DNA from: Alphaproteobacteria bacterium
Lineage (GTDB): Bacteria; Pseudomonadota; Alphaproteobacteria; CALKHQ01
Length of the DNA: 64,000 nucleotides
Assembly (NCBI GenBank): GCA_965227515.1
Contig: CBDDFZ010000001.1
Coordinates: forward strand, 2,944,001-3,008,000
Direction of reading: 5' to 3'
Shown here: positions 1 through 64,000 of the stretch, piece after piece
How positions within the stretch are numbered: the first letter of the stretch is position 1
Layout of the letters: every line of letters begins with the position of its first letter
Position numbers and translations under genes: made by a program
The notes under the pieces: generated by a model
Database searches by the model: none
What the model was told of the DNA's origin: nothing
The model's input: only the letters and a program-made list of their open reading frames with translations

Positions 1-45
1 GCGCGGATGCTTCAGCCGTTCTTCGGCATCTGACGCACGAACTCC

Positions 46-1182
46 CTACGCCAGCAGCGCCTGCGCTTCCTCCTCGGTGAGGTGCGCGGGCCGCTCCGCG
101 CCCGACGCCACCTCGACAAAGCCGCCCTGTCGCGCCGACTGCTCGATCGCCTCTGCCACCTCCAGTACGTGGAGGCCCAGTCGGTCGCTGGTGCGATGCG
201 GGCGGCCCGCCTTGATCGCTGCCGCCATCTCGGCGATGCCGAGACCACGGAAGTTGGTGCGGGTGGGGTTGTCCACCGGCCAGTTCGGTGCGCCGAACAC
301 CCGGTCGTCCGACTTGATCACCGTCCAATTGTCCTTGCCGGTGCCGACTTCGATGTCACCGCCGAAGAAATTGGGATCGGGCGGCCGAATGGTTGCTGTG
401 GTGCCGTAGAGCTCCATCGGGCGGTGGCCGTGCGCCTGGACGTCCCAGCTCAGGGCCAGGAAGATGTGCGCGCCATTGCCGAAGCGCAGCAACGCCAGCG
501 CCGTGGTCGGCACCTCCACCTTGAAGGCCACGTCCTTGTTCGGCCCGTCGGCGCCGCACACACGTTCCGCCTTGCCGGTGGCCTCCACGCCGGCGACGGC
601 CGTGATCGGGCCGAGCAACTGAACCAGCGATGCGATGTAGTAGGGCCCCACGTCCAGCACCGGGCCGCCGCCGCGCTGGAAGAAGAAGGCCGGGTTCGGA
701 TGCCAGCTCTCCATGCCCGGGGACAGCATGAAGCAGGTGCCGGACAGGATCGTGCCGACCTTGCCGCTGTCGATCAGCTCGCGGCTGATGCGGTGCCCGG
801 CGCCAAGCACGGTGTCCGGCGCGACACCGACGCGCAGCCCCTTTGCCGCCGCCAGGTCCACCAGTTCCTTGCCCTCGTCGATGGAGATGCCGAGCGGCTT
901 TTCCGAATAGACGTGCTTGCCGGCGTTCAGCGCGGTGCGGGTGACAGTGGCGTGGGCCACCGGCACGGTGAGGTTCAGGACAATGTCGATCTCGGGGTCG
1001 TTGAGCAAGTCGTCCACCGCCGCGACGCGCAGGCCGTAAGCGTTGCCCAGCCGAGACGCGGCGGCTTCGTTCATGTCCGCGCACGCCACCATCTCGACGT
1101 CGCGGAAGCCCGGCATGTTGTGGGCGTAGATGCCGGAGATCACCCCGCATCCGATCACCCCTACCTTGAGTGGTTCGCTCAT
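46..1182 (-). CDS. Gfo/Idh/MocA family oxidoreductase
   Basis: N-terminal Rossmann VGVIGCGVIS, HVYSEKP motif, GGGPVLDVGPY. Confidence 0.93.
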   Translation of the reverse strand: MSEPLKVGVIGCGVISGIYAHNMPGFRDVEMVACADMNEAAASRLGNAYGLRVAAVDDLLNDPEIDIVLNLTVPVAHATVTRTALNAGKHVYSEKPLGISIDEGKELVDLAAAKGLRVGVAPDTVLGAGHRISRELIDSGKVGTILSGTCFMLSPGMESWHPNPAFFFQRGGGPVLDVGPYYIASLVQLLGPITAVAGVEATGKAERVCGADGPNKDVAFKVEVPTTALALLRFGNGAHIFLALSWDVQAHGHRPMELYGTTATIRPPDPNFFGGDIEVGTGKDNWTVIKSDDRVFGAPNWPVDNPTRTNFRGLGIAEMAAAIKAGRPHRTSDRLGLHVLEVAEAIEQSARQGGFVEVASGAERPAHLTEEEAQALLA

Positions 1183-1301
1183 CCTCTAACCTTTCAATTC
1201 ACAGAGCGGCCGGGCCCGGCCCGTGCCGCCGCGCGTGCGTCATGTTCGATTGTGCCCGGCGCGGTGCAACCGCCGCCGGTGCGTCGTGTTCGGCGCGCGG
1301 C

Positions 1302-2051
1302 CTACCAGTCGGCCATGGTCGCGACCGACCGCTGCATGAAGCGCGCGAAATCCGAAGGGTTGTCGTGCTCCAGGACCAGGAACTCCGGTTCCGCCGAGCG
1401 GATGGCCGGCAGCAGGGCGGCCCAGTCCATGGTGCCGTGGCCGACGTCGGCCCAGCCGTCCTCGTCCTGGTTCTGCCCGGCCGGTGCCAGATCCTTGATG
1501 TGGAACGACACGATCCTGTCGCGGTAGCGTTCGATCCACGCCAGCGGGTCCTGGCCCGCGCGGACCACCCAGCCGATATCCATCTGCCACCCCAGGTTCG
1601 GCGCGCCGGCAAGGATCAGGTCCATGGGGAACCGGCCGTCGCCGGTGGGCCGGAACTCGAAGTCGTGGTTGTGCCAGGCCAGCCGCAGGTCGTGTTCCGC
1701 CAGCCGGGCCTGCTGAACGCCAAGTTCGGCACCGAAGGCGGTCCAGCCATCGGCGTCGCTCGGCCGGTTGTCGGCCATCAGGAACGGAATGATCATCAGA
1801 CGCACGCCGATCGTCTTGGCGGTCGCGACCGTGGTGTCGAAGTTTTCCTGAAGGTCCACCAGGCCGACATGGGTGGTCGGCGCCACGAGCTCGTGCTGCT
1901 GCATGTCGCCTGTGTACTGGTCGGCATCGCGCAGCAACGCGGCGTAGAACTCCACATTGTGCAGTCCTGTATCGGCAACTGTCTTCAGCTGCGTCGCGAC
2001 AGGCGGGAAGTTGCGAGCCGAGTAGAGCTGCACCGAGATGTTGTCGAGCAT
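1302..2051 (-). CDS. Sugar phosphate isomerase/epimerase (AP endonuclease 2/IolE-like TIM barrel)
   Basis: SVQLYSAR start, WHNHDFEF, HIKD, VLEHD motifs; start moved to ATG 2051. Confidence 0.88.
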   Translation of the reverse strand: MLDNISVQLYSARNFPPVATQLKTVADTGLHNVEFYAALLRDADQYTGDMQQHELVAPTTHVGLVDLQENFDTTVATAKTIGVRLMIIPFLMADNRPSDADGWTAFGAELGVQQARLAEHDLRLAWHNHDFEFRPTGDGRFPMDLILAGAPNLGWQMDIGWVVRAGQDPLAWIERYRDRIVSFHIKDLAPAGQNQDEDGWADVGHGTMDWAALLPAIRSAEPEFLVLEHDNPSDFARFMQRSVATMADW

Positions 2052-2091
2052 GAAGGTCAAAACTCCAAGGGGGTGGCTGACGGCCGTTCGG

Positions 2092-3171
2092 CTAAAGCCG
2101 CTGGCCGGTATCGCTGGCAAAAAGGTTCAAGCGGTCGGGCGGAAACTCGACCTTCAGCGCCGACTGGGGCTTGCAATCGGCGTCGCCGTCCAGGCGCAGG
2201 CTGATGATCTTGTCCAGGTGCTTGCACCACACGATGGTTTCCGCACCCATCGGCTCGACCAGGTCGACGACAATGTCATGCAGGCCGTTGTCCGGTTCGA
2301 TCCGGATATGCTCGGGCCTGACACCCAGTTCCACGGCCATGCCTTCGGATGGCTGGTTGGCGAAGGCATAGCCATCCAGCGGTTGGCGCATACCGTCCGA
2401 CGCGAATACGGGGCGGCCGCCTTCCATTTCGATGCGGCCCTCGAAGAAGTTCATCTTCGGCGAGCCGACAAATCCGGCGACGAACCGGTTGGCCGGCCTG
2501 TGGTAGATCTCGTGCGGCGCATCGAGTTGCTGGATGATGCCGGCGTGCATGACCGCGATGCGGTCGGCGAGTGTCAGTGCTTCGATCTGGTCGTGCGTGA
2601 CATAGATCATGGTCGAGTTGCCAAGCTCGCGGTGCAGCCGCTTGAGCTCAACCCGCAGCTCGGTCCGGAGTGCCGCATCCAGGTTGGACAGCGGCTCGTC
2701 GAACAGGAAGACGTGAACGTCGCGCACCAGGGCCCGGCCGATTGCCACCCGCTGGCGCTGGCCGCCTGACAATTGCACGGGGCGCCGATGCATCAGGTCT
2801 TCGATGTGAAGGAGCTTGGCGGCATCGGCCACGCGCCGCTGAATCTCATCTCGGGGCATCCGCGCCATCTTCAGGCCGAACGACATGTTGCCGGCCACCG
2901 TCATGCGCGGATACAGCGCGTATGACTGGAACACCATGCCGATGCCCCGGTTCTTCGGCTCCTCCCAGGTGACGTTCTTGCCGTCGATCCAGATCTCGCC
3001 GTCTGAAATGTCGAGCAGGCCGGCGATCGAGTTCAGCAGCGTGGACTTGCCGCAGCCGGACGGGCCGAGCAACACGACGAACTCGCCTTCCTCCACTTCG
3101 ATGTTCAGGTCGTCCAGCACCTTCAGGTGGCCGAACGAGACGCCCAGGTCGCGGATCGAAACGCTTGCCAT
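2092..3171 (-). CDS. Carbohydrate ABC transporter ATP-binding protein (MalK-like)
   Basis: Walker A GPSGCGKST, LSGGQRQRVAIGRAL, FLFDEPLSNLD, C-terminal TOBE-like region. Confidence 0.96.
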   Translation of the reverse strand: MASVSIRDLGVSFGHLKVLDDLNIEVEEGEFVVLLGPSGCGKSTLLNSIAGLLDISDGEIWIDGKNVTWEEPKNRGIGMVFQSYALYPRMTVAGNMSFGLKMARMPRDEIQRRVADAAKLLHIEDLMHRRPVQLSGGQRQRVAIGRALVRDVHVFLFDEPLSNLDAALRTELRVELKRLHRELGNSTMIYVTHDQIEALTLADRIAVMHAGIIQQLDAPHEIYHRPANRFVAGFVGSPKMNFFEGRIEMEGGRPVFASDGMRQPLDGYAFANQPSEGMAVELGVRPEHIRIEPDNGLHDIVVDLVEPMGAETIVWCKHLDKIISLRLDGDADCKPQSALKVEFPPDRLNLFASDTGQRL

Positions 3172-3181
3172 CGGTTCAGCC

Positions 3182-4114
3182 TCAGCCCTTCACGGCGCCA
3201 GCGGCGATGCCGCGCACGAACCATCGGCCGGAGAAGAAGTAGACGGCCAGCGGCACGGCGGCTGTCAGGATGGTGGCGGCCATGTTGACGTTGTACTCCC
3301 GGGTTCCGGTGGTGGAGTTGACGACGTTGTTGAGCAGCACGGTCATCGGCATGTTGTCCCGCCCCGCGAAGACCGATCCGAACAGGAAGTCGTTCCAGAT
3401 GCCGGTGGTCTGCAGGATGACCGCGACAATGGTGATGGGCACCGACATCGGCATGATGATGCGGAAGAAGGCGGTCCAGAACCCGGCGCCATCGACGCGC
3501 GCGGCCTTGAACAGCTCCTCCGGCAACGCCGCAAAGTAGTTGCGGAACAGCAACGTGGTGATCGGCAGCCCGAATATGGTGTGGATGATGACGATGCCGG
3601 GCAGCGAGGCGAACAGCCCGACTTCGCGCAGGAAGATGATCAGCGGGTAGATGACCGCCTGGTAGGGGACGAAGGCGCCGAATATCAGCAGGCCGAAGAA
3701 CAGGTTGGCGCCCCTGAACCGCCAGAACGAGAGGGCATAGCCGTTCATGGCCGCGACCAGCACGGATACGATAACGCTGGGTACGGTGATCTTGATCGAG
3801 TTCCAGAAGCCGGGGCTGATACCGCTGCAATCGAGGCCTGTGCACGCGGTGGCCCATGCCTTGGTCCAGGCCTCGAACTCGATATCGCTCGGCCATGAGA
3901 ACAGGTAACCGAGTCTGATCTCGGGCATCCCCTTCAACGACGTCACCAGCATCACCCACAGCGGCGCCAGGAAGAAGAGCGCGGAGATGATGAGGAAGAC
4001 GTAGACGCCGACGCGGGCCGGTGTCAGACGCTTGGGCTTGGCGCCGCGAGGTCCGTCATGCGCGCCAATGCCGGTGGACCGGGCCATGGTGCTGTCACTG
4101 CTCGCGGCACTCAT
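3182..4114 (-). CDS. Carbohydrate ABC transporter permease (MalG-like)
   Basis: Hydrophobic segments, EAA-loop variant LFKAARVDGAG, C-terminal GIAAGAVKG. Confidence 0.93.
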   Translation of the reverse strand: MSAASSDSTMARSTGIGAHDGPRGAKPKRLTPARVGVYVFLIISALFFLAPLWVMLVTSLKGMPEIRLGYLFSWPSDIEFEAWTKAWATACTGLDCSGISPGFWNSIKITVPSVIVSVLVAAMNGYALSFWRFRGANLFFGLLIFGAFVPYQAVIYPLIIFLREVGLFASLPGIVIIHTIFGLPITTLLFRNYFAALPEELFKAARVDGAGFWTAFFRIIMPMSVPITIVAVILQTTGIWNDFLFGSVFAGRDNMPMTVLLNNVVNSTTGTREYNVNMAATILTAAVPLAVYFFSGRWFVRGIAAGAVKG

Positions 4115-5046
4115 CGCGTCAACAGCCCGGCGCGCCGCTTCTGGCGGTAGTCGGTCGCAGCCTTGATGAACAACAACACGACGATCGGGATCAGCATCAT
4201 GGTCGCCGCCGCCATGCCCAGCGCCACATTCTGGCGGTTCTGGATGTGCTCGATCACGAACACCGCCGGCATCTGCGATGCGATGCCGGGCCCGCCCTGG
4301 GTCATGGCGACCACCAGGTCATAGACGCGGACGATCTGGGTACATTGCAGGATGAACGCCGTCAGCACGGCGCCGCGGATCATCGGCAACACGATGAAAA
4401 GGTACGTTCGCCAGGTCGGAATGCCGTCGACCCGGGTGGCCTTCCATATCTCCTCATCGATGCCGCGCAGCCCGGCCAGCATGATCGCCATGGTCACGCC
4501 AACCCCGTTCCACACATTGCCGAGCACCAGGCCGTAGACGGCCTGGTCCTGGTTAACCAGCGGCGCGAACTGGAAGTCCTCCCAACCCAGCCTTTGGATG
4601 GTGGCGGAGATGCCCAGGTTCGGGTCCAGCATCCACTGCCACACAAGACCGGTCACCACCAGCGACATGGAAAACGGGTAGAGAAAGATGGTGCGGAACG
4701 TATCTTCCTGCTTGATGCGCTGATCGATGAACACCGCCAGCAGATAGCCAAAGGTCATCTGGAAAACGATGACCAGGGCGCCGAAGACCCAGATGTTCTC
4801 CACCGATACCAGCCACCGCGACGTGTCCCAAAGTCGCTCGTACTGGTCGATGCCAATGAAGTTGAAACGCGGGAACAGCTTGGCGTCGGTGAAAGACAGC
4901 AGGATCGAGTAGATGATGCCGGCGACATAGACGCCCAGCGCCACCATGATCATGGTGCTCGCACCCAGATACGGATGGATGGCTGAAAGGCGGAACGGTC
5001 TGCGCGTTCTTGGCCGCGCGGCCGAGACCTCTTGGGTGGCTGTCAT
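4111..5046 (-). CDS. Carbohydrate ABC transporter permease (MalF-like)
   Basis: LAGLRGIDEEIWKATRVDG loop, TM helices; start uncertain (5046 or 5085). Confidence 0.9.
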   Translation of the reverse strand: MTATQEVSAARPRTRRPFRLSAIHPYLGASTMIMVALGVYVAGIIYSILLSFTDAKLFPRFNFIGIDQYERLWDTSRWLVSVENIWVFGALVIVFQMTFGYLLAVFIDQRIKQEDTFRTIFLYPFSMSLVVTGLVWQWMLDPNLGISATIQRLGWEDFQFAPLVNQDQAVYGLVLGNVWNGVGVTMAIMLAGLRGIDEEIWKATRVDGIPTWRTYLFIVLPMIRGAVLTAFILQCTQIVRVYDLVVAMTQGGPGIASQMPAVFVIEHIQNRQNVALGMAAATMMLIPIVVLLFIKAATDYRQKRRAGLLTR

Positions 5047-5096
5047 GATACGCCGAAAACTGCCAGGGCTGTCCGGTTCGGTCACGAAAAGTCAGA

Positions 5097-5124
5097 GTGG
5101 CACGGCACCGCGGTGCCGTGCCAC
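5097..5124. other. Perfect 28-bp palindrome between SBP and permease genes (likely mRNA-stabilising hairpin)
   Basis: GTGGCACGGCACCGCGGTGCCGTGCCAC is self-complementary; a typical position in ABC operons. Confidence 0.65.
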
Positions 5125-5153
5125 GTGAGTGCGCTCCCGTAAGCGAGGAGCGC

Positions 5154-6404
5154 CTAGCTGGCGTCTTCGAGAATCTGGGCCAGACGCTCCTGCGCTTCCT
5201 CGATCGAGAGGTCGCGGTTGAAGGAGAATTCGGCCCAAAGGTCGTCAAGCTGGCCGGCCGTGTCTTCGGTGAAGAAGTTGTTCTGCGCCGGGACGACGTT
5301 ATTGGGGTCGGACAGGATTTCCAGACCCAGCTTCATGCAGTCGTCAGCCAACTCAAGGTCGACGTCGGCGCGCACGGGCAGCGAGCCCTTGGCCAGGTTG
5401 AACAATGCCTGCACGCGCGGGCTGATCATCAGCGAGGCCAGCTCGAGCTGAGCGGCTTCGACTTCCGGATCGTCCTGCTTCGGGAACAGGAAGATGTCGC
5501 CGCCGGTGTCCAGATAGGCGTGGTCGGCGGGTCCGCCGGCCAGGCACTCGTAGTCGACGCCAGGCACCTCGCCGGCAATGGCGAATTCGCCGCGCGCCCA
5601 GTCGCCCATGATCTGCAGGGCTGCCTGGTCGGTGATGATGAGGTTGGTGGTGTCGTTCCAGTTCCGGTTGCCGGAACCGTCGTCGATGTAGGACGTCATC
5701 TCGCGCCAGATCTCAAGCGCGTGCGCGATTTCCGGGCCTTGCGCATATTCGAGGTCGCGGTCGCGGTAGAGGCGCAGATAGCCTTCGGATCCGATCTCGC
5801 TCAGGATCACGACGTCAAGCGCGCCGGAGTGCTGCCAGCTCTCGCCGCCGATGGCGAACGGGATGAAGCCGGCTTCCTGGATGGCCGGCGCGGCGGCCAG
5901 GAACTCGGTCAGGTTGTTCGGCATCTCGACGCCGGCCTGTTCGAACACCGGGATCGAGGCCCAGCCCCACTGCCACGAGTGAATATTGACCGGCACGCAC
6001 CAGACGCGGCCGTCCTTGATGCATGGATCGAGAATCTGCGACGGGCGCACGACATCGGCCCAACCCTCGGCCTCGGCGAGATCGGTCAGATCGAGCAACA
6101 GGCCGGCCTCGATCAGCTCTTCATACTGACGGCCGGGGTTGAACTGCGCGGCATCGGGCGGGTCGCCGCCCAGGGTACGCTGCATCATGGCGGCACGCGC
6201 GTTCGGCCCACCGGCGATCGCGGTGTCGACCCAGGTGTTGTCAGTGGTGTCGTTGAACTCGTTGGCGAACACGGACACAGCCGCCTGCTCGCCACCCGAC
6301 GTCCACCAGTGCATCACCTCAACCTCGGCGGCCATCGCCGGGGTGCCAGCCAGTGCCACCAGCGCGGTGGTCTGCAGCAAAGTCGCGCAATTCAGGCGTT
6401 TCAT
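5154..6404 (-). CDS. Sugar ABC transporter substrate-binding protein
   Basis: Signal peptide, EVMHWWTSGGE, QIMGDWARGEF motifs of glucose-type SBPs. Confidence 0.93.
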   Translation of the reverse strand: MKRLNCATLLQTTALVALAGTPAMAAEVEVMHWWTSGGEQAAVSVFANEFNDTTDNTWVDTAIAGGPNARAAMMQRTLGGDPPDAAQFNPGRQYEELIEAGLLLDLTDLAEAEGWADVVRPSQILDPCIKDGRVWCVPVNIHSWQWGWASIPVFEQAGVEMPNNLTEFLAAAPAIQEAGFIPFAIGGESWQHSGALDVVILSEIGSEGYLRLYRDRDLEYAQGPEIAHALEIWREMTSYIDDGSGNRNWNDTTNLIITDQAALQIMGDWARGEFAIAGEVPGVDYECLAGGPADHAYLDTGGDIFLFPKQDDPEVEAAQLELASLMISPRVQALFNLAKGSLPVRADVDLELADDCMKLGLEILSDPNNVVPAQNNFFTEDTAGQLDDLWAEFSFNRDLSIEEAQERLAQILEDAS

Positions 6405-6484
6405 TCGATAGTCCTCCCTGTTCTGGCCCGGTCATTTTGGGCCGTTCGATCTTTCCGGTCGTCCGATGTGGACGCCGGGGTTTT

Positions 6485-6496
6485 GTAATCGATTAC
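6485..6496. promoter_or_regulatory. LacI-type operator palindrome GTAATCGATTAC
   Basis: Perfect palindrome with central CG between the divergent SBP and LacI genes. Confidence 0.7.
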
Positions 6497-6598
6497 CTTG
6501 AGTGTATGCTCTTGGATTAGGCTGTCAATCCTTTCCGGTCGCGGTATCTGTGGTGCCGATGGGGCGGACAGCGACGATCGGAACGACGACTCTTGACG

Positions 6599-7660
6599 AT
6601 GGAAAGCATTGCTAAACGGCGGCGGACGTCGCGCGGGGGCGTGACGATTCATGACGTGGCCGGTCGTGCCGGAGTCTCCACGGCGACGGTCAGCCGCGCG
6701 CTGATGACCCCGGAGCGGGTGCGGCCGGCAACGCGCGAAGCGGTGCTGCGTGCCGTCGCCGACACCGGCTACACGCCGAACCAGGCCGCGCGGTCGCTGC
6801 GCGCGCGCAAGACCATGATGGCGATGGTCATCGTGCCCAACGTCGGCAACGCCTTCTTCGTCGAGGTGCTGCGCGGCATCGACGCCGCGTTGTCGGAGGC
6901 CGGCTATGGCCTGATCATCGGGCATCTGGACAATTCCCACGCCAAAGAGCGCCATTTCGTCGAGCTGGCGCTGGCCGGGCAGGTCGATGGCGTCCTGCTG
7001 CTGAACGGCTGGATGCCGGTGAAGGACAATCGGCCGCTGACCGATGCGGGCATGCCGATCGTGTCGGTCGGCACGTATGTCGACAATCCAGAAATTCCCA
7101 AGATCATCGTGCGCAACCGCGAGGCATCGCAAGCCATTGCCGAGCACCTGATCGGTCTCGGCCACACCAGACTCGGCTACATTTCAGGTCCGCCGGGCAA
7201 CTGGGTCGACGGGCAGCGTTGGCAGGGGTTCAGCGAAGCAGTCGCGGCGGCGGGGCTGGACCCCGGCAGCATCCTGCGCTGGGGCGGACGGTTCGATTTC
7301 CATACCGGGGTCGCGGCGGCCGAGGCGTTCCTGAACGCGGCCCGCCGGCCGACCGCCGTGTTCGCCGCTAGCGACGAGATCGCCATCGGGTTCACAAAGC
7401 GGCTGCGCGCCGCGGACCTGGCCGTACCGCGCGATGTCTCGGTGGTCGGGTTCGACGGCATTGCCTTCGCCGAATTCTGCGAGCCGACGCTCACGACCAT
7501 TCTTCAGCCGCGGTTCGAGCTGGGGCGGGCGGGGGCCGCGGTGCTGTTGCGCATGCTGGAGGACCCGAACCACCGCCCGGACACCTGGACGTCGCTGGAT
7601 GCCGAGCTGGTGTGCCGCGAAAGCACCGCGCCGCCGCCGCCGTCGCAAAGCCACGCGTAG
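6599..7660 (+). CDS. LacI family transcriptional regulator
   Basis: VTIHDVAGRAGVSTATVSRAL HTH; VSVVGFDG..PTLTTI. Confidence 0.95.
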   Translation: MESIAKRRRTSRGGVTIHDVAGRAGVSTATVSRALMTPERVRPATREAVLRAVADTGYTPNQAARSLRARKTMMAMVIVPNVGNAFFVEVLRGIDAALSEAGYGLIIGHLDNSHAKERHFVELALAGQVDGVLLLNGWMPVKDNRPLTDAGMPIVSVGTYVDNPEIPKIIVRNREASQAIAEHLIGLGHTRLGYISGPPGNWVDGQRWQGFSEAVAAAGLDPGSILRWGGRFDFHTGVAAAEAFLNAARRPTAVFAASDEIAIGFTKRLRAADLAVPRDVSVVGFDGIAFAEFCEPTLTTILQPRFELGRAGAAVLLRMLEDPNHRPDTWTSLDAELVCRESTAPPPPSQSHA

Positions 7661-7698
7661 GAGATGTTCCGGACGGCCACGCTAACTGATCAAATAAA

Positions 7699-7734
7699 GA
7701 ACATATTGACAACAATCACCTTGGCTGATATGGT
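7699..7734 (+). promoter_or_regulatory. Sigma70-like promoter overlapped by a LexA-type box
   Basis: TTGACA (7706-7711) - 17 nt - TATGGT (7729-7734); GAAC-ATATTGA-CAAC (7699-7713) covers the -35. Confidence 0.7.
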
Positions 7735-7860
7735 GCGTCTACAGTCAAAGTAGACTGTTCCTTCCGGCCAAGCCGCTGCATCGATCGTTGATCCGGCGGC
7801 CCCGGACGACCGCGGGAAAGACCGCCGGCAAACGGTGCCCGTCAGCGCCGAGGAAACGGC

Positions 7861-8015
7861 CCGCCGGCCGGCCCGCGCAGATCGCGCGCTCCCAACACGC
7901 CAACTTGCCTGCCGCCCTCCCTCGGGCGGGCCTTGGCGTGCCAGCGCGCTGGTTTTGTTTCTGGGGCGCAGACTCAGCCTTAGCGTCCAACAAGAAACTG
8001 CGTGCCGGCCGGCGG
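7861..8015 (+). ncRNA. Candidate structured 5' leader RNA of the capsid gene
   Basis: Nested complementarity: 7861-7872/8004-8015 (12 bp perfect), 7884-7890/7943-7949, 7896-7903/7933-7940, 7912-7917/7924-7929, 7957-7962/7993-7998. Confidence 0.5.
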
Positions 8016-8060
8016 TCAACCGCTCCGCGCCTTCATCAACCAACTGAAGGAGACGTGGAA

Positions 8061-8948
8061 GTGTCTTTCGAAATCTCGACTTCGCATTCGCTGGACTACG
8101 GCGGCGCGGTTGCGCTCCGCCTGCAGCAGCGCGGGTCCAAGCTGCGCCCGACGGTGGAGGAGTCCGCCTTCAGGGGCAAGGCGGCGCGCGCTGTCGACCA
8201 GGTGGGCCCGGTCTCGGCGCAGAAGCGCACCACCCGCCACAGCGACACCCCGCTGATCAGCACGCCGCACTCGGCGCGCTGGATCTACCCCAACGACTAT
8301 GAGTGGGCGGACCTGATCGACGAGCAGGACAAGGTCCGCACCATCCACGAGCCGACCAACGCCTACACCGAGAACGGCGCCAATGCCCTGGGTCGCTCGA
8401 TGGACGATGAGATCATCACGGCGTTCTTCGGCACCGCCAAGACCGGCGAGAACGGCACCACCGACACCGCGTTCGACAGCGCCAACCAGACGGTGGCGGT
8501 CGACACCGGTGCCGGCGGCGCCACCGGCCTCAACGTCGCCAAGCTGCGCTATGCCAAGCGCATCCTGATGGCCAACGAGGTCGACGTCGACTACGAGCCG
8601 CTGTTCTGCGCCATCACCGCGCAGCAGCACGACGACCTGCTAAGCGAGACCCAGGCCATCAGCCTGGACTTCAACACCCGCCCGGTGCTGGTGGACGGCA
8701 AGATCTCCGCCTTCATGGGCTTCAACTTCGTCCATATCGAGCGCCTGCAGGTCGACGGCAGTTCCTATCGCCGCCTGCCGGTGTGGGGGCGCTCGGGCAT
8801 GCACCTGGGCGTGTGGGACGACATCGAGGGCAAGGTGACCGAGCGGGACGACAAGTCCTACTCCACCCAGGTCTATGTGCGCGGCACGTTCGGCGCGACG
8901 CGGACCGAGGAGGGCAAGGTCGTCGAAATCAAGTGTTCGGAAGCGTAG
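8061..8948 (+). CDS. Phage major capsid protein (podovirus type, HK97 fold)
   Basis: LQQRGSKLR, RHSDTP, ADLIDEQDKVR, GATRTEEGKVVEIKC motifs; AAGGAG RBS before GTG 8061. Confidence 0.9.
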   Translation: MSFEISTSHSLDYGGAVALRLQQRGSKLRPTVEESAFRGKAARAVDQVGPVSAQKRTTRHSDTPLISTPHSARWIYPNDYEWADLIDEQDKVRTIHEPTNAYTENGANALGRSMDDEIITAFFGTAKTGENGTTDTAFDSANQTVAVDTGAGGATGLNVAKLRYAKRILMANEVDVDYEPLFCAITAQQHDDLLSETQAISLDFNTRPVLVDGKISAFMGFNFVHIERLQVDGSSYRRLPVWGRSGMHLGVWDDIEGKVTERDDKSYSTQVYVRGTFGATRTEEGKVVEIKCSEA

Positions 8949-8959
8949 GGGGCTGAGCG

Positions 8960-9442
8960 ATGGCTGTGACCACACAACAGAGCACGCAACTGGCGCTGAC
9001 CGAGACCGAGCCGACCGATTTCAACCCCACCCACGAGTGGGCCGGGCGGCTGCGGTTCGCGCGCTTCGATTTCACCCAGTCCGGCGCCGGCGATGCCGGT
9101 TCGGTCGCCGAGCTGCTGACCCTGCCCGCCGGTAAGGTGCGGGTGGTGCTGCCGCTGAGCCGGATCGCGTTTTCCGCGCTCGGCGCCTCGCGCACCATGG
9201 ACTTCGGCTGGAAGGCCCATACCGGCGACGACGACGTCGCGGTGGCGGCCGACCCCAACGGCCTGGATGCCGCGGTCGACGTCTCCTCGGCCGGCTCGGT
9301 CAACCCCGGCGGCACTGTCGGCGGCGGCGAGACCTATCTGTTCGAGGCCAAGGCGGGCGTGACGCTCACCGCCACCATCAACGGCGGCACGTTCCCGGAC
9401 GCGGCGACGCTGAACGGCTACGTCGTCTACGTGGTCGACTGA
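8960..9442 (+). CDS. Probable capsid cement/decoration protein
   Basis: 160-aa beta-rich G/A/T protein directly after the capsid gene, ends YVVD. Confidence 0.6.
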   Translation: MAVTTQQSTQLALTETEPTDFNPTHEWAGRLRFARFDFTQSGAGDAGSVAELLTLPAGKVRVVLPLSRIAFSALGASRTMDFGWKAHTGDDDVAVAADPNGLDAAVDVSSAGSVNPGGTVGGGETYLFEAKAGVTLTATINGGTFPDAATLNGYVVYVVD

Positions 9443-9507
9443 ACGTAGATGGACGAGCGACACCTTTCCGGCTGCGCGGTAGGGGAGAAGTGGTAGCCGG
9501 GAAACGG

Positions 9508-9543
9508 GGCGGGCGTGGGCAGCGATGTCCGCGCCCGCCTTTT
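9508..9543 (+). terminator. Intrinsic terminator after capsid/cement genes
   Basis: GGCGGGCGTGGGCA-GCGA-TGTCCGCGCCCGCC hairpin followed by TTTT. Confidence 0.75.
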
Positions 9544-9557
9544 GTTCGCCATAGTTA

Positions 9558-9606
9558 GAACATAAGAGGAAAACAGATAGACAGAGGGTAGGTTGTATAA
9601 TAGTGT
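9558..9606 (+). promoter_or_regulatory. LexA-type box plus sigma70-like promoter for the lipoprotein/toxin cassette
   Basis: GAAC-ATAAGAG-GAAA (9558-9572); TAGACA (9578-9583) - 17 nt - TAGTGT (9601-9606). Confidence 0.55.
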
Positions 9607-9816
9607 CTCTGTATCATCCAATACGTGCATCTGGCATCAATTCCGTTTGCATCGACGCGCGTGCTTGTGGCGCTGGAACGGCGCACGGCCTCGCCCAGGG
9701 CGAGTACATTCCCGGCGATCATTCGCGGCCGCTCAACACGGATGCGAGCTGCCGACAGCGTCATGCCGCAACGCCCAATTTTGGAGAATTCAGCGACTGA
9801 CGACAGGCGTCTCAGA

Positions 9817-17822: not shown

Positions 17823-18791
17823 ATTAGCTCTACGCATAGCCGCGTCGGCTATGCCTGCGACGGGGCGACGACGGTGTTCAACGTCACGTTTCCGTTCTTC
17901 GATGGCGATGACCTGGAGGTCATCGAACGCGTCGCCGTCAGCGGCGCCGAAACGCTGAAGGCCAATGGCGCCGACTACGCCGTCACCGGCGGCGGTGGAT
18001 CGACCGGTACCGTTGTGGCGACGGCGGCGCCGGCATCTGGCCTGGAATGGCACGTGCGGCGCGTCACCGGGCGGTTGCAGCAGACCGACTACACGGCCAA
18101 TGACCCGTTCCCGGCGGAAACGCATGAGACCGCGCTCGACCGACTGACGGCCATCGCCCAGGAACTCGACGAGCAGGGCAGCCGCGCGCTGCGCTACCCG
18201 TCGACCGACAGCTCGTCCCTGTCCGCGGCGATCCCGAACAGCGTCGACCGCGCCAGCGCCTATCTGGCGTTCGATGCCAGCGGCGAGCCCATCGCGTCCA
18301 CCGGGCCGACCGGCGACAGTGCGATCCCGGTGTCGACCTACGCCGAGACGCTGTTGGACGATGCCGACGCCGCCACCGCGCGGGCAACGCTGGGCCTCGG
18401 CACGGCCGCGGTCGGCGATATCGGCACCGACGTCCAGGCCTACGACGCCGACACGCTGAAGGCGGACACCGACGACACCCTGACCGCCGGGTTCGCGGCC
18501 ACCGCCGAGGACCTGGGCACCATCACCACCGGCACGACGACGCTGGCATTCTCGAACAGCAACGTGAAGACGGCGCTCAACGGTGGCGCGCACACGCTGG
18601 CGCCGCCGTCGAGCGGCGAGGGCACGATCGTGCTGCAACTCACCAACAACGGCAGTGCCGGCGCGGTGACCGTGTCGGGTTTCACCGCCGTGACCGGCGA
18701 CAGCCTGACCACGACCGACGGCGACGACTTCCTGCTCTACGTCACCCGGGTCAACGGCTTCTCCCACCTGCATGCGGTGGCGCTGCAATGA
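17817..18791 (+). CDS. Tail fibre protein with T7 gp17-like N-terminal anchor
   Basis: Y..DG.TT.F..TFPF, Q.TDY.....FPAETHETALDRLT..AQEL, TLLDDADAATARATLGL. Confidence 0.88.
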   Translation: MTISSTHSRVGYACDGATTVFNVTFPFFDGDDLEVIERVAVSGAETLKANGADYAVTGGGGSTGTVVATAAPASGLEWHVRRVTGRLQQTDYTANDPFPAETHETALDRLTAIAQELDEQGSRALRYPSTDSSSLSAAIPNSVDRASAYLAFDASGEPIASTGPTGDSAIPVSTYAETLLDDADAATARATLGLGTAAVGDIGTDVQAYDADTLKADTDDTLTAGFAATAEDLGTITTGTTTLAFSNSNVKTALNGGAHTLAPPSSGEGTIVLQLTNNGSAGAVTVSGFTAVTGDSLTTTDGDDFLLYVTRVNGFSHLHAVALQ

Positions 18792-19570
18792 CCTTTCCGT
18801 TTCCAGTCCCACCGCCGGTGGCGGGGATCGTCACCGACGGCTTGGCGCTGCACCTGGATGCCGGCGATGCCGCGTCCTACGGCGGGTCGGGCCAGACGGT
18901 CACCGACCTGTCCGGTGCGGGCAACGACTTCTATCTGGGGTCGACCAGCGGTGTCGAAAGCGTCGATCCGGCCTTCAATGGGGTGGCCGGCGCCAAGAGC
19001 GGCAGCGAGTATTTCTCGACCGATGGCGGCGACCATATGGACCTGGCGGCAGCGCATTCCGGCGAATTCATCCGCGAGGTGGGGCGCAGCGACACGCCGA
19101 CAACCATCGAGCTGTGGGTCTACATGGCCACCAGCTCCAGCGAGCAGATGCTGTTCTCCAACAGCTACTCGGCCAGCGGGCCAGCGACGACCGGCATTCA
19201 GTTCTACTGGTTGTCCGGCGACGGGCTGCGCATGTCGACGGTCGGCAGCTCGACATCCAACACGCAAGACACGTCGGGCACGTTCTCGTTGGCGGCGTGG
19301 CACCAAATCGCCTGGGCCGGCCAGCTCGACGGGGCCACGACCTGCCGCTTCCTGGTCGATGGGGTGACCGACAGCACGTACACCAAGGCGGGCCTGTTCA
19401 CGGCGGGCGACAGCACCTATGTGCCCCGCCTGATGCGCCGCCAGGGCTCGCCGTTCTACGGCATGGAAAGCGGCGGCCGGCTGGCCATCGCGCGGATCTA
19501 CAGCCGCGTCCTGAGCGAGGCGGAACTGCAACGGAACTTCAACGCCCAGAAATCGAGGTTCGGCCTATGA
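18788..19570 (+). CDS. LamG/ConA-like lectin-fold virion protein (receptor-binding candidate)
   Basis: IVTDGLALHLDAGDAASY.GSG.T..DLSG.GN, TIELWV, ARIYSRVLSEAELQRNFNAQKSRFGL. Confidence 0.82.
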   Translation: MTFPFPVPPPVAGIVTDGLALHLDAGDAASYGGSGQTVTDLSGAGNDFYLGSTSGVESVDPAFNGVAGAKSGSEYFSTDGGDHMDLAAAHSGEFIREVGRSDTPTTIELWVYMATSSSEQMLFSNSYSASGPATTGIQFYWLSGDGLRMSTVGSSTSNTQDTSGTFSLAAWHQIAWAGQLDGATTCRFLVDGVTDSTYTKAGLFTAGDSTYVPRLMRRQGSPFYGMESGGRLAIARIYSRVLSEAELQRNFNAQKSRFGL

Positions 19571-19917
19571 CCGACTACATCGACCCCAACGACCCGACAG
19601 GCCGGCGCTACCCCGCCGGCGTGTCGCGGCAGAAGCTGCCGAATGGCGACACCTGCCTGACGCCGCTGGACGAGAATACCGCCATGACCGCCGGCCTGCT
19701 GCCGGTGGAAGAGGTGCGGCCCGCCCTGGCTGACGATGAGGAACTGGGCGACCCAACCCCGGAGGTGCGCGCCGACAAGGTGGTGCTGACCTACGCCAAG
19801 CGCCGCAGGTCCGCGACCGATCTGGCCGCCGAGGCCCGTGCGCGCCGCGACCTGCTGGCGGAGCTGGATGCGCTCGCCGCCCGCGTCGACGCATTGGAAA
19901 TTCAACTGCAACCCTAG
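19567..19917 (+). CDS. Hypothetical phage protein (fibre-associated)
   Basis: ATGA overlap; MTDYIDPND... 116 aa with C-terminal coiled coil. Confidence 0.65.
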   Translation: MTDYIDPNDPTGRRYPAGVSRQKLPNGDTCLTPLDENTAMTAGLLPVEEVRPALADDEELGDPTPEVRADKVVLTYAKRRRSATDLAAEARARRDLLAELDALAARVDALEIQLQP

Positions 19918-19927
19918 GAGATTTCAC

Positions 19928-20329
19928 ATGATCCGTTATCGCGCCGCCCTCGGGGCCCTCCCCTGGGCGGCTTTTTTGTTGGCGGTTTGGCTCGGCATGT
20001 CCCTGGTGGCGGCGCGGGCCGATGCCCAGGATTGCCGGTCGCCGATGGACATCGTGGCGGCGGCCGCCGCCGATGGCGTGGAGGTGGTCGTGCTCGACCC
20101 GGCGGCCTCCGCGACCGCCATGGCGGCCTACAACGCCATTCCCCCGGTCACCGCCTATGCCCATGACACGGTGGCCTACGCGCCGGTGATGACCCAGCGC
20201 GGTCCGGCCGTGGTGTGGATGTTCTTTGCCGATGGCTGTTTGGCCGCCCACGACATCCTGCCGGTCGGCCTGTCCGAACGGCTGTTCGACGCCATTGCCG
20301 GCGGCGGCGGGCAACCTGTCGGTGGTTGA
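19928..20329 (+). CDS. Hypothetical exported protein
   Basis: GGAG RBS, signal-peptide-like N-terminus ending ADA. Confidence 0.6.
   Translation: MIRYRAALGALPWAAFLLAVWLGMSLVAARADAQDCRSPMDIVAAAAADGVEVVVLDPAASATAMAAYNAIPPVTAYAHDTVAYAPVMTQRGPAVVWMFFADGCLAAHDILPVGLSERLFDAIAGGGGQPVGG
19943..19977 (+). terminator. Terminator-like hairpin inside the start of the 19928 ORF
   Basis: GCCGCCC...GGGCGGC stem followed by TTTTTT. Confidence 0.6.
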
Positions 20330-20347
20330 GCCGATTGCGGTGCCCCG

Positions 20348-20803
20348 ATGATCGACCAAGACCTTTCCAGGCGCCTCGATGCCATGGAGGCACGCCTGCG
20401 TCAGCCGGCGCCGCTGGCCCTCGACCGCAAGGTCTCCATCGGCGTGATCTTCGCGCTGATCGTGCAGGCGGCTCTCGGCGTCTGGTGGGCCAGCAAGCTC
20501 GACAGCCAGGTGACGGCCAACGCCGTCGCGGCCGCCGAGGCGCGCAATTTCACCATCGCCGAAGTGGCGCGCCTTGCCCAGATCATCGCCGACAACCGCG
20601 AGTGGCAGATCGAGCAGCGGGTGCGGGTGTGGGACCGCGTCAACGACCAGGGCCTCGCCATCGAACAGATGGGCCGCAACATGGCCACCCAACTCGCGAT
20701 GCTGGAGGGCGTGCGCGACGAGGTGCGCGAGACCAAGCGCTCGGTCGACCGGCTGGTGGAACGCCTGTTGGACCAGCGGGGCGGTTTCGCGCCGCCCGAA
20801 TGA
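20348..20803 (+). CDS. Single-TM coiled-coil protein of the lysis region
   Basis: LDRKVSIGVIFALIVQAALGVWWAS TM segment then coiled coil; precedes the endolysin. Confidence 0.65.
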   Translation: MIDQDLSRRLDAMEARLRQPAPLALDRKVSIGVIFALIVQAALGVWWASKLDSQVTANAVAAAEARNFTIAEVARLAQIIADNREWQIEQRVRVWDRVNDQGLAIEQMGRNMATQLAMLEGVRDEVRETKRSVDRLVERLLDQRGGFAPPE

Positions 20804-20819
20804 CAGGAGACTGTCTGAC

Positions 20820-21719
20820 ATGCACATCGACTCAGACGGCTGGATCGACGGGGCGACCCGCCGGCCCAGCCCGCACGTCGGCGGCGAGATAGAGCCGCTG
20901 ATCGTGGTCAACCACTGGACCGCCGGCGGCGGTGCCGACATCTCGGTCCAGGTGCTGGAGAACCGGGGCCTGTGCGCCCAGCTGGTCGGCCCGCGCGAGG
21001 GCGGGTTCATCCAGTGCGCGCCGCTACACCGCTTCGGCCACCACGCCGGGGTGTCGTCGTGGCGTGGCATGTCGAGCTGCAGCCGGTTCGCCATCGGCAT
21101 CGAGTGGGCGAACTGGGGGCCGCTGTTCTACGACGAGAAGCACGGTCAGTGGTTCACTGCCTATTTCAACGAGCGCACGGGCCTCAGCGTGCCCTACCAC
21201 GGCGCCGAGCCGGTGAAGGTGAAGGGCACCGGGGTGACGATCCAGCATCACGGCGGGCCCTGGCAGGCGGCCGACTGGTTCGAGCCGTTCTCGCCCTATC
21301 AGATCGAGACGGCGGAGGAGGCGCACCTGGCAATGGCCGCGCGCTATCCCTCGCTGGTCGAGGCGGTCGATCACGCCACCATCTGCCCCGGCCGCAAGGT
21401 CGATTGCATTCCCTGGCAGCCGATGATCGCCGGCTGGGGCCAGGCGTTCGCCGGCCGTGACCTGCAACAGAGGCCCAGCGTGGGGCCGGCGAGCGAGGCC
21501 GACCGCCCGCTGACCAACGCGCGCCGCGCGCAGGAGGCGCTGAACGCCCTAGGCCACCGCGGGCGCGACGGCAAGCCGCTGCTGCCCGACGGCATCATGG
21601 GGCCGCAGACCCACCACGCGATCCGCAGTTTCCAGATCGCCCAGGGCCTGCAGAAAACCGGGGTGCTCGACAGCGCAACCGTGCCGCTGCTGCTGCCGGA
21701 GGAACAGGCAGCGGCCTGA
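20820..21719 (+). CDS. Endolysin: N-acetylmuramoyl-L-alanine amidase with C-terminal peptidoglycan-binding domain
   Basis: NHWTAG, HHAGVSSW, AIGIEWAN, DH..I.PGRKVD; DGIMGPQT..AIRSFQ..QGL..TG. Confidence 0.9.
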   Translation: MHIDSDGWIDGATRRPSPHVGGEIEPLIVVNHWTAGGGADISVQVLENRGLCAQLVGPREGGFIQCAPLHRFGHHAGVSSWRGMSSCSRFAIGIEWANWGPLFYDEKHGQWFTAYFNERTGLSVPYHGAEPVKVKGTGVTIQHHGGPWQAADWFEPFSPYQIETAEEAHLAMAARYPSLVEAVDHATICPGRKVDCIPWQPMIAGWGQAFAGRDLQQRPSVGPASEADRPLTNARRAQEALNALGHRGRDGKPLLPDGIMGPQTHHAIRSFQIAQGLQKTGVLDSATVPLLLPEEQAAA

Positions 21720-21744
21720 CCGCCCCTCAATCCCTGACCTGACC

Positions 21745-21766
21745 GCCCGGCACCTGCCGGGTTTTT
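21745..21766 (+). terminator. Terminator-like hairpin between endolysin and holin-like gene
   Basis: GCCCGGCA-CC-TGCCGGGT followed by TTTT. Confidence 0.55.
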
Positions 21767-21787
21767 CATGCCTGAACGGAGGTGAGA

Positions 21788-21949
21788 ATGCAGCGATTCA
21801 ACAAGGCCACCGCGGCCGCCGTTGCCGGCGCCATCGGCGTCGTCATCGGTGCGGTCTTTCCGGAGATCGAGCCCGAGGTGGTCGCGGCCGGCACCACCAT
21901 CGTGACCGCACTGCTGGTCTACCTGGTGCCGAACCGGGAGGCGGCCTGA
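21788..21949 (+). CDS. 53-aa two-TM holin-like protein (not in ORF track)
   Basis: MQRFNKATAAAVAGAIGVVIGAVFPEIEPEVVAAGTTIVTALLVYLVPNREAA; GGAGGT RBS. Confidence 0.75.
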   Translation: MQRFNKATAAAVAGAIGVVIGAVFPEIEPEVVAAGTTIVTALLVYLVPNREAA

Positions 21950-22278
21950 TGCGCGCCGGCAGCATCGCATTGTCGGCGGCCGGCCTGCTGGCGCTCGCCG
22001 GCTGTGCCACCGCTGGCGGCCTGGCGCGGCAGAACGCGGGCCTGGAGATCGACCCGTTGCTGGCCTGCCGCGCCTATGGCGCCACCCTGGGCGTATTGGC
22101 CACCCTGCGCGCCGGCGACGCGCTGAGCGACCGCCAGATCGCCGCCGTCGACCGCTGGCGCCCCGTGCTCAACGACATCTGCGAGGGCGCGTCCGTCGAC
22201 ACCGCTTTCGACACCACCACTCTGCTCGAAGCCGGGCTTGCCACCCTCATCGCCATCGAAAAGGAGGCCACGCCATGA
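21949..22278 (+). CDS. Phage lipoprotein (spanin-like position)
   Basis: Lipobox LAG-C; TGATG coupling to the holin-like gene. Confidence 0.7.
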   Translation: MRAGSIALSAAGLLALAGCATAGGLARQNAGLEIDPLLACRAYGATLGVLATLRAGDALSDRQIAAVDRWRPVLNDICEGASVDTAFDTTTLLEAGLATLIAIEKEATP

Positions 22279-22445
22279 ACCCCGCCCACATCTATGCCGG
22301 CCTGCAAGTGATCGCCGAACTCAGCGACCTGCTCAGCGCCTACCAGGCCGGCGACATGACCGAGCAGGACCTGAAGCGCGAATGGAAATCGACGCTCAGG
22401 ACCATCGACAATGCCAACCGCTTATGGGAGGAGGCGGCCGGTTAG
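22275..22445 (+). CDS. 56-aa hypothetical protein (not in ORF track)
   Basis: AAGGAGG RBS, ATGA overlap; MNPAHIYAGLQVIAELSDLL...WEEAAG. Confidence 0.65.
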   Translation: MNPAHIYAGLQVIAELSDLLSAYQAGDMTEQDLKREWKSTLRTIDNANRLWEEAAG

Positions 22446-22515
22446 CCGAAGCCGTGCACCGGGCTGCGCCAAACGATTGCCTTTCGGGCCGCGTTTGCAC
22501 TAGGTTCCACCGCGT

Positions 22516-22592
<77 letters not shown>

Positions 22593-22602
22593 TCACTCAA
22601 TC

Positions 22603-23898
22603 TGTCCGACCCGGAGACATAGGTAACAGTTTGTACCTAAGACATGGGTGACAACCTCGTGCCGAACGGGCTGTCGAGTGTCTGCAGTGTTTTCTGCTCC
22701 AGGTCGATGTATCCGAGATCGTAGTGCATGAAGCTGACGAGCCATATGCCCTCGTCGACCTCTTTGATTCCCAGGCGCTGTCCGGCCATGACGGTTGAGA
22801 TGTTGATCTTCTTTCGGTGCAGGCACAGCCGCCCGCATGAGGTGACGACGACATCCCGGTCGTGGAACGGATAGTCGAGCTCGGTCAAGCCGCGATAGGG
22901 CTTGGCTGAGGGGGTGTAGACCTCTGCCGGGCACTTCATGGCGAGCGCCTCATGCGGGCGCTCGGTATTGAACTCGGCGACGAAGGCGTCGAAGCGGGCC
23001 TGCTGCTGTAGGATGTTGGCGCCGGCCGGCTTGGTGGTCTCCTTCTTCAGGGTCAGGTGCATGCGTTCATGGCGGCCGTTCTGCTGCGGATGGCCGGGTT
23101 TGATGCGCTCGATCGCGATCCCCAGCCTCAGCCACCAGACCGCGAGCCTGGAGAGGTTGTAGAGCCCGTTCGGACTGGCGAATGGCAGGCCGTTGTCGGA
23201 GCGCATCGCATCGGGCAGGCCGAACTCCTGGAACAGGCGCTCGAAGACCGGGAAGGCATGCGCCTCCTTGGTCGTCTCAAGGGCTTCGCAGCCCAGGATG
23301 AAGCGCGAGGCCTGGTCGGTCACCGTCAGGGGGTAACAATAGCGGCCGGTGCCGAGCTTGAACTCGCCCTTGAAGTCGGTGCACCACAGCGCATTGGGGA
23401 CATGGGCCGTCGACAGCGGCGTGCCCGCCGCCTTGTGGCGCCGGCGCCGGGCGCGCTGGACCAGGCCGTGGCGGTCGAGCACCGCATGCACCGTGCTCCT
23501 GGCGGGAATGCGCACGTCGCCGGCAAGACGGCGCACCAACACCTCCCGGATCTTGCGTGCGCCCCAGTGCGGCTTCTCTTTCTTCGTCGCGACGATCAGC
23601 CGCTCGACCGCGGCCGGCAGCTGGTTGGCGTAGCGCACCGGGCGGCGAGACCGGTCGCTCAGCGCATGCACACCCTCCGCCTGATACCGCTTGAAAATCT
23701 TGTAGCCGGTCTTCCGGGATATCCCGAAAGACCGACAAACCGCGCTCATGCTCTCGCCTTCCAGCAAACGGGCCACAAACCGCAGGCGTTCCTCCATAAC
23801 CGTACTCCGTCTCCACGGCATCAACACCCCCGGCCAAAAGGCCAAAAGTGTTACCCATGTCTCCGGTACGATCCGTCACCTATCTCTCCGACCGCTCA
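22603..23898 (-). mobile_element. IS481 family insertion sequence
   Basis: Imperfect IRs TGTCCGACCCGGAGACATAGGTAACA / CGTCACCTATCTCTCCGACCGCTCA with repeated sub-terminal sites; ATC on both flanks. Confidence 0.85.
22637..23821 (-). CDS. IS481 family DDE transposase
   Basis: MPW...VMEERLRFV HTH, WCTDFKG, RSDNG, PQQNGRHERMH. Confidence 0.93.
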   Translation of the reverse strand: MPWRRSTVMEERLRFVARLLEGESMSAVCRSFGISRKTGYKIFKRYQAEGVHALSDRSRRPVRYANQLPAAVERLIVATKKEKPHWGARKIREVLVRRLAGDVRIPARSTVHAVLDRHGLVQRARRRRHKAAGTPLSTAHVPNALWCTDFKGEFKLGTGRYCYPLTVTDQASRFILGCEALETTKEAHAFPVFERLFQEFGLPDAMRSDNGLPFASPNGLYNLSRLAVWWLRLGIAIERIKPGHPQQNGRHERMHLTLKKETTKPAGANILQQQARFDAFVAEFNTERPHEALAMKCPAEVYTPSAKPYRGLTELDYPFHDRDVVVTSCGRLCLHRKKINISTVMAGQRLGIKEVDEGIWLVSFMHYDLGYIDLEQKTLQTLDSPFGTRLSPMS

Positions 23899-24186
23899 AT
23901 CCCCCTTTGCTGCGGTTTGAAATGGCGACCGCGGCGTTCCCGTTCGAACATCGTCCGCAGCGAGGGCATAGCCTTCGGAGCACGCGAGGGGGTGCGCCCA
24001 CCTTGTGGGGTTTGTTGTGCCGCTGCCGTAGTAATCGGTCCATCTATAAGTATGTGTTAGCGCGAATAGTTCTCCCTTCGCGTTAACGTGGAAAAAAGAC
24101 CTCCTGAATAGTGTGCGGATATCGACCAGGTTGGCGGTCTGATGAATGGGGCAACCGCCAACATCCCCACCTGTCGGAGAGCTCCA

Positions 24187-25890
24187 ATGCTGTCTATCGT
24201 TCGCGCGCTCGGCGTGCGCGCCAAGATCCTTGCCGCCTTCCTCGTTCTGTCGCTGCTCGTAGCCATTACAGGCGCCGTCGGCGTCTTCATGAACGCCAGT
24301 ATCTCCGACCGTGGCAACGAAGTGGGTGCCGTCCTGGCGCCGCTTGGCGATGCGGCGATGGAGATCAAGCTGACCGCCACCCATGCCCACCTGCTGTTCG
24401 AGGAGATCATGGCTGGGGACGAGGGCGAGGATATCAACGAGGTCTGGGCACTGCTCGACGAGACACGCTTCTACGTCAACGCGGTATTGTCCGGCGGCGC
24501 CAACGACGAGGGCACCTTCCATCCGTCATCGAACCCGGAGGTTCGCGCCAACATCGAGGCGGTCGCCGCCGATCTGGAGGAGTTCATCGCAGCCGGCCAG
24601 GCCCGCTATGCGGGTCGCGGCGAGGATCATGGCGCCGGCAGCGCAGCCGATGAGATGTTCGACCGGACGTTCGAGTCCCTGATCGAACGGGCCGACGCCG
24701 CCGAGGAGTTGATCCACGACGACATGGATGCCGGGCTCGCCGCGTTGGGGCGCGCCAGTGCGGAGTCTGAAATCGCGGTTGCCGTGACGACCGTCGTCAG
24801 CCTGCTTGTCGCCATTGCACTGTCCGTCCTGATTGGCCGCAGTGTGGCGGGCCGGCTGCGCGCAATGTCGGCGACGATGGACAAACTTGCCGCCGGCGAC
24901 ACTTCTGCGGCCCCTGGCTTCACCGAGGATCGCGATGAGATCGGTTCCATGGCCCGCGCCGTGGCCGTGTTCCGCGACAATGCGATCGAGCGTGCGCGCA
25001 TGTCCGAAGCCAAGGAAACCGAGCAGGCTGCGCAGACCGAACGCGCCAAGCGCGTCCGCGACTTGTGCGCGGCATTCGACAAGCGGGCTGAATCCGTTCT
25101 GTCGGCCGTGACCGGCGCATCCTCACAACTGCAGGCTGCGGCTGAGTCGATGTCGGCGGCCACCGAAAGCACGGCCGCGCGGACAGGCGTGGTCTCCGCG
25201 GCCGCTGAAGGCGCGACGTCGAATGTACAACTCGCGGCGTCCGGCGCGCAGGAGCTGTCTTCGTCGATTGCGGAGATCGTGCGTCAGGTATCGCAGTCCA
25301 GCAACTTCGCCAGCGATGCGGTGACAAAGACCGAGGACGTGACGAACCAGATGCGCGGCCTGGACAACGCGGCACAGAAGATCGGCGACGTCATCGGCCT
25401 GATCAGCGACATCGCCGAGCAGACCAATCTTCTGGCGCTCAATGCGACCATCGAGGCCGCAAGGGCGGGCGAGGCCGGCAAGGGGTTTGCCGTTGTCGCG
25501 TCGGAAGTGAAGAGCCTGGCCAACCAGACCGCCAAGGCGACCGGCGAGATCGCCGGCCAGATCGGCGGCATGCAGTCCGCCGCCTCAGAGGCCGTGGCGG
25601 CGATTGACGGCATCCGTGAGATCATTGGCCAGATCAGCGAGAACGCGGCTGGCATCGCGTCCGCGGTCGACCAGCAGAACGCGGCCACCGAGGAAATTGC
25701 GCGCAGCATCGAGCAGGCGTCGGAAGGGACAATGGAGGTTTCGAGCAATATCTCCACGGTCAACGACGCCACGGCTCAGAATGGCGAAGCTGCCAGGCAG
25801 GTGCTGCAGTCGGCCAGCGACCTGTCCGGCCAGTCCAACGAGCTTCAGTCCGCGGTGAAGGAGTTCCTGCAGTCGGTACGCGCCGCCTGA
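24187..25890 (+). CDS. Methyl-accepting chemotaxis protein (2 TM, HAMP, MA domain)
   Basis: [34 protein letters not shown]; [13 protein letters not shown]. Confidence 0.95.
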
Positions 25891-25930
25891 CGGCACTCGG
25901 GCCCTCGGAATGGCGGCCGCGTCTCGCGTA

Positions 25931-26671
25931 CTAACGCGGAATGCGGCCGTAGCCGATGGCGAACACGTCGCCGGTCGGCAGCCCGGTCGGCGAACCGCCG
26001 GCAGGCTCGAACGTGATCTCGTAGAGCTGGTCTTCCTGCGGCGCCGGCACGCCCTCTGCCGCCAGGTCCAGTGTCTGGGCGGCATCGACGATGCCGAGCG
26101 AGACAGGGCCCACATCCTCCGACCACTTGGTCCAGACCTGCATGGTGCGATTGTCGGGCACGTTGACGTCGACCAGCGGGATGAACCGGGCCTGCGCACC
26201 GCCGAAGTCCTCGATCAGCACCACCGGCTGGCCGGTATCGTTCAGCAGCACGGCGACCACTTCCGGCTCCGGCTGTGTCATCAGCATCCACACCAGCGCC
26301 ACCGCCAGCAGCAGCGACGCCGCCATGCCCAGCATGGCCAGCGGGCGCCAGGCCGCGCGCCGGTTGTCGTTCGCCGCGCCGGTTGCGCCTGGACCCGGGA
26401 ACTCGACCAACGCGGCCGGTGCGCCGTCTGACGCCATCTGCGCCGCGCCGTCGAGCCGGGCGGCAATCCCCTCCCACAATGCCGGCGACACCGGCGCTGC
26501 ATCGGCCGTCATGTCCAGGTCGACGAACCGGTCGCGGCTCTCGGCCACCGCTGCGCGCAATTCGGCGTCGTGCTCCATCTCCGCGGCGACCCGCTCGTGC
26601 TCCGCCGGGTCGAGCAGACCGAGTACGAAGTCGTCGGCGCGCGCGCGGATGTCCTGGCCGGTCTCGCTCAT
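25931..26671 (-). CDS. Anti-sigma factor (RskA-like)
   Basis: ADDFVLGLL N-terminus, one TM, YEITFEPAGGSPTGLPTG C-terminus. Confidence 0.88.
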   Translation of the reverse strand: MSETGQDIRARADDFVLGLLDPAEHERVAAEMEHDAELRAAVAESRDRFVDLDMTADAAPVSPALWEGIAARLDGAAQMASDGAPAALVEFPGPGATGAANDNRRAAWRPLAMLGMAASLLLAVALVWMLMTQPEPEVVAVLLNDTGQPVVLIEDFGGAQARFIPLVDVNVPDNRTMQVWTKWSEDVGPVSLGIVDAAQTLDLAAEGVPAPQEDQLYEITFEPAGGSPTGLPTGDVFAIGYGRIPR

Positions 26672-27240
26672 GACAGACAGTCCCTGAGTGCCGCAAGCCC
26701 GCGGCGGATCCAGGCCTTGGCCGTACCCAGCGGTATCGCGAGCTTGCCGGCGATCTCGCCATGGGTGAAGCCGTAGACATAGGCCATCACGATCGAGCGC
26801 CGCCGCCGCTCATCCAGTTCGGACAGGCAGTTGCGCAACTGGCTGCGCGCGTCCAGCGCCGCCAGGACGGCGTCCGCGTCATCGGCCTGCGCGGCGGCTT
26901 CCTGTTCGGCTTGCGGATCGTCCTCGCTGAACGTCTCCCGCTTGCTATCCCTGATCAGGTTCAGCGCCCGGTTGCGGGCGATGGCGTAGATCCAGCCGCG
27001 CGGCGACCCGCGTTCCTGAGAGAACTGCGTTGCCTTGGTCCAGATTTGCACGAAGGCGTCCTGGACCACTTCTTCGGCCAGGTCGCGGCGGCGCACGATG
27101 CGCTGCACCACCGATACCATGCGTCCCGCCTCCAGATCGAAGATCAGGCGCAGGGCGTCACGGTCGCCGGTCGCGCAGCGCGACAGCGCATCGGCTAGTT
27201 CGGCCTGGTCATCTTGTGTCGGTGCGGTCTCGCCGGTCAT
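26668..27240 (-). CDS. ECF sigma-70 factor
   Basis: AEEVVQDAF, WIYAIARNRALN, EIAGKLAIPLGTAKAWIRRGL. Confidence 0.93.
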   Translation of the reverse strand: MTGETAPTQDDQAELADALSRCATGDRDALRLIFDLEAGRMVSVVQRIVRRRDLAEEVVQDAFVQIWTKATQFSQERGSPRGWIYAIARNRALNLIRDSKRETFSEDDPQAEQEAAAQADDADAVLAALDARSQLRNCLSELDERRRRSIVMAYVYGFTHGEIAGKLAIPLGTAKAWIRRGLAALRDCLS

Positions 27241-27357
27241 CCGTCTTCCACGGCAGCTGCCGCCACGTTACGGCTTCGCACCCGACCGGGCAACCAGGCC
27301 AGGGGCCAGGTCGCGCGATTGTCAGCGGCGAGGCCGGCGACTACGGCACAGGCGGCA

Positions 27358-28461
27358 CTACGACTCGGGCGGCGGGGCCAGCTCCGGCTTCGGGCCGAGC
27401 CCATGGCGGCTGGTGCCGATGACATGGCGGAATTCGCCGACGATCAGCGGATCGGGCCCGTGGACGACATGCTCGTCCTTGTTCGGATATGGCAGGGACG
27501 CCAGGAAATGCTGCATGCAATTGATGCGCGCCCGCTTCTTGTCCGACGACTTGATGATGGTCCACGGCGCGTCGGCGGTGTCGGTGTAGAAGAACATCGC
27601 CTCCTTGGCCTCGGTGTAGTCGTCCCACTTTTCCAGCGACGCGCGGTCGATCGGCGACAGCTTCCATTGCTTCAGCGGATCGATCTGGCGCTGCCGAAAA
27701 CGGCGCTTCTGCTCGTCCTGGGTGACCGAGAACCAGTATTTGAACAGGCGAATGCCGCTGCGGGTCCACATCCGCTCCAGTTCCGGCACCTGCCGCATGA
27801 ACTCCAGATAGTCATTGGCGGTACAGAAGCCCATCACGCGCTCGACGCCGGCGCGGTTGTACCAGGAGCGGTCGAACAGGACCATTTCGCCCTCGGTCGG
27901 CAAATGGCGGACATAGCGCTGGAAGAACCATTGGCCCTTTTCGGACTCCGATGGCTTTTCCAGGGCCACGACTCTCGCGCCGCGCGGGTTCAGGTGCTCC
28001 ATGAAGCGCTTGATGGTGCCGCCCTTGCCGGCCGCGTCCCGGCCCTCGAACAGGATGATGATCTTCTGGCCGGTCTCGCGCACCCAGTGCTGAACCTTCA
28101 GCAGCTCGACCTGAAGCTCGACCTTGTGCTTCTCGTAGACCGCGCGCCGCATCTTGGTGTGGTAGGGGTACTCGCCATACTCGAACAGGCGGCGGATGGT
28201 CTCCGGGTCATGGCGCATCTCGGCCAGCTGATGCTGCGCCGATCCCGGTTCGGCGCCATCGGTTGGCAGGGGTGAGACGCCATCCGTCGCAACGGCGGCA
28301 ATGTTCTCGGTCTTGTCGGCGCCATTGGCTGGTGTCGCGCCATCTGCCGCCTTGGTGCTCTTGGCGGGCGCGGCTCTGCCGTTGGCCTTGCGTGCCACGG
28401 TGCACCGGGGCGCGCGTTTGGCGGTTGAAGCTGCCGGTTTGGCGTCTGCGTCTTTCTGCAT
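27358..28461 (-). CDS. ppk2: Polyphosphate kinase 2
   Basis: FEGRDAAGKGG, FDRSWYNRAGVERVMGFC, WKLSPID; start uncertain. Confidence 0.93.
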   Translation of the reverse strand: MQKDADAKPAASTAKRAPRCTVARKANGRAAPAKSTKAADGATPANGADKTENIAAVATDGVSPLPTDGAEPGSAQHQLAEMRHDPETIRRLFEYGEYPYHTKMRRAVYEKHKVELQVELLKVQHWVRETGQKIIILFEGRDAAGKGGTIKRFMEHLNPRGARVVALEKPSESEKGQWFFQRYVRHLPTEGEMVLFDRSWYNRAGVERVMGFCTANDYLEFMRQVPELERMWTRSGIRLFKYWFSVTQDEQKRRFRQRQIDPLKQWKLSPIDRASLEKWDDYTEAKEAMFFYTDTADAPWTIIKSSDKKRARINCMQHFLASLPYPNKDEHVVHGPDPLIVGEFRHVIGTSRHGLGPKPELAPPPES

Positions 28462-28785
28462 GTTGCACCCCGTTTTATTGGCTTCGTCTTGGTTCAAGTA
28501 TGCCTTTCCTAGGGTGACCGTTACGTTAGCGGCCGCATACGGACATGCCCATTTCGCCCGTTGTCGCAGGCGCGGCCCGCCGCAGGTGCGCGGTTCCAAC
28601 CGGCGCATCGCAATTTTCGAAACTTTTTTTGGCCCCGCTGCATCCAAACGCAGTTGCGTCGTGTCTCCAACCTGAGACGCGGCTCGGATGACCTGCCGAC
28701 CGTGCTCCGCGGGGATGTTGCTGCCATGTGCGTCGGCAGCCCGGCGATCAAAAAAAGCGCTAGACCTATCCGAGAGGAGTTTTCG

Positions 28786-29199
28786 ATGCTGAAATTTGCT
28801 GGTGTTTCGTTCTTCGCCGGTTCGTTGCTCGCCGCCGCCACGGCCCAGGCCGCTGGCCACTTGATGGTCTCCGCGGCCGATCAGGACGTCTCCGGCGGCA
28901 CCGTGACCGCCAGTGCCGTGCATACCGAGGCCAATGGCTGGCTGGTGGTGCACCGCACCGATGCCGAAGGCGCGCCAGGCCCTGTGGTCGGCCATGCGCC
29001 GCTGAAGGCGGGTGAGAACATGGACGTGACCGCGATCCTGACCGAGCCGGTGGCCAGCGGCGATATGCTGATGCTGATGATCCACGCCGAGGACGGCGGC
29101 AGCCAGACCGGCATCTTCGAATACACGCTGGGCGCCAGCGAGGACGGCCCGGTGCGCGAGGACGGCAATCTGGTCATGACGGTGATCACGGCGCAGTAG
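28786..29199 (+). CDS. Small secreted beta-rich protein
   Basis: GAGGAG RBS, signal peptide, GWLVVH, GPVVGHAPLKAG, MIHAE. Confidence 0.8.
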   Translation: MLKFAGVSFFAGSLLAAATAQAAGHLMVSAADQDVSGGTVTASAVHTEANGWLVVHRTDAEGAPGPVVGHAPLKAGENMDVTAILTEPVASGDMLMLMIHAEDGGSQTGIFEYTLGASEDGPVREDGNLVMTVITAQ

Positions 29200-29312
29200 C
29201 GCTGCGGATGTGCGGGGCCGGGCAGAGCGTGTCCGGCCCCGGTCTTTCGCCGCCGGTGGCTCCGCATCGCCTCCGGCAGCGCCCCAATCATGTCCCAGAA
29301 GGATACGTCCTC

Positions 29313-29909
29313 ATGACCATCCATAATGTCGACCGCCGCGTCTTCTTCGGCCGTTCCGGCCAGATCGCGCTTTCTGCAACCGCCATCGGCCTGCTGGCCG
29401 GGTGTTCCGCACGGGCCGCGAGCTCCGGCGCCGCCACCGCAAGCGCTGCCGGTTCCACCGAGGCCGACGTCGGCATCCTGAATGTTGCCCTGGGCTTGGA
29501 GCATGAAGCGATTGCCGCATACCAGGTCGGCGCGGAGAGCGGGTTGCTCTCGCAGCCGGTGCTGGACGCAGCGGTCCTGTTCCAGGGCCACCACAAGGCC
29601 CACCGCGACACCCTGACCGGCATCATCAACCAGATGGGCGGCACGCCGGTGCCGGCGGCGTCGAACGCGGATTATGCGGCGGCGTTGAACGCGGGTTCAC
29701 TGCAGACGGAAACCGACGTTCTGCGGCTGGCGCTGGAATTGGAGGAAGGTGCCGCCAACGCCTATCTGGGTGTCATCCCCAGCTTCTCCGACCCCGACCT
29801 GGCCCAGGCCTCCGGCCGACTCGCGGCCGACGAGACGATGCACTGGACGGTTCTGGCCAGCGTGCTCGGCGAGCCGTTGCCGACCGAGGCACTGACCTTC
29901 GGCGCCTGA
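29313..29909 (+). CDS. Ferritin-like domain protein with Tat-like signal
   Basis: DRRVFF, ILNVALGLEHEAIAAY, HKAH, LEEGAANAY, DETMH. Confidence 0.88.
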   Translation: MTIHNVDRRVFFGRSGQIALSATAIGLLAGCSARAASSGAATASAAGSTEADVGILNVALGLEHEAIAAYQVGAESGLLSQPVLDAAVLFQGHHKAHRDTLTGIINQMGGTPVPAASNADYAAALNAGSLQTETDVLRLALELEEGAANAYLGVIPSFSDPDLAQASGRLAADETMHWTVLASVLGEPLPTEALTFGA

Positions 29910-30084
29910 CCGCCGACCGGATCTCCCTGCGTCAGGGGGGGCGGAGAGTGGGATCGTGGGGGTCCACTTCAAGTCCGTCCTCCCCGGCGCGCCCGCCTGG
30001 TCGTCTGCGGCAGGTATATCGCAGGACCAGGCGGGTCGATCCCGGCCACAGGCCTCAGCGATCCCGCACTTCCTCCCCGACACG

Positions 30085-30114
30085 AAAAAAGGGCCGGCAC
30101 TTTCGTGCCGGCCC
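30085..30114 (-). terminator. Intrinsic terminator of the Sel1 gene
   Basis: A6 followed by GGGCCGGCAC-TTTC-GTGCCGGCCC on the + strand. Confidence 0.75.
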
Positions 30115-30147
30115 TGCCACTTTCGCCGCGATCTTTCGGTCAAGCGT

Positions 30148-31089
30148 TCAGTACGTCACCTGGGCGATCTTGGAGATCAGCTCCTCACGCTCGTCGCCAG
30201 CCGGCATCGCGTCCGCGGCCCGCTCCCACTGCATGCGTGCGTCCTCGACTCGCCCGGCCGCCATATAGGCATCGCCAAGCCGCTCGATGACGGTCCAATC
30301 GCCGTCGTACATATTGATCGAGCGCTCAAGCTGGGTGATCGCCTGGTCGTACTCGCCGCGCTGGTAGTAGACCCAGCCGAGCGTGTCGATGTGCGAGGGG
30401 TTGGGGTGCAGTGCCACAGCCTGCTCCGCCAGCTCCAGCGCCTCGTCGAGCCGCTCGCCATTGGTAGCCAGCATCCAGGCCAGGTTGTTCATGGCACCCG
30501 GATAGCCCTGCATGATGGCCTCGCGGTACCACGCCTCGGCCGTCTCCAGGTCCTGGGTCACGCCAAGCCCGTTCTCATAGAGGTAGCCAAGGTTGCGCTG
30601 CGCGTAGATGTCGTTCTGGGCCGCGGCGGCGCGGTACAGCCGCTCGGCCTCGGTGAAGTCCTGGGCCACGCCGGCGCCGCGCTGGAACAGCACGCCCAGC
30701 TTCACCTGCGCATAGGCGACTCCAGCCTCGGCAGCCTCGGCGAACCAATGCGCCGCCGTCTCCATGTCGCGATCCACGACCTGGCCCTGCTCGTAATACA
30801 TGCCCAGGTTGATCTGCGCCCGGGATTCGCCGTTTTCCGCCGCCATGGTGAACCATTCGACGGCCTGTGCGGGGTCGCGGTCGACGCCGCGACCGCTGTG
30901 GTACATCTGACCGATGTAGTATTGCGCGCTGGCATTGCCTTCCTCGGCCAGGGGCAGCAGCTCGGAGAACGCGGTCTCGAAGTCTCCGACATTGTATGCG
31001 TGCACGCCCGAGAGATAGCCGGCGTCTGCGCTGAGGGGCAGAGCGGCCGATATGCACAAGGCAGCAAGGGTGCGGCGAATGCCTTTCAT
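30148..31089 (-). CDS. Secreted Sel1/TPR repeat protein
   Basis: Repeated AQ..LG.MY..G.GV..D...A..W; HIDTLGWVYY TPR. Confidence 0.92.
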   Translation of the reverse strand: MKGIRRTLAALCISAALPLSADAGYLSGVHAYNVGDFETAFSELLPLAEEGNASAQYYIGQMYHSGRGVDRDPAQAVEWFTMAAENGESRAQINLGMYYEQGQVVDRDMETAAHWFAEAAEAGVAYAQVKLGVLFQRGAGVAQDFTEAERLYRAAAAQNDIYAQRNLGYLYENGLGVTQDLETAEAWYREAIMQGYPGAMNNLAWMLATNGERLDEALELAEQAVALHPNPSHIDTLGWVYYQRGEYDQAITQLERSINMYDGDWTVIERLGDAYMAAGRVEDARMQWERAADAMPAGDEREELISKIAQVTY

Positions 31090-31259
31090 GGCGTGGATCC
31101 TATATCGCTGATGACACGTTTCGCTGATGACGCGGGGTCGCGGACGACCGAAGCGGGCAAGGTTGTCGCCGATCAATGTGGCGCCCATATGTTCCGGCCT
31201 GGGCCGGTCGTGGGCAATTAGCATAAGTGGTTATTTTTCAATATGTTGATGTCATATAG

Positions 31260-31274
31260 TTAACGTAGAGTTAA
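31260..31274. promoter_or_regulatory. Perfect CtrA-type box
   Basis: TTAA-CGTAGAG-TTAA in an AT-rich divergent intergenic region. Confidence 0.65.
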
Positions 31275-31490
31275 TGGCGCTGTGCACGTCCGCATTGTTT
31301 CCGCGCCGCAGCCGCCAAGTGGTCACGCCGCGGTCGCAAATCCGTCCGAATTCGAGATCACAACACAGTCCACGGCCGGTTGCCCCGCCGTTGCTCGTCG
31401 AGCGAGGCGGTCGGCATGCCCATGAGGTTCGACGGTGAGCCGTCGGGGCAGGCCAATCGGATGGGCCAATTGGATGGGATGGAGAATTAA

Positions 31491-32264
31491 ATGACGCGCT
31501 TGATTGCCCTGAGTACCGTGGCGTTGTCGGCACTGGCTTCGGTCATCGCCATGTCGCCGGTCAGCGCCGGCGAGATCGGCGAGCCCGAGTTTGGCGCCGA
31601 TCCGGCCATGGGCTGCGAGACCATGGAATTGGAGGTCGTGTCGGACAAGTGCATACACCCGATCGACCTGAGCAATGGCGCGGACGCGGCGACGCTGGCT
31701 GCGATGTCGGAGCGAGTGATCCTGGCCGCGCAGATGGCCGATTTCGCCGCGACATACGATTCGGCCCTGGTGATGACCGCCGCGGCAGCGATGCTGAGCG
31801 ACGTGTCGCTGGCCGAGATCGAGGAGGCTTCCCGCCACCGGGTGGATAATGTGGAAGGCCTGTCCGCCGACACCATGCTGGACCGGGCGCGGGCGCTGGC
31901 CGGCGACGATCAGATCGTGCTTGGCCTGATCGACGACCTGGCGCTGACGAGCGATCGCGGCAGCGACTTCGATATCGCCGGCTACGACGGCTTCGGCGGC
32001 GAAAGCTGGGTCGACGCGGGCGATGCGCAGGTGTTCCGGCGCGCCTACGGCGTCGATACCGAGGCGCAGGTCACGCTGGTGGGCCAGGGCAGCCACGCGA
32101 TCTCGGTGACCGTGTTCGATGCGAACGGCGACGTCGTGTGCGTCGGCGAGGCCAACACCGGCGCCAACGTGTGCTCGTTCGTCGCCTATGCCGACCAGGA
32201 CTACGCCATCCACGTGGTCAACAACGCCGACACACCCTCCGCCTTCACGATCTGGACCAACTGA
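31491..32264 (+). CDS. Secreted acidic protein with C-terminal PPC-like beta domain (paralog 1)
   Basis: Signal peptide; VFDANGDVVC; ends FTIWTN. Confidence 0.75.
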   Translation: MTRLIALSTVALSALASVIAMSPVSAGEIGEPEFGADPAMGCETMELEVVSDKCIHPIDLSNGADAATLAAMSERVILAAQMADFAATYDSALVMTAAAAMLSDVSLAEIEEASRHRVDNVEGLSADTMLDRARALAGDDQIVLGLIDDLALTSDRGSDFDIAGYDGFGGESWVDAGDAQVFRRAYGVDTEAQVTLVGQGSHAISVTVFDANGDVVCVGEANTGANVCSFVAYADQDYAIHVVNNADTPSAFTIWTN

Positions 32265-32328
32265 GCGACGGTCCCTGTCCCTCTGCGTTCGCGCGCAATC
32301 CGTTGCAAAGCGTTTGGATCGTGTGGAC

Positions 32329-32364
32329 AACGCCCCGCCCTCGCGGCGGGGCGTTCGTCTTTTT
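32329..32364 (+). terminator. Intrinsic terminator
   Basis: AACGCCCCGCC-CTCGC-GGCGGGGCGTT then a T run. Confidence 0.7.
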
Positions 32365-32430
32365 GTCGCGATGACAGGTCCGCGGCCCCATTGGCGGTGC
32401 GGCCCTATGACAGTTCGCGCCGCCCGCAGC

Positions 32431-32470
32431 TTGGCGATTGGTGGGTTGGCGATTGGCGGCTTGGCGATTG
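32431..32470. repeat. 15-bp-period repeat TTGGCGATTG x3
   Basis: Units at 32431, 32446 and 32461. Confidence 0.8.
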
Positions 32471-32742
32471 ATTGCCGCCGAGCTTGGTATTACACCGGCG
32501 CAAGTCCTTGGCTGCGGCGTCCGCGGCAGCACCGGCACAGGTGCATGCGAACGACCCGGCCATCCAATCAAGCCCTACAAGTGTCTCGGTTCCGGCCTAT
32601 TCCCGGGTCGATTGCTCCGAAAGTTGACACATTCATTGGAGAGATTGCACACATTGCCGGTGACGAGACGGATCACCTCCTGACGTCATCGCCTTCACGA
32701 CTGTTATGACGTGAACTTGGTCTGATCCGTAAACTCTGGAGG

Positions 32743-33444
32743 ATGTCAATGACTGACGCGCGGCGCTTGACCGTAGGTTTTGCTACCGCCCTGGCGATGA
32801 CCACCGGCCTTGCCGGTGCCTCGTTCGCCGATGCAATCGTGAACGCCACGGACGACAAGCCGCTCGGCGCCGAAGCCATGGAGGGCATCCATGAGCTGAC
32901 GCTGGCCCAGCAGCTTGCCATCTACGGCGTTGAGAATGACGACGCGATGTCGTTGATCGTCGCCGCCTCGATCATGGACCGCTACCTGCTGTCCGACAGC
33001 GAAGTCCAGGCGCGTGAGGTCAACGGCGAGCCGACCGACGTGCCGATGGTGATCTCCAGCGTCGACGACATGCTGCTCGCGGCACGCGATCTGGCTGGCG
33101 ACCGCCAGGACCTGATCGCGCTGATCGAGGATGTCGAGGCCGGCGGTTCCCGTGGCTCCATGTACGGCGAAGGCGCGTACGAGGACTGGATCGGCCCGTT
33201 CGGCACCGCCGCCTATGACGAGGCGTTCTATGGCGGCGATCGTGCCATTGTCGTGCTGAACGGCTGGGACGACACCGACCTGGACCTCTACGTCTACGAC
33301 GAGTACGGCAACCTGATCTGCGAGAGCATCAGCTACACGTCCTCGGAGTACTGCGAGTGGACCCCGCGTTGGGCCGGCTCCTTCACCATCATGGTGTCGA
33401 ACAACGACGGCGCGCAGAACTCGTTCTCTCTGTGGACCAACTAG
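32743..33444 (+). CDS. Secreted acidic protein with C-terminal PPC-like domain (paralog 2)
   Basis: GGAGG RBS; DTDLDLYVYDEYGNLIC; ends FSLWTN. Confidence 0.8.
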   Translation: MSMTDARRLTVGFATALAMTTGLAGASFADAIVNATDDKPLGAEAMEGIHELTLAQQLAIYGVENDDAMSLIVAASIMDRYLLSDSEVQAREVNGEPTDVPMVISSVDDMLLAARDLAGDRQDLIALIEDVEAGGSRGSMYGEGAYEDWIGPFGTAAYDEAFYGGDRAIVVLNGWDDTDLDLYVYDEYGNLICESISYTSSEYCEWTPRWAGSFTIMVSNNDGAQNSFSLWTN

Positions 33445-33495
33445 TCACGGTGCGCACCTGATGCGTGCCGTTTGAGACGGGTTGTCTTGAGCGAA

Positions 33496-33528
33496 GCGGG
33501 CGGTCCCTCGGGGCCGCCCGTTTTGTTT
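33496..33528 (+). terminator. Intrinsic terminator
   Basis: CGGGCGGTCC-CTCG-GGGCCGCCCG then TTTTGTTT. Confidence 0.65.
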
Positions 33529-33560
33529 GGGGCCAGGCTGGGCGCGCCGCCGGTCGTGCG

Positions 33561-34367
33561 TCAGCGCACGTTGACGATGCGCGGGCCGTTGCCGCCCCCG
33601 TTGCCACCGCCGCCGGAGACGACCACGCCCTGCGACCCACCGCCATCGCCGCGCACGACGCTGGTGCCGTTGGTTCGCGCAGGCGAGATGTTGACTACAC
33701 GGGCCGGGCCGCTGGTCGGCGGGGGCGGGGGCGCTGTCGCCGCCACCGTGGCGGTGCTGACACCGCCGCCGCCGTTCTCGCAGGGCAGGGTGAAGCCCGC
33801 ATTGGCGGCAGCCAGGGTGGCCGCCACCGCGCACACATAGGGCTCCTGGTAGACCTGGGCGCTTGAGTGGTAGTAGCCCACAGCGTCCTCCCAGGCGGAG
33901 GTGCCGTCGCGCAGGCTCTTCAGGAAGCGCGCCGCATAGTCGGCATTGGTGACCGGATTGAACGCCTCGTCCAGGTCGGCGAACGCATCCGGGTGCCAGC
34001 GCAGATTGACCTGCATGCAGCCGACGTCGATCGACTCCATGCCGAGCGACTGCAGCTCGACCACCTTGGCGATGGCGTCTGCCTTGCTGTCGAAGAAATA
34101 GGGGGTGCCGGCCGCGTTGATGGCCCACGGCGTGTAGCCGCTCTCCACGAATCCGATGGCGGCGAGCAGTTCGTGGGGGACGCCATGGGTGTCGGCGGCG
34201 AGCGCGATGGCCGCTTCGCACGAGATGTCGTCGGCCGCGGCCACCGTGCGGGCCTCGGCTTCGGGCGCGATGTCCAGGATCTCGGCCGCGCCGGGCTCTT
34301 GCGCGTGCGCCGGGGCAGCGGCCCACAGGGCCACGGCCGGCAGCAACCACTTCGCCCGTGCGTCCAT
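33561..34367 (-). CDS. Lytic transglycosylase (SLT domain)
   Basis: AIGFVESG, PWAINAAG, SIDVGCMQVN, AVGYYHS. Confidence 0.9.
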   Translation of the reverse strand: MDARAKWLLPAVALWAAAPAHAQEPGAAEILDIAPEAEARTVAAADDISCEAAIALAADTHGVPHELLAAIGFVESGYTPWAINAAGTPYFFDSKADAIAKVVELQSLGMESIDVGCMQVNLRWHPDAFADLDEAFNPVTNADYAARFLKSLRDGTSAWEDAVGYYHSSAQVYQEPYVCAVAATLAAANAGFTLPCENGGGGVSTATVAATAPPPPPTSGPARVVNISPARTNGTSVVRGDGGGSQGVVVSGGGGNGGGNGPRIVNVR

Positions 34368-34538
34368 GTTCACCAATTCCCCGAACCGTCGGCGTGTCCG
34401 GCACAGATCGCGGTTGCGCTGCGCCACCTGCAGCATTGCCGGATCGGGGTTAGCAATTCGTCAATCGCGGCCCTTCAGGCGTTCAGGCGCCCCGCATCAT
34501 GTCCGGTGCATCATGCCCGGCCCATCATGTTCGCCGCA

Positions 34539-35204
34539 TTATTTCTGGCGGCGCGCCAGGGTCAGCCCATCGCCGATCGGCAGCAGCGACACGCTGACCC
34601 TCTCGTCTCCGGCGATGCGCCGGTTCAGGTCGCGAATCGCCAGCGTCGACTCATCCTCGATCTGCGGATCGGCCACCTTGCCGCCCCACAGCACATTGTC
34701 GACCAGCACCACGCCGCCGGGCCGCACCAGCGTCAGGCACTGTTCGTAATAGGTGACGTAGTTGGTCTTGTCGGCGTCGATGAAGGCCATGTCGAAGGTG
34801 GCGGCCTGGCCGTCGTCGATCAGCGCCTGCAGGGTCTCGGTCGCCGGCGCGATGCGCAGGTCGATGCGGTCTGCCACGCCCGCCTTCTTCCAGGCCTGCC
34901 GGCCAATCGCGGGGTTGGTGTTGTCGACATCGCAGGCGACGATCAGCCCGTCGTCGGCCATGGCCTGGGCCAGCGCCAGCGTTGTGTAGCCGGTGAACAC
35001 GCCGACCTCGATGACGCGCCGGGCGTCGATCAGCTCCGCCAGCAGCGCCATGAACTGGGCCGACTCGACCGACGAGCGCATGCCGGCGCCGGGCTGCCGG
35101 TCGCTGACCGCGCGCAGGGCGGCGAGCTCGGGCGATTCGCGCAGGCTGACCGACAGCAGATACTCGTGCAGCCGGGACGTCAGGTTGATGGATCGTTGCG
35201 CCAA
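34539..35204 (-). CDS. Class I SAM-dependent O-methyltransferase (CCoAOMT-like)
   Basis: IEVGVFTGY, FDMAFIDADK, VDNVLWGG. Confidence 0.93.
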   Translation of the reverse strand: MAQRSINLTSRLHEYLLSVSLRESPELAALRAVSDRQPGAGMRSSVESAQFMALLAELIDARRVIEVGVFTGYTTLALAQAMADDGLIVACDVDNTNPAIGRQAWKKAGVADRIDLRIAPATETLQALIDDGQAATFDMAFIDADKTNYVTYYEQCLTLVRPGGVVLVDNVLWGGKVADPQIEDESTLAIRDLNRRIAGDERVSVSLLPIGDGLTLARRQK

Positions 35205-35228
35205 GAAAGCCCCCCTCGTTCGCCGCCG

Positions 35229-36125
35229 CTATTCCAGCGTCAGGGCGACTCGAAACCCATTGTACGAAGAGCGCTCGTCGATGCCGACGAAGCCGCGCTC
35301 GGGCAGCCGCACCTCTTCGGGCAGTCCGCGCGCAGCACCGCCCCGGAACATGCGCTCCTCGCAATTGCCGCTCAGCCACGCGGACCCGTCGTTCGGCGCC
35401 AGGTTATAGCTGTCGTTGGCGCAGTCCTCGACATACTCGTAGACATTGCCCAACACGTCGTAGAGGCCGAACGGATTTGGCCGCAGGCTGCCGACCGGGG
35501 AGTGAATGTCGAACCCGTCGGTGCAGTCGGCGGTGATCCAGTCCGGGAAGCTGGCCAGCGCGGTCCGGTCGGCGACGTTGGCGAACTGGCAACCGTCATC
35601 AATGGTGCCGGGCCAGAAGAACGACCCCTCCGCACCTCCGCGCGCCGCATATTCCCACTCCGCCTCGGTGGGCAGGCGATAGGGCTGGCCGGTATGGCGC
35701 GCCAGCCACTGCACATACTCCTTCGCATCGTTCCACGACACGTCGACAACCGGCATGTCTCCACGGCCGAATCCGTAGTCGTCGGGCTCGTGGGTGCATC
35801 CGCCATAGGCGACGCAAGCCTCCCAGTCGTCAAAAGTGACTTCGTGGCGGCCGATGGCGAACGGCTGGGCGATGTTGACCGAGTGGCGGGGCAACTCGAA
35901 CGATCGTGCGTCCGGGTCGCCGCGCATGCCGCCCATTTGGAACGTGCCGGCCTGGACGATCACCATCTCCGGGCAGACGGTGCAGTCCTGAAAGCTGCTC
36001 ACGGGGTCCTCGTCGCGCCCGGTCAAGAGCTGGGCGTCGCCGGCCGAGGGGGCCAGCGTCAGCACAGCGGCGCACGCGGCCGCGGCGCCCCATGTCCGTC
36101 CGAGAACCCATTGACGCAATTGCAT
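35229..36125 (-). CDS. Formylglycine-generating enzyme (SUMF1) domain protein
   Basis: DC..CPEMV, YRLPTEAEWEYAARGG, PNPFGLYD.LGNV.E, GFRVA. Confidence 0.92.
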   Translation of the reverse strand: MQLRQWVLGRTWGAAAACAAVLTLAPSAGDAQLLTGRDEDPVSSFQDCTVCPEMVIVQAGTFQMGGMRGDPDARSFELPRHSVNIAQPFAIGRHEVTFDDWEACVAYGGCTHEPDDYGFGRGDMPVVDVSWNDAKEYVQWLARHTGQPYRLPTEAEWEYAARGGAEGSFFWPGTIDDGCQFANVADRTALASFPDWITADCTDGFDIHSPVGSLRPNPFGLYDVLGNVYEYVEDCANDSYNLAPNDGSAWLSGNCEERMFRGGAARGLPEEVRLPERGFVGIDERSSYNGFRVALTLE

Positions 36126-36238
36126 TCGATCGCACTCCCTTGCTCAGCGAACGCATCCAGCGTCTACGGTTAATGACACCGCCCGCCGATGACAAGCCAC
36201 CGATGGCAAGTTGGCCAAAATGCCTGCCGAATGTGGCC

Positions 36239-37018
36239 CTATGACCGTGGCTTGACCCCAACCACGGCGTGGTCGTCCACCCGCGACAGGAACAGCGCGA
36301 TCCGGTGCGCGGCGAGATAGTCGTCAACCGCCTTGCGGCTGCCCAGCCAGCGGTTGTAGTCGTCGACCAGCAATATGCCGCCGGGCACCAGCTTCGGGTA
36401 CAGGTGCTCCATCTCCACCCTGGTCGATTCGTACCAGTCGGTGTCCAGGCGCAGCAGCGCGATATCGCCAATCTCGGCGGGTGGCACGGTGTCCTCCACC
36501 ATGCCTTCGATCAGATGCAGGCGCTCGGACGGATAGCCGGTGCGGGCAAGGTTGCCGGCCACCTCGTCCTTGCCATAGGAGATCCAGTTGCACACACCGT
36601 CTTTCAGGCGCTTTTTGTACTGCACCATCGCCTGCTTGCCGTGGACGCTAACGTCCTCCTTGGTCGGTTCCGACATGCCGGCGAAGGTATCGAACAGATA
36701 GATGTCGCGTTCGGCGTCGCCCATCTCCTGCAGCACGGTGGCGGCCGCCATCATCGATCCGCCAGGGCCCACGCCGCATTCCACGATCGCGCCGGGCACC
36801 CGGGCGGCCGCGACATACCGCACCGACTGCTCTAGCACCGCCATGCGCTCCTTCGAGGTCATGGTGTAGGGGCCGCAGGTCTCCCACAGCTTGCGGGTGA
36901 AGGCGGAGAAGTCCTGGGGAAACTCGGGCGGCAGCTCTTTCATGCCGGGCGGTGCCAGGAGCTTTCGTTTCGCGCGGTCGAATTCGCGCGAGATATTGAC
37001 GGCGAGGCGTTTCAGCAT
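36239..37018 (-). CDS. TylF/MycF/NovP family O-methyltransferase
   Basis: VPGAIVECGV, LFDTFAGM, LLRLDTDWYEST, VDDY. Confidence 0.92.
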   Translation of the reverse strand: MLKRLAVNISREFDRAKRKLLAPPGMKELPPEFPQDFSAFTRKLWETCGPYTMTSKERMAVLEQSVRYVAAARVPGAIVECGVGPGGSMMAAATVLQEMGDAERDIYLFDTFAGMSEPTKEDVSVHGKQAMVQYKKRLKDGVCNWISYGKDEVAGNLARTGYPSERLHLIEGMVEDTVPPAEIGDIALLRLDTDWYESTRVEMEHLYPKLVPGGILLVDDYNRWLGSRKAVDDYLAAHRIALFLSRVDDHAVVGVKPRS

Positions 37019-37264
37019 GCTGTCCGGGTGTGGGTTGTCGGTGGGAGTGTCGGGCGTGGCGAACGAAAACGCCGGTGCAGGGCCGCACGGCGCGCGGTGA
37101 CTCATCGGCGTCGCATGGTATTAGAACATCGTCGCGGCGGCGTGCGATGAAATTCGCAGCCGTCGACGGTTCCGCGCTTGCGCGACTGCGGGGAGGGGAC
37201 CTGCTTTTCCCGGCGCGACGCACGACGGGCAACATGAAACGACGGGCAACGTGAAAGGACGCAC

Positions 37265-38548
37265 TTGTCGACTTCGCCTGACCGGGCCGCCGCCTATTCA
37301 CCGAGCCGGCCGCAAGGACTGATCCGTTCGCATGTGCCGACGCTGATCGGCTTCGCGCTGATGATCGTGGTGGCCACCTTTTCGTCCAAGGCGATGTGGA
37401 TCGTGATGCTGGGGCTGGCCATCGTGCGCGGGCTGCAGCTCTGGCCCGGCCGGCGCGGCGACCTGGTGCGCGACATGCGGCGGATGGGCATGCTGTGGCC
37501 TCTGGCCGCGCTGGCGCTGGCCTCCACCATTTGGGCGCTGGACCCGGAGCACACGGCGGTGCGCGGGGTGCGTTTCTTCGCGGAGCTGGCGCTCGGCGGG
37601 CTGATGATCGGCCTGCTGCTGTCGACGCCGCGCCAGGAGGTGGCGCGCATTCTCACCGTCTCGGCCTATGCGCTGCTGCTGTCGGCCGTTGTGGCGGCGG
37701 CGGACGTGTTGCTGCAAGGCGACCTGTTGCGCTGGGCGCACAACGAGATGAATGCGGCGGACGCCTTCAATCGCGGCGCGCTGATCGCCGGCGCCATCGT
37801 CGTGCCGCTGGTCGTCGGCCTAGCGATGGTGCGGCGATGGCTGCCGGCGCTTGCCGCCATTGTCGGCACCGCCATCATCATCCAGTACGCCGGCATGGAT
37901 GTGTCGGCCCCGGCCGCGATATTGGGCGTGGTCGTGCTGGGCGTGCTCTATGTCTGCCGGCGCGTGCCGGGTGTGTGGGCCGTGCCGTTCGCAGGTTTGG
38001 CTGCCAGCCTGATCGTGGTGCCCGTTGTGCTGCCGATCCCGCTGGACAGCCCTGCCTCGTGCTGGGCGATGGAGACCAAGCTCTCGGCCGGCCACCGGCT
38101 CGGCATCTGGAACTTCGTGGACGCGCGGATCGACGACAAGCCGTGGCTGGGATGGGGCATGGAGGCATCGCGCGCCATTCCGGGCGGCAAGGACATGATC
38201 CCGATGCCGGACTGTGGCGAGGCGGTGAATCCGGAAATACTGGGGCCGGTCCTTGGCGACCAGTTGCCGCTCCACCCGCACGATCTGGCGCTGAATCTGC
38301 GGGTCGAGCTCGGCATCCCCGGCCTGTTGCTGGGGCTTGCGGTCATCGCTTGGCTGGCGTGGCAAACGCGCCGCCAGTCGCCGCTTGTCCGCGCGGTGGC
38401 GGGCAGCGCGCTCGCCGGTGCCGCCACCTATGCCCTGCTCAACCTCGGCATGTGGCAGGGGCCGTGGCTGGTGACGCTGTTCTATCTGGTCGGCCTGGTC
38501 GGGCTGATCGCGACGCTGGACCGCGACCCGGAAAAACGAACTAGCTGA
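37265..38548 (+). CDS. O-antigen ligase (WaaL-like) family protein
   Basis: Multi-TM; HRLGIW, PWLGWG, LPLHPHD...ELGIPG. Confidence 0.88.
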   Translation: MSTSPDRAAAYSPSRPQGLIRSHVPTLIGFALMIVVATFSSKAMWIVMLGLAIVRGLQLWPGRRGDLVRDMRRMGMLWPLAALALASTIWALDPEHTAVRGVRFFAELALGGLMIGLLLSTPRQEVARILTVSAYALLLSAVVAAADVLLQGDLLRWAHNEMNAADAFNRGALIAGAIVVPLVVGLAMVRRWLPALAAIVGTAIIIQYAGMDVSAPAAILGVVVLGVLYVCRRVPGVWAVPFAGLAASLIVVPVVLPIPLDSPASCWAMETKLSAGHRLGIWNFVDARIDDKPWLGWGMEASRAIPGGKDMIPMPDCGEAVNPEILGPVLGDQLPLHPHDLALNLRVELGIPGLLLGLAVIAWLAWQTRRQSPLVRAVAGSALAGAATYALLNLGMWQGPWLVTLFYLVGLVGLIATLDRDPEKRTS

Positions 38549-39197
38549 ACGACTTGCGTAGCAGCGTGGCGATGGCCGCGTCGCGGTCGGCCACGCCCAT
38601 GTCAAGCAGGTGGTGCAGCCGCCCGGCGTTCAGCAGGTCGGCCAGGCCATGCACGATCGCCCACGTGCCGGCAGCTTCCAGCTTCAGCGTGCCGCCGCCG
38701 CCGTCGCCCGCGCCGTCGCCCCCGTCGCCCAGTTCGGGATGCGCGCGCGCGACATCGGCATTCAGCTTCTCGAACGCCAAGCCGGCCGCATCGCACAGCT
38801 CCGGCGCGCGGAAATCCGGCCGCTTCGATGAGAACATCAGCCGGAACAGGGCGGCGTTGGTCATCGCGAAGTCGACATAGCCCAGGCCCGATGCAACGAG
38901 CTGCGACATGCCGTCGGGTTCGGCCCGGGCCTGGCGCATGGTCTGCATCTGGACGAAGCAGCGGAAGCCGGCTGCGGCCAGGGCGGTCAGCAGGCCGGTG
39001 ACGTCGCCGAAGTGATGCGCCGGCGCGGCGTGGCTGACCCCGGCGCGCTTGGCGACGCCGCGCAGCGAAAACCCCTCCAGCCCGCGTTCCGCCAGCTCCT
39101 GTTCGGCCGCCGTCAGCAGGGCCGCGCGCAGGTCGCCGTGGTGGTAGCGGCTGTCACTGTTTTCCGTCGTCGATTCAATGTCTTGTCGGTGCGCCAT
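38541..39197 (-). CDS. TetR/AcrR family regulator with WHG domain
   Basis: YHHGDLRAALL, SLRGVAKRAGVSHAAPAHHF, WAIVHG. Confidence 0.93.
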   Translation of the reverse strand: MAHRQDIESTTENSDSRYHHGDLRAALLTAAEQELAERGLEGFSLRGVAKRAGVSHAAPAHHFGDVTGLLTALAAAGFRCFVQMQTMRQARAEPDGMSQLVASGLGYVDFAMTNAALFRLMFSSKRPDFRAPELCDAAGLAFEKLNADVARAHPELGDGGDGAGDGGGGTLKLEAAGTWAIVHGLADLLNAGRLHHLLDMGVADRDAAIATLLRKSFS

Positions 39198-39219
39198 CGG
39201 CTCAGCATGGCGGATAATC

Positions 39220-39287
39220 TTGTCACTGTCAAAATTTGATCTTGACACTGACAAGTGGCTCGATCAGTCTTATTTTGACACTGTCAA
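39220..39287. promoter_or_regulatory. Three TetR-type operator palindromes TTG(A/T)CACTG(A/T)CAA
   Basis: Copies at 39220-39232, 39242-39254 and 39275-39287 between divergent genes. Confidence 0.8.
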
Positions 39288-39302
39288 CATAGGGTGCGAA
39301 CG

Positions 39303-39761
39303 ATGGATGCCGACAGCCTGTTTCAGATCGCCGGTCCGGTCGTGCTTGCCGGGTGGATCGCGCTACTGGCCTATCCGCTCATGCCGATATGGGCCGATCG
39401 CATCGCCGGGATTGCGGTGCCGCTGGTGCTGTCGGTCGGCTACACGGCCCTGGTGCTGGTCTATTTCGCCGGCGCGGAGGGCGGGTTCGATTCGCTGGCC
39501 AACGTGATGCAGCTCTTCACGGTGCCGGAGGTCGCGCTTGCCGGCTGGGTCCACTACCTGGCCTTCGACCTGTTCGTGGGCGCGTGGGTGGTGCGGACCG
39601 CCCGCCGAGAGGGCATCGCCTATGCGCTTGTCCTGCCGTGCCTGCCGCTGTGCTTCATGTTCGGCCCCGCCGGTTTCGTCGCATTTGTCGCCGTGCGCGC
39701 GGCGCGCGCCGCTGTGCGGGCCGCACGTGCCACCGACCGTACCGCCACCATCGCCGTCTAG
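39303..39761 (+). CDS. ABA4-like (DUF4281) membrane protein
   Basis: GGFDSL..V..LF, AGWVHYLAFDLFVG, FMFGP.G. Confidence 0.9.
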   Translation: MDADSLFQIAGPVVLAGWIALLAYPLMPIWADRIAGIAVPLVLSVGYTALVLVYFAGAEGGFDSLANVMQLFTVPEVALAGWVHYLAFDLFVGAWVVRTARREGIAYALVLPCLPLCFMFGPAGFVAFVAVRAARAAVRAARATDRTATIAV

Positions 39762-39776
39762 CTTCGGAGCGCACCG

Positions 39777-40631
39777 ATGACCGATCTCACCGTTTCCCCG
39801 TCCGCCCGCTCCCGCCTGGACCTGCGGGCCATGCTGGCGCCGCTGCGTGACGAGCCGCTGTTCGCCGGCGCTGCACTGATGATGCTGTTCCTCGCTGTGC
39901 CGACGCTGGCGGCCATGGCGTTGGACGAACGCACGGTCAATGGCATCAACGTCTGGATCAAGCCGCTGAAGTTCCAGGTGTCCCTGGCCTTGTTCCTGGC
40001 GACGCTGGCCGCGTTCGCGCGCTGGGTGCCGGCTGATGTGCGGGGACGGCGCTGGTACCGCGCCTTTGCTGCGGTGACCGTGCTGTGCGTGGCGCTGGAG
40101 ATGATCTGGCTGATGGGAACGGCGGCGAACGGCGTCGGCGCCCATTTCAACGTGACCCCGCCGATCATGCAGATGGTCTATTTCTCGATGGGCCTGATCG
40201 CGATCGTCCTGACCGCCTCCACCATGGTGTATGCGGTGCTGATCGGCCGCCATCGCGCGTTGGATCTCGATCCGGCAGTCCGGCTATCCGTGGTGCTTGG
40301 CCTGGTTCTGACCTTCGTGCTGACGCTGATCGCGGCTGGCTACCTCGCGTCCGGCACCGGCCACTTCGTCGGCGGCAACGACCTGGATGTCGAGGGCATG
40401 CCGCTGACCGGATGGGCGCGCGACGGCGGCGACCTGCGTGTGCCGCACTTCTTTGCCACCCACGCCATGCAGGTGCTGCCGTTCGCCGGCCTTGCCGCCG
40501 GACGCTGGCTTTCGGCGCGGCGCGCGCGCTGGGCGGTGTGGGGGGGCGCGGTGGGGTATGTAGCCCTGGTCGCCGGCACCATGGTGCAGGCCGTGGCGGG
40601 CCAGCCATTTCTCCCCTTTCTCGGCGGCTAG
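39777..40631 (+). CDS. Conserved multi-TM protein, usual partner of DUF4281
   Basis: VWIKPLKF, GW..DGGDLRVPHFFATHAMQVLP. Confidence 0.85.
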   Translation: MTDLTVSPSARSRLDLRAMLAPLRDEPLFAGAALMMLFLAVPTLAAMALDERTVNGINVWIKPLKFQVSLALFLATLAAFARWVPADVRGRRWYRAFAAVTVLCVALEMIWLMGTAANGVGAHFNVTPPIMQMVYFSMGLIAIVLTASTMVYAVLIGRHRALDLDPAVRLSVVLGLVLTFVLTLIAAGYLASGTGHFVGGNDLDVEGMPLTGWARDGGDLRVPHFFATHAMQVLPFAGLAAGRWLSARRARWAVWGGAVGYVALVAGTMVQAVAGQPFLPFLGG

Positions 40632-41680
40632 AGCGGGGTCTTTTTTGGAAGAATCGAAAGGGGATTCCCGACTCGGGTGGCAATCTGATTCAACGTGTTG
40701 GTCTTGAGAGGAGGCTGGCGCGATGGGTCGACCCTATTCGAATGATCTTCGTGAGCGTGCTGTTGCCCGGGTGATGGCCGGTGAGACGGTTCGCTCTGTG
40801 GCATCCGCGTTCGATGTGAGCGTGTCTGCGGTTGTGAAGTGGTCGCAGCGATATCGGCGCACCGGGAGCGTTGCGCCGGGCAAGGTCGGTGGCCACAAGC
40901 GGATCATATTGGCGCCGCATCGCGACTTCGTGCAGGCTCGTTTGGCTGCCGAGCCGCACCTTCCCTTGCGCTCCTTGCAGCGCGAGTTGGCCGATCGCGG
41001 CATCCGGGTGAGCTACGGCGCGATCTGGCGCTTTGTGCATGCCGAGGGATTGAGCTTCAAAAAAAACCGCGTTCGCCAGCGAGCAGGATCGTCCCGACGT
41101 GGCGCGGCGCCGCGCGCGCTGGAAGCGTCATCAGGCGAAACTTGATCCCGCCCGCCTGGTCTTCATTGACGAGACCTGGGCCAAGACCAACATGGCGCCG
41201 TTGCGGGGCTGGAGCCGGCGCGGCCGGCGCCTCGTCGGCAAGGCACCGCACGGCCGCTGGCGCACCCTGACCTTCCTCGCTGCTCTGCGCTGCGACCAGC
41301 TCACCGCACCGTGCGTCTTCGACGGCCCGATTAACGGTCAGGCCTTCCTCGCCTATGTCGAGCAAATCCTGGTGCCGACGCTCAAACCCGGCGACATCGT
41401 CATCATGGACAACCTGGGCAGCCACAAGGGCAAGGCCGTACGGGCCGCCCTGCGCCAAGCCGGCGCAAGGCTGCTCTTCCTGCCGCCCTACAGCCCCGAC
41501 CTCAATCCCATCGAGCAGGTGTTCGCCAAGCTCAAGCACCTGCTCAGGCGCGCCGCAGAGCGCACCATCGACGACACATGGCGGCGTATCGGAAAACTAC
41601 TCGACGCGTTCCAGCCACACGAATGCAACAACTACATCGTCAATGCAGGATACGCTTCCGCATAAAACGATCCCGCTCTA
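40629..41680 (+). mobile_element. IS630 family insertion sequence in a CTAG target
   Basis: IRs TAGAGCGGG / CCCGCTCTA, TA duplication. Confidence 0.9.
40723..41665 (+). CDS. IS630 transposase in two frames joined at an A8 run (41059-41066)
   Basis: PYSNDLRER HTH; FIDETW, IMDNL, LPPYSPDLNPIE; dropping one A gives SFKKTAFASEQDRPDV. Confidence 0.9.
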
Positions 41681-41864
41681 GACTTCACGTTGCGAGATCC
41701 GCGCCGGGCGCGCTCGCCGTAGACTACGGCCTGGGCAACGGCTGCCGGAGACTGTCGCAACTCTTGGTCCATCCCTGCCCAAATCTTAATCAACAAGTTC
41801 AGCCTTTCTTAGGTGTTAATGCTGTATCTCCAATGGTCTTGTTGATAACCGTGGATGACTGGGT

Positions 41865-43355
41865 TTGACGATGGGGATGATGCGACGTGGCCGGGCGACC
41901 GGCGCGGATGGCGGAATGTACCGCGACATGGTCGAGGACATGCCGGTCAGCGTGATGATCTGTGAGCTTGATAACTTCACGATCACTTACGCTAACAAGT
42001 CTTCGAAAGAGGCACTGACCAGCATCGAAGATGTGCTGCCTATCAAGGCAGATCAGATTGTCGGTCAGTCGATCGACATCTTTCACAAGCAGCCGGAGAT
42101 GCAGCGCAAGCTGCTGAGGGATCCGTCGAACCTGCCGCACAATGCACGCATCAAGGTTGGCGACGAATGGCTGGATCTGCGCATCAGCCCGGTCTTCGAC
42201 AGCGCCGGCAAGTATACCGCCGCCATGCTGACCTGGAGCATCGTGACAGATCAGGTGAAGCGCGACGGCGAAGTCGACCAGTTGATGCAGATGTTGGACG
42301 TGATGCCGATCAACGTCATGCTGGCCGACAAGGACACGCTGGAGCTCACCTACGTCAACAAGACCAGCGTGAACACGCTGCGGCCGTTGCAACACCTGCT
42401 CAAGGTGCCGGTCGACGAACTGAAGGGCACCTGCATCGACGTATTCCACAAGAATCCGTCCCACCAGCGTGCCTTGCTGGGCGACCCGTCGCGGCTGCCC
42501 TTTCACGCCAACATCCAACTGGGCGATGAGCGGCTGTCGCTGCAAGTTGCCGCCATCAACGATGCCGACGGCAATTACCTGGCCCCGATGCTGAACTGGT
42601 CGGTGGTGACCGATCAGCTCACCATGGCGGAGCATGTGCAGGAGGTGACCTCGCTGGTCTCTGCCGCGGCGACGCAGCTGCAGGCCAGCGCCAACGCCAT
42701 GTCGGCCGCGACCGAGCAATCCGGGACCGGCGCCATGACCGTGGCCGAGACGGTGAACGAGCTCAACGAAGCTATTGCCGAGATTTCGAAGCAGGTGACG
42801 ACGGCGGCGAACGTCTCCAGCTCTGCGCAGGACGAATCGGGCAAGTCCAGCCAGTTGATCCAGGGCCTGGAGGATACCGTCGGCAAGATCGGTTCCATCG
42901 TTGGCATCATTCGCGATATCGCGGCACAGACCAACCTGCTGGCGCTGAATGCGACCATCGAGGCAGCCCGCGCCGGTGACGCAGGCAAGGGTTTTGCCGT
43001 CGTGGCCAGTGAGGTCAAGGCGTTGGCGGAGCAGACCGCCAAGGCGACCGACGAGATTTCCGAGCAGATCGGCGAAATTCAGTCAGCCATGACGGCGACC
43101 GTCGACGGCAACCGGTCTATTGCGGCGATCATCTCCCAGATCAACGAGATCACCGCCACGATTGCGGCCTCGGTCGAGGAACAGGCGGCGTCGACGGAAG
43201 CGGTCAAGGCGAACATCGATTCAGTATCGGAGGGCGTCTCGGAATCCGGTGAGAACGCCGTCGCGGTGCTCAACGCAGCGACCGACCTTGCCGAGCAGGC
43301 GGAAACACTGAACGGTCACATCACAACATTCATGCAGAAGATCAACGCAGCCTGA
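41865..43355 (+). CDS. Soluble chemoreceptor with two PAS domains
   Basis: Two repeats containing IDIFHKQP / IDVFHKNP; MA signature; no TM segment. Confidence 0.92.
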
Positions 43356-43389
43356 CAAGCCACTGTTATAGATACGATAACAGGGCTAC

Positions 43390-44376
43390 TTAGCCTGCGC
43401 CACCGACCAGCCGCTGGGCGGCGACGATGGTGTCCAACAGGGCATCCAACTCGCCGTTCGGCGGCTCGCCGCCGATCTCGCCGGCCTGGTAGAGCGCAAT
43501 CGGCGTGGCCAGGATTTCCGGCAGGGTGTCGGCGCAGGAGAAATCGCCGGCGACCGACTTCACCTTGGTGTTGTCGAACACCACCGACTGAACCTTGTCG
43601 CCCAGCAATGGGCCGGTCCACTGCGGCCGAAAGCGCATCAGCGTTTCCGTCGGCACGTGCACGATGTCGGCCTTCAGCCCGAATGCATCGGCAATGGCAT
43701 GGGTGACCTGGTCCCAGGTGTGGGCACGGTCGGCGGTGATGTGGAATGCCTCGCCCAGGGCCTTGGCATTACCCAACAGCCGCACGAACGGCACCGCTAG
43801 ATCCTCTGAGCGGGTCAGGGTCCACAGGCTGGTGCCGTCGCCGGGGACGACGATCGCGGCACCGCGGCGCATGCGGTCGACCGCCAGCCAGCCTTCGCCG
43901 AGTGCGGTCGGCAAATGGGTGCGGACGGTGTGGCTGGGGCGCACGATGGTCCAGGGCACGCTGTCCTGGCCGCGGATGACCGCCTCGGCCTCCGCCTTGA
44001 GGCGGCTGTATTCCCAGTACGGATTGACCAGCGGCACGTCCTCGGTGATCGGCCAAGTGTCGACCGGCTTCTTGTAGGCGGAGGCCGAGGAGACGAACAA
44101 ATACTGCCCGGTGTTGCCGCGAAACGCATCCAGGTCGCGGCCGACATGCGCCGGCGTGAAGCCGATGAACTGACAGACCGCGTCCCACCCCTCGTCGGCG
44201 ACCGCCGCAAGGGTTGCGTCGTCGTGGTAGTCGCCGACAATGGTGCGAACGTCGGGCAGGGTGGTGCGTTCGCCGCGGTTGAACACCGAGACGTCGTGAC
44301 CGAGAGTCACCGCCTGCTTGACGCATTCAAGCGAAATCTGGCCGGTGCCGCCGATGAATAGAATCTTGCCGTGCAT
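43390..44376 (-). CDS. NAD-dependent epimerase/dehydratase
   Basis: ILFIGGTGQIS, SSASAY, YSRLK. Confidence 0.9.
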   Translation of the reverse strand: MHGKILFIGGTGQISLECVKQAVTLGHDVSVFNRGERTTLPDVRTIVGDYHDDATLAAVADEGWDAVCQFIGFTPAHVGRDLDAFRGNTGQYLFVSSASAYKKPVDTWPITEDVPLVNPYWEYSRLKAEAEAVIRGQDSVPWTIVRPSHTVRTHLPTALGEGWLAVDRMRRGAAIVVPGDGTSLWTLTRSEDLAVPFVRLLGNAKALGEAFHITADRAHTWDQVTHAIADAFGLKADIVHVPTETLMRFRPQWTGPLLGDKVQSVVFDNTKVKSVAGDFSCADTLPEILATPIALYQAGEIGGEPPNGELDALLDTIVAAQRLVGGAG

Positions 44377-44478
44377 AAGCGCATCTTCCGCTGTGCGCGG
44401 CGATGGTGCAACGGCGTATTCGCTCGCTTGACGCGACCGCGGCCGAAAGCCGGCCGTCGTGCGCCATTCGGTCTGACT

Positions 44479-44688
44479 CTAGCGAGCCGCCGTCTTGGAG
44501 CGTTTCAATTTGGCTGCTTGTTTGTCGGCCTTTTCGGCTTCTTCCTTGGCCAGACGCAGCGCCTTCAGGCGTGCCGTCTTCTCCCGTGCTGCCGCGTCCG
44601 CCTGGTCACGCTCGGATTGCGTGTCGGTCGGTTGGCGCGTCAGCTTGGCGAACCTTTCCTCGGCTCGCGCGCGCGCATCGCGCATCAT
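44479..44688 (-). CDS. Small basic helical hypothetical protein
   Basis: REKTARLKALRLAKE motif; follows cspA. Confidence 0.65.
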   Translation of the reverse strand: MMRDARARAEERFAKLTRQPTDTQSERDQADAAAREKTARLKALRLAKEEAEKADKQAAKLKRSKTAAR

Positions 44689-44804
44689 ATGTTCGTACCT
44701 ACTGCTGTGGCTGGGATTTGGGAAACGGGGCGCGCCGCCATCGGCCGACCGCATCGGGGCCTGGCCATGGCGACGCGCCAACCTGGGCTGAACCGTGCCC
44801 GGCG

Positions 44805-45014
44805 TCAGTCGATCAGCGAGATGTTCTCGGCTGCGGACTTGCCGTTGCGGCCCGGCTGCAGTTCGTACTGTACCTTCTGGCCCTCATGCAGGGTGCTGAG
44901 ACCGGCGCGCTCCACGGCGGAGATGTGCACGAAGGCGTCCTTGCCACCGTCGTCGGGCTGGATGAAGCCATAACCCTTGGTGGTATTGAAGAATTTCACG
45001 GTTCCACTGGCCAT
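44805..45014 (-). CDS. cspA: Cold-shock protein
   Basis: GTVKFFN..KGYGFI, AFVHISA. Confidence 0.95.
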   Translation of the reverse strand: MASGTVKFFNTTKGYGFIQPDDGGKDAFVHISAVERAGLSTLHEGQKVQYELQPGRNGKSAAENISLID

Positions 45015-45330
45015 TGTCATTCCTTTGACACGTGAGGGGGTTCAAGCAGCTCACACCATGTTTGCTGCGTGGGGGATTGAAACGTTCACAATGTCTAGGA
45101 TGGACCGTGTGCCAAGCTGGCTCTACCGGTCAATGCACCAGCATCTGTAAAACGCACATCGGATAAATCCGACAAATGCGGCGGAATTTCAAGCCCTTTT
45201 GGGCATCCTGGCAAAATTTTCACGGGACTTGCGACCCGCGCGCCGCAGCCCGATATGTGCCCTGTACGCGGTCTCATGAAGTTTTGACAGCGCCAAGGGG
45301 TTATGCCAATACCTCAAGGATTCCGCGCGT

Positions 45331-45407
45331 CGGGGCGTAGCTCAGCCTGGTAGAGTGCTTGCTTTGGGAGCAAGATGTCGCTGGTTCGAATCCAGTCGCC
45401 CCGACCA
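45331..45407 (+). tRNA. tRNA-Pro(TGG)
   Basis: CGGGGCG...CGCCCCG-ACCA; anticodon arm CTTGC-TTTGGGA-GCAAG. Confidence 0.96.
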
Positions 45408-45500
45408 GCGCCACCACTAGCGCCTTGGCGACGCCGGAGAATGCGCCGCCGGGGCTGCCGATACACCGGCCGACCTTGAGGATGGAGCAGGGTAACCGCC

Positions 45501-45806
45501 ATGCAGGTGCGAATCTATCAGCCGGCCCGCAATGCCATGCAATCCGGGCGGGCCAAGACCAAGCGCTGGCTGCTGGAGTTCGAGCCGGCTGCCCGGCGCA
45601 GCGCCGACCCGCTGATGGGCTGGACCAGCTCGCCCGATACGCGCCAGCAGCTTCGCCTGTCGTTCGACAGCAAGGAAGAGGCCGTTGCCTATGCCAAGGC
45701 CCATGGCCTGATGTACACGGTGCAGGAGCCGAACCTACGTGTCGTCAAGCCCCGGGCCTATGCCGACAATTTCGCCTGGAAGCGCCAGCAGCCCTGGACC
45801 CACTGA
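45501..45806 (+). CDS. ETC complex I subunit (NDUFS4-like)
   Basis: RIYQPARNAMQSG, DPLMGWTSS, YADNF. Confidence 0.93.
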   Translation: MQVRIYQPARNAMQSGRAKTKRWLLEFEPAARRSADPLMGWTSSPDTRQQLRLSFDSKEEAVAYAKAHGLMYTVQEPNLRVVKPRAYADNFAWKRQQPWTH

Positions 45807-45875
45807 ACCGCGGATCCAGTAGCCGGCCGGTCCGCCGCCGGGCCGCGCGGGCAACGCCTTGCACACGCACATCAC

Positions 45876-45952
45876 GGCCCCGTAGCTCAACAGGATAGAG
45901 CATCAGCCTTCTAAGCTGAATGTTGCAGGTTCGAGCCCTGCCGGGGTCGCCA
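45876..45952 (+). tRNA. tRNA-Arg(TCT)
   Basis: GGCCCCG...CGGGGTC-GCCA; anticodon arm TCAGC-CTTCTAA-GCTGA. Confidence 0.96.
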
Positions 45953-45987
45953 TTCCCGTCCGGTGGTCCGGGCGGGGGCGGCGGCCG

Positions 45988-46719
45988 CTACAGCGCTGCC
46001 TTCAGTTCGGTGATTTTATGGCCGAACGCCTTGTAGCCCATGTCCTCGGCCTCGTTGAAGATCTGCTCCGCCCAATAGATCGTTCGCCACACCGAAAGCG
46101 CCTCTGGCGTGGCGAAATAGTGCCCGGTGGACACGACCGACGTCTTGCCGTTGCTGACGTTCACGGTGTGCGACCAGTCATTCACCGTGTCGAAGATGTC
46201 GACCTGGATTTCGCCCTGCAAGTTGCTGTCTTCAATCAAACTCTGAACCTGCGCGATGGCTTCGGTATAGCTTTTGCTATCGTTGACGAAGCTGAGGTTC
46301 TGCAGGCCGACTCTGGCGATCGCCTTGGACCCGGTCGGTGCGGCTTCCTTGTTGCCCTCCACCGTACCGGCAAGTTGCGCCAGCGCCTTGGAGAGGTTGC
46401 TGGTCAGGGCCTTCTTGTTCTTGCCGGTGACCCATTTGAGCTGGACCACGTTCAACTGGCTGGTCGGGGCGTCCCTGTAATAGACATCGCCAACCTTCGA
46501 CGCGGAGTCCGTTGGGAAATGGGCGTTCATCTCGCGCTGGTGCTCCCAGCGGAACAGCTCGAACAACGGCCCCGTGGTCGCGGTGCGCCGAACGTCTGCG
46601 TTGCCCGACCTGATATGGACGGCCAGCGTGCCCAGATTGGACGTGACTTCCGATTTCGGAACGCCGCCGCCAATCAGATTGCGGCACAGCGCTTCAATAT
46701 CTTCGAGGATACTTGGCAT
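45988..46719 (-). CDS. Hypothetical protein with PD-(D/E)XK-like nuclease motif
   Basis: GDVYY...VVQLKWV...NLSKALAQL pattern; AT-rich upstream region. Confidence 0.55.
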   Translation of the reverse strand: MPSILEDIEALCRNLIGGGVPKSEVTSNLGTLAVHIRSGNADVRRTATTGPLFELFRWEHQREMNAHFPTDSASKVGDVYYRDAPTSQLNVVQLKWVTGKNKKALTSNLSKALAQLAGTVEGNKEAAPTGSKAIARVGLQNLSFVNDSKSYTEAIAQVQSLIEDSNLQGEIQVDIFDTVNDWSHTVNVSNGKTSVVSTGHYFATPEALSVWRTIYWAEQIFNEAEDMGYKAFGHKITELKAAL

Positions 46720-47082
46720 GGCGGTGCATCCCTGGGCCGATAGGTTGTCCTGGTGGCATGGCAAGTCGCGAAGTTGACGCTGTCATCGCCAAGTAAAATT
46801 CGACAATATTTCCAAGAAAAGTTCAATAATACAAAAGTATCTCCCGAAAAACCTACGTTTCTTCCAGGCTGGCCGGCGTCGATTACCCCGTCCGGGTTAG
46901 AGGCAGGCCGGATATGTCTCTGCTGCGGTGGGCCATGTGGCGGGCAGCCTGCCCGCAGGCCATCAGCCAGCATGCCGTGCAGTTGCCTTCAATTCCGGAT
47001 GTCTTGAGTTGCCGATTGCGTTTTCAACCCAACTCAACAATAGTTTGGTCCGGGGAATGTACGCATAGGTAGTGGGGGGATT

Positions 47083-47913
47083 ATGTTAATGCATATTGTG
47101 CGGCCGTCGTTGGCCGCGATCGCAATTCTTGCGGCCGGTTGCCAGAGCGGCGTCGTCAGCCGTTCCGCGCCGGCGCCCAGCCAGCTCTATTCGGGCACCA
47201 TCACGCCCCTGACCGGGCCGGTCGAGGTGACGCCCGCGTCCGCGTTTGGCTTAGGCTACAGCGCGCAGTTGACCGGCAGCGTGTCTTATTTCGATGAGTC
47301 CAGGTCGGTCCGAGACAACCTGTCGGGCACGATGAACGTGGACTACGTGCCGGGCGATCGGGTCACCGTGCGCCTGGATATCCTGAGTGTTTCGGCGGAC
47401 TATTCAGATGAACTGCCGGACGGGCCGTTCACCTACATCTACGAGGTCGATCTCAAGCGAGAGCAGATCTCCACCGACATGATCCGATCGGACGGGCGGC
47501 CGTTCTCGGCCAGCGAGTTACGCGCGGCGGACGGCACCATGGCGGACCTTGTTCCGGTGCGGGGGTGGGCCGCCGGCACCATGACCCAGGGGGCGACGGT
47601 GGGCACCCTGACCATCAACTCGGTCGGCAGCGGCGGTTCGGTCACCGCCTCAACTACCGACGTGCCATTGACGGTTCTTGGCCAGACGACGCACCAGGGC
47701 CGGCCCGCCATCGTCATCGGGCTCGGCACCCGGATCGACGGCCCGTCCGACGGCAGCTCCATCTCGGGCTATTATGTGGTCGATCAGCAGACCGCCATCA
47801 TCCTGGAGCGCAAGTGGCACACCGCCAGCGCCGACTATGGCAATGTGACCGGCTATGTGCACGCCGGCCGCTTCCTCTACGACAGCACCACTATCACGCG
47901 CGTGCAGTTTTGA
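47083..47913 (+). CDS. Hypothetical lipoprotein
   Basis: Lipobox AAG-C; beta-rich. Confidence 0.7.
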   Translation: MLMHIVRPSLAAIAILAAGCQSGVVSRSAPAPSQLYSGTITPLTGPVEVTPASAFGLGYSAQLTGSVSYFDESRSVRDNLSGTMNVDYVPGDRVTVRLDILSVSADYSDELPDGPFTYIYEVDLKREQISTDMIRSDGRPFSASELRAADGTMADLVPVRGWAAGTMTQGATVGTLTINSVGSGGSVTASTTDVPLTVLGQTTHQGRPAIVIGLGTRIDGPSDGSSISGYYVVDQQTAIILERKWHTASADYGNVTGYVHAGRFLYDSTTITRVQF

Positions 47914-47934
47914 GGGTGAGGGGGCAGATGGCCG

Positions 47935-49047
47935 CTACTTCACCAGATACTTCTCGATGATCTCCGGGTTCGGGTCGACGCCCAGGCCCGGCTCGGTCGG
48001 CAGGTGGGCGTAGCCGTCCTCGATCCGCACCGGGTTCCTGGCCAGGCTTGAGCTGATCTCGCTCGGCTCGACGCAGTATTCCATCACCAGCGCATTCTGG
48101 ATCGCGCACAGGAAGTGCAGCGAGGCGGCGGTGTTGATGTCGGTGGTGAAGTTGTGGTTGCAGACCTTGCGGCCCTTCAGCGCCGCCGACTGGGCGATGC
48201 GCATCGACTGGGTGAAGCCGCAGCGGGTCAGGTCGATCTGCACCACGTCGATGCCGCCTTCGTCCATCAGCCGCTCGAAGCCGACGGCGGTGCATTCCTC
48301 CTCGCCGGCGGCGATGCGGGTGTCGGTGCCGGCCGACACCTTGCCATAGCCCGCATAGTCGTCCGGGTGCAGCGGCTCCTCGATCCAGAACAGATCGTAG
48401 GGGTCGAACAGTCGGGCCCGTTTCAGCGTGGTCTTGGCATCCCAGATCAGGCCGACGTCCAGCATCAGGTCGACATCGTCGCCGATGGCTTTGCGGATCC
48501 CCTCCAGATAGGCGCAGTCGGTCCGCGCATCCTGGCCGAACGGCTCCCAGCCGAACTTCACGCCGGTGTGCCCGGTGTCCACGGCACGCTTGGCGCGGGC
48601 GACGGTGTCCTCCACCGTGAACTGGAACATATTGGACGAATAGACCCGCATGCGGTCGCGCAGCGCGCCGCCGAGCAGCTCCACGATGGGCTTGCCCAGC
48701 GCCTTGCCCTTGATGTCCCACAGCGCGATGTCGATGCCGGCCATGGCCTGAATCACCGCGCCCTGGCGCCCGTAATAGAGGGTGGCGTCATACATCTTCT
48801 GCCACAGCCGCCCGGTTTCCAGCGGGTTCTCGCCGACCAGCAGACCGGCCAGCCCGGTCACCAGGGTGTGGGAATAGGGCGCCTCGACAATCGCCTTGGT
48901 GACGTAGGGGGAGCCGTCGACCTCGCCCCAGCCGGTGATGCCGGCATCGGTCTCGATGCGGATCAGCAGCGCGTCCTGCGAGCTGTCCGTGCGGGCCTGA
49001 ATCTCGGGCAGGCGCAGGTAGAGCGCTGAAACGTCAGTGATTTTCAT
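47935..49047 (-). CDS. Mandelate racemase/muconate lactonizing enzyme family protein
   Basis: GIDIALWDIKGK, WIEEP, AAGEE, PGLGV. Confidence 0.93.
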   Translation of the reverse strand: MKITDVSALYLRLPEIQARTDSSQDALLIRIETDAGITGWGEVDGSPYVTKAIVEAPYSHTLVTGLAGLLVGENPLETGRLWQKMYDATLYYGRQGAVIQAMAGIDIALWDIKGKALGKPIVELLGGALRDRMRVYSSNMFQFTVEDTVARAKRAVDTGHTGVKFGWEPFGQDARTDCAYLEGIRKAIGDDVDLMLDVGLIWDAKTTLKRARLFDPYDLFWIEEPLHPDDYAGYGKVSAGTDTRIAAGEEECTAVGFERLMDEGGIDVVQIDLTRCGFTQSMRIAQSAALKGRKVCNHNFTTDINTAASLHFLCAIQNALVMEYCVEPSEISSSLARNPVRIEDGYAHLPTEPGLGVDPNPEIIEKYLVK

Positions 49048-49146
49048 GGGTCCCCCAACAGGAATTCTGCGCGCCCGGGGCGCGTGAGTCGGTCGGATTG
49101 TAGCGGGTAACCCGGCGGATGCGACCGGAATCCCGCGCCCCAGTCC

Positions 49147-49201
49147 ATCAGCTTGTCGATCAGTTTGCCGATCAGCTTGCCGATCAGCTTGTCGATCAGC
49201 T
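49147..49201. repeat. 12-bp tandem repeat ATCAG(C/T)TTG(T/C)CG x4 plus a partial copy
   Basis: Units at 49147, 49159, 49171, 49183 and 49195. Confidence 0.9.
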
Positions 49202-49570
49202 GGAAATCAGGCGCCAGGTGCCGTCGTCATTGCGGCAGGCGGTGTTCTGGTAGGTCGCCATGCGCTCCGCCACCCGCACTTCCTCCGAGAAGTCGCGGCA
49301 GAAATAGCCGGCGTCGGTCTGGAACGTGTCGGTCGGCCACACGGCGCCGCCGTTGCCTGTCGTGGCATTGCTCCATTCGACCCGCACGCCGTCGGCCGAG
49401 TTCTCAAGCGACGACTGCATGGCGCCGACCGCCATGGCGATGTCCTCGTTGCTCAGTTCGGAACGCAGGTCGGGCTGGAAGATGGTTTCCGAAAACGCCC
49501 TGACACCTTCGCAGCCGGCGGTCGAGGCGACCGCGCCGCCGATGGCGAGCGCCAACGCAAGTCGATGCAT
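49196..49570 (-). CDS. 17-kDa surface antigen (RT0821/Lpp0805-like) lipoprotein
   Basis: TAG-C lipobox, WSN..TGNGG, CRDF, TACR..DGTW. Confidence 0.85.
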   Translation of the reverse strand: MHRLALALAIGGAVASTAGCEGVRAFSETIFQPDLRSELSNEDIAMAVGAMQSSLENSADGVRVEWSNATTGNGGAVWPTDTFQTDAGYFCRDFSEEVRVAERMATYQNTACRNDDGTWRLISS

Positions 49571-49726
49571 TGCAGGTTTCCGTTCGGTGGGGGAATGGCC
49601 GCGGCGCGAAGGCTTGGGCCCCGGCCGCGGCTGTCGGTTGAACGTACCGGCGAAGCGCCGGCTTATGGGCCGCGAGATGTCGGGCCATAGGTCGATGGGC
49701 GGGACGCTGCAAGCGCCTGCGAAAGA

Positions 49727-50647
49727 CTAGATGTCTTCCTTGTCTTCGTCGGGATCGTTGCCGGGCCGCTCGCCGGCACGCGCCGCGGCCAGGTCATCCT
49801 CGTCCACGTCGCCGTCACCGTCCACGTCCAGGTCGGCCAGCGCCCAGTCGGTCTGTGGCCCGTTGCCGGGCTTGATGCCGGCGGTCGCCGCGGCGAGTTC
49901 GGCCTCCAGTTCCTCGATGGCGTCGTCGTCCTCGGCCTCCTTGGCCTCGGCCAGGGCGTCGGCCAGATCGCCGAGGCCGTTCTCATCAGGCGTGCCCCAG
50001 TTGGCCTGGTGCGCACCGACGCTCGGGTTCAGGCCCAGCTCGCGAGCGATCGCCACGAAGGTGGAAACGCGCTGCCCGTGGTTGGGGAAGTTGTCATCGG
50101 TGCGCTGGCCGGGCGGGGTCCAGCCATTGGCAATCAGCATATTGGTTTCGTCGGACGAGAACCCGACCACCTCGTTGCCGACATTACCGGCATAGCCGCC
50201 GCGACCGTTGCCGTTGCCATTGCCGACATTGCTGGCGCCGAACTCCTCGATGGCGTCGGCATAGCGCGCCAGCCCGTTGCCGTTGCCGGCGCCATTGCCA
50301 CCGGCGTTATCGTTCCCATTGCCGTTTCCGTTACCGTTGGCATTGGCCCATGGGGGCGGGCCGCCATTGCCGCCGCCGTTGCCATTTCCGTTGCCGCCGG
50401 CATTGCCGCCGCCATTGCCATTGCCATTTCCACGGCCGCCGCCATTGCCGCCGCCGTTTCCATTGCCGTTGCCGCCGGCGTTGCTGTTGTTGCTGTTGCC
50501 CTGGGCGAAGGCGGCATCGCCGCCAAGGCTGACCGTGCCGTCGCCAAGGCTGATCAGACTGCCGGCGGCGAGCGCAACCACGGCAACCGAGCCGGTCAGG
50601 ACACGGCGAACCGCGGAAACATGACGAGTTTTGACAGAACGGAACAT
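49727..50647 (-). CDS. Secreted Gly/Asn-repeat protein with acidic EF-hand-like C-terminus
   Basis: Signal peptide, (GN)n runs, DLDVDGDGDVDEDDL. Confidence 0.8.
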   Translation of the reverse strand: MFRSVKTRHVSAVRRVLTGSVAVVALAAGSLISLGDGTVSLGGDAAFAQGNSNNSNAGGNGNGNGGGNGGGRGNGNGNGGGNAGGNGNGNGGGNGGPPPWANANGNGNGNGNDNAGGNGAGNGNGLARYADAIEEFGASNVGNGNGNGRGGYAGNVGNEVVGFSSDETNMLIANGWTPPGQRTDDNFPNHGQRVSTFVAIARELGLNPSVGAHQANWGTPDENGLGDLADALAEAKEAEDDDAIEELEAELAAATAGIKPGNGPQTDWALADLDVDGDGDVDEDDLAAARAGERPGNDPDEDKEDI

Positions 50648-50839
50648 TGGCTACCTTCCAAAGACGATTCAAGATCGGGGGTGTTCGAATTATAACACAC
50701 CGCCAAATGGAAGCCGGTTAACGATTTTTACAATTTGTCCACAATTGACTCAAAGCCAGTGTTTCATTCCGCACGGTCTTGGCGTCTTCTTATGTCCGGC
50801 GCCGGGAGCGCAAGCGACTGGCCGGTAAGCGCGGACCGG

Positions 50840-51502
50840 TCAGAGCACCCCGTGGCGGGCGAATACGTCGCGCAGCTTGTCGCCTTTGGCCAGGTCCTCG
50901 CGCACCTGGTCCTCCGCCGCCACCTTCTCCAGCGACTTCTCGATGGCTTCGGCCGCGCTGGCCTGGGGCAGCACCACCACGCCATCGACGTCGCCGAACA
51001 CGTAATCGCCGGTGCGGACCAGCACGCCGCCGCAGCGCACCGGCACGTCGATGCGCATCACCGTGCCGCGCCCCTTGCTGTCCAATGGCCCAATCCCGCC
51101 CGCGAACACGGGAAAGCCCATCTGGCGGATCATCCGCACGTCACGCACCAGGCCGTCGGTCACGCAGCCGGCCGCCTTGCGGGCGGTCGCGGCCGTGCTC
51201 AACAGCTCGCCCCATGGCGCCACGCGATGGCTGGCCGGGCATGCCAGCACCGCCACCTCGTCGGCCTTCAGGTCGTCGACCAGTTCGATTTCCAGGTCAT
51301 AGGGGTTCTCGCCCGGCGTTTCGGCGAACACTTCCATGTAGAGCCCGGTGCGCGCGCGGCCGAACAGGATCAGGTTCTCGTCCAGCGGGCGCACGTTCGG
51401 TGTCATCGCCTGCTCGGTGTGGCCCAGGCTGTCCAGCGTATCGGACAGGACGGCAGAGTACAGCGAGGCGCGGGCGTGCGTGATAAGCTCTGTGTTCAGC
51501 AT
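50840..51502 (-). CDS. RraA family / HMG aldolase-like protein
   Basis: APWGEL, TDGLVRD, GDYVFGDVDGVV. Confidence 0.9.
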   Translation of the reverse strand: MLNTELITHARASLYSAVLSDTLDSLGHTEQAMTPNVRPLDENLILFGRARTGLYMEVFAETPGENPYDLEIELVDDLKADEVAVLACPASHRVAPWGELLSTAATARKAAGCVTDGLVRDVRMIRQMGFPVFAGGIGPLDSKGRGTVMRIDVPVRCGGVLVRTGDYVFGDVDGVVVLPQASAAEAIEKSLEKVAAEDQVREDLAKGDKLRDVFARHGVL

Positions 51503-51528
51503 GGTGAGACGTTCCGGGGGGACGAGGC

Positions 51529-52302
51529 ATGATTGGCGAAAAGCCCAGCCTAAAGCAGCTTGTCGGCACGGGTAAGCCCAAATTCGGCATCTTCCTGGTC
51601 GAGTTCGCGACGCCCGGTATCGGCTACATCCTGAAGGGTGCCGGGTGCGACTTCGTGGTGGTCGACATGGAGCACTCGGGCTTCGGCATCGACACCGTGA
51701 AGGCGCTTCTCAGGTCGCTGGAAGCCGCTGGCCTGCCCGCGTTCGTCGGTCCCGCCACCCGGACGGCGGCGGAACTGGCGCCGCTGCTGGATATCGGGGC
51801 GGACGGCGTGATCTCGCCGATGGTGGGCAGCGAGGCCGAGGCGGCCGACGCCATCTCGCGCACCAAATACCCGCCCGTGGGCCGGCGCGCCGTCTCGGTG
51901 CAGGTCGGCCACGACCGCTACCAGCCCGGCCCGGTGGTCGACAAGCTGGCGGCGGCCAACGCCTCGACCGTCTATTTCTCGAAGATCGAAACCGCGGAGG
52001 GCGTGGAGGCCGTCGACCGCATCGCCGCCCTCGACGGCCTGGACGGCCTGTGGCTCGGCCACTACGACCTCAGCGTCAGCCTGGGTATCCCCGGCCAGTT
52101 CGACAACCCGGCGTTCGTTGCCGCGGTCTCCAGCATCACCGAAGCGGCCCGCACGCACGGCCGCTCGCTGGGGCGCATCGTGACCAACCCGGAGGAGGGA
52201 CGGGCGCTGATCGCCGCCGGCTTCGACTTCATCTGCTATTCGGGCGATGCCTGGCTGCTGCAGTCGGCGCTGGCCGACGGCATCGCCGCGATGCGGGGTT
52301 AG
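51529..52302 (+). CDS. HpcH/HpaI aldolase family protein
   Basis: VDMEHS, KYPPVGRR, KIETAEGV, G.YDLS.SLG. Confidence 0.9.
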   Translation: MIGEKPSLKQLVGTGKPKFGIFLVEFATPGIGYILKGAGCDFVVVDMEHSGFGIDTVKALLRSLEAAGLPAFVGPATRTAAELAPLLDIGADGVISPMVGSEAEAADAISRTKYPPVGRRAVSVQVGHDRYQPGPVVDKLAAANASTVYFSKIETAEGVEAVDRIAALDGLDGLWLGHYDLSVSLGIPGQFDNPAFVAAVSSITEAARTHGRSLGRIVTNPEEGRALIAAGFDFICYSGDAWLLQSALADGIAAMRG

Positions 52303-52398
52303 AAACGGCCCCTTCCCGGCGCGGCATTCCATCACACGGCTGTCGGTGAACCAGTCGCGCTAGACTGCGCGGCATCGCCACCTTGGCAGTCCAAAAAC

Positions 52399-54138
52399 AT
52401 GACCACGATGAGCACCGTGCCGTCCGGCACGCCGCCGGCCAAGCCGAGCTTCGCCGAGCTGTTCACGCCGAAGATCGTCACCGTCCTGCGGGAAGGCTAC
52501 ACCCTGCGCCATCTGCGCGGCGACGCCATCGCCGGGCTGACGGTGGCGATCGTCGCACTGCCGCTGTCGATGGCCATCGCGATCGCATCCGGCGCGACCC
52601 CGGCCCAGGGCCTCTACACGGCCATCATCGGCGGGTTTCTGGTCTCGCTGCTGGGCGGCAGCCGGTTCCAGATTGGCGGCCCGGCCGGCGCCTTCATCGT
52701 GCTGGTCGCCGCCACCATCCATGAGCATGGCATGGACGGCACGATCCTGGCGGTGCTGCTGTCCGGTGTCATCCTGGCCGCCATGGGGCTGCTCAGGCTG
52801 GGCACCTACATCAAGTTCATCCCCTATCCGGTGACGGTGGGGTTCACCGCCGGCATCGCCGTCATCATCCTGGCGAGCCAGGTGAGCGAGCTGCTGGGCC
52901 TCACTCTCGGCCAGCCTGAACCGGGGCCATTGGTCGAGAAGCTGCCGGTGCTGTGGGACAGCCTGGCGACCGTCGATACGCCGACGGTCGTGGTGGCGCT
53001 GGCCACCATCGCGATCATCGTCGGGCTGAAGCGATTCCTGCCGCGATGGCCCGGCATGCTGGTGGCGATTGCGGCCGGGTCGGCGGCCACCGCGATCTTC
53101 CAGCTCGACATCGCGACCATCGGGTCGCGCTATGGCGGCATCCCGACCGGGCTGCCGGTGCCGGCGCTGCCGGAGTTCAGCTTCGCGATGCTGGAGGCGG
53201 TGCTGCCCAACGCCATCGCGTTCGCGTTGCTCGGCTCCATCGAATCGCTGCTGTCGGCGGTGGTCGCCGATGGCATCACCGGCCGCCGCCACCGCTCGAA
53301 CTGCGAGCTGGTCGGGCAGGGCGTCGCCAATGTGGCCTCGGGCCTGTTCGGCGGCATCTGCGTCACCGGCACCATCGCGCGCACCGCCACCAATGTGCGC
53401 GCCGGCTCCCATGGGCCGATCTCCGGCATGCTGCATGCCGTTTACCTGCTGCTGTTCATCCTGGTGGCTGCGCCCGTGGCGCAATACGTGCCGCTGGCGG
53501 CACTGGCCGGCGTGCTGGCGGTGGTCGCCTGGAACATGGTGGAGAAGCACGCCGCGCTGGCGCTGCTGCGGGCCTCGCGCGGCGATGCGGCGGTGCTGCT
53601 GGTCACCTTCCTGCTGACCGTTTTCCGCGACCTGACCGAGGCCATTGTCGTCGGCTTCGCCCTGGGCGCGGTGCTGTTCATCCACCGGATGTCGAAGACG
53701 ACCGCGATCCAGGCCGAGCAGCCGAACGCCGTGGACGTCTCGATGCCCAATCCAATGGACGACCGGGCGGACGACAGTGGCGAGGGGCGCACCCCCTATG
53801 ACGACGCGGCCGCCGATCCCAGCGTGGTCGTCTATCGCATATCCGGCGCGTTCTTCTTCGGTGCGGCGGCGTCCGTGGGCACGGTTCTGGAGCGGATCGC
53901 CGATACCCACCGGCTATTGGTGGTCGACTTCGCCGCTGTGCCGTTCCTGGACTCCACCGCCGCCAAGACCATCGAGGGGTTGGCGCACCAGGCCGCGCGC
54001 CGCAGCGTGCGGGTAACGCTGACCGGCACCAACCACAATGTCCGCAAGGAATTGTTTGCCCACGGCATCAAGCCGCCGCTGGTGGCGTACGAACGCTCGA
54101 TCCAGGCCGCGCTCGCCGAGTGGCGGCGAAACGCCTAG
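52399..54138 (+). CDS. sulP: SulP family anion transporter with STAS domain
   Basis: AGLTVAIVALPLSMAIA, QIGGPAGAF, GAFFFGA, VPFLDST. Confidence 0.95.
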   Translation: MTTMSTVPSGTPPAKPSFAELFTPKIVTVLREGYTLRHLRGDAIAGLTVAIVALPLSMAIAIASGATPAQGLYTAIIGGFLVSLLGGSRFQIGGPAGAFIVLVAATIHEHGMDGTILAVLLSGVILAAMGLLRLGTYIKFIPYPVTVGFTAGIAVIILASQVSELLGLTLGQPEPGPLVEKLPVLWDSLATVDTPTVVVALATIAIIVGLKRFLPRWPGMLVAIAAGSAATAIFQLDIATIGSRYGGIPTGLPVPALPEFSFAMLEAVLPNAIAFALLGSIESLLSAVVADGITGRRHRSNCELVGQGVANVASGLFGGICVTGTIARTATNVRAGSHGPISGMLHAVYLLLFILVAAPVAQYVPLAALAGVLAVVAWNMVEKHAALALLRASRGDAAVLLVTFLLTVFRDLTEAIVVGFALGAVLFIHRMSKTTAIQAEQPNAVDVSMPNPMDDRADDSGEGRTPYDDAAADPSVVVYRISGAFFFGAAASVGTVLERIADTHRLLVVDFAAVPFLDSTAAKTIEGLAHQAARRSVRVTLTGTNHNVRKELFAHGIKPPLVAYERSIQAALAEWRRNA

Positions 54139-54156
54139 CAGCGGATGGTGGCTCTC

Positions 54157-54450
54157 CTAGGGGGACACCACCAGGTCGCGCTCGACGTCCAGCACCGCGC
54201 GAAAGATGCGATAGCCGAGCCAGACCACGAACACCAGGCCGATGGCAGCCGCGACGTCGACGACCAGGGTTGGCAGGCCCCAAAGGTCGATGGCAACCAC
54301 CGCCAGGCTGGCGTCGGCGATCAGCAACTCGGTGACGACCAGGAGCGTCAGCGACAGGGCGGCAAGAAGGACAGCCCAGGCATTGGGGGCTTTGGTATCA
54401 GGGGGCTCGGCGTCAGCCGCATTGCGGGCGCCAACGGCCTTGGGCCGCAT
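54157..54450 (-). CDS. Small two-TM hypothetical protein
   Basis: Two hydrophobic segments; GGAG RBS. Confidence 0.6.
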   Translation of the reverse strand: MRPKAVGARNAADAEPPDTKAPNAWAVLLAALSLTLLVVTELLIADASLAVVAIDLWGLPTLVVDVAAAIGLVFVVWLGYRIFRAVLDVERDLVVSP

Positions 54451-54664
54451 GGTTCACTCCATTGCGTGAGAGAGGTGCGGGCCCTGGCTTCTCTTGGCAT
54501 TTGTGCCGCAGTTCCATGTGCCCGAACGAGACATGATACGCCGCGCGCGCGATTCAATGGGCCGCCGCGGAATTATTTGCAGCCGCCAGGACGGCGCCGT
54601 GGATTGACGCCGGCGAGGCGCTCACCGACAATCGAAACGGGACGAGACGCGGGCGGAAACACAC

Positions 54665-56707
54665 ATGGCTGAAAGACTGATCGCCGTCGACGTCGGGGGC
54701 ACGTTCACCGACTTCGTCTGCTACGACCAGGGCACGGGCGAGGTGACGGCGTGGAAGACGCCGTCGACCCCGGCGGACCCGACCGATGGCGTGCTGAACG
54801 GGCTGCAGCAGGGGCCGGCCAATGGCAGCGGCCACACGACGCTGCGCCTCGGCACCACCATCGCCACCAACACCATCCTGGAACGCAACGGCGCCGAGGT
54901 GGCCTATCTGGCCACCGCCGGGTTCCGCGACGTGCCGTTCATCCAGCGCGGCAACCGGCGCGACCACTACGACATCACCTGGATCAAGCCCGACCCGCTG
55001 GTGCGCCACAAGGACTGCCACGACGTGGTCGAGCGGATCGACCGCGACGGCAACGTGGTCACCGACCTGGACGAGCCGGCACTGCGCGCGCTGGCGGCCG
55101 ACATCCGTGCCGACCAGCGCATCGAGGCGGTGGCGGTGTGCTTCCTGTTCTCGTTCCTGAACCCGGCCCATGAGCAGCGCGCGCGCGAGATCCTGGAAGA
55201 GGAACTGGGCGACCGGCCGGTCTCGATCTCGTTCGATGTGCTGCCGCGCTGGAAGGAATACGAGCGCGCCTCCACCACCATCGCCGATGCCTACCTGAAG
55301 CCCAAGGTCGGCGCCTATCTGAAGCGGATGGGCGAGCGGCTGGCCGGGCAGGGCGGGGCGACCTCGGTCGCGGTCATCAAGTCCAACGGCGGCGAGATGA
55401 CCCTGGAGGCGGCGGCGCAGTCGCCGATCCACATGACCGTGTCCGGCCCGTCGGGCGGAGTGATCGGGGCCAAGGTGCTGGCCGAGCGCACCGGAACGCC
55501 GAATGTCGTGACCCTGGATATGGGCGGTACATCAACGGATTGCTCGGCGATCATCGACCATCAGTTGAGCTTCACCACGTCGTTTGAGGTCGAGTGGGGT
55601 CTGCCGATCCAGGTGCCGATGATCGACATCCGCACCATCGGCGCCGGCGGCGGGTCCATCGCCTGGGTCGACAAGGGCGGCATGCTGCGGGTGGGGCCGG
55701 AGAGCGCGGGCGCCGACCCGGGCCCGGCATGCTATGGCAAGGGCACGGAAGCCACCGTGACGGACGCCAATCTGCTGCTGGGGCGCATCAACCCGGCCAA
55801 CTTCCTGGGCGGCAAGATGACCATCGACGCGGCGCGGGCGGAGGCGGCGGTCGGGCGGTTGGCCGAGCGCATCGGCTACGCGCCGGAGCGTGCGGCCCTC
55901 GCCATCACCCAGATCGCCAACACAAACATGGTCGGTGCGCTCCGCTCGGTGCTGCTCGAGCGCGGCCACGATCCGCGCCTGTTCACGCTGATGGCGTTCG
56001 GCGGCGCCGGGCCGCTCCACCTCGCCGACCTGATGATGGAGGCCGGCATCGGCCGCGGCATGGTGCCGGTGCACCCAGGCCAGTTCTCGGCCTACGGCTT
56101 CACGACCGCCGATGCGCGGGTCGACCGCCATCGCACGGTGCAGATGAACTCGGCCACCTTCGATGCCGAGGCCGCCAGAACGGTGCTGAGCGCGTTGATC
56201 GCGGACGGCAAGAAGGATCTGGTCGACCAGGGCTATGACGGCGACCTGATTGTGCAATGCGCCGCCGACATGCGCTATTTCGGCCAGAACTACGAGCTGG
56301 AAGTCTCTGTTACGCCTGAAGATTTCGACCCAGGCGCCATTGACGGCCTGTGGCAGCGTTTCCACCAGGAACACGAGCAGCGCTTCGGTTTCAACGTGCC
56401 GCGCAGCCCGATCGAGGTGGTGAATTTCGTCGCCACGGTCATCGCCACCACCGTCAAGCCGCCGATCCAGGAACTGCCACCGGCGACCGGGGCGGCGGAG
56501 CCGGTCTCCCACCGCCGGGTGGTGTTCGCCACCGGGGCGGCCGAGGCACCCATCTACGACCGCGCCCAGCTCACCGCCGGCCATACCGTCCAGGGGCCGG
56601 CGCTGGTGGAGGAGGCGGCGTCGGTGACCGTGGTCAACCACGGGCAGAGACTAGAGGTCGACCGGTTCGGCAATCTCGTCGTCACATTCGCGGAGGCATC
56701 GTCATGA
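54665..56707 (+). CDS. Hydantoinase/oxoprolinase subunit A
   Basis: DVGGTFTD, SGPSGG, DMGGTSTD, GAGGGSIA, GADPGPACY. Confidence 0.95.
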   Translation: MAERLIAVDVGGTFTDFVCYDQGTGEVTAWKTPSTPADPTDGVLNGLQQGPANGSGHTTLRLGTTIATNTILERNGAEVAYLATAGFRDVPFIQRGNRRDHYDITWIKPDPLVRHKDCHDVVERIDRDGNVVTDLDEPALRALAADIRADQRIEAVAVCFLFSFLNPAHEQRAREILEEELGDRPVSISFDVLPRWKEYERASTTIADAYLKPKVGAYLKRMGERLAGQGGATSVAVIKSNGGEMTLEAAAQSPIHMTVSGPSGGVIGAKVLAERTGTPNVVTLDMGGTSTDCSAIIDHQLSFTTSFEVEWGLPIQVPMIDIRTIGAGGGSIAWVDKGGMLRVGPESAGADPGPACYGKGTEATVTDANLLLGRINPANFLGGKMTIDAARAEAAVGRLAERIGYAPERAALAITQIANTNMVGALRSVLLERGHDPRLFTLMAFGGAGPLHLADLMMEAGIGRGMVPVHPGQFSAYGFTTADARVDRHRTVQMNSATFDAEAARTVLSALIADGKKDLVDQGYDGDLIVQCAADMRYFGQNYELEVSVTPEDFDPGAIDGLWQRFHQEHEQRFGFNVPRSPIEVVNFVATVIATTVKPPIQELPPATGAAEPVSHRRVVFATGAAEAPIYDRAQLTAGHTVQGPALVEEAASVTVVNHGQRLEVDRFGNLVVTFAEASS

Positions 56708-58428
56708 GCACCGAGCGCGTGGAAGGGTCGGCTGCGAACAGCGGCGACCGCGACATCGTCACCATGAACATCCTCGATGCCTCGATGGTGGCGCTGTGCC
56801 GCGAGATGGGCATCACCCTGATGAAGACGGCCTATTCGACCATCTTCAACGAGGGGCTGGACTTCACCTGCGCGATCGCGGCCCCCAATGGCGACATGAT
56901 CGCCGTCGCCGACTATTGCCCGGCGCAGATCGGCGGCATGCCGCTGATCATCAAGACGGCGCTGAAGGAGTTCGATCTGGACGACATCGCGCCTGGTGAC
57001 GTGATCGTCCACAACGACCCCTATCGCGGCGGGCTGCACACGCCGGAGCACACCTTCTTCAAGCCGATCTTCGTCGACGGCGAATTGATGGGCTTCGCGG
57101 TTTCCATCGGCCATGTGTCGGAGACAGGCGGCAGCGTGCCGGGCGGCTTCGCCAGCGAGGCGACGGAGATCTTCCACGAGGGCTTGCGCGTGCCGCCGGT
57201 GAAGATCAAGCGCGCCGGCAAGGATGTGGACGACGTCTGGCGGCTGATGCTGGCCAACGTGCGCACGCCGCGCGAGAACTATGGCGACTACCGCGCGCTG
57301 ATCGCTGCCGTCGACCTGGGCGAGGCCCGGATGATGGAACTGATCGGCCGCTTCGGCCGCGACGTGTTCGTCAAGAACGTCGCCGACCTGATGGACTATT
57401 CCGAAGACCGCATGCGGGCCGAACTGGCGGCGTTCCCGGAAGGGGTGTTCCGGTTCGAGGACTGCATGGAGGACGACGGCATCACCGATCGTCCCTATTA
57501 CATTCGGGTCGCTTGCCACGTGAAGGACGGTAACGTGGTGGTGGACTTCGCCGGCTCGGACGCGCAGGCCCGGGGCGCCATCAACGCAACCCTCGGGGTG
57601 TGCTGGTCGGCGAGCTACAACGCGGTACTGCACCTGACCGACCCGACGATCCCGAAGAATTCCGGCTGTTTCAGGCCGATCCGGGTGCTGGCGCCGCCCG
57701 GCAGCGTGGTCAATGTCGACTATCCGGGCCCGGAGGTGGGCGGCAATACCGAGACCCACCCGCGCATCGCCTACACCGTGATCGGTGCGCTGGCCCAGGC
57801 GGTGCCGGATCGCGCTCCGGCGACGGATGCGGCCACCCACTGCAACTTCCTGTTCGGCGGCAACGACCCGCGCACCGGCGCCTACTACGTCTGCTACGAC
57901 TTCCTGTCGGCGGGCTGGGGCGGGCGGCCGTTCGCCGATGGCAACAACGCGGTCAACTGCATCAACGGCAATTGCCGGATGATCCCGACCGAGGTGTTCG
58001 AGAGCCGGTATCCCTGGCTGGTGGAGGAGTTCGCGCTGGTCGCCGACAGCGGCGGGCCGGGGCAGTATCGCGGCGGGCTTGGCGTCACCAAGCGCATCCA
58101 GTGCCGCGATGCGCCTATTACCGTCAGCCTGATGAGCGACCGCCATCGCATGGCGCCCTGGGGCCTGCAAGGCGGCGAGGAGGCGTCGCGCGCCAGCCTG
58201 CTGCTGCAGCGCAAGGGCGACGACGGCTGGAAGACCATGGTGGAGGCCGAGGGCCGGGTCAGCCCCTCCAAGTTCGCCGGCGTCACCATCAACCCCGGCG
58301 ACCGGATGTGGCTGACCACGGCCGGCGGCGGTGGCTGGGGCGATCCGGCGCAGCGCGATCCTGCGGCCGTGGACCGCGACCGCGACGAGGGCTGGGTGAC
58401 CGACCGGTTGGCCGAAGCGGCCGAGTAG
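56704..58428 (+). CDS. Hydantoinase B/oxoprolinase subunit
   Basis: NDPY.GGLH, GG.VPG, EGLRVPP, DSGGPG.YRGG, GGGGWGDP; ATGA overlap. Confidence 0.95.
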   Translation: MSTERVEGSAANSGDRDIVTMNILDASMVALCREMGITLMKTAYSTIFNEGLDFTCAIAAPNGDMIAVADYCPAQIGGMPLIIKTALKEFDLDDIAPGDVIVHNDPYRGGLHTPEHTFFKPIFVDGELMGFAVSIGHVSETGGSVPGGFASEATEIFHEGLRVPPVKIKRAGKDVDDVWRLMLANVRTPRENYGDYRALIAAVDLGEARMMELIGRFGRDVFVKNVADLMDYSEDRMRAELAAFPEGVFRFEDCMEDDGITDRPYYIRVACHVKDGNVVVDFAGSDAQARGAINATLGVCWSASYNAVLHLTDPTIPKNSGCFRPIRVLAPPGSVVNVDYPGPEVGGNTETHPRIAYTVIGALAQAVPDRAPATDAATHCNFLFGGNDPRTGAYYVCYDFLSAGWGGRPFADGNNAVNCINGNCRMIPTEVFESRYPWLVEEFALVADSGGPGQYRGGLGVTKRIQCRDAPITVSLMSDRHRMAPWGLQGGEEASRASLLLQRKGDDGWKTMVEAEGRVSPSKFAGVTINPGDRMWLTTAGGGGWGDPAQRDPAAVDRDRDEGWVTDRLAEAAE

Positions 58429-58446
58429 AGGGGGCGGAAGAGGGCG

Positions 58447-64000: not shown

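Follow-up and report, generated by a model that had tools for sequence, protein, structure and literature searches.

Gene transfer agents (GTAs) of the RcGTA and CcGTA kind are multi-locus, host-kept and lysis-released, and have an associated DUF6456 (GafA-family) protein. The element described here resembles them in each of these respects, with lysis release predicted from its genes. RcGTA is siphovirus-like, its structural genes are unrelated to those of our element, and the RcGTA hallmark GTA_TIM was found in none of the five genomes searched, the Caulobacter control being positive. The only podovirus-like GTA that we encountered in the literature is FpGTA of Faecalibacterium prausnitzii (Nat Commun 2026, PMC12946183), which, in the portion of that report drawn on here, also has its particle genes in two distant operons (125 kb apart in FpGTA, about 314 kb here). 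Like our locus A, one FpGTA operon carries TerL, portal, scaffold and a TerS in which no DNA-binding domain is obvious; the other, like our locus B, carries tail, fibre and lysis genes. The FpGTA host is a Firmicute, unlike ours, and the likeness is one of gene layout; its capsid gene lies in the packaging operon, whereas ours lies in the tail/lysis operon. The same portion of the report mentions no GafA-type regulator, whereas locus A has a DUF6456 gene, and it documents particles, about 9 kb of packaged DNA and proteomics, whereas our element is known from its genes alone. BaGTA of Bartonella (type II), compared by a partial description, is likewise alphaproteobacterial and encoded by a phage-like cluster, which spans about 14 kb and, as our element does, includes TerL, portal, capsid and fibre genes; its listed sizes, a 448-aa TerL directly followed by a 621-aa portal, are unlike locus A.

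Among phages, the gene order portal-scaffold-capsid-x-tubeA-tubeB-p145-gp14-like ... fibre-lysis is that of the HTVC010P/RpY1 type, to which the capsid is 54%, the portal 43% and tube B 44–45% identical; Ralstonia phage RpY1 and pelagiphage HTVC203P served as complete relatives. The element differs from these phages in lacking a TerL of their type (the locus A TerL is split and of Terminase_6 type), in lacking the trio of large internal virion proteins of RpY1 and HTVC203P, in having no integrase, replication or repressor genes beside its loci in this genome (G000), and in having its halves 314 kb apart. The best reading of these sequences, to which we give somewhat better than even odds, is a vertically kept, two-locus, podophage-derived, GTA-like system. 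Locus B, which lies in the 64,000-nucleotide window analysed here, is on balance probably the capsid-tail-lysis half of this chromosomally fixed element, and locus A the other half. The initial annotation had held membership in a split GTA-like system as its fallback, and that reading fits the portal and TerL found elsewhere, the synteny and the dN/dS values given below.

Locus B comprises 21 intact ORFs with host-like GC3, all on the + strand (window 8061–22445), and Pfam and PHROGs supply names for capsid, tail, fibre and lysis genes, in agreement with the roughly 20 tightly coupled, mostly intact particle genes first annotated. Its content is a capsid, a gp11/gp12-like tail tube and nozzle, a gp14-like protein, fibres and a lysis cassette. 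Matches above the curated Pfam cut-offs are the capsid (PF19821, E 2.7e-82), Phage_nozzle (32.9 bits), Laminin_G_3, Amidase_2 and PG_binding_1; Tube (phrog_394, 1e-61), T7_gp14 (phrog_418, 3.7e-15) and the T7 fibre N-terminus (phrog_1640, 1.1e-31) fall short of the Pfam cut-off but match strongly in PHROGs. PHROGs matched 11 of 20 locus B proteins and returned nothing for the other nine (p160, the three insert proteins, p218, p230, p163, p109 and p56).

The gene for the 295-aa major capsid protein (8061–8948; phrog_3437) begins not 38 bp past the LacI stop, as first supposed, but at GTG 8061, as shown by alignment with the sister-genus orthologue and an upstream GGAG. The capsid is encoded once in the genome and is 80% identical over 295 aa to its sister-genus orthologue. 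The conserved post-capsid protein p160 (8960–9442), the putative cement-like protein of the initial annotation, has no Pfam or PHROG match but is a homologue of HTVC203P gp53 (phmmer 3.5e-18), and is 71–73% identical in the related genomes G001 (sister genus) and G003. After a low-GC insert come tail tubular protein A (gp11-like, 12137–12694), 39% identical to RpY1 gp040, and the 683-aa tail tubular protein B or nozzle (gp12-like, 12766–14817; phrog_376, 5.1e-210; PF25675), 44.7% identical to that of HTVC203P and 44.2% to that of RpY1. The product of the next gene, p145 (14829–15266; phrog_4177, 1.1e-30), is a homologue of RpY1 gp042 and HTVC203P gp49 (phmmer 1.5e-28), both annotated as acetyltransferase. 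It is followed by the gp14-like internal virion protein (15301–15723), about 140 aa once its start, read from the translation, is corrected. Proteins p166, p218 and p230 (15784–17756) occupy the slot between the gp14-like gene and the fibre in which RpY1 and HTVC203P have their large trio. They have no similarity to that trio, being 166, 218 and 230 aa against 879, 491 and 1069 aa in RpY1 and 964, 490 and 856 aa in HTVC203P, and they are 45–55% conserved in G001–G003; p230 has three N-terminal TM helices. The Atlas look-alikes of p218, a lead only, are mostly viral hypothetical proteins, so true phages too may have a set of small proteins where others carry the large trio. The stretch 17817–19570 encodes a 324-aa tail fibre with a T7 gp17-type N-terminus (matched over residues 1–130) and a 260-aa LamG-domain distal protein (PF13385, 6.1e-14). 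The last stretch, 19928–22445, opens with secreted p163, ahead of the lysis cassette, and continues with an Rz-like TM/coiled-coil protein, p151 (20348–20803), an amidase and PG-binding endolysin (20820–21719), a holin-like protein with two TM segments, p55 (21782–21949), the lipoprotein p109 (21949–22278; lipobox read from the sequence) and p56 (22275–22445); p151 and p55 were assigned by sequence and hydropathy.

As first described, the cluster ends 70 bp before a tRNA, with tRNA-Pro(GGG) (22516–22592, +) forming its right border. Locus B lies on the 5' side of this tRNA, unlike a canonical integration at a tRNA 3' end, and no att-like direct repeats were found to flank it. The neighbouring gene at 22637–23845 (−) encodes an IS481-family transposase and no phage integrase. 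Within locus B itself we found neither portal nor terminase, integrase or large internal protein, and in the vicinity of the two G000 loci we saw no integrase, replication or repressor gene. The reported absence of portal and terminase thus stands for locus B itself but not for the genome, in which a second locus has them, and the absence of a large ejection protein holds for both loci. The gene called scaffold-like could only be p166, with its weak match to a scaffold family (6e-6; 3.6e-4), and the actual scaffold gene is in locus A.

The 400-nt leader before the capsid gene (7661–8060) contains a promoter, a conserved element and a terminator-like hairpin. The sigma70-like promoter (TTGACA-17-TATGGT, 7706–7734, +; 10/12, with a TG before the −10) begins 46 bp after the LacI stop and is the best of five promoter-like sites in 16 kb, where 2.6 are expected. 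The conserved element (7755–7859, +), common to the sister-genus and Inquilinaceae MAG loci, has the core TTCCGGnCAAGCC ... GGAAAGACCGCCGG ... GCCGAGG; RNAalifold gives it only 12 pairs, 2 with compensatory change, too few to demonstrate a structure. Genome-wide this core motif has three sites, where about 1.3 are expected by estimate, and the two further ones were dismissed as chance occurrences. A terminator-like hairpin with a T-run (7933–7962, +; hairpin 7933–7952) lies between promoter and capsid gene, and in the Inquilinaceae loci a GC hairpin and TTCGTTTT immediately precede the capsid start. No promoter or leader motif common to loci A and B was found, so that we can only infer their co-regulation.

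The low-GC cargo, originally called a toxin cassette (9625–12062, +; GC 0.37–0.55), consists of two paralogous lipoproteins (about 9817–10365 and 10501–11031) and of one truncated (10334–10504) and one full copy (11028–12062) of the gene for an orphan 344-aa protein, all on the + strand, with a 101-nt repeat, D1, at 75%. Its proteins have no family match in Pfam, PHROGs or PADLOC and only one other relative among 5.8 billion proteins. Atlas neighbours of the 344-aa protein include TseH-like effector clusters (score 0.92, 143 shared features; a lead only). One close relative's contig has about 1.1 kb at the cargo site against 2.6 kb here, and since other sequence replaces the cargo both there and in G001, it is not a constant component of the system.

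The initial annotation proposed a search for portal and TerL elsewhere in the genome, and both were found about 314 kb upstream, on the same strand. In a whole-genome tblastn of 20 RpY1 proteins the portal match was 42.7% identical over 541 aa (C1:2635684–2637273); this is the genome's only match to a portal, and it is of T7 type (PF12236, E 5e-129); every key structural gene of the two loci likewise occurs once in the genome. Locus A (G000:C1:2632585–2638508) reads DUF6456 regulator, TerS-like gene, two-gene TerL, 71-aa protein, portal, Bbp19 and scaffold, named with Pfam and PHROGs as DUF6456, Terminase_6N, Terminase_6C, Head-tail_con, Bbp19 and scaffold family phrog_3742. It lies between host genes, namely those for aldo/keto reductase and FMN reductase at one flank and that for prolyl oligopeptidase at the opposite flank. 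Three tRNA genes lie between the two loci, whose spacing is too great for joint packaging. The TerL has conserved Walker A, Walker B, C-motif and nuclease-region blocks, and its ATPase and nuclease-region blocks are conserved relative to an unsplit 482-aa relative; its halves, each with its own Met, divide at one and the same alignment position in G000, G001 and two further elements. The 113-aa TerS-like ORF aligns only to residues 143–231 of the 260-aa G001 protein and lacks the N-terminal HTH of the latter. The genome's only DUF6456 gene heads the locus. GafA homologues carry the annotation DUF6456, but this protein is short (178 aa, 46 bits), whereas GafA-type matches have longer open frames, mostly of about 250–430 aa (three of 159–186 aa), with E-values of 1e-31 to 1e-59. 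An RTX-repeat protein is encoded directly after the scaffold gene in G000 and is absent from the G001 locus.

Comparison across the family and order was possible with four genomes only, two of them fragmented. In G001 both loci are intact and in the same order at 43–80% protein identity: in locus A DUF6456 66%, TerL-N 71%, TerL-C 67%, portal 67%, Bbp19 70% and scaffold 43%; in locus B capsid 80%, p160 71%, tube A 63% and tube B 67%, with 44–57% from p145 through the fibre. Scaffold and capsid are there 18.3 kb apart with host genes between them, 63–86% orthologues of which lie at three other places in G000; the locus flanks are not common to G000 and G001, and a single ancestral split is thus a parsimony argument only. 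A CI-like HTH and S24 repressor gene lies upstream of DUF6456 in G001. The portal was not found in G002 or G003, and neither the capsid nor TerL-C in G002. In close relatives in public runs the LacI-leader and amidase-tRNA junctions are kept at about 95–97% identity, and the contigs compared hold no complete prophage at the site. Selection was estimated by NG86, and the dN/dS values are rough because dS is compressed at a GC3 of about 0.9. Between G000 and G001 they are 0.32 for capsid, 0.31 for TerL-N, 0.38 for TerL-C, 0.46 for portal and 0.50 for tube B, and within genus g2 0.22 for capsid and 0.22–0.35 for tube B. They are relaxed on the tail side (tube A 0.60–0.65, p166 up to 0.77, and the gp14-like protein up to 0.95 over 58–70 codons). 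The values, 0.2–0.65 save for p166 and the gp14-like protein, are not near the 1 that the initial annotation had named as refuting its reading. Seven host orthologue controls (62–85% identity) gave 0.19–0.51, with pS of 0.34–0.51; the element's pS of 0.27–0.56 matches this synonymous divergence.

These values bear directly on whether the loci are instead a decaying cryptic prophage, cut in two by chromosomal rearrangements and still readable but of no use to the host. The integrase, replication and repressor genes not seen beside either G000 locus, the truncated TerS-like gene, the TerL in two ORFs, the lost large internal proteins, the foreign low-GC insert and IS481 element in or beside locus B, and the dN/dS values of 0.6–0.95 would all suit such decay. 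Against it, more than 16 orthologous genes are intact across two genera whose host orthologues are only 62–85% identical, dN/dS is 0.2–0.5 for capsid, terminase, portal and nozzle, GC3 is host-like, and the TerL split is common to four copies whose second halves have their own start codons and conserved motifs. We therefore consider decay unlikely, even though the split terminase and HTH-less TerS could equally be decay steps.

Related clusters occur in other genomes too. Two Inquilinaceae MAGs have a DUF6456...TerL...portal...capsid-tail cluster in syntenic context, with dN/dS of 0.09–0.19 against 0.09–0.16 for flanking genes, and in G017 a 15-kb cluster headed by DUF6456 stands between host genes, with a CarD-domain gene upstream and a quinolinate phosphoribosyltransferase gene downstream. 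DUF6456 lies beside a T7-type portal in 5 of the 14 genomes having both families, and may simply be the late regulator of this phage lineage. The tube-B tree places phage RpY1 (97/98), rather than the Inquilinaceae elements, as the sister of the f1 elements, so the similar clusters do not represent one old domestication.

The loci might also be a resident helper, exploited by, or co-evolving with, a pair of small integrative elements from the same phage lineage that would be the true cargo. Two related elements, at C1:~1.75 Mb and ~3.33 Mb, have 3.4 kb in common at 95.7%, and each has an integrase, a primase/helicase-like AAA_25 protein, a TerS (phrog_51), a split TerL 60% identical to that of locus A and an ORF of 848 or 961 aa; the 848-aa protein, similar to the 1069-aa internal protein of RpY1, has a match in virion protein family phrog_684 (E 5.6e-161). 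Neither has a capsid, portal or tail gene, and the genome's only capsid and portal are in loci A and B. However, a TerL-C query gave only the locus-A-type match in G001 and G003 and none in G002, so that no such element was detected in G001–G003, although these genomes retain some or all of the structural genes; moreover, host selection cannot favour a helper for a parasite. This makes the helper arrangement quite improbable. We give still less credence to the main idea of the initial annotation, a lysis-released capsid/short-tail particle that carries protein or kills, and holds no DNA. The missing large ejection proteins, the cargo with its lipoprotein paralogues and its orphan with TseH-like Atlas neighbours (a lead only), and the RTX-repeat gene after the scaffold would accord with such a particle, but the cargo is not fixed, the RTX gene is absent from the G001 locus, and portal, both terminase halves, a small-terminase-like gene and scaffold are present in locus A under purifying selection, contrary to the claim of no DNA packaging. 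With the missing packaging genes at a second locus and both halves intact in the sister genus, a host-kept GTA-like system is suggested rather than a DNA-free weapon. A still infectious temperate phage is scarcely credible, since, although, the large internal proteins apart, every virion-building and lysis function has a name and G001 retains a CI-like repressor, about 314 kb and three tRNA genes separate the halves, and integrase, replication genes and att repeats were not seen.

The GTA-like system favoured here would have originated from a temperate podophage of HTVC010P/RpY1 type. A host or stress signal would lead the DUF6456 protein to turn on the late operons. The lambda Q protein lets RNA polymerase read through terminators. 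Late-operon control is possibly by antitermination here as well, since a promoter followed by terminators suggests it, as with the antiterminator GafZ; the DUF6456 protein may let polymerase from the strong 7706 promoter pass the leader terminator at 7933 and later terminator-like sites. Procapsids would assemble on the portal and be filled, by the split terminase and HTH-less TerS, with any DNA available; the filled heads would gain their gp11/gp12 tail and fibres, and the products of the holin, amidase and spanin-like genes would bring about lysis of the producer. Delivery of RcGTA into the recipient depends on host uptake genes. The resulting particles would act like a gene transfer agent whose delivery, as gp15/gp16-type ejection proteins are missing, may get no farther than the periplasm and require host uptake genes.

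The capsid-tail-lysis cluster of the window (G000:C1:2944001-3008000), which we call locus B, lies in a 5.5 Mb genome of two contigs (G000), in a stretch of about 66% GC, and consists of 21 same-strand ORFs between a LacI-family gene (6593-7660; Pfam LacI and Peripla_BP_3) and tRNA-Pro(GGG) (22516-22592), most of them with a host-like GC3 of 0.8-0.93. Pfam, PHROGs and the translations themselves show the gene list of the initial annotation to be essentially right. PF19821 (2.7e-82) marks the major capsid protein, phrog_394 (1e-61) tail tubular protein A, and phrog_376 (5e-210; PF25675 above cut-off) tail tubular protein B or nozzle; there are also a member of the p145 family (phrog_4177), an internal virion protein resembling gp14 (phrog_418, 3.7e-15), a fibre whose N-terminus is of the T7-gp17 type (phrog_1640, 1e-31), a LamG-domain protein and an amidase with a peptidoglycan-binding domain. 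The translations add a holin-like protein with two TM helices, a lipoprotein with a lipobox, an Rz-like protein with TM and coiled-coil segments, a protein with a signal peptide, and p230, with three TM helices; nine of 20 cluster proteins have no PHROGs match. The left border had been drawn wrongly, as a 295-column alignment with the sister-genus orthologue (80% identity) puts the capsid start at GTG 8061, preceded by a 400-nt leader. Directly beyond the tRNA lies an IS481-family transposase gene (22637-23845, minus strand) whose contig depth in metagenome runs is far above that of its surroundings, and the sister-genus genome (G001) has a degraded IS481-like copy beyond its tail module.

The initial annotation had also described this set as free of packaging genes, and had read it as a particle that may carry protein instead of DNA or, failing that, as one part of a GTA-like system split across loci. 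A search of the whole genome with the 20 late proteins of Ralstonia phage RpY1 found a portal at C1:2635684-2637273 (42.7% identity over 541 aa), within a second locus, locus A (G000:C1:2632585-2638508), in which all genes are on the plus strand. They encode, in order, a DUF6456 protein of 178 aa, a small-terminase-like ORF of 113 aa, the N-half (Terminase_6N) and C-half (Terminase_6C) of a large terminase, a 71-aa ORF, the portal (PF12236, 5e-129), a Bbp19-like protein and the scaffold (phrog_3742, 3e-37). The 113-aa ORF aligns only with residues 143-231 (44%) of a 260-aa small-terminase-like protein of G001 and is without the N-terminal HTH. With portal, TerL, a TerS-like ORF and scaffold present, the protein-carrying particle without packaging is not supported; the gene list of the earlier observation stands, while its left border and its absence of packaging genes do not. 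Its fallback, part of a split GTA-like system with the packaging genes in the second locus, is now the best-supported reading of the sequence and is, by a modest degree, probably correct. The "headless packaging" gap of a 64-kb window was thus closed by a whole-genome search.

Locus A is flanked by aldo/keto reductase and FMN reductase genes on one side and a prolyl oligopeptidase gene on the other. Ordinary chromosomal sequence of about 314 kb, including three tRNA genes, separates the scaffold stop from the capsid start, a distance at which the two loci cannot travel together, and capsid and portal are each present in one copy in the genome. A 379-aa protein with RTX calcium-binding repeats is encoded 18 bp past the scaffold gene (L003:10526-11665, which is G000:C1:2638526-2639665, plus strand; L003 is the stretch holding locus A); this gene is not in G001's locus. 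Neither the DUF6456 protein nor the upstream reductase ORF (its N-terminal 156 aa) had a useful match in PDB sequence searches.

By tube B the closest complete phages are HTVC010P-type pelagiphages and Ralstonia phages RpY1, C22 and DU_RP_II; 219 phage records matched, all below 60% identity and the best at 44.7%. The late genes of RpY1 run TerL, small protein, portal, scaffold, capsid, 143-aa protein, tube A and tube B, then 140-aa and 161-aa proteins, three large proteins of 879, 491 and 1069 aa, and fibre and lysis genes, and pelagiphage HTVC203P has the same order, with large proteins of 964, 490 and 856 aa. The gp8-type portal (PF12236), the gp11/gp12-type tube and the gp17-type fibre N-terminus together indicate that the two loci hold a T7-like, HTVC010P-type virion module. 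Neither locus encodes a counterpart of the three large internal virion proteins (gp15/gp16-like) found in RpY1 and HTVC203P, in agreement with the initial remark that no large ejection protein was recognizable. Their place is occupied by p166, p218 and p230, which are 45-55% conserved in G001 and two further members of the family or order (G002 and G003). Of these, p166 has a weak likeness to scaffold families, and the Atlas look-alikes of p218, which we take as a lead only, are viral hypothetical proteins of equal length.

The sole homologue of RpY1's 1069-aa protein in the genome is an 848-aa protein (phrog_684, 5.6e-161) of a separate integrative element at C1:1.75 Mb. This element (G000:C1:~1750600-1762700, stretch L004) and a second one (G000:C1:~3329700-3341900) are each about 12 kb long and have 3.4 kb in common at 95.7%. 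Each carries an integrase, an AAA_25 primase/helicase-like gene, a TerS (phrog_51), a split TerL 60% identical to that of locus A, and an ORF of 848 or 961 aa, the former belonging to the virion protein family phrog_684. Since neither has a gene for capsid, portal or tail, the two related elements resemble satellites of this podophage lineage.

The large terminase is encoded by two adjacent genes in locus A (L003:5800-7249), in G001 (L024:6866-8489) and in the first integrative element (L004:6112-7685), and when the halves from these three were aligned with the unsplit 482-aa relative of an Inquilinaceae MAG, the break fell at one common alignment column in all copies; the second integrative element gave a TerL-C match of equal score, and the Inquilinaceae relatives have TerL as a single 482-aa ORF. 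The break comes right after a TFTPLLGMSxVVR block, which we take to be the C-motif, and each C-half opens with a Met of its own, in the sequence M(S/T)(R/K)HVT. GNQLGKT and LDLVWYDEEP, presumably Walker A and B, are kept, as is the block LDFGWDHP. The halves are joined in three different ways, with a +1 frame and a gap of 1 nt, with an ATGA overlap, or with an overlap of 50 nt, and both halves have dN/dS values of 0.31-0.38. We read these features as those of a probable working two-piece enzyme, the alternative being a product of decay.

The order and family of G000 are represented by only four species genomes. Tube B (67-70% identity) and DUF6456 occur in all three relatives, TerL-C and capsid in G001 and G003, and the portal in G001 only; the misses in G002 and G003 are weak evidence, since those assemblies are broken into about 350 and 340 contigs. 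G001 (40 contigs) carries both modules on one contig in the order and strand of G000, with 43-80% protein identity, and the gap between scaffold and capsid is 18.3 kb; blastp against an ORF database of G000 found orthologues of the gap genes (63-86%) at three places on both contigs. Contigs from public runs cover the junction from the LacI end into the leader (6725-7950, 40 differences) and that from the amidase to the tRNA (20830-22543, 85 differences), so close relatives share the borders of the cluster. Joints in these runs that skipped large parts of the cluster had sides of 21-22 letters and were disregarded. The comparison of synteny that had been proposed as a check therefore shows gene order kept in G001 and borders kept in close relatives.

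The corresponding check by dN/dS gave 0.2-0.65 for most genes. Between G000 and G001 (Nei-Gojobori) capsid, both TerL halves, portal, p160, DUF6456 and tube B are at 0.31-0.50, and scaffold, Bbp19, tube A, the fibre N-terminus, p166 and p230 at 0.54-0.77; inside the genus g2, capsid is at 0.22 and tube B at 0.22-0.35. Seven of nine host control pairs (62-85% identity) gave 0.19-0.51, and the two poorly conserved ones (46-49% identity) 0.69-0.79. All of these values are rough, as NG86 underestimates dS at a GC3 near 0.9, but on them the element genes are clearly not neutral. Their synonymous distance (pS 0.27-0.56, vs 0.34-0.51 in the nine host pairs) matches co-divergence with the host. The four genomes thus point to vertical inheritance of the structural genes along with the host and to their retention under purifying selection.

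An intact prophage would form a single uninterrupted unit, complete with an integrase and att sites. No integrase, replication or lysogeny gene is present in or within a few kb of either G000 locus, no direct repeat brackets the cluster, and relatives keep the same borders; we reject this reading. In G001 a divergent HTH and Peptidase_S24 (CI/LexA-like) repressor gene lies upstream of DUF6456, and the ten flanking ORFs searched there have no match to integrase or replication families. An RcGTA-like (type I) GTA was likewise rejected, as GTA_TIM (PF13547) was found in none of five genomes, G000 included, while a Caulobacter control was positive. A tailocin or eCIS is dismissed by the capsid, scaffold, portal and terminase, with sheath, tube and baseplate families unmatched in both loci.

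Between p160 and tube A the cluster holds a low-GC cassette (9625-12062) with two paralogous lipobox lipoproteins, each followed by a copy of an orphan protein beginning NENW.VEMGSYPIPGIGGGYAH, one of these copies being truncated to 56 aa. This layout resembles an immunity/effector array. No family in Pfam, PHROGs or PADLOC matches the cassette, and the orphan protein has one 300-aa relative only in a collection of 5.8 billion proteins; in the Atlas its look-alikes are unnamed clusters first, then DUF3750, TseH-like and IcsB_M at 0.91-0.92, and its translation has no cysteine in the first 215 residues. That it is a toxin is a lead. A public-run contig joins capsid-p160 to tubeA-tubeB with about 1.1 kb in place of the 2.6-kb low-GC cassette, and the cassette is variable cargo. 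In G001 the slot between p160 and tubeA is filled by another gene, of 139 aa, and a low-GC (0.46-0.51) 377-aa ORF follows the fibre gene (L017:12676-13809, minus strand); the cargo slots are therefore filled differently in each genus.

The published literature describes GafA, whose homologues are annotated under DUF6456, as the direct activator of RcGTA, and the related GafZ of Caulobacter as an antiterminator, which allows RNA polymerase to read through terminators within the GTA cluster. The single DUF6456 gene of G000 is the one heading locus A. The capsid leader comprises a near-consensus promoter (7706-7734, the best sigma70-like site of the region), a conserved element common to the loci of G000's family and the Inquilinaceae (7755-7859) and a terminator-like hairpin (7933-7952), and more terminator-like sites lie at 12079 and 21745; by analogy, this layout resembles that of a late promoter under antitermination control. 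A regulatory motif shared by loci A and B was rejected as a regulon marker, as no link between the loci was found: with up to 8 mismatches allowed for the 29-nt promoter and up to 22 for the 67-nt leader core, each occurs only once in the genome, and the 13-nt core motif occurs at two other sites, one inside an ORF and one without a phage-like gene nearby. Rfam matched only the tRNA in 6000-24000 (E<=1), and RNAalifold on six leaders did not support an RNA structure (12 pairs, covariation term -0.05).

DUF6456 is in itself no proof of GTA status. Among 401 sampled alphaproteobacterial genomes PF12236 portals occur in 116, mostly as one copy, and DUF6456 in 81; in five of the 14 genomes with both (G000, G001, G017, G364 and G333, the last with a sub-threshold DUF6456) the pair lies within 20 kb on one strand. 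Strong DUF6456 matches (E 1e-31 to 1e-59) are mostly in open frames of about 250-430 aa, and weak ones (about 1e-8 to 1e-14), the group adjoining portals, mostly in frames of about 140-270 aa. Given these portal neighbours, the short DUF6456 protein is perhaps an ordinary late regulator of the phage lineage.

A scan with a capsid pattern gave eight loci, of which several belong to Inquilinaceae MAGs. In this family the complete MAG chromosomes G041 and G042 have DUF6456, about 6 kb, TerL, about 3 kb, portal, 4-15 kb, and then Bbp19, scaffold, capsid, tube A, tube B, a 133-aa protein and fibre; portal and capsid are about 2 to 22 kb apart in five such genomes. The two MAGs are collinear in genomic context, and their cluster genes have dN/dS of 0.09-0.19, vs 0.09-0.16 in two flanking genes (a third flanking gene and p185 were dropped, their alignments having stops). 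Ten unassigned ORFs of G041 gave only Sel1 repeats in Pfam. The single-contig, 2.0 Mb genome G017 (41% GC in the fetched stretch) has a 15-kb cluster of DUF6456, TerL, portal, GP7-type capsid, tube A, tube B, a 167-aa protein, fibre and a DUF4376 protein, with a divergent LexA-DNA-binding-like gene upstream (below cut-off) and host-type flanks (ETF-QO, GHMP-family kinase and CarD-domain genes upstream, a quinolinate phosphoribosyltransferase gene downstream). A DUF6456 head, no large internal proteins and host-gene flanks are common to the clusters of G000's family, the Inquilinaceae and G017. In a tube-B tree of 16 rows the elements of G000's family are sister to RpY1 (97/98), those of the Inquilinaceae fall together with two other genomes (100/99), and G017 is a long, unsure branch; the clusters do not form one clade. 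Neither G364, whose contig stops just past the portal, nor G333, which has TerL, portal and scaffold beside RTX arrays and no matching capsid or tail, was kept as support; the RTX-repeat gene arrays of G333 lie just upstream of that set.

GTAs are defined by function, and the element described here is known from its genes. That a selected two-locus structural gene set exists is much more certain than what it does. The experimentally established GTAs are described as few, among them RcGTA-like, BaGTA, the Brachyspira GTA (BhGTA) and, since 2026, FpGTA, which its authors call the first GTA-like element of podovirus-like shape (PMC12946183). FpGTA is the closest in architecture: its two operons lie 125 kb from each other, its TerS has no obvious DNA-binding domain, and its shape is likely podovirus-like (PMC12946183). 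RcGTA and CcGTA have the regulator family and a multi-locus logic in common with the element, but not the structural genes, and the type II (BaGTA-like) class is delimited by homologues of BaGTA TerL and capsid no more than 5 kb apart. Searches of open-access text brought up two papers that name DUF6456 and none on an alphaproteobacterial podophage-type GTA.

A wider proposal, which we consider rather unlikely as a whole, is that the sets of G000's family, the Inquilinaceae and G017, lineages without RcGTA whose compact, host-flanked sets have a short DUF6456 head and no gp15/gp16-type proteins, represent a second, convergently domesticated kind of alphaproteobacterial GTA. Its particle genes would be switched on by antitermination, its DNA would be injected only to the periplasm and then taken up by a ComEC-type route, and the two small integrase-and-terminase elements of G000 would be carried by the particles as satellites. 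ComEC (PF03772) occurs in five of five genomes, yet also in ten of 14 controls, and does not discriminate. For the split GTA-like system itself, if DNA-filled particles are made, the finding would mean an independent domestication of a T7-portal/HTVC010P-type podophage within the Alphaproteobacteria, would tie the GafA/DUF6456 family to a second, unrelated particle type, and would provide a natural case of a two-polypeptide terminase together with a short-tailed particle without an ejectosome.
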